DNA from: Utricularia gibba
Taxonomy: Eukaryota > Plantae > Magnoliophyta
Length of the DNA stretch: 64,000 bases
Assembly: GCA_002189035.1 (NCBI GenBank)
Contig: NEEC01000004.1
Coordinates: 5,208,001-5,272,000, forward strand
Reading direction: 5' to 3'
Part shown: positions 1 through 64,000 of the stretch, piece by piece
Layout of the letters: each line of letters starts with the position of its first letter
Numbering within the stretch: the first letter of the stretch is position 1
Program-made: the position numbers and the translations under genes
Notes under the pieces: generated by a model
The model's database searches: none
What the model saw: only the letters and a program-made list of their open reading frames with translations
Told to the model about the DNA's origin: nothing

Positions 1-2357
1 GCGGAAATCGCGCCCTTCTCCCAGAAGTCACGAGCCATGCCTAACACTTAGACTTCAACCGAGGTCCCTTTTAGGCGCGCGGATGCACGGTTGTATCTAG
101 GTTAGGGATGACCAAACATCACCGTCGTATATCATATTTCTGTATAGTTCTGAACATAGGTATATTAAAAATATAATACACGTATTTTAAATATTTTTTA
201 ATTTTTAAAACAATTAATAATGATTTAGATCACATTTTCTAAAATTATAGCACATGACTTATATTATATATCACGACCCACACTCTTCATATTCAATATT
301 TTTCAATTTAGGTATTCAATCATCATAATTTACTTTCTTAATTTTTAAGAAAAATACTTCATACAATATCAAATTTATCTTTTTATTTAAGTACGTATAT
401 TCTTCTATCTATAATATAGTACATTCTATCCAAATTTTTGTTCTTATATTCTTCTCTATTTAGACATTTAGTACCCTTTCTAAGTGACTCTTGTACTAGC
501 ATTGACAAGATACGGGTTTTATTCTAATAACAAATGTCACCATTTATATTTTACTTGTACAATATTGTTCGTTTTGATCAATAAAATCTCATAGTTTTAT
601 TTTCTATTTTTTCAAGAAAAATGCCTTATAAAAAATTATGAGAATCTATATATTTAACCACATATTATCTTACATACGTAAATAATATGGGATATCATTT
701 ACAGTTTTGAATTTATATATATAAAAGTATACTTATTTTAATGTCTTAATTAAAAATAAATAAATTTAAGATCTAGATCATAAAAATAGAAAACTTTGGT
801 TTACAAAATTATATACTATAAATTATTTCTTAAATTTTATAATTAATTTATTAACTATCAGATTTTAAAAATATAATATAATTAATATTAATCAACGCCT
901 ACTTGATTTGAAACTCGGATTCCGGATATTTTTGCAATATTATTTACTATTTTAAGGTTTGGGTTTGCAATAATTGTGAGTACCGCTTTTAGTTTTTATA
1001 ATCAAGGATGACGTTGACATGATGTGGGTCCCTTCACGTTGACGGAAAGAGAAGGAGTGGTTCACCCACTGCGTGGCGATCGGCTCCAAAGCCAGCTACT
1101 GAGCCGGAATTATTGTCCTCCTTTTAGTGCTAACTAGAATGTCTATTATTGGAATTATTTTCTTTATTTTATTATAAAGTAAACTAAAATGGCAACTTCT
1201 TTCTTTCCTCCTTATATATTATTTATTTATTTTCTCTAAAATTTCCATCAATGAAATTAAATAAAGTGTTTTTTCTTCAAATAAAACAACTAGTACTTTA
1301 GGTCTATCAAAATTATAATTTTGATGAAAAATTTGTTAAAATAAACCAAGCATGTGATGATGCACGCTAAAACCTTATAAATTGCAATTTCTTGGTCACA
1401 TTAATTGGTCATATGTGAGAGTTAATGAGTGGTTTGATGAGATTTTGACCTTTTTCATCATTCAATTTTAGGCTGTATTTTGTTAATGAAAATGGGAAAA
1501 AAATTTAGTCAGGTTTAAATTAATGTGACATATATATGGATTTGTTTTTTAAGGTTACAAGTGAGATTAAATAAAATAAGGTAAGGGGAGTGTGGTTTTA
1601 AATGAATATATTTATGTTGAATTAAAAAAAACTATGTGATCATGAATTTATTTAAATCTATGAAAGAAATATCTTATAATTTATAGTTTTATTTTTAAAT
1701 TTAATTAATACTATCAATCAAACGCTATCTTATTTGAAGAAGCCTTTTATTATGGACCTGGAATTTGTATTGGGCTGCCACCTCAAAAGGCCTGTAAATA
1801 CCTTCGGGTGTTATGATAAAGCATCGTGGGCCCGGAATCATTTAATTTTTTATAATAATAAAATATTAAACGTGGGCTTTTTCAATTCATTGAAGGGACA
1901 TGATTAAAATATTTAAAAAAGGAGAATTGCACAATAATTGAATAATTAGTTGGAATTTAATAAACGGAAGCGCACATTCCTAGGAAGTGGTTATTGGTTT
2001 TGTGTGCATTCTTGTATTTAAAAATATATTGCTTTTTTAAGCAGTGGCCACAGACCACAGCCGCAGCCAGACAGACATTGCAGTCACACCGCACGTGTCC
2101 ATGGTCACAATTCTGCTAAAGACACGTGCGTTTCTAAAAATGGCCGTCTTAGTTGGAATTGTTTCGAAAATGGGTTTCAAAAAAAACGATCATGCTAATT
2201 ATGACATGTGCTCCAAAAAATTAAATTTTGGAACATTCTTGTATGAAACCTTTGGAGTAGTTTTAAATTGTGATAAACAAAAACACTTATTGAAGATATT
2301 TTTTTTTGAACACATATTTCATTATCTCATTGACAATCTAGATCTTAAAAACTTTTA

Positions 2358-2576
2358 GATGTGTTTGGTAGAAAGAATAAAAAGATAGAGTTAAATAAAA
2401 AAAATAGTATATTTGATAGGTGCTATAAATTAAATTATACTTAGTATAATTTATATCATGAATATGTAATAAAATAATAAAAAAAAGAATTAACATAAAA
2501 TTATACTGTCATATACCATCTTTTTATATACCACATCTTATCTCTGGTATAATTTATCCATGTACCAAACACACTC
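2358..2576. mobile_element. Tourist/PIF-Harbinger-like MITE (~219 bp)
   Basis: Terminal inverted repeats gatgtgtttggta (2358-2370) and taccaaacacactc (2563-2576); TTA on both flanks (2355-2357, 2577-2579); AT-rich non-coding interior. Confidence 0.65.
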
Positions 2577-2598
2577 TTAATATTACCAAATCTTAAAA

Positions 2599-2965
2599 GC
2601 TGTGTTTGGTACGTGGATTTTGATTTAACCCGGATTTAGTTTTATTTTAATTTAAATAAATACTTTTTATTGATTTAAAAGATTATTATTACTTGATTGA
2701 TGGATATAATTTATTTGAATTGTAAACGATTACACTTTTGATACCATAGATAAATATTGGGTATTTAATTATTTTAGTAACAATAGCCAGGTTTAGCTGA
2801 TGTAAACAATTTACATCAGCTAAACTTACTTAGAATATGTAAACCAATGAATACGGGTTTTAGCCGGGTTTAGGAACAATGGACAGGTTTATATTTACCA
2901 ATTTGTAATCTACATTCCAAATTTAGGTTTGAAAATCTACCCTAACCGACGTATCAAATGCGACC
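2599..2965. mobile_element. Second Tourist-like MITE, degenerate
   Basis: Imperfect TIRs gctgtgtttggtacgt (from 2599) and acgtatcaaatgcgacc (to 2965); no clean TSD seen. Confidence 0.4.
2791..2825. repeat. Perfect 16-bp inverted repeat with 3-nt loop
   Basis: gtttagctgatgtaaa-caa-tttacatcagctaaac; the arms are exact reverse complements. Confidence 0.95.
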
Positions 2966-3427
2966 AAAATGTTTTAGATCCGTTTCTAAAAATAGCGGGT
3001 ACTCGGACTGCCCAGATTTTACAGCCGGGTTGAGTTTGGATCCGTTTGGACAAGTCAAACTCCATTACAGACCCAATTTTGTTGGCACGAGCCCTCGTCG
3101 AGGAGCCTCTTCGTTTTTAATGCGGGGGTAACTATGGGATCGAAAACGTTGGTTTTATGTCTGAGAATGTTGTCCGAGTCACTCGAGCTTCGGCTAAAAC
3201 GTCATCGTTACGTGCCCGGTTCTGAAACCTGTAAGAGTACGTGGAATTGAAAAGTATGGGCCACAGAATAGTGAAGTTCCGTGCTTGACTGAGTTTCCCT
3301 TTTGGCTTCGCAGACATAACTTGGACCCGGGATCTTGGCCTTCTCTCCGCATGTTCCTAATGCTGCGACATCTGTGGATGCCCGTGGAAAGGGCAGCCCA
3401 AAAATGGGTTCAAATGGGAGATTCCAA

Positions 3428-3712
3428 AAGTGTTGAAATTAAGTGTCTAATTACATTGAACGAGTAAACGTGTAGTTTGACAGATCAGATTAGAAATAGT
3501 TAGAAATAATTAATTACAAATGATTTATACTTTTTTTATATATTTAATTATTTCATTTCACTAGATATCAGAAGTGTTAAAATTAAGGATCCAATTGGAT
3601 TGAACGAGTACAACTGTAGTTTGATAGATCAGATTAGAAAAAAATAAGAATAAGTAATTACTAATAATCTGTAATTTTATATATATTTAATTATTTTCTA
3701 TCATTATTTCAC
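3428..3712 (+). repeat. Diverged ~140-bp direct duplication
   Basis: aagtgtt.aaattaag...ttgaacgagta...tgtagtttga.agatcagattagaaa...tatatttaattattt...atttcact occurs at ~3428-3561 and ~3572-3712. Confidence 0.8.
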
Positions 3713-4108
3713 TTATAAGTTTTGATATGAAATTATTTGTTCTAATAAAAAGAGACGATTTTATGTTCTATAAAGTATTTAAATTATTTATTTTTATATG
3801 AACATAAGATTGTTATATAAGTTTAAAAAGTGTGTGTTTAAAAGATATTATATTTGTTAGATACGTTAGAAAATGGAAATCAAATATTGGTTCATTAAGA
3901 AAACTCGAAAAGAGTTTTGAAATATATAATCTTCAAATACACCAAATCTTTGTGTGTTATTGCAAAAATAGTTTTATTATGAAATATCCTCAATTTCTAT
4001 GTTATTTTTCAACAAAGAATTTTAAATGAGTAGTTTTCAAAAAGACATTCCAAAGGAATGTATTATTTAATACACAAGTCATTATCAAGTCTATAAAAAG
4101 AGGGAAAA

Positions 4109-4422
4109 AGTCAACAAAGGGAAAAAAAATCAGACAGAGGGACCTAAGTTCAAGCATGAACGAGAGGGTAGGGTGCATTTTGAGTTGGATTACTGTGCAC
4201 TCATCCACGTCCCTCGCCAGTTGGATGGAGATTGATCTGAAAAAGAAGCCAGACAGTGAAATTGACGATTTGGCGTCGTGTTTTTAGAGGGAGGAGCGCC
4301 GAGGAACGATTCAACGTGTTTGAAATATATACTGTGCAGTCTGCATGCAGCAAACTTGACCTGGAAACTTTCCATGCAGCTTCTGAAACCCTGAAATTTC
4401 CACAACTTCTCAGGCTATAAAT
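4109..4422 (+). promoter_or_regulatory. Proximal promoter of the PIP-like gene: W-boxes and TATA box
   Basis: AGTCAA (W-box, reverse) 4109-4114, TTGACC 4356-4361, TATAAAT 4416-4422, ~100 bp upstream of ATG 4518. Confidence 0.55.
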
Positions 4423-4517
4423 TGCAGCCAAACGATGTTACTCTCCATCTCATTCAAGGATCCCATTCAGTAAATTCGATTCTGACTCCTGTGTTCTGTC
4501 CCTTCAAACTAGTGAAG

Positions 4518-5264
4518 ATGCTGCTGCGTCTATTTGTTTGCGTATCTGTGCTGTTTTCGATGTGTTCCTCGAGCGTTTATTGTGCACGTCCCAATCCAGG
4601 GAATAACAGGGAACCTCTTTACGAGATCCGTGAAATGACTAATGAGGCTACAGGGCGTGGTGGAGAGATGAAGTTAAGGAAGTTGGGACCAAGTTTTTAC
4701 AGTTTTTTCGGAGGGATCAAGGTCTCCGGTCCGAGCCCTCCTAATGGGAACGAGAACAAGAATGGTGATATTTTGGGCGAACGAAAGGTCTCTGGCTCGA
4801 GCCCTCCTGGTGGAAATGCATACAAAGATGCTGACGTGGATGGGAATGCAAACAAAGACGCCGGGATTTGGGGAGAAAGGAAGGACTCCGGCCCGAGCCC
4901 TCCCAATGGAAACGGATACGAAGATGCTGATGCACTTCTGGGTGGGAGGAAGGACTCCGAGGGGCCAAGCCCTCCGGATGGAAACCAGGACAAAGAAGCC
5001 GGGATTTTGAGCGAACGGAAGGACACCGAGGGACCTAGCCCTCCCGATGGAAACCAGGACAAAGACGCCGGGATTTTGGGCGAACGGAAGGACACCGAGG
5101 GACCTAGCCCTCCCGATGGAAACCAGGACAAAGACGCCGGGATTTTGGGCGAACGGAAGGACACCGAGGGAACTAGCCCTCCCGATGGAAACCAGGACAA
5201 AGACGCCGGGATTTCGGGAGAAAGGAAGGACTCCGGCCCGAGCCCCGGTGACGGCCGTCACTAA
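4518..5264 (+). CDS. Secreted multi-repeat PIP/PIPL-like (SGP-rich) peptide precursor, 248 aa, intronless
   Basis: Signal-peptide-like N-terminus (MLLRLFVCVSVLFSMCSSSVYCA-RP), then 8 [S/E]G[P/S/T]SPP-type units; first unit GGIKVSGPSP and last unit RKDSGPSPGDGRH-stop resemble the PIP SGPS..G.H motif; upstream TATA box. Confidence 0.8.
   Translation: MLLRLFVCVSVLFSMCSSSVYCARPNPGNNREPLYEIREMTNEATGRGGEMKLRKLGPSFYSFFGGIKVSGPSPPNGNENKNGDILGERKVSGSSPPGGNAYKDADVDGNANKDAGIWGERKDSGPSPPNGNGYEDADALLGGRKDSEGPSPPDGNQDKEAGILSERKDTEGPSPPDGNQDKDAGILGERKDTEGPSPPDGNQDKDAGILGERKDTEGTSPPDGNQDKDAGISGERKDSGPSPGDGRH
4945..5240 (+). repeat. 69-bp (23-codon) coding tandem repeat
   Basis: gaaaccaggacaaag recurs at 4981, 5050, 5119 and 5188; full units 4981-5049, 5050-5118 and 5119-5187 differ by only 1-2 nt between neighbours. 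Confidence 0.97.
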
Positions 5265-5567
5265 TCGACGGGATAGTCGCGCTGATGTTCATTGCTCCAG
5301 CGCCTTCGTGATTCATTTGTTTATTTGATTCTATGTTTAAATAAAGTGATATTTATTTCTCTTCATTTATTTTTTTATTTGATTTAAATTTTGAATAAAT
5401 GACACGTGGCACGGACGCCATCAGGACGAAGGTGAAGACAAAACGTATCACACGCACTCGCAGACAGAGTTGCCTGAGAGAGGAGAATTAGCGGTGTCGG
5501 TGGATTTTGTAGGGTAGTAGTCTCTTGTGACGAAGGGAGTTCCATGTCTCCGGTGACGGAGTTTCTC

Positions 5568-6383
5568 ATGGAAGGTGGCGGCGCCGCGGGGGCGGTGTCT
5601 GGCCACGGGTGGCGAAGCGAGAAGAAGCCGTACAAGCCGAAATCAGGGAGCCCAATAAGCGGTCACGAATTCGGCTGGGGTCGTCCTCCACATCTGAGGC
5701 GGCGGCGCACGCCTACGACACCGCAGTCTACTTCCTGCGAGGGCCGACGGCGAAGCTCACAATATCCCCGGCGAAGTCTCCACCGGGGGTTTGAGGGATC
5801 TCTCTCTCTACTGTGGCTACATGGGAGAAGGCGGCGGAGGTGGGAGCCATGTTGAAAGTGATTGAAGCTATCTACGTGCTCTTTACTCATTCATCTTGCT
5901 CAATCACATCAGCTACAAATAAGGAGACTTGTTCCAGTTATTCCATCATTGTAGTACATCAGACTTGTTCCACTCTTCCATCATTCTATTTGATCTATTC
6001 CAATCTGTTGGTCAAATACCGATTCACTAGATCTCCATTTTTCACGTTGAGTTAGTTGGTACAGTAGTATAAATAGGTTACTTGTATTGTTTGCAATTCT
6101 CATTCACTTTTTTCTTGTTAAAGCTTTTGCAATCAATGCCTCTCCTCTTCTTTTGTCGGTTCCCTTGTTGTCCTTTTGTTGAGAGCAGCCATCATCTCCT
6201 TCGTTACTGTTTGTTGAGAGCAGCCACCATCAGTGTCATTGCACTGAAACCATCGTCTGTTTTTCGGTATAACAAGCCAGAGTCGATGCTCTTCACTCAA
6301 AAGTCGCGAAACCGGCGGCGCGCTCGCATAACGACAAAATTGATCTGAACAAGAAGCCCGACCCTGAAATCGAACTCACCTGA
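5568..6383 (+). pseudogene. DREB A-5 (DEAR/RAP2.1/RAP2.10-like) AP2/ERF repressor pseudogene
   Basis: EKKPYK followed out of frame by [12 protein letters not shown](R)[19 protein letters not shown]; KAAEVGA|RVDAL split by a solo LTR; C-terminal EAR-like IDLNKKPDPE then TGA 6381-6383. The GIRMRKWGKWV segment is missing and the conserved W is R. Confidence 0.9.
5850..6274. mobile_element. Solo LTR (425 bp), possibly Copia-type
   Basis: Begins TGTTG, ends AACA, 5-bp TSD AGCCA at 5845-5849 and 6275-6279, internal TATAAATA near 6068; removing it restores GGA GCC AGA GTC GAT GCT (GARVDA). Confidence 0.92.
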
Positions 6384-7581
6384 ACCGACGCCTGCATTTG
6401 GAATAACGACCGAATCTTTCCGGCGAGGTTCGTTTGTATATTTTTTCTTGGCTCCACTGTTTGCAGCGTTGAAAGACACCATTTCATCTCAGGCATATGG
6501 GGAGCCTCTGCGATGACGCCGAGCCGGTTCTGTGTACGGATTGATAACGGGCCTGGCACGTGAATCCGGCCCAAATATTGGGCTTGGACCCGGATTTAGA
6601 CGCCCATGATAGTGGACAACGAGGATAAAATTTCCCCACGTGAGCGTCACGTGCGCGCAAAGACAAATAACCTCCCTTAAATTAACAGCGTTATCCCGCA
6701 TTCATGAGTTGTACGCCAGAGTACTGGTCCCGTTGCGTGGCCCGGAGCCAGTTTCGCGCTACGGTGGGACGCGCACCCCGGCGGCCTGGTTAAGCGCCGG
6801 CGGTGAGGAGCGGTTCGGCTAGCGTGGTTGTTCTTAAGTAAATGACGTTTTTAACCCCTGATCCCGGTGGGAATCCGGCAGTAAAACTAGAGCAAATAAC
6901 GCTTACATGGCTCTCCGGTTTTTAAAGCAACCAGGGGGATAGAAACGTCTCAAAGGTAAAAAAAAGTGTTTACCGTTGGTTCCAGGTGCGCCGATCAAGA
7001 GAACCGTGGTCACCGTCGGGTACTCTTGGTTTCCACATTTTTGGAAACGGGGTACTCACAGCGGGGTCAGTAGAGGCAGTTCACGTCGGAGAGTTGCTCA
7101 ATGACTATCAATGGAAGGCGCGCCACCGCGAATACGGACCTGTGAGGCCCATGTGAACCCTCATCTTCGTGGAAGAGTCACAGGGCTTACGAGTTACAGG
7201 CTTGGGGAGTCTGTGTGTGGACAATGGAGTCAGGGAGGAGAGCATGGAATTATAAAATGGAAATAGTTGTTTGGAGCGCATTGGTGACTTGATGGGGCAT
7301 GTGGTGTGTGTGATGCATGAACAGAACCCTTTTCTCTCCGAGGAGAAAAAGCCAACTTGTCTCTGTTGATCAACAGTGGTTTTCACAGTGGAACGTCTTC
7401 TGCTTTGGGCCAGACATTTGTGGACTCTTTAGAGATCTGGTGAAGGTGTTAGTTTATTGGGGTGTTTTCTAGGTTTCAAGTGTGGAAGGGAGACCGGGTT
7501 CTTACTTCTTAGTGTGAACAAGGAAATGGAAGGGATTAGCTGACTCGAGATTCGGTTTCTCTGGTTCTCCTGGTGTTGAGA

Positions 7582-9090
7582 ATGTGGGATCTTAGCGGTT
7601 TGCCGGATCGAGGAAGGGGTGAAGATTACGACGAGAAGGGAAAGTGGGTTGGATCCGTTTCGAATTCCGGTTCATCGGCGGTTGTTGCAACGGAAGACGA
7701 GTACGGAGAAGCCACCGACGGTGGCAAGCGGAGTAGAACAACTGGGGTTGCCTCCTCGCCAGTGACGCGACAGTTTTTTCCGTTGTCGGACACGGAAACA
7801 CTTGTAGGTTGTGGCGGTGGGGTGAAACCACCGGATTTTCAGAGGGCTCATTGGGTGGGCGTTCAATTCGTCCAACCTGAACTCCCCGGCGGCGGTGGCC
7901 TGAGTCCCATGCCGGAAACGCAACAACCCCTCAAGAAAAGCCGCCGCGGGCCACGTTCCAGGAGCTCCCAATATCGCGGCGTCACGTTTTACCGGCGAAC
8001 CGGCCGCTGGGAATCCCACATATGGTAATAGCCAATCGTTCAAATCAAATAAACAACCAACCGAACCACATTTCTTTAACATCGACTTGTAATCGCTCGC
8101 AGGGATTGTGGAAAACAAGTTTATTTAGGTACCCTGTCCAGATTTCGCCATCTTCCCTGTTCTTCAGTGTTCTTAATGACAATGCGATTCTTCATTTACA
8201 GGCGGATTCGACACAGCCACGCTGCTGCGAGGTCTGTAAGACGAGTTCACAGCTTCTTAAGACAAATGAATGGGACTCTTACATTCTGATCACCTGTTAA
8301 TCACAGAGCTTATGACAGAGCAGCGATCAAGTTCAGGGGAATGGAAGCAGATACAAACTTCAGTTTACAGGATTACGAAGATGACTTTAAACAGGTATAC
8401 TAACTTTTCTTCCGTAATCAAGTGAAGGATCTTTCTTCTGACAGAGGGGTCATCTTAATTTCCAGATGAGGAATCTTACAAAGGAGGAATTCTTGCATGT
8501 TCTGAGGAGACAAAGCACAGGTTACCCAAAAGGAAGTTCTCTGTACAGAGGAGTGAATTTACACAAATGTGGGAGATGGGAAGCCAGAATGGGGCAGTTC
8601 TTTGGGAAAAAGTGATCTTTTCCCCCCGGTTTCTGATTTGTAAAACACTGATCTTTTAACTGGTTTTTGTTGCATTTTTCCAGATACGTCTACCTGGGCT
8701 TGTTCGATACCGAAATCGAAGCTGCACGGTGAGTTTGCTTGGTGAGTTCATGAAACTGCTCCTCAAGAATCGCTATTGATCGATCGTTTCTGGTTCAGGG
8801 CTTACGATAGAGCTGCAATCAGATGCAATGGCAAGGAAGCCGTCACAAACTTCGATCCCAGCACCTATGAAGATGAACTCAGCGCAGCAGGAGGATCAGG
8901 TGCAGCACAGTAACACCAGCTCCTGTTTCCCGATCTTCGTCTCCGGCCCCATCTCATAATCCCCGACGAGCTCCAAACTTTTGCAGGGACGCAGGCCGCA
9001 AGGGATTCTCCAGCACAGCACAATCTAGATCTCACCTTAGGGAGCTCCAGCAATGAAACAGGGGGTTTGCAGCTGCTGATCAGTAGGTGA
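7582..9090 (+). CDS. euAP2-lineage transcription factor with two AP2 domains (AP2/TOE3-like)
   Basis: [42 protein letters not shown]; exons 7582-8024, 8103-8128 (26 nt), 8202-8231 (30 nt; 31 expected), then 88, 146 and 45 nt exons, 8799-8899, 8987-9090 with HNLDLTLG. One C missing at 8217-8218 (probable assembly error); 3' end inferred. Confidence 0.9.
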
Positions 9091-9134
9091 TGAAGCGCGA
9101 AACCGCATAAGAGTTCTGCAAGAAGAAGCTCCTG

Positions 9135-9155
9135 CTGCAGCATCATCATGATTCC
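9135..9155 (+). promoter_or_regulatory. miR172 complementary site (variant)
   Basis: CTGCAGCATCATCATGATTCC versus the usual AP2 site CTGCAGCATCATCAGGATTCY. Confidence 0.9.
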
Positions 9156-10768
9156 ACCAAGCCCACCACAGAACTGGAATCTCATCGCAACTATTCGTCT
9201 CTTCCATCCTTCACATCATGTCTTGTGCTCAAACAAGCAGTCCTATCTCTACTAATAATAACATCTGTAAAATATTTATATACAAAAATAATTCAATGTT
9301 ATGGTTGAAAAAATTCCAGATTTACATATAAAATAAGAAAATTGAAAGCACTTGTGTCACAAAGATTGCATTTTTCTTCTTTTTTATATTCGTTCAGGAG
9401 GAGGTATTGTGAGCATCAATTGGAAAAATGAACATCAAGATATAAAATTTATATTTATAGTTTCAAAATGATGGCCATGGATGTGGTCATCCCAATTGCC
9501 ATGTCATGTCCCTCTCACATCATGCTACAGTTGATTAATAGGATATCATTGCCACATCATTTGAGAGATGAAAGTGTTGATTGAGATATTTTTTATATTT
9601 AAAATTGATAATTATTTTCCCTAATGCCAAAATATTACCATAGTTTCAAAATTTTCTATAATTTTACCTCGTTTTTAATTAAATAAAAATCTTGGATAAA
9701 AAGCATGTACCATACACTATCAATTTTCCGTGTTTCGGTTTCAGTTTCGGATAGATATCATATACCTGATTTCTCTATATTAAATGCATTCGATTCATCA
9801 AAGTACATTTTGTGTATGTTATTGGGCCATGACTCGGCCCATTTAACCCAAGAAGGGGAGGTGGGCTATTTGAACAAGAATTGTCATGGGGCCGGCTAAG
9901 CGGAGAATCCACAAGGCCTGGGCCACTTAAGTCGTGATCGAATTGTGGGCCAGCCTTTGCAAGAGTGTCTTTTGGGGGCCCACTGGTGACAAGGTTTAGG
10001 TTCCCATCTTGATCACGTATTTACTTCTTTAGCTTTCTAATTTTGCCATCAGAAAGTGGATTGACACACCACAAACACATTGCTAATTAATTCCCATTTT
10101 CAATCGCATTTATTAATTTCACGTCGTGGATTCCCCCCTTTAATTATTTTCATCCCCTGTCCGAAATAAATGAATTCCAAAAATAGAAAAAAATGGATTT
10201 TTTTAATTTTTTATTGTGGAAGAGTAATTCAAAAATTGGGATTTTTTTTTTTTGTGAAATAATAATCTAGTGAGGCTTGAAGGTGCCTTCGAATACATGC
10301 CGTGTATGTCACGCGCCTCGCTTTCACGTGTTGTAGTAGCGAAGGAATGACGTGAAATGGGCGGAGGTTGACACGGGCTAACGACACCCGCTAATGGACA
10401 CCGAAAAGTGAATCCGGACTCGGGTCTCGTTTAAAAAAACCCGACCCGATTAGAAGTGAGATTCCGTTCCACTGTAGTGGTCGTTGTCTATATATACGAT
10501 GGTGTGTGTATTTAATAGCAAGCATTGAGCGAGTCATCGCCATGGTTGAAGAAGGGAAGTGCTGGATTCTGCATTTCGCTGTCGCCGCACAGGTTTCGTT
10601 CGAGTTTGTAAATGCATCGTCGTTTAATGATCTCTGCATTATTCGTCGAGAATGTTTTTTTCTTTTTTGGTTCTGATTGATTTCGTTGTAGGTTTTGGTT
10701 ACGTTCATTGCGAGTTTTGGGTTGTAAGTGGTGTAATTTTGGCAGGACTTACTGGAAAACTAGGAAAC

Positions 10769-13466
10769 ATGTTGGATTTCAGGGCATGGAATCGGAGGAG
10801 GAGGTCTGCGGGGAAGAATCCGTTATCTGATAAGCCGAGAGAGGTACCAGCGACTGATACATATTTTATCACAAATTTGTCAGTCTGTTGATTCTTGAAC
10901 CGAGGATGCTTTGTATTTTAACATGATTTACAGGAAAAAGACATTAGAGTGCTGAATGAAAAGCTTTACCCAGCCTTGTCTAGATCACAAGTTGGAAATG
11001 TGGAGGAACTTGCCGCGGGTGCGTTGCTTGTTATTATAATGGAGTAGTTATGAGAGTCTTAGTAATTTACAATCTCAGATCTGAAAATATAGGTCTCGAG
11101 AAGAGCGCCACGGATGCATCCTTGAAAGAAGAACTTGAAAAGATGTTCGCGCAGAGGGCTGCTTCTGAGAAGAGAATGGGTGTTTTGGATGCAGAGGTGA
11201 AAGAGATGAGGGTATGCGGTGCAGCTGTGAGGACTTCAAAAGAGCTTGAGAAACTAAGGATTGGTTTGGAGGAGAATTTGCTGGATACGAGTAAGAAGAT
11301 AGCCACTTTAGACGCGGAAAATGATCAGCTCTGTAAGATTCTATTTGGGAAGGAAAGGGTGATTCAAGATTTAAGGAAACATAGAGATGCGCTACAGGCT
11401 GACTTTAATGCTCTTAAGTTGAGGCTTGAGTCATCTGAGAAACATACAGCTTCCCTGGAATATGAGAAGCTTGTACTTGAGAAGGAGCTTGAAATCCGGA
11501 ACAAAGAAACTGAATTTAGTCACCAAATGGCTGGTGTTGCTCAAAAAAAGTATCAGGAGAGTGTTAGAAAAATTTCAAAACTAGAAGGAGAGTGCCATAG
11601 GCTCCGTCTTCTTGTTGGTAAGAAGTTCCCTGGATCCACCATGCTGATTAAAATGAAGAGTGGAGTTGAAAAACCCGGAAAAGAACTGGTTCAAATCAGG
11701 AGAATGAAATCAGCTCCATCTCTTACAAGTTCAGCGCAATCCTATGTGAATGCTTCTCCTGAGGTGCAAAAGAAACAGATAAAACTCCTGACACAGCAGC
11801 TACGTGCACTGGAACAGAAGAACAGGAACCTCGAGGATACACTTACTAAGAGATCTAGGGAACTTGATCTCTCCAGGTCGATGTATGCTCCTACAGCATC
11901 CAGATTGTCACAGTCACATGGGAAAACTGCTGCAGAACCGGGTAAACGCTTGAAACTCATGCACGAGACTTCTTTAGCAGTCTTATCTGATGTTGGTAGT
12001 GATGACAAAGGAAGCACTGCTGAGTCTTGGGCTTCTGCTTTGATATCAGAGCTTGAATATTTCAAAAATGAAAAGCAACTGGGAGCATTATCCCACCACC
12101 ATACGAAAACATCGAACATGGATTCCATCGACGACTTGGCTGACGTGGAAAAATTCTCTAGTGATAAGAATGCTGTTGTCTCTGCTTCAGCATGCCCATT
12201 TAATGGAAATTCTCCTAGTGAAATAGAGTTGGTAACCAAGTTGCTGAAGAAGCTTTTGCACTACAGCCAACTTTCCAAGAGAAATCCTCATGAGTTATTA
12301 GAAGATCTGAAAGTTCTGCTGGAGAAAAATAGTGTCCCTTATGCAGAGAAGAGTGGAGAAGGATTCACATCAGAGGTCCATGTATCCATATGCAAGATTC
12401 TTAAGCTCCTGCAAGGACTAGGCATGCGATGCCGAGACGAAGGTGCTTCAGAATCATCCATGAATTCCGGCTGCATGGTTCGATTATTTCTATGGAAATA
12501 CGAAGAACTATCTTTCTTATTGGAACGATTCGAGCAAACCTGCAAAGCCTTGCTGACTGGAGCAGCTGATTTGGAGCATTTTGCCCATCAAGTGGCTTCT
12601 GATTTGGAATGGATGATAAGTCACTGTTTTTCACTTCATGATGCCTCAGACGTGACAGATTCAATCAAAAGCCATCTAAATTGTGAAGAATCAAGAGTTC
12701 ATATTGATCTTCAGGATAAAAATGTACCTTCTGTCTCCATAGTGTCTTCTGCAACAGGCCACCACATTTCTTCCTGTGCAGCTAATGCTGTAGAACAAGG
12801 AGCGACATCAAAAGCCGATGACCAGTCGAATACGATCGCCACAAGTGCAGAGCCTGGCGCAAGTCACTCCACTGTTGCTGAAGAGAAAACCATAGCCCCC
12901 GCAAATCAGATGAAGGTTGAGTTAGAAGAAGTGGGAGAAACATGCCATGAGCAACATGTACAACAAAAACAGTAAGAAACAACAACTCTACTCTTCATCG
13001 TCTATTTCGATTTTTCAATGACTTGTTTCGCCATTGCAGTGTGACAATCAAGGAAGTTCCAAAGGATGACAAACAACACAGAGAACAGCTAGTAGAAAAT
13101 GTAAGTTTTCAGGGATTTCAAGTAAACTGCATGGTACTCAAGTTTGATGCACACTCCCAACTTCAGATGCAGGATCCGGAGATCGTTGCAGCTCCAAGAA
13201 TACTTGAACGGGAAACTACCATAACTTCCAATCCCATTCCTGACCAAGCTGCCACCCCCTGCTTCCCATCTCCTGTAAAAATGGTTCGAAAGCAATCATC
13301 CCTGCTAGAAAAAATGCTTGCCGAAGATCGAGCAGATCTCCCGAGTCCACAAGACTCCAGTCCTTGCAAGAAAAATGCAGACAGAGGCATCTTCACCAAG
13401 TTATTTGGGCGACAAGTGAAAACTGGAGATAAGAAAGCCCTTATACCAAGCTTCTTCAGAATGTGA
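10769..13466 (+). CDS. Filament-like plant protein (DUF869, FPP7-like), multi-exon
   Basis: Coiled coil with LEKELEIRNKE, KISKLEGECHRLRLLVGKK.PG, ESWASALISELEYFK, RLFLWKYEELS; short first exon MLDFRAWNRRRRSAGK resembles FPP N-termini; exact exon bounds approximate. Confidence 0.85.
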
Positions 13467-13614
13467 ACAACCAAAGGATGTAATCTTTCAACTGTAGAGG
13501 GAAGGCATGTACACAAATGTTGTTATTCGAATCAATACATAATATTACATGATCTGTAAATCATCAAATGACTGTAAGCATAATCCACAGCAGCTTGCTC
13601 TCTCTTCTGCAAGC

Positions 13615-14780
13615 TCATAACATCCCATAATTCCCTGTTCCTTCAGTAAGTATCCTCAGAAACGGATTGATTACGCGGAGGCATACGAAGCAGTCGAGCG
13701 GTACTCGCAAACCCCATACCTTGATGGATTCGAGTTTTCGACATCTATTTACAAGAGCAACAAGCCCATCCTCTGTCACTTGGCGACATCCCCACAAGAC
13801 AAGGTTCTGGACAGAGCAAATACTCCTCAATACCAAGGAAGTCAAAGTTGATCCAGTTCAGGAAGCCAGATGGATTAAGGAACTTACCTTCAAGAAAGGA
13901 CAGTGAAACGAAATGGCGAAAAGGGATTCGTCTGTGATGAATGTAGCTCCAATGTTGAGGTGTTGAAGTGAACTGGCCTGTGACATCTGCAGTGGAAAAA
14001 TCAACATCTTAAAGCTAAAAAACCAGACATAGAAGCTGTTCTGTGCTTCTATAGAGCGCTGATATTTGTACCAGTTGGATGACTCCCTTGTCTGTAATTC
14101 CAGCTAACCCCAAAGAGACAATGAAACCAGATTTCTGGTACACTTTGCCTTGCACAATTGCTCTAGACCATCATCTGTAATTCGACAGCCCCATTTCGTC
14201 TTCGATCTGCAACCCGATACAAGCTAACAAACCTTGAGTTCTTGTATTTCACCAGAATGCAACAAGGGAGCATGAATCAAAAAACATTAGCCATCTCTGC
14301 AATTACTAACACAGCATTCAACTCAATTCACCTCATCTCAAACTCTATCTAGCACAGGTGTTAATCAAGGAAAGACAAAAACTACAGACTGTTTGCCTCA
14401 TCTTAAGGAGGAAAATTCAGATAGGCATAGAGAATAAAACCACAAAGAGCGTACATGTCAAGGTCCTTCAACCCATAAGCCAGCGAAACAAGTCTTATGG
14501 TGGACTCATCATCTGTTTTCCAACCGGAAAAACTCAATTTCTCTCTTCTTGCCCAGGATTCCTTCACTCCTTGCTTCCATTTCCGGCAAACCCCACTTGC
14601 CCTATAACAACAAGAAGCACATGCCTTGAACTTCGAAGTAAAGAAAACAGAGCTTTGACCTTTAACCAAGAATTGAAATTACTGGGCTATGTCTTTGAAG
14701 CTAATCATCAGAGTAAATATATGGGCGAGCAAATCAATAGGCAGCCTATCAATTTCTGCTTCATGGTCTTCTCCGCTCAT
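13615..14780 (-). CDS. F-box/LRR protein (At5g67140-like)
   Basis: EIDRLPIDLLAHIF F-box, SGVCRKWKQGVKES, WGCRITDDGL, WGCRQVTEDGLVALVNRCRKLESI; one base missing at ~14106-14111 (SLWG-LAGITD). Confidence 0.88.
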
Positions 14781-15304
14781 GGCTCCCAACACCTGAAACA
14801 CAGAAACTGGAAAAGAGAAGCAAAAAAGTAGAGAAATAGGGAGAAGGGTATCAATGGCTAGTGACGAAGGAAGAAGAAAACAAATAGCTCTAGAATCTAG
14901 AGTTAGAGAGATGATCACATGTGGCCATCTTCACGTCAACTTCCCTTTTCTTCCATTTTTTGGATTCTCGGATCAAAAGTCAGAATCTCTCAACAAAAAG
15001 TAAATGCAAAATTATTACATGAAATTCCACAAGGATCAAAATTATTCCCAACATGCTGATTCTTCTTCTATTGCAAGAACAGATCCTTGTTTTGAAGGAA
15101 TCTGAAATTCGAGTGGGATTCATCACGCGCGTGCCATAGTTTCCGCTATCCAGCGCGTAGGCCACGGCCGCCACAGGCAAACGGTGGCTTCCGTCCCGTT
15201 CCGTTAAATGTAACAGAAATTCTCGATTATTATAATTTACGATATATAAAAATACTGAAACGCAGAGGCGAGGTCAGCCATTTCAAGACGACAGAGATGC
15301 AGAG

Positions 15305-16651
15305 CTACACCCTTCTGAAAGGAAGGAATTCGCTGAGCCGGCGAGGCTTCAGACGAAGACAACATGGTGATGAGGGAGAAGAAGGAGAATGGCCTTTAGA
15401 CAATGCAGCCCTCATGGCTTCTGCTTTCATCTGCGAGCTTCTTAGCTTATTTGTTATCTTGTCCATTGCTGCAGACCTCTTCTTCTCCAAATTCATCTGT
15501 TTATCAACAAAAATACCACATTCTTGCTACTGCGCCATTTGGGTCTGTAATAAGAGCGATGTAAGAGTAATACGAACCTCAAGTTCCCTTACAGCAGCCT
15601 CGGCTTTAGCCTTCTGCAAGTTCTCCCAGGCAGTGATCTTGGCTTCCTCTCTTTGCAACCTGCGATCCATGTGAAATTTCAATCTTTGGAAAATGATGTG
15701 TGTGATCATCTCAAATTCATCAGAAAACAGTACTTGGAAGTGTTTCTTGATGCCTCAGAAGCAGCATTCCAAGACAAATTCAGACCCAGAACCTCGCCCG
15801 GTCCCTTGTTCATCTTCTCTCGTTTCCGTCTCCACGATGAATTCACTCCTTTATCAACCTGAACATCTCTGATCTCATCCTTGAACAAGCAGCCGCCTGT
15901 AGCGGAAGAAAAACCAGAGAAAGAAAGTCTTCCTCTTGGAGACGAAGTTGCACTTGCTGGACTCATTTGGGTTCCCACGTCTCTAGAGTAAGCAGACCTT
16001 TCTTCATCCTTGAATTTACTATCTGATCATGAAGGCAGGAGACTTCATTACACAAACATGATTAAAATACTTTTGTAGTAAAGTTGAAGTACCATGGGAA
16101 CAGGGGACCGAATTTTCAGCAAGCAAATCCGACAAACCAGTCAGGCTACTGCTTCGCACTATACCAATCTCAGAATTCGATGAATTATCAGACATTGCGG
16201 TGGTATGTTGAAGAGGTGGACCATCGGGAGCAATGGCGAATGATGAATTTGTTATGAAAACTCTGTCATCACCTCCGCTGCCAACAATCGCCGGCACGGC
16301 GGGCGAAAATTGGGACAGAAATTCTAGACCTGGGGGCGGAGCCAGGGGGCCACTTTTGGATTTTGGCCGAGTCTGCGGCTGGGAAGCGGCGGCTTTACCA
16401 GGATTGACGGCGGAGAGTGGGCTTGTGATCCATCTCTCAGCGTCGTCCCATTTTGAAGGCAAAACTCTGCCACTATTGAAAGGCATTAAAGCAGAAGAAC
16501 TTATCTGGCTCCGGGAAGTTCCGGGAACCGGAACTCTCTCGGAACTCCAAGATTTCGGCAGTTCGGCGCCGTTGAAATCACCGTATTCTGGGGTTCCTGG
16601 GCTGGTGTGGACGCCGGAATATCTCAATGACCCAGAATTCTTCCTCATCAT
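15305..16651 (-). CDS. Remorin (long N-terminus, group 5/6 type)
   Basis: SPGTPEYG, WSSERVP, GRVLPSKWDDAERWITSP, RDVQVDKGV, ITAWENLQKAKAEAAVRELE, LEKKRSAAMDKITNKLRSSQMKAEAMR (Remorin_C). Confidence 0.9.
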
Positions 16652-19222
16652 TACACGAATATCAACAACTCCTCCAAATGCTCGAAACAACCATTGCTAT
16701 TGGGAGAAGAGAATCCGCCATTTATTTCCTTCTGCAACCACTTGCCAGCAAATCAGCACACCCCCAAAATAAAATCCCCCAATTTGTGCAACGCTTTCTC
16801 CACCAAATCCGATTTCCTTCGCTCCAATCCACATACAAAAACGAAATGCAGCTTCTTTCAAGCAACTGTCCTTAGTTCCGTTTCATCCCCCAGATTCGTA
16901 CAGCTTCTACGCACAAACCTCATGACCCACAACCCAAAACCCCTACGAACACACACACAAAAAGTAAAAATAAAAAGCAAAACGTTCAACAATGACGGGG
17001 GAGACACCGAAGCCAGATTCTTCACAGAAGATGTGTGTGAACGAACAAGTCGACAAAGAGTCAGAAACAGCAATTTGACGAAGTAATTATGGACTGCACG
17101 CACAGAAGGGCGGCTGCGGCATCTGTTTCAATTTGCATTTATGAGACGTGAGCCCTGTCAGAGAAAAAATTGGTGAAACATTATCATAGAAAACAAGGAA
17201 AAAGCTTCAATCTTGCTGCCACTGGGTACCTCTCCAAGGCCTCCCCAAGAAACTTACCCCCACCACCAATTTGAACAAGAAGCAAAATCATTTGCTATCT
17301 TTCTCAGGAAAAATCCGGTACCTTTCATGGCAAAAAGATACTCGAAAATAACTCAACGAAAACTACATTCCATGTCCCTTCATTCACGCATTCCGGTGAA
17401 TCCACCGCATAAGATCATATCTTGCACGTGAGCAACTACAACATAACATGCTCCAAAATACGCATTTGCTGAGAACATAGGAGATATTTAGAAATTAATG
17501 AAGTTGGTAGTTGGTCGTCGTCTTTCTTTCTCTCTCTCCATATATATATTTTTTCTTTTGCCCTTGTGATGATAATTTCTCGTTCCACCGGCAAACCAGA
17601 GGGTGAAGTTCCGACTTCCGGTGGGTGTAAAATGAACAGAACACTGATTGGGTGTACGGGCTAGAATTGGACAGATGGGCCCCCATCAACGTGGATTTGG
17701 AAAGATACTACAAGCCCAGGCCCAAACCATGATCTTGGCCCATTTAACTCTCCACTAGTTAGAAGTAATGGGTAAAAATCGGAGGTTTTCGAGCCATCAT
17801 ATCACAACAGTTGGCGAACGTCTATTTGTTCCCTTCCCACATCCAACCACCGAACATGGATGTAAAACGCTGTCGATTTGTTAACTTTTTTCACAATGTT
17901 TTAAAATCAACGAGTTCAATTTATTCAAAAAATTTTAAAATATTATTGAGAATTATTGAATTCAATTCCATCTATTATAAAATATATTCATCCACCCATT
18001 CGGAATGATCGTCATGTGACAAGATGCTTCTAACAATTTTCTCCATCTTCCCTCGTCCCACGTATCGTGCTTGGACATAAGCGAACTAAAAGACAGAAGC
18101 ATCATCCTCGTCACTGTGTCCACACAAAAGCCAATAACTGATACCCCCTCCACCCACCATCACAAGTCTCCATTTTTATCAACCCAATGAATCAAAAGCA
18201 GTTTAAAAGTGATCTCGATGAATCCCCACGTCTGAGATCCCTGAAATCACTTACCCTTTTCAATTTACCCCCACCCAGAAGAGCAAGAGCTGTGTGAGGG
18301 AGACTCTCATTATGGAAGATGCCTACGAAGCCAATGGCACATGCGGAGGGGCCAGCCTCGTCTCCGCCTTGAATGTGGCCCACCACTAAAACAAATTCAT
18401 CAACCAGGACAAGAATGGACCGGACCACTAGTATCGCGTCCTCTTCCTCACCTTTATCCTCTTCTTCCCTTCATAAATCCAACTTCTTCTCTGTACTCTT
18501 CCTCTATCCCAGTCAAAAGATCATCACTGCCTTGTTTGCTTCTCAATGGCCTGCAACTTCTCAGCAAATGGAAGATTTATCCCTGTGGGTAGTGTGGTTT
18601 GTGCCTAAAGGTGGTAGTGTTTTGGAAGGGTGCATGTGAAAAAAGGAGGATGTGGATGTATATGGGGAGGTGGTCCAGGCTCCCAAGGCACTATCTTTAT
18701 TCTCAGCTCACATGGGGGACCGTTGCTTACACGGCAAGGTGTGTTTCTCTCACAGGAGGTGAAAATGGGTGAAAAGGAATTTCAACTTCCCCTAGTTTAC
18801 CTACTTGTTGACGCTTGAAAGTTCACTTCTACTGAGAAACAAAGCGATGTTGCTTGCACATAGAGGGCCAGTGGAGGTGTACTGTTGCTTCATGTGCAGT
18901 GGAGTAAATGCATGGAATAGGAAAAAGGGAAGAGAGGAAGAAGGGGATTTGTAGCTGGGGGATGTTGGAAAGGGAAACTGATTGGAATCAGCGCGGTTTC
19001 TGGGTTTCGGGGTTTGGGTGAAAGCACCCGTCCCATGGATCGGACCTGCCTGCTTTTGCGGCTCCCAAGTGGAAAAACCAAATCAGATAGAAATATTAAT
19101 ATACCGAATTTTCATTTCTCTGAATCACTTCCCAACAGATTTGTAGAACTAATCAGCAGCTTTTATTCATCTGGATGCTCATTAGAGAAGAAGATGGAGG
19201 ACGAGAGTGTGCTGGTTCTAAT

Positions 19223-20074
19223 TCATGGCTGCAAAGGAACCCACTCAAAGCGTCCTTCCATCGGTAAATCTTTCTCTATGTCGTAGTTGTACCTGTTTAG
19301 ACGTAAAGCGTCACAATCAAATGCTTGCGGAGTTAGAGGAGGATAGTTTTAGAGTGACTGAGTGAGTTCTACTTGTCAAGGAACTCCTTGCGGAGCTGTT
19401 TTTCAGCAGCAGCGGTAAATTCTTCTAGTTCTTCTTCAGAAGGCATTTTTATCTCTAGAGCACACTTGGATTTACGCGTCTCCGCCGCAAAGTCGGAGTC
19501 GGACACGGTGTCGCTTGGATGTATCGGCATTTGTCTTCTGCAAAAATGCGAGGATGTAGTGAATGCTCTAGAAATTTGACGGTTACTTGCGAAACTTGAT
19601 AGTAGAAAGAGTGATCGGATGATTGATTACCTCTCGCCGGAATCCACGGCAACGACCGCCGACATAGAGAGCAGATTGTCAGTAACCTCGTTCTCCTAAA
19701 AATCAATACGAAAATTCAAAGCAAAGGCAGTTGAATTTTCAGAAATTAAAGGAGAACTCCATTAAATGTAAAGGGCACACAGCAAGCAACGTGATCATCG
19801 GAAATTTTAAAAAATACTATACCTCCAGATCAACGAAGTCCTCAACTACGTCTCTACCTCCGTTACTTGAGCAACACGATGCCAAAACGCCGTCGCTTTC
19901 ACCGCTACAACTCTCCGATCGCGCCGACGAACCAGAGTCCTCCTCCTCCGCCGCTGATACGCGACGACTTTTCACCTGTGAAGACGTCGTCGTCGATTCC
20001 GATTCATCTTCTCCGGCTTTTCTCTTTCTCCCCGCCGCGGTCGCCGTAGCCGTCATTCCGGATTCCGATTCCAT
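19223..20074 (-). CDS. KRP: Cyclin-dependent kinase inhibitor (ICK/KRP family)
   Basis: Exon 1 with SCCSSNG and FVDLE; EEELEEFTAAAEKQLRKEFLD; last exon YNYDIEKDLPMEGRFEWVPLQP-stop (CDI domain). Start codon inferred. Confidence 0.9.
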
Positions 20075-23000
20075 CCCCACCGTCTGCTACAAGCCTGGAG
20101 TTCTCTTTCCTACGATCCGTGCGACGGCGAGAGCACAGAGAATGCTAGTACGGTTACGTAGTGTGGCGGAGATAGCCAGAGGAATGAACTGCTTTTCCGC
20201 CTGCTTTTTCTGCCACGAAAGTATTTTTTTTGCTGAAAATCGGAAAAGGCGAATGTCTCTCTGTGTGAGAGTGAGTGGTGACGGTGACGATGACTGAGAC
20301 CTTTATAGGCACTGAATCCGTTAACCCGTTTGCAGATTACGTGCTTTTCTCCGTTAACCCTGACGGAAAAATTTGAAAGCCTCCGTTACGCAGATCTACC
20401 GTGTCAGCGTAACTCTTTCCACTTATTACCATTCAATTCCAATAATTATCATAATTATCAGTGCTTTAAACTTAACCCACAAATACACCTGACCTAACAA
20501 GGGTTTATCAATTTTTTTAAAATCATTAAAAAAATCATAAATTCCTAATTCAGATCCAAAACCATTCAATCACAATTCATTCGTAATTTTATTGAATTTA
20601 ACTCAATCATTATCATGAACGATACTTGATTATTATTATTATTTTTTGAAGGAAAAATACCTCATACTTGATAAAAATACACTCTTCTAAAAATAGAAGA
20701 GTTCAAATTTACATAGAAGAATATATATTAAAACAAAAAAGTAAAGTCGCATGTGTCATAGTTACTTTACTATAATACCCTTTTAATATTATTAAATATT
20801 AAAAATCATAAACTTCACACGTGTTGACGTAATGAGGTGGACTGGGCTAGGTTAAGTTCATAGATGTTGGGAGCCATGGGTGCAACCCCATTGAATCTCA
20901 GGGCCACGCGTCGCCTATCCGTCAGACGTTTATTAATATTTTATAATTAATTTAACTCGTAGAAAAAATGTTATTAATTTTAATTGGCCCCATGAAATAT
21001 CTTGCTCAGATTGCATTTTATAAATGAAATTTAAAGGATATTTTAAAAAATCAAAATCCTATCGTATTTACAAATATTAATTAAATCAATTATTATTTCA
21101 TTTTTATTTTGAATCAAACACATCCATATCCTACGTGCCTCCTCTCGTATGGTGCGGTGGGTAGAATGGTAAATGGTGCCGTGCCCCGTACCGAAAAGAT
21201 GCTGCTTGCGATGGAATTGTAGCATATGGGAGCCTTTTTAATTCTGATGTTATAAAAATTAAATAAATCATATAAATCGGATTAAAAAAGAATAAGAAAA
21301 GGTGGGAGAGGACAATGGAGGAACGTGCGTGGTCCGAGAAAATAGCCGTTACTGCACAATGAGCCATGGCGATGCATGGGGATGGGTACTATTGTTTGAC
21401 ATCATCATTCATTGGGGCGGCCCACATGCACATGTGGGTCATATGGATGGCCCATCGTCCGGCCGCATGGTCCATGTGCATGCGCTTGATGTGTACATGA
21501 GCCGTGGGATGTCTCCATGAGCTTTGTGCCCAGCGCTCCACGCCATACAAGGATCCTCAATAAACAGCCGTGGGACGATAACTAGTAGTCTCTATGCTTC
21601 ACTAGATGCGAATTGTGGAAATTCAGAATACGATGGATTGGTGAACATATATGAATTTCAAATACATAAAAAATGTAAATCACAATAAAAAATAAGATAA
21701 TAATTTATAATTTTGTATATAATTTATTATTTTAATTTTTATTTTCGTATGTGATATTCCTTGTTTTAACTTATCCATTCATGTTGGCGGGCATGTTCCT
21801 TGAACCAGGGCTCAGTGCCATTTGTCTTTTGGGAAGAGGGATTCACCCCATCCAACCTCCTCCTGTCGTTTCTCTTCTGACCATTTGAAGTACCATTTGT
21901 CCATTCTTGTTATTACAGTGGTGGACAAATGTGCACAAGTTGAGCGCACAAGGACACGAAAGCACATCAGGCGTATTGAAGTTATAGACCCGGACGCATT
22001 TAGAAAATCTGCGTGCACCTTTTCTTACCAAGGAGGAGGACAGTGTTTATAAAATAGTTCAACAAGTGGATGTTAGAAATGTGGAATGGTTTCACTGACT
22101 CTTTCTGGGCGGCCCAAATAGGGAGCTTTCGTTTGTGGGGTTTATGGACTGGGCCTGAGAGCCGGCCGACAGGAGGGCGTTGGAGGATCCTCATGAGATC
22201 CAGAAACTCCAGTAGCAGATTTTAGATGAGAACACAGTTTTCGAAATGCAACACATTTTCAAATGCTGTTCCTCTTTGTCCTTGCAGAATAATGCAGGCC
22301 AAATGTAAAGAATCGTCGCAGATCCCATTCGGCTAGCCTGTCACCGAAGATGGTTGGCGACGATGGAGGTCTCGGTGAAACACGGCGGCTTCTCCTGGAT
22401 CCGGCGAGAGTTTGCTGGGAGGAACCCAGTGCTGCTTTGCAATCCGGCACGTACCCAGAAGCCGTCCAGATAACAACATACCATTCGTCCAGGCCATTGA
22501 TCTCAAGCTCCAAAGAAACGGCGTTCGTTTCAAATCACCGATTTTAACGGATACGTGCGCTTCCTACAAAAACCGAGAACCCCCTTCGTTTTTATAGTGG
22601 GGCAAGCAATGGGGCAGAGGGTACTGACGGTATTTCACATAGTAAATATCCCGTACCTGGTTGGCTTGCGCAGGCGGAGTCTAGCCGTTGGATTAAAGGT
22701 TCATCCAACGGTTGCATCACGATCGCTTAATTTCGGTTAAATTTTCAGAAATTTGATCATTTTACTAAAAATTTGCAAGAAATTTCAATTTCTAAATCAA
22801 TTTCGAAATTTAAAATTTTTTCCCAAATTCAGAAATTACCTTTTGCCGCATTTAATCCCGACCCGGGGAAAAGAAAGGTCCGCCCCGGATCCGACTCAAT
22901 CATTCAAATTACTAAAATAGAAACCATCCTTAGGCAGAAAGCTAAAAGCGAATATTTAATTTAAATTAATATATAGTCTTATGAAAAATTAATGACATGA

Positions 23001-24945
23001 TCAGGACAAATACACAAGATTTAAGATTCTTACCCAAAAGAATTAAAATCATTTTAAAAAAATAGTTATTTTTTTTTCTCTCTTACATATTACGATTGTA
23101 ATTTCATTATTGAGAATGATCAAATCATTGAAATTTCGTAAAACCCAAATTTACATTCATGTTCTCACGGTCTAATGCATAGGATGATCATTTTGAAAAA
23201 ACTTTTTATTAGGATTTAAAATTTTAGAGTTTAGTATTTAGGGTTTAGATTTCAATATCCTATCCAATTCGTAACCCAGTGGCCTCTAAATTCCGGATTC
23301 AAATATCACTTGAAAATAGTTGTCTTTATAATAAAGAGTGATTGGTGTTAGAGCTAACTCATACACACGTTTTCAAGACCCAAATTCATGTGGATATATG
23401 TCTGAACGAAATTACTGGGGTTTAAGCTAGGGCTTGTTTGAGATTCTTCTAGAGTGTTGAAATTGGGGGATCTAGGGTTTGAAGGTTTCGTCTTTTTGTC
23501 CTAAAAGTTCAAAAAGAAATGGTAATAATGAAAGTTTTTTTGGTATATTGCATGTGTTTATGGTCACTCAGATGCGTTAGATTTTCATATCACGGACACT
23601 AGTGTGCAAGTAGACTGCTGTGAAACAGTGATGGTTGCACACAAGGCAATAATCTTAACAAAATCTATCCTTAACATCTGTCTTGAAGGCAGAGGGAGAT
23701 TCATTCATGAGGGCAAAAGACTGAAAGAACAGCTGAGTTTGTCTGAATTGGACACGCAGTCAGGGGCCCCGTTACAGGGGAGGAAACAAAGGAGAATCTC
23801 TGTGTAATGTCAGTGCACATTCCTCTAGAGCTCAGGTAAACTTGCATTACTCTTAAAGAAAAACAAATGCCTGTATAGAAAGAGGTTTTGCTGTCAACAA
23901 TCGCCATGGCCAAGCTGCTGTTTTCATTGCTTTCTCGCAGTGGAAACGGGAAGATCGATGCCGATGAAAAGGGAAGAGGGAGCAGATGAAAAAAAGGCGA
24001 ACTTTAATCTGCTGCGGTAAACGCGGCAAAGAAATGAAGAGGGATTGCTTAACCTAAAAATGGTGCAGTAGAGTAGTAATAACATTGACTACGACGAGAC
24101 GCTCGGGGCCCCTCATCGAGCCAAGGAACTATTGTTGTCCATTGCGTGAGATCCTGAATTCATAGATAGCTTTTATTGTTGTTATCAGACATGGAGCCAG
24201 TGGGGTTGATGCGGTAAATTCAGAAGCTCCGGGGGACTCGAGGTCTCACCATTGGCGTTTATGGGAGTTGTTTTCAAACAAGAAGATGAAAGCAACAGGG
24301 TTGTTTTCATACTGCATGGGAACGAATGTTGCACTATGAATCACTACAGTGCTCGTGATGATCCACCTTCTAACATGGGATAAATCGACCACACAGAATG
24401 CTGAATGCCGAAGTTGTTTCTGATACAAAAATGCTTCGTGTTGCAGTGATTGCACGAGGCTTGTGGGATGATTTGCAAGTATCATTTGGCAGTATGCAAT
24501 GCGTGGTATCTAATTCTGATTCCCAGAATGAGAGGGAACCTTCATAATACCTTCAAAATACAAGCGCATTAGGCGAAATGGGGAAGAATCCACTTTTTGG
24601 GTGACTGAGTTTTGCTTTTGCTGCAATGCTATGGAACAAACCCTAGGCCTTGTGTCCTCTGACTTGGGAAAGTAATCATGTATAAGTGTAAAAGGAAGGG
24701 CAAGTGTTTCAGTGTACAGAAAATTTCCTCTTTAAGACATTAAATCCCAACTGATGAACACACCTTTTTGTAATTGAAAGATAAATTTTTATTCACAAAT
24801 TCAGTGCTTAATGTCCCAAAAGCCGCAGATGTCATCTTTCAACAGTTGTTTTCTTTTTTCTTGACATTTGATGCTGAAAAAGAAAAGGGAAGAAGGAGGG
24901 GTCTGGTTTTTGATTGACCTGAGGGAAGCAATTTATGAGCTGAAG

Positions 24946-25797
24946 ATGTTTGGAAGCAAGGAAAGTCACATCTTTTCTTCCTTTCACTCACAACCCTCTA
25001 CATCCATTGCTGCTCTCAGTGATGCTGAAGCCTCTCAGATCCACCGGAACCACCGCCACCTGCTCTCCGGCACCTACACAACGAGTGGGGTTGAAGTTCC
25101 GGAGCAAGAACCTCCGAATACAAATGATGGGAAGCCAGGTGCAAAGAAGGATAGGCACAGCAAGATATACACGTCTCAAGGGCCACGAGATAGGAGAGTG
25201 AGGCTCTCCATTGGCATTGCTAGGAAGTTCTTTGATCTGCAAGAACTTCTAGGTTTCGACAAGCCGAGCAAGACCCTAGATTGGCTGCTCACCAAATCGA
25301 AGAATGCGATCAATGATCTGGTGCAGAAGAGGCAGAATGCTGATACTTCAGACAAAGGGAAGTCTCCAGAGGGTTCTAGAAAAAGACATGGAAGGGCTGC
25401 TAAGGATTCACAGGCGGTTGATCTTGTTAAGGAGTCACGGGTGAAGGCAAGGGCAAGGGCTAGGGAGAGGACAAGGGAGAAGATGCAGATGAGGAGCAGC
25501 CGAGACTTCAGCACCTTGAGCTCTTCAATCCCAATGCAGTACATGAATCACCCCAATGGATTCAATGATTATCAACAACTGAACCAAGATATGATCCAAG
25601 AATCTGTTGTGATCAAGATGAAAGCAAAGCCACATCCCTCGATTTTTGGTTTTCATCAGAACCTTATCATCTCTAGAGATTTCACTTCAAACTGCGCCAT
25701 CCCAGCTCCCTACACCTCCACTGAGAATTGGGATATCAGCAACCCTCAATCGAACGCATACTCTGCTTTGGATCAGTACAAGTTCAATGACAGGTAA
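24946..25797 (+). CDS. CYC: CYC/TB1-clade class II TCP transcription factor (CYC2-like)
   Basis: MFGSK start, TCP domain [50 protein letters not shown] domain [25 protein letters not shown] and FGFHQNL motifs; possible intron at GACAG|GTAAAT just before the stop. Confidence 0.95.
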
Positions 25798-26505
25798 ATA
25801 ATGCACAAACATCTCTTCCCAAAATGTTCTTACACACAAACCCTCTTCTCTTTGGTTTCAGCAGTTGAAGACAAGAGATGTTAGGGAACTGATGCTCGTT
25901 CAAGTTTGAAGCTGTCCATTTGCGTTGCCATCTGCAACTCTTTTCCTGTCTGAATACTCAGTTTTCTTTCTTCTTTCCCTGAAGTTCATATCCTGCTACT
26001 TTGAACTCTTTACTCCTACTGATTTATTGTATCTAATGGGATTCGTGCTTCTTCCTCATGCCCTTGGTCCTATCTGAATATGCAACTCACTATCCCTTTG
26101 ATGTCTTCTGCTCCATTTTTTTGTTACTTCAATGCAGGTGAGATCAATGAAATCTAATTCTCTCTTTATGTGTCCAAGTGTGATGCCTTGAGAAGTTCAA
26201 TTCCTAAATGCATGCGAAAAGGGAAAGACGACCAAGATTCCCAAACAAAGCGATCTGCCTATGCTAAAATGGCATCATGTTTATATTAATTAAATGCTAT
26301 ATTTAAACATTATGTTCACAAGGCCACCCTAGCGGAAATGGGGAAATAATAGGATCCAATGGGCTTAAACATTGTTGTGTAGGCCCACTTTACTTGAAAG
26401 GACTATTGGGCCGTAAGAGAGGCTCAACTGTATATATAAATTTTTGAAAGCCTCGATCTTGCCGGTTTTCTTGTTTCAAGATTTCTCCGTTACAATTTTC
26501 CGATC

Positions 26506-27465
26506 ATGGATTCATTGAAGAGGATTTCAGCCGACGGGCGTTCTGACGATTTGATGCGGTACGGACTTCATGGTGTGAAGAGTATATTATCGAGCGTCAT
26601 CGTCTAGTAACTGCGTATTCTTTGGTATGTCTTTTGAATTTGCTTGTGTATGTTGAATTTGTAGGGTGTGTTCAGTTTTTTAATATCTGACGTTCATGGA
26701 GAAAGTTTTTGAGTAACACGTATGGGGCTGCACTTCTAATGAAAATGAATCTCGAAAGTTTTCATGTATAAGTAAAAAAACATTTGTCTTTTGGCTCTTT
26801 TCTGTAAGCGTATTCTGAAGTTTAACATATTTGATACTGTGTCTGATCTGTTACACATGGAGCTGATTGCACATGTTTTCTGTCTTATGTTAGCCTATAG
26901 TCTAGAAAATTGTCTACCTTTTAGCTTGTCATGGAGTTCTTCTGAACGAAACGCATGTGGATGTTGCATTTGTCGACAGATTTCAAAGGCCTCCCGGTGC
27001 TATACCCTCTTCTTACGTGGGACTTGGGGCCTTATCAGAAACATTGGAAGATTTTGGTTTTGAAGACTATCTCAATGGTATTAAAGTGAAATATCTGTGG
27101 CTTGCATTTCATAAAATTAATGTGAAATAGTGGTGCACGTATACCAATATTTCGCTATGAAGAACTTGTGCCATGTCAAAAACGCATGATATTTTGTGAT
27201 ACTTTTTTCATGCATGGGAACCTGCTCATGGAGATTCATTGCTTTCTATGAAGACTATCTCAATGTTTTCTCTCCGCTTATGACTATCTCACTGTTTTCT
27301 CTCCGCTTATGCTTCTCGAATAGGGATAATCGCTGGTTTATAACATGTGTTCTGCCACTTTTAGATCCAAGAGATTCGGAGTCAGCTCGTCCCGTAGACA
27401 TGCACCATGGGATGGAAGTGCGCCTTGGGCTGTCTGAAGGTTCTCCATGCCCCAGCTTCATGTGA
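26506..27465 (+). pseudogene. UMP1: Proteasome maturation factor UMP1/POMP homologue, probably degraded
   Basis: RYGLHGVKS, NTYGAAL.MKMNLE, FQRPPGAIPSS..GL.AL..TLEDFGFEDYLN, DPRDSES.RPVDMHHGMEVRLGLS.G..CPSFM-stop; frameshift in exon 1 (~26583) and stops flanking the exon-2 segment. Confidence 0.75.
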
Positions 27466-27779
27466 AAAAGGGACCTGCTTTAGGCTCCTCACAGGTATCT
27501 GAGTCCGCACATCTAGCCTGTTGACAAATGAATGCTACTAATCTCGTACCATTTTTCATTTTGTCGACTTTGTTTCTTGTGTTACTGCTAAAATTTTCGA
27601 ATGATTCTGTCCACGGTTAACACATTGAGGCATAGATATGGTATTTCTCAACAAAAGACAGCAGACAATGAAAATTCACGATCAGAAAGAGTAGTACAAA
27701 CAATAACGATGTCCTGATTATTGAGTGAACAGAACCCATGCACTTTCAAGCTTGATCTCCAAAGCAAACATCTCAGGTC

Positions 27780-29246
27780 TCAGTTATCTTTCTTAGCAAT
27801 CTTGAACCACTCGGTGTGGAAAGATCCAGCCACATCCACCCTTTCGTATGTGTGAGCACCAAAGTAGTCTCTCTGAGCTTGAACCAAATTCGCAGGAGAC
27901 CGTTCCCTTCGATAGGTATCGAAGTAAGCAAGACTTGCAGACATACCTGGGGTGCTAATGCCAGAGTTGATGGCAAGACACACCACTCTCCTCCATCCAG
28001 CCTGGCGGTCGATAATTTCTTTTGCAAATTCTGGATCCACAAGGAGGCTAGCAAGCTCAGGGTTTCTATCGTACGCCTTCTTGATCCGGTCTAAGAAGAT
28101 AGCGCGAATGATGCAGCCTCCTTTCCAGATCCTGGCTAGTTCCCCGAGTTGCAGGTTCCACCCCTTCTCTATGCTCTTTGCACGTATCAGATTCATCCCT
28201 TGTGCATAGCTGCAGATTTTAGATGCATACAGCGCTTGCCTGACATCATCAATTAGTTTTTTCTTGTCAACATGCTGATCGGTTAGAGCATCATCAAAGC
28301 CACTGGACTTGAAGACTTTGGCAGCAGCAGTTCTCTCCTCCTTCAGGCCACTCAAAAATCTGGAATCCAGAGAAGCTTCAATCGTTGGTGCAGCAACTGA
28401 TAGTTCAGCAGCCTGCTGAACTGTCCATTTCCCAGTTCCCTTCATCCCAGTTTTGTCCAACACTTTGTCAACTAGATGCCCATCCCCCTTGTCATCCTTG
28501 ACTCGAAATATATCTGCAGTGATTTCAATCAAGAAGCTTGATAACTCTCCCTTGTTCCAGTCTGAAAATGCATCAGCCAGCTCTTCATTCGTCAGTTTTC
28601 CAGCAGTTTTCAAAACATCATACGCCTCAGCAATCAGCTGCATATCACCATACTCGATTCCATTGTGGACCATTTTAACGAAGTTTCCAGCTCCACCTTT
28701 TCCTATATATGTCACGCAAGGGCCACTATCGGCAACGAAGGCAGCAACTTTGAGAAGAATGTCTTCCACGTACTTGTAAGCTTCAAACGAGCCTCCAGGC
28801 ATCAGAGATGGGCCATGGCGGGCGCCTTCTTCTCCACCAGAAACTCCCATGCCGAGGTACAGAAGGCCTGATTCTGCAACAGCCTTCTCCCTTCGCTCAG
28901 TGTTCTCGTACCACTCATTTCCACCGTCTATTATGCAGTCTCCTTCCTCCAAATGGGCAGTAAGTGTTTTAATTGTAGCATCCACAGGGGCACCAGCCTT
29001 GACAAGAATGATGATGGCACGAGGTTTCTGGATGGATTCAACAAAGGATTTGGGATCATGGTAACCGTACAAGGGAAGGTTGCCTTCCAGTTTCGCCCTT
29101 TCGACAGTCTCGTCCACCTTAGAGGTTGTCCGATTGTAAACAGAGATGGGAAAACCTTTCTCAGCAATGTTAAGGGCTAAGTTTTGCCCCATAACAGCCA
29201 GGCCAACAAGACCTATTCTCGTCAACGGTTTTGATGTATGAGCCAT
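27780..29246 (-). CDS. PGD: 6-phosphogluconate dehydrogenase, decarboxylating (PGD2-type, intronless CDS)
   Basis: Complete 488-aa ORF: RIGLVGLAVMGQNLALNIAEKGFPISVYNRT, FVKMVHNGIEYGDMQLIAEAY, QAQRDYFGAHTYER; no transit peptide. Confidence 0.98.
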   Translation of the reverse strand: MAHTSKPLTRIGLVGLAVMGQNLALNIAEKGFPISVYNRTTSKVDETVERAKLEGNLPLYGYHDPKSFVESIQKPRAIIILVKAGAPVDATIKTLTAHLEEGDCIIDGGNEWYENTERREKAVAESGLLYLGMGVSGGEEGARHGPSLMPGGSFEAYKYVEDILLKVAAFVADSGPCVTYIGKGGAGNFVKMVHNGIEYGDMQLIAEAYDVLKTAGKLTNEELADAFSDWNKGELSSFLIEITADIFRVKDDKGDGHLVDKVLDKTGMKGTGKWTVQQAAELSVAAPTIEASLDSRFLSGLKEERTAAAKVFKSSGFDDALTDQHVDKKKLIDDVRQALYASKICSYAQGMNLIRAKSIEKGWNLQLGELARIWKGGCIIRAIFLDRIKKAYDRNPELASLLVDPEFAKEIIDRQAGWRRVVCLAINSGISTPGMSASLAYFDTYRRERSPANLVQAQRDYFGAHTYERVDVAGSFHTEWFKIAKKDN

Positions 29247-30077
29247 TAGATCACCTGCCAAGAAACTTGAACCAGATCAGAATAGATACACATCTCATAA
29301 GATGGGAGACCCACAAGATCGCCTAATCACGTAATCGTAGCAATCAATGATGCATTTACAACCCATTTTTACACATCAGCAGGATTTGCAGTAAAGATTC
29401 CATCTTTAGAAACAAGATAGCAAGATCGAGTATATTCGCAACGCGCCGCAGGATCAAGCCCACCAAACAATTCTCAAAGTACAAAAAGATCAAGCAAAAG
29501 ACAAGATACAAAAGCTGCATCTCTTTAATAAAAAATCAAGACTTGAAATCAAGGAATCATTAAGTACCCAAACAATATCACAACCCAGAAACCAGTTTTC
29601 TGTTTAATCAACCACCCAACAAAAAGCTCAAACCTTGAACAGGAAGTGAGATGAATTGATGATATCCACCAGAGAAATCGGGATCGCCCAAAACACAAGG
29701 AATGCGAAGTTAAATACAGAGAAGAGGCATCAACTGGTCAAGACCTGCTAAGTTCCCACCTTGATTTTTAAGCCTGGTTAGGTGGGCTGGCCGGGGCGAC
29801 TCAATCAAGACATGAGCCTTTGGAATTTGGTTGGTGGAGACGAGTTGAATTATTGACACTTTTGACCTCGTGAACCAGACGCGCATTTTTATAATATTAG
29901 TATATTCATACCGACTAGCCATAAGCCAAAGAAAGGTAGACAAATGAGAAGGCAAATGAGAAGAAGGAAGGGTAGACTTGTCACACCGTCCCATTTCTTC
30001 TGCTGTCTATCGTCAAAGAAAATTTGAACTGATACCATAAGCCAGAGAAGCAGCTTTTCTGGAAGAAACGGGGCTTG

Positions 30078-32101
30078 TTACACGCCAAAATTGCACATCT
30101 GCAAGAACTCCATTTCACTGTCGACATATGTACTCCAGAACTGCTTGTAACTGTTCATGCCAATATCAAGCCACGGCTTCATATCTCCGTTGAAATGGAT
30201 CACAGCGCCATTCTTGATCTCATCGATGCTGATACTGGGATTGATCCCCAGCCCCAGTACATGCCACTTCTTGTCCAGGGGTTTCGTTTTGGAGTAAAAT
30301 GTAACGAGTCCGGCCGGCAAGGTACCGAGTTGCCATAATGTTCGGTCTTTATTCTGATCAGTTTCATGGGCAGAAGAGTTGTGTTAGCAGGAATGGATAT
30401 GTGTGCAGGAATGGATGAAGTACGGAATGTGTAAAGCTTACCAGATTCTGCCAATAATGATAGTCCTGAGTGCATTTTTCTCTTCGCCAAGCATCCAGAT
30501 CGAACATGTTTAGACCAAATGCCCAGGCACATGCCTTTGGATTGAACTTCTCTTTGATACGAGGGTGTGAGAAGTTGAGATACTTTGATAAGCGGTGGAA
30601 GGATCCGAAGCAGGTGTTGACGGCTGCATTCACCTTCCCTTCCATGTCAATTTTCCACAAGGCTGTCAAATCTTTCTGAACCACAACGTCATCGTCTAGA
30701 AAAAGAATCTTGTGCAGCTTTGGGTATAGCTCAGGGAGGTAGAATCTCAGGTGATTAAGCATTGAAATGTACTTGGGGTTCCTGAATTTCATGTTGCTTA
30801 TGTCTTTTGTGATATTGTCGGACCTGTTTTCAAAGTAAAACTTCTTTACACTGGCCGATTTCAGTTGCTTCAACACTGGAACATATGAGGAGTTTAAGAA
30901 CTTGAAATCATCCACAGCCTTTATCTCAATATGTGCTCCTCCTTTTACTGGTCTCATCTTAAACCAAACCTTTGTAGCAGCATAGTTCATCCGCTCTGTA
31001 ACAATGTGGATAACATGCTTCCATGGCTCCTCTGCGTTCTTGACAATCGAGTTTACCACCACTGAAAGAGCAATCACATTGTCCGAAAATACAGCATAGT
31101 GGTATAAACTTGGGTCTTCAAATTCAGCCTCTGGCTCATCATCCACGTACTTTTCAGGATGCGCAATTCTCTCCTCAAGAAGCCTCATTGCAAGGCAATG
31201 GAGACTTTTAGGGGATGATCTTGCGGCAATGGAACTGGCAACAGCCCCATTTTTCTTGGCCTTCATGAGCAACTCATAGACTGCGAAAATTGTATCCTTT
31301 AGTTTCTGTATCTTCAACTGATTATCATAAGCCTCCTTGGTCTCTCCAACCATTAGCCTGACAACCTTTACCTTATCTTTCACCTCCTTCTCAAATTGTC
31401 TAAGCAAATCTTCATCAATCGGATCTTCAGATTCCAAAAACGCATTACGATAATTCTCCTTCATTTGAAGATCTGTGATACTCTGAGCCATGTCTTCGAA
31501 CACCTTCAGCTGCTTAGATATCTCAAGTTTGAGATTCCTAGCATAAGCGCCATATGCATTAACCAAGGCAACATGATTATTTGTTTGTTCACGTATCGAA
31601 TCTAATCTAGTCTTCCCAGCATCCGATTGCAAAGCTAAAAATGCCCTACGCACATGAGCGTTTCCACTTGTGTCCTTACCCTGTTCCAAAAAAAAGTTAA
31701 ATTTTCCATCCCTACGAAGCGCATCTGAAACCAAAATTTGAATGATAACGAAGGAACCAGCCAACATGATTTGAAGTTTGTTTCTTGATGTTAAAATGCT
31801 CTGGATCAGGCTAGAAAATGATAATCAGAGAGCAGCACATATTCCTAACGACTACAACGAGTGAATCGAAAACAAGCCAATGAAATCATTGAAATAAACG
31901 AGATTCAAAACATCCGAGACTCAAAACGAGAAGAACACTGACCGCATCTCCCCGCGGAGGGCGTGATTTCATAAGCACCGAGAAAGTGGCAAGAAACAGC
32001 AGCGTAAACATGGCGGAAAAGAAGACTCGGTAGCTACAGAAGCCTCGTGCCGCCGATCCGCTTCCCGATCCGACTCGGCCGCCGCGGGCAGCCATGGCCA
32101 T
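30078..32101 (-). CDS. GAUT9: Galacturonosyltransferase, GT8 family (GAUT8/9-like), 3 exons
   Basis: N-terminal TM (FFSAMFTLLFLATFSVL), PKSLHCLAMRLLEERI, YHYAVFSDNV, LNHLRFYLPELYPKLHKILFLDDDVVVQKDL, TLWQLGTLPAGLVTFY, HFNGDMKPWLDI. Confidence 0.93.
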
Positions 32102-32850
32102 CACGATCTCTACCCAGAGATCACCAAATCCGTTCCCTTTACAACAGAAAATGCACCAACAAATCCAGAAATCGTCGTTCTTCGACTCGTAGCCAAAAGC
32201 ACATCAAGCATTCAGCATGACAGTGAAACTGCGAATGACTTCGCTCTCCCTGTCTACACACATACACGAATCTGCCCGTGCCGTATTTGTCAGTAGCTGT
32301 CAGAGTAGTTCGCCGTTTGTATATATGGCAGTCTGCGGCAGTGAACCCCAACCCGCGTCGGTGGAATTTATTTTTTTGTCGAAATATTATATAAATAACA
32401 AGGGTAGATTATGCAAAACATGCGCTGTTTAATGAAGGCCCGGCCCATAATTGAAACCCCCGGCCCAGCTCAACTTCGAGCTTGAGGTAAAGAAGAGAGG
32501 CCCATGAGACCACCCAATACGGAGGCCCATTTCAAAATAACAAATTATTTTTTCTACAAAAATCCATAAAAGAAACACGTTCTATAAATATCAAATACAC
32601 AGAGTTGTGCATACCCTGAATCCTCAGAAGATGACCAAACAGTCTGAAGCAAACACCAGATGTCAAAATAAAAAGCTAATTTAGCCTGTCAAGATGATGA
32701 AAAGCCTCTGGTAGAATCAAGTAGCAATGCTAAGAGTAACACTTTTAGTTTCTTTTCTTGGTGTCTCTCCTTCAGTCACATCCTCATGTAATGCAACACA
32801 CTCACGGCAAGAAGAGAAGGAAAGAAAATGAGCAGTTTATTCCCAAACCT

Positions 32851-35800
32851 TCAAGCCATTTTGGTGTGTATCTGTCGATGAATGTGTATTAGGAAATCTA
32901 CGTAGGAGAGGCCATCGTTCGTTGTGTCTTCCAGCATCAGCCTCAGGAATTGCTTTTCTGAAATCATAAGGTAGAGACAGTGATAACCGGGACAGGAATA
33001 AAATTTCTAAGGCAGATTGTTCTGTGGGCTGAACTAACCTGCTTGAAGGTCTGATTGTCTGCACAACTTCAAGCTGTAGCGGAGACGAGTATAACAAAGA
33101 GCAAGTGAATAACAGAAGGGAATTTTCTTATTTCACTACTGAAAAAGATGAAAAAACGTTATACATACCGCAGATAAGAACATCGCTGTTGCCTTATTTC
33201 TTTCATGATCGCATTCAGTTTCTTTGAGAGCGGATTGTCCAACTGTTGCAAAATGAGCTGTGGAAGGAGTAAAGTAGCAGTAAGAACTATGATGATTAGA
33301 TGGACTATGGAACTACGGTACTTATTTCTATTATGTTGCTTCACTAATTGAAATAGGTGGGAGGAGCCCAGCTGAAAAAAAATTATGTTGCCAATAACTG
33401 AAGGTTAACAGAAAAACCTGGTCAGGGATTCCCTCGACAGATGTGGCACCGAACACCTGATGCAGAATACTTGGTTGGACTGAACTACCGACATATATCA
33501 AACAATCTTCTCCATTCTCAAGAAGATATATTCCATCGTCTCTTATTCCTGCGCGTACAAGTGGAATTGGAGGGGAATAACAGAGCCATGGGAGTCCTGG
33601 AAAAATTGAAGAACACAAATTACTTGAATGCAGAGTACATAGGTAAATGAACGCCAGTATATGTGTTTACATATTGCAATACCTCTTCTTCAGGGTTATG
33701 AATCGTAACCATCCGAGGATACACTAATGGAATTGCCAAATGAACAGGCAAACGGTTAACATTACTGATCCAATATGACCTATCGTCTAGTCTTCCATCA
33801 GAACGCAACCCTGTGCTTTTTAGCAGTGCTGCAAAAAAAAGCCGAAGGGGGGGGGGGGTGTTCAGGAACTTCAACTAAAAATGAAACAAGGGAAGCATTG
33901 CAGCAAAAGAAGATCACAAAAATGTACCGAGTGCATATAAGGGGAGCAATTTAAGTGTCTCGGGTAGAATAAGTTGTCCAGAGGATGAAACTGTTGCACA
34001 GAACTTCCGGTAGGAATATAAAATGTTGATGCAAGTATTTGTTACTTGATCCCGTACTTGTGCCAAAGGGGCGGATGGAATTTCATTAGCAGCTGTCAAG
34101 TGAAAAGTGAACAGAACATCATTAAAATTTTTTTAAAAAAACGCACTTTCCATGCATAACACATAACGATCAATATATCCCGAAAGTGGAAGGAAAACTG
34201 AAGAAGCTACAACAAGGAAAGTTAAGCAAAAATCTAAGAGCTAAATTACATTGCTTCAGGATACAAGCAAAGTGCGTGTCGAGATCAGCTGAACGGTATA
34301 GATTACTCAGCATATTGGTGCAAGGAAGAGATAATGTTGAAACTCGGATTCTGCGTTGTCCAGATACAGTGGTGTAAAGAAGAGCACACTAAGGACAAGA
34401 ACATAAAAAAGATGTTAGAAGGTCAGGAATTAAGGTTAATTAAAGGGAAAAAGAGATCTAAGGGGCCAAATTTCTACAGAAAAATTTAAATTTAGGATCC
34501 CTTCCTGGTATCAGGACGAGACCAAAAAATGTCCAGCAGTTACAGTCATACCTGAAAAGAACATTCTGTCCCTTCCTGCAACTTATCATCGTGCTTCAGT
34601 GATACCATTATCGCCTTGTCACAGTCAATCTAAAATATTTGAAATCGGATGAACATCATAGAAGAGTTAAAAGGAAAAAGAAATATATTAAGAATGGGTA
34701 CGAACAGCAGGAAGATCCACATCAGTTGGTATTCGCCTACAGAAGTTTCCTGAGTATTCTTGAACTTGAATACCCTAAACAAAAAGAAATGAGAAAAACA
34801 ATAGCAATTAGCTTCTCCACTACACATTCTCTCACTTGCTGTACAACATAGCTCATAATGTTTTTTATTTGAGATGTCAAGATAAGATAAACAACCTGGC
34901 TGCATCTCACGCGCATCACTGCCTCAAAACCTTGTGGTCTTTTCACATTCCACCTTAGGTCATTGTAAAGTTTAGCAGTATCTGAAAGGGCTGAAAAAGG
35001 ATAATAATAATACACCTGAACAGAAACACCAATATTAGAGATATGTTAGTGATGGTCAATGGAAGATAAAAATAAACATCAAGGCAATTCTAAGAATGGT
35101 TTATCAAACGGGAAGCCATTCTGAAAATATATTAAAATTACAACCACACCATCACATGAACAAAAACACACAGGCGCACAGCCTCCTTCAGCAACAATGC
35201 TTGGAAAACATGTTCATTAACACGATTCATCTGTGGGGGTTACTTTTGGATAGATTTCTTTCAAATAATGCACCTCATCAAAACTCCAATCCAAATGCGT
35301 TCATTCTCCATAAATAGAGCTAAAAATTTCAACACGAGCGCATAACAACATGCAGTTAAACATAAGATTTTCCAGTAACACCCCTAACAAATACCCACAT
35401 CATGTAGGGATATAAAAAGTTACCTGACCGCCTGTAGTCTTTGGGAAAACAGAGACAGAAGCTATATCTGCATATGCTTGAGTTGTAATAAACAAATCAA
35501 CACAAACCTACAAATCAGAATAGAAGGTGAATCCACATTCAGAAAACTGGAATAAAATTGAGATTGACAAGCGTCTAAATATCACCTGATACTCCGCAAA
35601 CTCAATTGCCATTGTCTTAAGAGTTTTGTCTGCTGGCTGTAGTAATTTATGGGCTTCCTGAGTTTCAAAACATTTGGCAACTTCATTGTTGGTTCTCAGC
35701 GTCACAAAAAACTAAATTACTCTAATTAAAAAGAGGATAAAAAGACAGACATATACTGCAACTAAAACAAATAGAGATTTTGGAAACTGAACACAGTTTA

Positions 35801-50162: not shown

Positions 50163-51400
50163 ATGAGTGCTGCGTTTGAGAGCTGCGAAAATCGATATTG
50201 TGAGCTCTCCGCGATTTTGTCCAAGAATTGCGCTTCCGCTGGCATGCTTGATGGAGGTTATTTCGATCCCTCAATTCATATAATTTCCTTTGACTCGTGA
50301 TCCTTATGCATATGTTCTTCGGAGATCGCGGGTTGTTTTGTTTATGAAAGTTTTAGATGCGGATGACTCAAGATTTAGGGCTTTTTTTGTTTTGGGATTT
50401 GTCCATTGGCTCCTTCCAATGTAGCAACGAGTAGAATTCGAAAGCTGATATCTTTGTTGGCTTGATAGACGTTGCCTTTCCCCCTCGTTGTTTCATCCTT
50501 TTGAAACTAGCAATTCTTTTGTAGAACGAAGGAAGCAAAAGATATCTGAAGTAAAAGCAGGACTTGATGAAGCTGAATCATTGGTATGGAAAAATTCACG
50601 TTCACTAAAACGTTTTTTGTTTTTCTGTTGTGAATGTCTCGTTTCCCTTAGCTGGCTGATAATCTCACAGATACGTAAGATGGATTTAGAGGCTCGGGCA
50701 TTGCAGCCAAGCATTAAGGCAGGTCTTCTAGTCAAGCTAAGGGAGTATAAATCTGATATCAACAGTTTGAAAAGTGAACTAAAGCGAATTGAGTCGACAA
50801 ACTTGAGTGCATCCGCCCGCGATGAGTTGCTGGAGGCAGGAATGGCTGATACATTGGCTGTAAGTTACCACATGTCCGTGTAACAAGCTTTTAGAGATGG
50901 GATATGTACCCAGGGCCTTTGATAATGGCTGCCATTTGATATAGGTATCAGCAAATCAGAGGGAGAGATTGTTATACTCCACTCAACGATTGAACGACTC
51001 AACCAACAAGATCAGGGAAAGCAGAAAAGTCATGCTTGAGACCGAGGAGCTCGGTGTATCACTTCTTCAAGACTTGCATCACCAGCGGCAGGCTCTGTTA
51101 CATGCTGATAACACGGTAAAGCTTCATATTTAAGAATTTCATTGCTTTCAAAACGCATACTCAAAGTAAATGGCAACCTTAGCTTGCGGCAATAAACTTT
51201 TCCCTCTTGCCAATGAAGTATGGTATTCCATTTCCCTGTTCCAGTTGCACGATGTGGATGACACCGTTGGACGAAGCCGTGGAATCATTACAAAAATGTC
51301 AAGAAGGATGGATCGAAACAAGTGGATCATCAGTGCCATAATAACCCTCCTGGTCGTCGCCATCGCTGTGATCTTATACTTCAAACTTCAAAAGAAGTAA
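50163..51400 (+). CDS. VTI1: Qb-SNARE VTI1 (VTI11/13-like), 5 exons
   Basis: YCELSAILSKNC, IRKMDLEARALQPSIKAGLLVKLREYKSD, ARDELLEAGMAD, MLETEELGVSLLQDL, C-terminal TM WIISAIITLLVVAIAVILYFKL. Confidence 0.95.
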
Positions 51401-53036
51401 ATAGGATCTGATGCTGGTGGGGTATGTTCTTCTGCCGATAGACTAAACTACCTCCTGTGTGTATGTAATCTGTCTACACCATCTCATTCATCATGTTGTT
51501 TATCTCCACACATCATGAAGCTCTTTCCTTGAACCTTTTCCAGTGAGAAACGACATGTTTTATGAGTGACAACCAAGCTTGGCTCCATTGCCCAAGTGAC
51601 AAATATGTTATCTGCCACTAGCTTCTTCGAATGTGCTGCATGCTTTTCTAGTGATTGTGAACGATTATGATTGTCTTCAGATAAAGAGATAGAGGCTCGT
51701 GGTTTGTCCCAATCCCACTTCCTTCGTCATCCTTTTGTCTTTTCACCCAAAGACAATCAGCTCACTATTCCTAAAACAAACCGTATTTCCCTTGTCTTCA
51801 GTCCACCTCCTCACTTTTTTGTCCCAACAGAGCTATGCACTGAATGCATACCGTATCCAAAAGGTTATGATCAAGTTTCATATAATGCTGGCACCATCCT
51901 TTTACTTAGACTTCATTTGGATTAGTTACTGTTTTCGGAGAAATGTTTGACAATTAGTTTTGTTATCAAATACTTTCTAATTTTCTCAAGAAACTATATG
52001 AAACAGAGTCTTAATCTCTCATTCTGATATATTATATGTTTGGAAATGGTGATTTTGGGTCACGAACACGACCACTAACTATGCTCTTGTTTTGTTGAAG
52101 ATAAATAGGCAGGGACCTACAAGATACAGGTTCATGATCATTCCAAGTCTTCGAGTCTAATATTTGTGTACAATACTCCCCACTGGGGCTACTTGTCTGT
52201 TAGCGGCTACTCACGACGTGACATGTCCGCACCATGTCCTCATGTTTTGATGGGGAGGAGGATCCACCGCCAGCACGCTGTATTGGATAAACCAGAGAAA
52301 ACTCATGTTGTTCTCGCATAGACTGAGTCATTCTGATGAATGCTCGTTATCTCGATATTAAAATTAAAGATTTAATAGATAGATGAATATGTTCAAATAT
52401 ACGATAAATATAAATCATATTCAAAAAGATTAAATTCAATTAATTACGTTAATTTTCTAATATTGAATTATTTGATCTAATATATATAATCAAATTGAAT
52501 AAGGGTTTTTTTAATTATAGTTATTATTTAAATCATGAAGATATCTAATTTTTATCGTTTAAATCTAATATATCTTATGTTAATTTTTGTTACTTGAATC
52601 TAATCTATCTAAGCTATGTAAGTCAACAAAAAAAAAAGGCATGTTTGATTATAAGATAAATATTAAAATAAATAATATTATATTAAAAATTTAAAGTAAT
52701 CTAATTAAGAATATAGTACTTAGATTAATATTAATTAATTGAATCTAATATTTTTAAATATGATCTTATTTTTATGTATTTAAACTTCAACTTCAAACCT
52801 CTGTTGGTTTGGAAGAGTTGAATGTGGTTAATGGATACAAGTTGGCTATTTTTGATGCATTATCTGTAGTGAGGCCTGAGGAAGAAGATAATAATACTGT
52901 TTTTCATTAAGTGACAAGATGTGGAAGCTTCTGTGTGCAATTGTGTTGTTGAGCGTTTGCGGCTGGAGGTGCATAGCTACGCCTATTCACACCAACTGTC
53001 TGTGATGATAAGAATATACAAAAGAACAAGCACCAA

Positions 53037-54098
53037 TCATTCCAGAAGAAACGGGTAGTTCCAGGAGGGGCCGAACCCGCCGGAGTCGGCGGTTATCAGC
53101 TGTTCATGATCGTATATCGGCCGGAATCCGGTACATGTGGAGGCGGAAGTATTCGTTTCTCCGGAGAACACCGGGAAGGATTCTTGGTTTTCGAGCAACA
53201 GGCTTAGAAGCGACTGATCCTGCGGCATGACAGAATCGTAGTAATATGTATGGGAGTTTCGCTCTGACTTGTGGAGGATGGAGTCAGTTCTCCGGCCATT
53301 TCCTCGATGGAATTCGAAAAATAGGTGGCGCGTGACGCCTCCGCCATGTCCATCAACGGCGGTAAATCGGTCGTTGAGCGAGACGCGCCGCCGGAATCAG
53401 GGGTTTTTGACAGATCCGAGATGTGAACCTTCTTCCCGCCGGAGCTTTTCTTAAACACTCTACTGATGACCCATTCATTCTGCAAACTTCCAAAACTTAA
53501 ACAAGGGACGAATCAAAATAACACCTTTCGAGGATCGGTTACCTTCTGGGTGACTTTGTGATGATTTTGCATGGGATTTGATCTGAACTCATGCATAACC
53601 CAGTCTGTTTTCTGTCCTCTGGGAGCTCTACCTTGGTAAAACACCAAAGTTTTCTTCATTCCGATCAGGATTTTGGATTTAGACCTGAAAATCTCTTTAT
53701 CTTTCCCAGTAGCCTTCCAGTACCCTGCACCAGTAGCTCTGTTCGTCCTCAAACCAGTCGGATACTTCCGATCCTTTCTGCAGAAGAAATACCATTCCTT
53801 CTCACCCATTTTCCCCTTCCCTGCAAACAAACCTTTCCCCAGTTCAGTTTCAGATTCAGATTCAAAACACCCTCATCTCTAAATCATGAAAAACTAACTC
53901 ACAGGGCAGATCCCACGGCTCAACTTTGTTCAAATCGACTTCTCCGATGACCTGTGTACTCAATTCCCCGTCAACCATCTTGGGAGACAAGTAGTGCGTT
54001 ATAAGCTCCTCGTCCGTCGGGTGAAACCGGAAGCCCGGCGGCAAAATGAGATGCTCCTCAGCGGCGGCGGCGGCGGCGGCGGCGGCGAACCTAACCAT
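53037..54098 (-). CDS. NAC transcription factor, ORE1/NAC79/NAC100 subgroup, 3 exons
   Basis: [117 protein letters not shown]; one base missing at 53252-53254. An alternative upstream ATG lies at 54161. Confidence 0.93.
54061..54087. repeat. (GCG)9 microsatellite encoding poly-Ala in the NAC N-terminus
   Basis: gcggcggcggcggcggcggcggcggcg. Confidence 0.97.
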
Positions 54099-55239
54099 AT
54101 TTCCCAATGGCAGAAATGAACGTCTACGAGGTTCCGAACCAGGAGGAGGAGATAACGACATTCAGGGGGCGGAAGCTCGTTGTCTTAAAGAAGTGTGAAA
54201 CGCTGAAGGGAGGCGTGCGTGTCACATGGAGACGAGTTTCCAACTGCAAAAATCGGTTGGGATTTTGTGCCCGAAATTAAATATCGCAAAAAAACTCTTT
54301 TTTCGCATACTTATGACGTCATCTTAATAATCCCATTTTGTTTTACATTTTGTTTAAATATTTTTTAAATAAATAAATAAGTAAAATTGTTGACTTCGGC
54401 GAGGGTCTGAATCAGTTCCTTACACACCACCATTGGTTAGTTGCGAATTAGTTAAACCAATTTTTTTAATTTCCAATTTAAAATATAAATAAATTTAATT
54501 ATTTTACACCCAATTTACATAAAAAATACTAAACAAAGCAAGAAAATTTAAATTATTTGCCTTCCACGTGCACCACAAAAAGGCCGTGTATAGAATAGAA
54601 TGTTGATTTAATTAGAAATAAAAAAAACATTTCTGTAATTTTAATAATAAACTATAAGAAAAAGTTGCGTGTTGAATTACATTGAATTTCCACCTTGTTT
54701 TTCAAACTTGAACTAAACTCCAGCTGGAGGATGGGGAAATATTCGTTATTTTCTGACATTTCAATATTTAATTAATTTAAATATTATAATAATGTAGTGG
54801 AAAATGCATTATTAAAATATTTTAAATAATGTTTTTTAGTTATACGGAAAGAGGTTTTTTAAATAAAAAAAAACACACAGGGGGTGTTGAAAGTGAAGGA
54901 AAATCCAAGGTGTTTGAATTGATTTTCGTCACGTGGGGAAATAGGTGCTGGAAACTCCCTGGAGGACTATGCGCTGGCATTGAATGCTAGTGTTTACTCT
55001 GGCAACGCGAACGCGGTGGTTTTATGAGACTTTTAGGAGGCTACGGGAGTGTTCATACACTCCTCCCAGTTGAAAAAAACACACACAAATATGTGCTGGA
55101 AGTAGTAATGATTCTGAATCTTGTAATAGACTGTTGGGAATTGTCAAAGGTTACTGCTTACCAATCAGTGTGTTTTTATCACGCGCCGTCTTCTTCAAAG
55201 AGGTGTTCTTTGAAGATAAACGCACTGGGGGAGGGTTTA

Positions 55240-56640
55240 TCAGACATGTGTGGCTGATTTGGTGGATGGTCTGTGCTTCAACCGGTAAAGACTTATGTTC
55301 CTGTAACTGGGTGAAGATTGAACTGAATGATCCATGTTTTCATGAACTGTCATGGGCTTTATTGATCTGCAGAATGCAGCTGGATTTGCCTGCAAAACTG
55401 GGGATTTTTCAATGGAAAAGATTGACTGCGGAAGCCTTTGAGGCTTCCAGGGGCTCATCGATTCTTGATGTTTCTGGTACCCTCTCTGTGATTGTTCTGA
55501 TCTCTGGGATGCTTTCCTAGAGTTGCTGATGGCGGAATGATCCCGGGAAAGGCCCAAGAGGGTGATGCTGTGCAGCTGATGAACGCCGGTCCGTACGCAA
55601 ATATCGATGGAGATGTCGGGCAACTCCGGTGAACAGTATGCCACTGGGATCCTGGAAAGCATGGCGACTGAGGGTACCAATTCAGCATCTGTTCCTGCAA
55701 ACCTTTCTTCCCCATATCATGCCTTGAAGTTGAGATGGAGGATTTAGATGCAGCCCAACTCCCTGGTTCTCGATATGGATGCCAGCCATTGCTTGAGCTG
55801 CTCTTCAAAGAAGACGCCATTGGATGATCCATTCCCAAAGTCTGGACACCAGTTGCATGAAGAGACTTCACAGTGGAATGCTTGATCTTACGCCGGCCGG
55901 CGCCAAAAGGAACATTCCTCGTGACACCACCAGCAGTCCAGTATCTCCGGCAGCTCTTGCAGAAATGCCGAGGTTGATTGGCTTTGTAGTTATTGAAGTA
56001 ACAGAATTTTGTATGCTTGCTATCACACCGAGGGCATGGAAGAATCGCTTCTGGCTTCTGTAAAGGTTTCTCCATCGGCACGCCGGTCTCTGCCCGCTCT
56101 GCAGTTTCAGATAATTTAAGCCCTTGAGAATCATCACTCTCGAGAGCCCCTGCGCCTTCTTCCCCTGGCATCATCATCGTCACATTGCATCCTCCCATAA
56201 TCTGATTCAGTACATATGACAAGATGAAGGAGAACATACAACATGACATTGAAGCAGGGGACAGAATGAAACTCATGATGAATGTTCTACTTCTGGGTTA
56301 CTGTAAACTGTTTCTCCCAAAACGAAATCATCGACACCACAACTACGTGAAATCGAATTCAGGAAAAAACTGCATCCCATCAAATGAATCGTAATCAGCG
56401 TATACAGATGAAGAAAACCATCGGGCTCAAGATCAACCGCGATCAGTCATATGCATCAACAGCAAAAGGGTAACTCCAAACACCGCCATTTCTCACCTGG
56501 TCCGATTCTGAGGGTTCCTGATTCGCCGCCGAACACCCATCTTTGCACGAAAGATGAGATTCTTGGTTCCGGTGACAAATCTTCGGCAACGCAATGGTTT
56601 TCCCAAAAAGCTTAATTCTTGGATCCTTTACCTCCGGCAT
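55240..56640 (-). CDS. CDF: Cycling Dof factor (CDF-type), C-terminus frameshifted as assembled
   Basis: [15 protein letters not shown] (TPL-binding motif), Dof domain [47 protein letters not shown], then RIDEP and [11 protein letters not shown] in two other frames. Confidence 0.85.
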
Positions 56641-57884
56641 TTTGTTTTCTACCTCCCCCCTTATCGCGAACTATATACTAATGCTGCAAAGTTGCAACAC
56701 AAATCGGAACAAAAGAATCAATTCCCAAAAGGCAGTTCCGGTACAATACACGGAAATGCACATGGACCCGTAACTCTTCGCTTTTGTCGCCGATCAGGTG
56801 ACGTGGTGGGGCGGTGCGATTTTTGACTATAAGGTTTGAGAACACGTTGGCAGAAAAAGGCTGATTCTCAGCCACCAGTTTCTTCTTCCCTTTGCCTTTA
56901 TTTTCACAAAACGCCATTTCTGTTCAACCCTTGCACTTTACATCATCGTATGGCATCCGCTTCCTTGTTCTTCTACTTGTGGACTAGAGACAAAGAGGGG
57001 TTTGCTTTCGATTGCTCCTCTCTTCCCGAAGCCCTCTTCAACCACTAACATGGGTTTTTTTTCCTTTCCACCTTGTCAGATCAGAGCAAAGCAGGTCATT
57101 GCATTGTTTTGCGCAGTACAAGCGACTTCGAAGAAGCAAAAGGGGATTCTTTACGAGATTACCAGCATTCCCTCAATGGCCTATTACCGTGAAAAACCCA
57201 CGCTCGACAAATCCACAAACAGCAAACTCTTCCTAACTCTGAGCATCATAGTTCCACAGTTTCATCCATCTCCAACCATACCAACGGGAAGACTTCTTTG
57301 TTGGTGGATAAGTTGGGCAGATGAGCACATCAAATTAGCTACCTAATTGCAGCTCAAGAACCAAACTTGCATCCTCAATTGCACTGAGAGACTGGAATCT
57401 GGCACCCATTTAAAAACACTTTCTGGGCATCATTCTCTGAACCAAGCTAATAGTTGAAGATGAAGTTTATTTTATTTTATTTAATAATGATACTGAACAC
57501 TTTGGAAGAAAAGCCCAATAATGACTTCGGCAGGCCCAACAAGCAACCGACCGTTTTAAGAGGTGCAGCATTTTTTCTTAGCGCCTACGACTCTCCCCTT
57601 GTGAAGGCATCACATTTCAGCCGCTCATCAAGGGGATAATCTTCAGTCCGATAGAAACCCTAACTCTGATTCCTCGATGGATTTTGGTTGTTGATCCAAA
57701 ATCCTGGGGATTTTTCTTTTTTTCTTTCTGTAGTGTTTTCCAGGTTGAAAAACCTGTTTGAAGGCGGGCGTGGATTCAAATATTGATCAATTGATCGATC
57801 TCTGTGTGGGGGGATTCCTGTTTTGGTGGGTTTTGCGTCGAAGAACCGTATCTTGAATTGCCTTCTTGTGCAATTTGAAACCAG

Positions 57885-58568
57885 ATGGTCTGTTTCTTGA
57901 ACTCGATTGCGGTTGACCAGCACATAAACATGGCCAAATCGGCGAATTCTGTTGATCATTTCGTGAAACCTAAGCAGATCAATCAGGTTGAGAAGAACAA
58001 GAAAGCTTCTTCGACATCTCCCAATCTGCTGGCTATCCCTGCTTGTGACAAATCGGCAACTGCAATTGTCGATGTTATACTGTTGATTGCTGTAATTGGA
58101 GCTTCTGGGTTCTTGCTCTTTCCCTACGCTAAGATACTGGCTCTGGCAGCCACTGGTTTCACCACGGAATTCATCACTATTTTAACAGAGGAAATCATTA
58201 ACGCTCCTATGCTTTTTGGATGTTTAGGGCTCAGCATCGTTTTTGCTGTGACTGCTCTCGTGGTAATAATTCTCTGTACAGATACAAGATGTGGGAAAGC
58301 AAGGTGTCGTGGGCTGAGAAAATCTCCGGAATTCGATATTCAGTTGGAGACAGCAGATGATTCAAGTAAGAAGCAAAGCTTTGTAAGCAAAAATGAACAG
58401 GGTCTCTTGGAATTGCGCCGAGAGCATCATCCGGAGCTGGAAGCTGAGCTTAAGAAGATGGCCCCGCCGAATGGGAAGGCAGTGCTGATATACAGAGCAC
58501 GCTGCGGATGCTCCATCGGTAGAATGGAGGTTCCAGGACCAAGAAAGTTTGGTAAGGCCAAGAAATAA
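57885..58568 (+). CDS. Conserved plant membrane protein (At5g19025-like), intronless
   Basis: ACDKSATAIVDVILLIAVIGASGFLLFPY, two hydrophobic segments, CGKARCRGLRKSPEFDIQLET, ELEAELKKMAPPNGKAVL.YRARCGCS.GRMEVPGPRK; telo-box at 57655-57663. Confidence 0.85.
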   Translation: MVCFLNSIAVDQHINMAKSANSVDHFVKPKQINQVEKNKKASSTSPNLLAIPACDKSATAIVDVILLIAVIGASGFLLFPYAKILALAATGFTTEFITILTEEIINAPMLFGCLGLSIVFAVTALVVIILCTDTRCGKARCRGLRKSPEFDIQLETADDSSKKQSFVSKNEQGLLELRREHHPELEAELKKMAPPNGKAVLIYRARCGCSIGRMEVPGPRKFGKAKK

Positions 58569-58631
58569 GGTCCAAGTATATTACAAAACTTCCTATTTTG
58601 TAATGATAGTCACAGTTATATTTACAACAAC

Positions 58632-58652
58632 GATGATGATGATGATGATGAT
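58632..58652 (+). repeat. (GAT)7 microsatellite in 3' UTR
   Basis: gatgatgatgatgatgatgat. Confidence 0.95.
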
Positions 58653-59159
58653 GAGCGCATCCTGTTCTATATTTTTGGACATGTGATCATAGTTTAAATA
58701 AGCTCATTGGAACAAAGTTTTATGCATGAACCGGCTTTTGAATGGGGTTTCTTTATTCATACTGGGTAGCTCTTATTCCTTCTTCATCTGATTAATCTTT
58801 TCTGGGATTCATAAGCTTCCGCTGTTAGATCCTGGATAGCAATGCTGGTCATGGGACCAGGAAAAAATCAGACTTGTTGAATTCCACCTACTTTAGTTGC
58901 ATGTTTAGACTATTCGTTGTGTGCTTCTCAAGCCTTTTCATCACTTTTTCAAGGATAACTTATTAGAGTAGTAGGCAGGGAGATCCTTGGGAGGGCATCA
59001 AGATCTCATCTTTCTTTAGTAAACTACACAAGTGTCGCAGAACATAGGTATTGAATAACTCTGTTTGCCATTGAAAATGGATTGCTGTGTACATACATCT
59101 TGTGAAGAATATCTCGCGAAATTTAGAAGAAAAACGGGGACTTTGGACCAACACACATA

Positions 59160-60171
59160 CTATGAACCCCAATAATCCTCGCTAGCATCATCTTCTCCCT
59201 CGTTCAACTCTGCACTAACGTCCTTATAATCGTTCTCCAGTGCATCCAAGTCTTCACGAGCATCGGAGAATTCCTTTTCTTCTGTGCCCTCGCCTACGTA
59301 CCAACGCACAAATGCACGCTTAACAACTTGCTGGTGGCTGATAATTGATCATCCCAAAGTTGAAGCCTGCGGGACGCCAATCGACGAATTGAATGGTTTA
59401 GTTTTATGGTTGCAACTGCCGCATTGACGTCTTTGGAAAACATCACTTCGGTATATCAAAGAGCAGGTCATCCATGGCGATGGTCGCATTTCACCATCAT
59501 GGAGGATGCCTCGAATGCAGTACTGGTGATTTCTGCAACAGAGAGTTGATCGTGGTAGGTCTTTTCAGCAGATATGACAGATGCATAAGATGAAAGCGTC
59601 CTACAGTAAGGAGCCAAGTTGGTCTGGATTTCATTGACGCCCACATTCAATGCGCCATCAAACGCGAGAGAAGCAGTCAAGGAAAAAGAAAGAACCTGCA
59701 CACCGAGTTAAAAAAACGTGCGATCTAGAGAAAATGGATCATTAATGAAGGGAAGCACAGAAGCCGTGGAGTTCTTTACCTGGGAGATCTGCCTGTTGAA
59801 ACAGTGTCGGTAGGCCTTTCGATATCAATTGATTTGATACACATATCATAGATAGCTTCATTATCAAGAAGCACAGCGACATCTGTACGCTCAAGCAGAG
59901 AATGAGTTGAAAGCAGAGTTATAAGGCTGTACAACCGCCTAAATATCTGTGGAGAAGGATGGCTGGTGAACCCCAACTTGGATTTTTTCCCATCGTCAAC
60001 AGAGAGCCTCTCGAGCAAGAGAGAGCCAAGCCCAGAACCAGTGCCACCACCCACTGCACGGAGAACCAAATACCCATGCAAACCATTACAGTTGCCAATC
60101 GTGTAATGGCCTAAAGCAAAGTTGTTGGCAGCATCTTCTTTGCCACTGATAAGCTCTTCTGGTTGGAACAA
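59160..60171 (-). pseudogene. TUA: Alpha-tubulin pseudogene, 5'-truncated, one intron retained
   Basis: [71 protein letters not shown]; 16-codon deletion after HYTIG, frameshifts, intron at SQ|V retained; N-terminal part absent. Confidence 0.93.
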
Positions 60172-60814
60172 CTGTCAGCACGTGCTGATGAGGTCATATT
60201 TTCCGGAGCCGCCTTGGCTGAAAAATGTGTTGAAAGCAACGTAAGCGACCACATCCATGCTCAAGAAGCAATGGAAAACTGGATCAACGCAAAATTGGAT
60301 CAATTTACAACTAAAGCGACCACATCCATGCTCGAGAACCTCAGATTCGAGAAGCGATCTATGAAAGAAGTCCAAAGAAAAATAAGATTAGAAGAGACCT
60401 GGTGGATTCCGTGTTCGAAGCACTAAAGCTCCCGACAAGCATTCACGACCTGGATACCGGTTTGTGCAATGCGGATCGAGATGCATTTCATGGACCCTCG
60501 CTTTTCGGAGCAGCTCCCACGTTGAGCAAGAAGACGGTTACTTTTCTTCAGGTGGAAGCTAACTTTCCAACATTTACAAAAAAAAAAAAAAAGGCTCTAT
60601 TTATCCTTCAATATATAGTAGTGTGCCTTCTGTGGACCCTAATCATTATTTGTTCTGTATCAGAATAAACTAAAAAAAATTAAAATAAGAATTAAGATTT
60701 TTAAAAGAAAATAGCACAAGGCAATGTATAAATTCAATGAAACAACAAGTTGGCTTGCTCTCCTTCTCCACACATACTACAGGAACAAAGTGAATCTGAA
60801 ACTGGGTGCAGCTT

Positions 60815-63046
60815 TCATCTCTTCCATCCTGGTTGAACCACCTTATCTGAAAGAACGAAAATCCATGGTGGTGAGTAAAGAAAACAGAACAAACAGAAAG
60901 ATGCTTGCTTCTGTAATCTCACCATCTCTGGAGGACAACACTGATACGCTGCTCTTGTTGCTGCCTCCTTTGCCATTAGGCTGCTGTATCCTGGGAGATA
61001 ATGAGTTGGTGAATTTGCTGTTAAGAGATGATGGCAAAGAATGGCGACGAACGTGGCCAGGTCCTGCTCCATCTTCTCTGAATTTGGAAGATCCTGAAGC
61101 TCTAAGCTTCGCTTTTGCAGACTCAGTGGCGGCCATGTAGCTTGGCAAGCTTGGCAGGGTGTTCTGTGCAACAGTTTCCATGGCCTCTGGCTTTGCTGGG
61201 AGAGATCTTCTTTCCTTGTTGGCTCTCCGTTTATCCTCAATGATCCTATCCTGTTTTGGACTGGATTCTTGGGAGAGTGGCGGCTCGAGGCTTTCTGCAA
61301 CATTAGCATCGATGGGGTAAAGATCCTTCTGCGACAAATCATCAGCCTCGATTTTTGAAGCAGCTTCAGCCCCATTTGGTTTGGAGACTGGATTCAGAAT
61401 TTTCTCAGCCTTGTCTACAGGCCGAGGAGCAGTTTTTGCACTCAGCTGTTGCTTGGGCTTCTCTGTGACTGTTTCAGAAACCTTTCGCAAGCTGCGCTTG
61501 ACTCTCTCCAGCTCGTTTTCAGCTTGTTCTTGAACCAACACAGAGTGATGACTATAACCTTTCTTCGGAATCTTTTTTGAGTTGATTTCAAGGGAAGCAG
61601 GCAGACCATTGTCTCCATTTGCCCCACTTTCAGCCCTTCTGAAGGTTCTTTTTGACTTCACTATGTCATTCTCAATCTGCTTTCTGTGAGTCGTCATGAT
61701 GGCAGCTTTGCTTGGACGTGCAGGAGGCACCCAAAAGCGAGAAACGGACCAGCGATCGAGCCAGTTCGCAGATGAATTAGGCGCAGATCTTTCATATTGA
61801 AGAGTCAAGGGCATAGCAGGTGCCACCGAGCCAAGAAGCTAGAACAGCAGCAAAGCATCAGCTATTTGCTTAAAGAAAATCTACGCATTCAAGAGTGCAA
61901 TTTAGAGAAGAAATCTCAGATCAGACCTTACGGATGTATGAATTTGCTGCCAGTTTTTCGATACTGAAACTCGATTTTGCACCAACATTCACCTGCATCT
62001 TCAAAACGAATGCACCTATTAAAGAAAAATGGAAGACGAGAAATATTGGCCATGGTGAGAAACATACCTGGAGCTCTCGAAATTTGTACTTCTTAAGGCT
62101 TTTTTGAGTAGCATCAGCGAGACGAACATTTCGTCCACGAACAACAGCCTGCAGCTTCACAATTCCATACATACAATAGAGAGTAGCAGCAGCCTGTCTT
62201 CGCACCAAATGCCCACGAATAAGAGCCTGAAGCCTTATGATACCCTTCAAAGCCCGAAAAGCACGACGAGCCTGCCAAATATGAGAGATACAGTATGCAT
62301 ACGCAGGGCTGGAATCAAGTAAGAATGCAAGGACTTGAACATTCTCTCTCTTCTTTTTTTGATCTGAACTGTATGCAGGGCTAAAATATATTACCACATA
62401 GCCCTTGAAGGTTGCTTGGACTATTGCGGCAGCATGGTTTTGTCTCTCCTTCTCAGCATCGCTAACTGGAACTGAAGATGCTTGCGTTTCCGAACTTTCA
62501 GCAATACCAGATGCAGTACTACACAGAACACCCGGCAAATCCACCTCAATGCCCGTGTTCTTTGTTCCATTTTCAGTCAGCTGCTGAGGAGCTGATATGA
62601 CTGGAGAATCCTCCACAGGATTCTCTCCTGTTGTCCTAAAAGAAGTCTTTTTTTCAGGTGTAGCATTCTGCAAAGATATATTTAATTACAAAAAAACTTG
62701 CCACAGAATTACAAATTTAACCATGAAGCAAACAGGCCAAATAAGAAATCAAAATAAACACAATCCCAGGTAACATCGTAAGAAGTTTTTCTCTTCATTT
62801 TTTACAGCTTCAAAGTCATAACTGATGCAAACAGCACCACTCCCACATCTCAAAATTGTATAACACGGACTGAATATAAAACAAAAAGAAAATTTCAGCA
62901 AAATTAGAAGCCAATAGAGCATAATACCTATTTGCAGAAAGCCCAGCAAGGATAAAAACATGTTTTCTTACCTTGAGTTGTCTGGATTTGGAATGCTTCT
63001 TTCCAAAAAGAACAGCCTTGATCCACCTCCCTGGAGACTTCCCCAT
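60815..63046 (-). CDS. IQD: IQ67-domain protein (IQD28-31-like)
   Basis: MGKSPGRWIKAVLFGKK, AAAIVQATFKGY|ARRAFRALKGIIRLQALIRGHLVRRQA, WLDRWS, DUF4005 LPSYMAATESAKAKLRA..RRHSLP, ends PGWKR-stop. Confidence 0.93.
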
Positions 63047-64000
63047 CAACAGTTCACTAAAAGAAACCACTAAACATCAAGACACGAACTTCTGAAGTAA
63101 CAAAGAGTTAGGTCATTTTGAGATATCTTGAAAATCATAAATTGGAACTATTTTAAGAAGATCGGACGAGAATGTCCCTCACACCGCACGGTCAGCCGCC
63201 AACTAACCAAAAAATTATACAAAAATAGCAAATGTACAATCTGCAGGGATGGAACAACCCTCATTAGCTAGTGCCAGCACTGTTTTCATCTCAGGGCTCA
63301 TGAAGAAAAACTAAAAACAAGAGTAGAAGAGAAACACTCAGCAAGATCTGCACTCACTTGCCCAGAACGAAAATACACAAATTTCGATGGATTTTGGCAC
63401 AATGTCACTCAGATCTGATATTTTATACCTGGAATAAAACTTCCTAACTGAAATTTTACAATTTGATGATCCTACAGAAGGAGGAGGCCCAGAGGTTTAA
63501 AATAAGGGGACCTGCCCAGTCAGCCCGGAATTCACTGCAGTGACATAAAGCAAAGATGAAAAACCCTGTAGTTGCAATGAATTAAATGTGGATGAATTTC
63601 TGAAATTTGAAGTGAACTCATAAAAGGGGACCTTCCATGATTCCATGACAGCCAGCAACATAAAGTCCCCCTCTTTTCCTCTCTCCGTCTCTGTCTCTCC
63701 CTGGGTATGTTATCTTCCTTCTCCCTTATTCCCTTGTGCTGCACAATGAAGAAGATTAAGCTGCTGAATACGACTGCACGTACCAACTGCAGGAATTATC
63801 GTCACCTCCAATACCAATTATTTTCATTGATTTTTTCCCCCCTCGAGTCTTCATTTTTAAACTCGGCTTATTTCATTTATGCTAAAACTATATAACAAAA
63901 ATAGCAAAAACCCCAAAAAAAGCCAACTTAGATTTTATTGTTTTCGGTCATCCCCAAACGGCTTCCAATTTTCGTATCGTGTACGGAATTTTGCGGGGCT

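Follow-up and report, generated by a model that had tools for sequence, protein, structure and literature searches.

Multi-domain CEP and CLE precursors are already well known, and the polyprotein layout is not new for PIP precursors either, having been published for apple (PMC11726410). The 13 PIP genes of apple have between one and seven motifs each, and among them are MdPIP2 (MD02G1179300; seven PIP motifs in 204 aa) and MdPIP12 (five in 159 aa), which cluster with AtPIP2 and AtPIP3, are induced by pathogens and have conserved spacers that were proposed as cleavage sites (PMC11726410). The multi-motif group of Arabidopsis consists of PIP2, PIP3 and PIPL1 (PMC4154866; PMC4526919; family f1528 in PMC4526923), At1g49800 being the gene named prePIPL1 (PMC4154866; PMC4526919). 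For PIP2 and PIP3 the peptides of both motifs have been assayed, and the second-motif peptides affected lateral roots (PMC4526923); the binding of PIP1 to the ectodomain of RLK7 has a Kd of ~0.5 uM (PMC11649690). An earlier reading of the locus studied here, made from the sequence only, had described the known PIP precursors as carrying one or two motifs, a view that the apple genes and database relatives with up to seven have overtaken.

We analysed a precursor gene in a 64-kb window, which is the whole stretch of Utricularia gibba DNA under study and the frame of all coordinates given below. The gene shares with apple MdPIP2 and MdPIP12 a single exon, a signal peptide (putative in the present case), tandem PIP motifs, conserved short spacers, an origin by intragenic duplication and a grouping with AtPIP2 and AtPIP3. 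It differs from MdPIP2, as the latter is described in PMC11726410, in having 8–9 units and a pI of 4.65 instead of 7 motifs and a pI of 9.49, and from the apple precursors generally in that its internal units end in Asn and not in GxGH, half of its units carry a Glu insertion, and its copy number appears to vary between individuals. Arabidopsis prePIP2 (At4g37290), prePIP3 (At2g23270) and prePIPL1/CEP16 (At1g49800) would belong to the same clade, judging from homologue names and the f1528 grouping, and they have the same layout of a signal peptide (here putative) with an Arg behind it, a variable region and tandem SGPS-type motifs, the last at the extreme C-terminus, in an intronless gene. The gene neighbourhood also resembles that of Arabidopsis PIP3. 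The three Arabidopsis precursors, however, are 84–108 aa long with two GxGH-ended motifs, whereas the one described here has 248 aa, eight units and no exact GxGH.

Anatomy of the precursor gene

A single unbroken open reading frame runs on the forward strand from an ATG at 4518 to a stop codon at 5262–5264 and encodes 248 aa, according to the ORF listing and translation. The features in and around it are the following.

4416..4421, forward strand: TATAAA box, ~100 nt 5′ of the ATG (placed by position alone; putative function)
4518..5264, forward strand: precursor coding sequence, intronless, 248 aa plus stop (ORF and GC contrast with the flanks)
4518..4583, forward strand: signal-peptide-like N-terminus, aa 1–22, then A-R-P as in the relatives (hydrophobicity profile)
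4584..4715, forward strand: variable pro-region, aa 23–66 (44 aa), with FYSFFGG at its end before unit 1 (translation)
5340..5399, forward strand: two AATAAA polyadenylation-type signals (5340 and 5394), 76 and 130 nt past the stop (putative function)

The coding sequence is a GC island (0.55, compared to 0.30 upstream and 0.29 downstream), and this gene-like anatomy of intact reading frame, TATA box, poly(A) signals and GC contrast was counted in favour of a PIP precursor. The gene has no intron, as described for PIP/PIPL genes (Hou 2014; Vie 2015). At the N-terminus, R4 is followed by a hydrophobic core at residues 5–15 (mean Kyte-Doolittle 2.6), a polar CSSSVYC and then A-R-P, such that the precursor has C-A-R-P at aa 22–25 where relatives have EA-R-P or SA-R-P, their hydrophobic N-termini likewise being followed by xA and then RP. 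The Arg right behind the putative signal peptide, a described feature of PIP/PIPL (PMC4526919), is thus conserved. In the aligned relatives, the pro-region has its counterpart in a run of aromatic residues and Leu with G-x-[IV]-K behind it. Past residue 23, Cys is absent, Pro makes up 11% and Gly 18% of the residues, and the pI is 4.65; the protein is of low complexity and is expected to be disordered.

One 308-nt contig from a run labelled RNA (a guessed label) lies within the coding sequence at 100% identity and low depth, which is a hint of transcription. The 600 bp upstream hold full W-boxes at 4109 and 4356 and one further core at 4262, where the window-wide density predicts ~0.4 full boxes and ~0.9 cores. 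The W-boxes had previously been called in as support; their enrichment is marginal at best, and not clear.

Units and spacers

All eight units listed in the sequence-only reading are found letter for letter in the 248-aa translation. Scores were taken from a unit profile built on 297 distinct repeats of relatives, with the window protein left out.

4716..4751, forward strand: unit 1, IKVSGPSPPNGN, canonical, aa 67–78, profile score 14.6 bits
4782..4817, forward strand: unit 2, RKVSGSSPPGGN, canonical, SGSS variant, aa 89–100, 11.7 bits
4878..4913, forward strand: unit 3, RKDSGPSPPNGN, canonical, aa 121–132, 16.4 bits
4947..4985, forward strand: unit 4, RKDSEGPSPPDGN, 13 aa, extra Glu splitting the SGPS core, aa 144–156, 2.2 bits
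5016..5054, forward strand: unit 5, RKDTEGPSPPDGN, Glu-insert type, aa 167–179, 0.1 bits
5085..5123, forward strand: unit 6, RKDTEGPSPPDGN, Glu-insert type, aa 190–202, −0.4 bits
5154..5192, forward strand: unit 7, RKDTEGTSPPDGN, Glu-insert type, Pro to Thr, aa 213–225, −0.6 bits
5223..5261, forward strand: unit 8, RKDSGPSPGDGRH, extreme C-terminus, best family match, aa 236–248, 21.9 bits

The units are 12–13 aa long. Between them lie acidic spacers, whose net charge is −2 to −3 and whose length is 10 aa, apart from two places where they measure 11 and 20 aa. A search of the 64-kb window in every frame found no further unit of this type elsewhere. Units 1, 2, 3 and 8, together with an extra unit from a second allele (see below), score 11.6–21.9 bits, and units 4–7 score 2.2 to −0.6; among 200 shuffles of the precursor, the highest whole-protein score reached 10.8 bits. 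Units 4–7 score low because the extra Glu turns SGPS into S/T-E-G-P-S, and in unit 7 the core Pro is lost as well. Units 1, 3 and 8 and the extra unit have an exact SGPS, unit 2 has SGSS in its place, and in units 4–7 the core is interrupted (S/T-E-G-P/T-S). To speak of eight PIP-like peptides, as had been done, is therefore generous: eight units are present, but four of them have no intact SGPS core and score ~0 bits. However, an acidic residue directly ahead of GPSP is also known from relatives, namely in IKEGPSPGIGH (Helianthus) and IKEGPSPGGKGH (Ranunculus), and for this reason the low scores of the Glu-insert units do not prove that they are inactive.

None of the eight units has the strict C-terminal GxGH of PIP/PIPL. 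The last one ends in GDGRH, with one extra residue, and is followed directly by the stop codon, so that it occupies the extreme C-terminus with no extension; the internal units end in NGN, GGN or DGN. Asn-ended internal units and a GDGRH are found among relatives (Telopea, Olea, Catharanthus, Stephania). Though the strict motif fails, the unit ends thus appear to fall within the real variation of the family. Three points were counted against a PIP precursor, namely that there is no GxGH unit, that four units have S/T-E-G for SG, and that the mature protein is acidic.

Recent growth of the array and its length in other samples

Two features describe the array and the difference found in it.

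4852..5235, forward strand: tandem array, 69-bp period, 5.6 copies, score 503 (Tandem Repeats Finder)
4837..4838, forward strand: indel site, with 36 extra in-frame nt in the X1 and X2 contigs giving an additional unit, RKDSGPSPPDGN (contig comparison)

The same 69-bp register was returned by a second repeat search. The three 69-bp units that begin at 5005, 5074 and 5143 differ from one another by 1, 1 and 2 nt, while the unit at 4936 is 10–11 nt away from these three and the unit at 4867 ~39 nt. With three units only 1–2 nt apart, the recent intragenic expansion proposed earlier is borne out: the array was amplified within the gene, very recently, and it is the newest copies that depart most from the canonical unit. 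Both differences among units 5–7 are non-synonymous, and one removes the core Pro. Every length variant is a multiple of three (units of 66, 69 and 96 nt and the 36-nt indel).

X1 and X2 are DNA runs with the same species label (labels guessed), and X2 may share the sample of the window's assembly. The contigs were built from 31-letter words; none bridges the near-identical units, whose number is taken from the window's assembly. The ninth unit of the X1/X2 form is preceded by LGE and scores 19.8 bits on the unit profile, and the odd 20-aa spacer of the window is explained by the DGN left over there from the end of the deleted unit. The 308-nt contig mentioned above, from run X7 (run label "RNA?", guessed), spans 4596–4903 and shows neither the insertion nor a mismatch. 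If both forms are real alleles, copy number appears to be polymorphic within the species, with eight units in the window and X7 and nine in X1 and X2, in line with what had been suspected before. An assembly error in the window at the 4837/4838 indel is conceivable, though the X7 contig argues against it. Over 4852–4988 the X1 contigs have 2–3x the flanking depth, though words there are single-copy in the window, which hints at further length differences, word depth not being a copy count. Inside the coding sequence X1 differs from the window at 6 places, 5 of them amino-acid changing and 1 silent; this would fit relaxed constraint, with the proviso that some short contigs may stem from other repeat units. 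The flanks of the two alleles differ by 13 in 938 nt.

Relatives and family membership

A phmmer search of 1.8 billion representatives gave plant proteins with several units in Telopea, Catharanthus, Olea, Helianthus and Fraxinus, with the top match in Telopea (E 3.9e-9). A profile from an alignment of seven members, made up of phmmer relatives and the window protein, found 136 proteins in eudicots and the magnoliid Aristolochia, spanning rosids, asterids, early-diverging eudicots (Ranunculus, Stephania, Macleaya, Nelumbo) and Dillenia. Where named, these are called "PAMP-induced secreted peptide 2" or "precursor of CEP16-like", and blastp of the precursor against proteins named PIP2 or CEP16-like gave E 3e-21 to 3e-13. 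Significant homology to PIP/PIPL is thus found by way of database-named relatives rather than Arabidopsis sequences, and this, with the shared period of unit plus spacer, upholds the proposal of a PIP-type precursor with many tandem units. Pfam gave no family for the precursor. Word-index homology searches with the full protein and with the N-terminal 110 aa were both blank, and the exact precursor sequence is absent from the protein collection searched. We take CEP16 to be At1g49800, following UniProt; by homology, the precursor is placed in the PIP2/PIP3/PIPL1(=CEP16) clade.

Throughout the alignment the period is 22 aa, of which 12 belong to the unit, [IVR]-K-x-S-G-P-S-P-x-x-G-[HN], and 10 to a spacer in which Ala, Leu and Gly are conserved; the columns that are invariant at this period, across units and spacers, are GPSP, G, L-G and K. 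As all aligned members share the period, unit and spacer together are old. The precursor diverges from its relatives in the Pro rather than Gly after GPSP, in the Asn-ended internal units, in the acidic spacers, and in its GDGRH end, a form it shares with Stephania. Relatives mostly have 2–4 units and at most 7 (a regex count on a length-limited sample of 126 proteins); 8–9 units lie at the top of the observed range, and the difference is therefore a quantitative one only. The top match is XP_043709040.1 of Telopea speciosissima (247 aa, annotated "translation initiation factor IF-2-like"), which is 40% identical over 184 aa and has 7 units of the form SGPSP(P)GxG[HN] with 10-aa spacers, several of the units being Asn-ended with SPP as in the precursor. 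It differs in its basic/neutral spacers (KFTNGKTLGG), in having no Glu-insert units and in a spliced gene model, and its locus has no ERF or FPP within 10 kb.

Membership of the CLE, IDA and canonical CEP families was also considered and discarded because the motifs do not agree. The CLE motif is 12–13 aa long and reads R-x-x-P-x-G-P-x-P-x-H-N. The units are in a shifted register, with Gly-Pro displaced by one position, and the His of the motif is absent, there being none before the terminal Asn. What they share with multi-CLE-domain precursors (Goad et al. 2017, cited in PMC9532867) is the encoding of several 12–13-aa Pro-rich ligands with an Arg start and an Asn end. IDA/IDL peptides are defined by SGPS, then (R/K)(R/K)HN and a variable C-terminal tail (PMC4526919), while in the units the core is followed by P-x-G-N, and both the basic pair and His-Asn are missing. 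The precursor has a polyprotein logic and a C-terminal SPGxGH-like end in common with multi-domain CEPs (AtCEP9, with five domains), group II CEPs and the CEP+PIP hybrids of pea and Medicago (PMC9739355), and the nearest named ESM Atlas cluster for the precursor, a lead only, is "Precursor of CEP9" (score 0.87). A canonical CEP requires a 15-aa domain with C-terminal [PS]GHSPG[VI]GH (Ogilvie 2014). The precursor, unlike CEPs, is without this domain and its N-terminal F-R-P-T part, and none of its units has GHSPG or a [VI]GH end.

Gene neighbourhood

The following neighbours were identified downstream in the window.

5544..5855, forward strand: degenerate ERF-type AP2-domain fragment over two frames, probably a pseudogene, synteny anchor (Pfam AP2 E 0.0066, below cut-off)
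7573..8028, forward strand: AP2-like exon (motif read by eye; Pfam gave no family)
11050..13466, forward strand: filament-like plant protein (FPP) gene, synteny anchor (Pfam FPP E 4e-104)
19226..19333, reverse strand: last exon of a KRP/ICK cyclin-dependent kinase inhibitor, synteny anchor (Pfam CDI E 2.5e-8)
about 42–47 kb: phage-type RNA polymerase (RpoT) gene

The nearest named Atlas clusters of the FPP neighbour are FPP4 and FPP7. At 5539–5609, X1 has 18 nt in place of the window's 69 nt. We take the order on Arabidopsis chromosome 2 to be PIP3 (At2g23270), DEAR3, FPP7, KRP1 and RpoTp, with UGT84B1 (At2g23260) presumably flanking PIP3 and MRG1 (At4g37280) presumably flanking PIP2. With the ERF fragment, FPP and KRP/ICK all found downstream, the PIP3-like neighbourhood put forward in the sequence-only reading finds agreement, and the arrangement would fit a PIP3-type locus. 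The assignment of PIP3 to At2g23270 is the sole code of this order confirmed in a paper (PMC4154866); paper titles agree with the codes for KRP1, RpoTp and UGT84B1 only, and no single paper in our literature search contained two of these AGI codes. Loci of relatives are of two types, UDPGT-adjacent (Aristolochia, Abrus) and MRG-adjacent (Catharanthus, Hibiscus, Linum). No ERF, FPP or KRP was found around eight homologues, where the flanks extended to 10 kb. Counted against a PIP3 locus was that the window's 4.5 kb upstream of the precursor gene contain no UDPGT.

Alternative explanations

We consider it likely that this is a multi-unit PIP/PIPL prepropeptide gene of the multi-motif PIP2/PIP3/PIPL1 clade at a PIP3-type locus, for which secretion, processing and perception are expected from the family. 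It is possible, though we rather doubt it, that the gene is a true family member with a partly useless array, in which ligands come only from the canonical units (1–3, 8 and the extra unit of the nine-unit allele), the Glu-insert units are either neutral products left behind by slippage or unequal crossing-over, or else filler of a spacer-like kind, and the gene itself may be drifting. The scores of units 4–7 (2.2 to −0.6 bits against 11.6–21.9 for the others) would agree with this, as would the non-synonymous nature of both differences among units 5–7, one deleting the core Pro, and of 5 of the 6 differences in the X1 coding sequence. The divergence of 1–2 nt per 69 among the amplified units is also about that of the allelic flanks (13/938 nt), so that selection had little time to act. 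Against it, the reading frame is preserved across all copies and both alleles, the spacers of the Glu-insert units stay conserved, and the acidic residue ahead of GPSP in Helianthus and Ranunculus places these units within family variation at that position. Another reading of the same copies, to which we would assign a rather low probability, is that the Glu-insert, Asn-ended 13-mers (RKD[ST]EGPSPPDGN) are ligands of a new subclass that prefers receptors of its own and was amplified very recently under selection, so that dosage and mix would vary by individual through copy number (8, 9 or more).

The composition of the protein, with 11% Pro, 18% Gly, no Cys and S-P-P in seven units, might also suggest a repetitive Hyp-rich structural or glycoprotein-like protein that is secreted and left intact in the wall with its Ser-Pro-Pro repeats glycosylated. 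This we regard as very improbable: extensin-type SPPPP and AGP-type AP/SP/TP blocks are lacking, unit and spacer are homologous to proteins whose two-motif Arabidopsis members give bioactive peptides, and the basic pair before each unit and the Asn/His at unit ends fit the processing pattern of the family (PMC4154866). There is likewise very little chance that the near-identical units are an over-expansion in the assembly or the reading frame unexpressed DNA. Though no 31-letter-word contig spans the identical units, the array is covered piecewise by contigs from three independent DNA runs, in which the junctions of units 4/5 and 7/8 are present, and contigs of repeated words have ~2x the flanking depth (60.7 against 30.6–38 in X1; 6.8 against 2.2–5.4 in X2), matching a mean word multiplicity of ~2 in the window. 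As for expression, the RNA-labelled run (label guessed) has a contig confined to the coding sequence.

Proposed processing and perception

For a multi-unit PIP/PIPL precursor, the family would predict that the signal peptide directs the protein into the secretory pathway, that prolines of the (S)GPSP core are hydroxylated, and that proteolytic cleavage takes place within the acidic spacers, ahead of the basic R/I-K on one side of a unit and behind its final Asn or His on the other. The receptors of the released 12–13-aa peptides would then be subfamily XI LRR receptor kinases of the RLK7/CEPR type. With several processed units per precursor, one transcript would therefore give several related ligands. 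In the nine-unit allele, the likeliest active ligands would be the four canonical units and the C-terminal one, the activity of the four Glu-insert units being uncertain. Unequal exchange or slippage during replication would alter the length of the array, each time by a multiple of three bases. By analogy to the family, the precursor may have a role in immunity.

Implications

The precursor belongs to a known family, within which it is unusually long, and is not a new kind of system. New here are the within-species difference in unit number and the divergent, freshly amplified Glu-insert units, and nothing else. Phytocytokine genes are small and repetitive and are often overlooked or misnamed by annotation; the best relative, for instance, is labelled as a translation initiation factor. 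With 8–9 units, the array is the longest of PIP type among those compared, and the locus gives sequence evidence for variation in PIP-type unit number within a species. Such an array is a useful natural test of whether multi-unit precursors raise the dose of a signal or diversify its ligands. Should the Glu-insert units prove to be a ligand subclass of their own, amplified under selection, the locus would show in nature how a peptide-hormone gene evolves through the length of its array.

Neighbours of the precursor gene

The sequence-only reading had named ICK1 solely as part of the neighbourhood of Arabidopsis prePIP3, and a KRP/ICK gene is indeed present in the window, represented by its last exon; further upstream exons, reaching to about 20300, are possible. 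Just downstream of the precursor lies a fragment of an ERF-type AP2 domain, and four other genes lie further along the window.

Other genes and gene fragments in the window
5544-5855, +, ERF-type AP2 domain fragment (Pfam AP2, E 0.0066, below cut-off)
19226-19333, -, terminal exon of a cyclin-dependent kinase inhibitor gene of the KRP/ICK type (Pfam CDI, E 2.5e-8)
24868-25797, +, TCP transcription factor gene
27783-29246, -, 6-phosphogluconate dehydrogenase gene, intronless
30364-31767, -, GT8 galacturonosyltransferase-like gene
55455-56276, -, Dof zinc-finger gene

The AP2 domain is split across two reading frames, and its N-terminal strands are missing. When contigs were compared, X1, a DNA run carrying the same species label, had 18 different nucleotides in place of the 69 that the window holds at 5540-5608. 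The fragment probably represents a DEAR-like pseudogene, one that varies within the species.

Depth and antisense frames of the repeat array

Within the array, the word depth of X1 contigs (built from 31-letter words) is 74-100 across 4852-4988, compared to 31-38 in the flanks, even though each of these words occurs just once in the window. Additional copies of this two-unit segment may be present in X1. Two long reading frames overlap the array on the opposite strand.

Antisense open reading frames overlapping the array
4674-5261, -, 195 aa
4697-5200, -, 167 aa

Both are a by-product of the GC-rich, stop-free repeat and have no other support.

Relatives and their loci

Members of the PIP2/CEP16-like family carry wrong names in public records (database proteins P0001, P0078, P0050 and P0091). 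The Telopea member is recorded as "translation initiation factor IF-2-like" and one from Hibiscus syriacus as "UDP-glucosyl transferase 84B2". Two Tanacetum gene models join PIP-type units to retrotransposon domains.

In Catharanthus, Hibiscus and Linum (loci L002, L008 and L010) the PIP2-like gene adjoins an MRG (Tudor-knot/MRG) gene, and in Aristolochia and Abrus (L005 and L007) it adjoins a UDP-glycosyltransferase gene. The pattern suggests two conserved kinds of locus, probably the counterparts of Arabidopsis PIP2 and PIP3.
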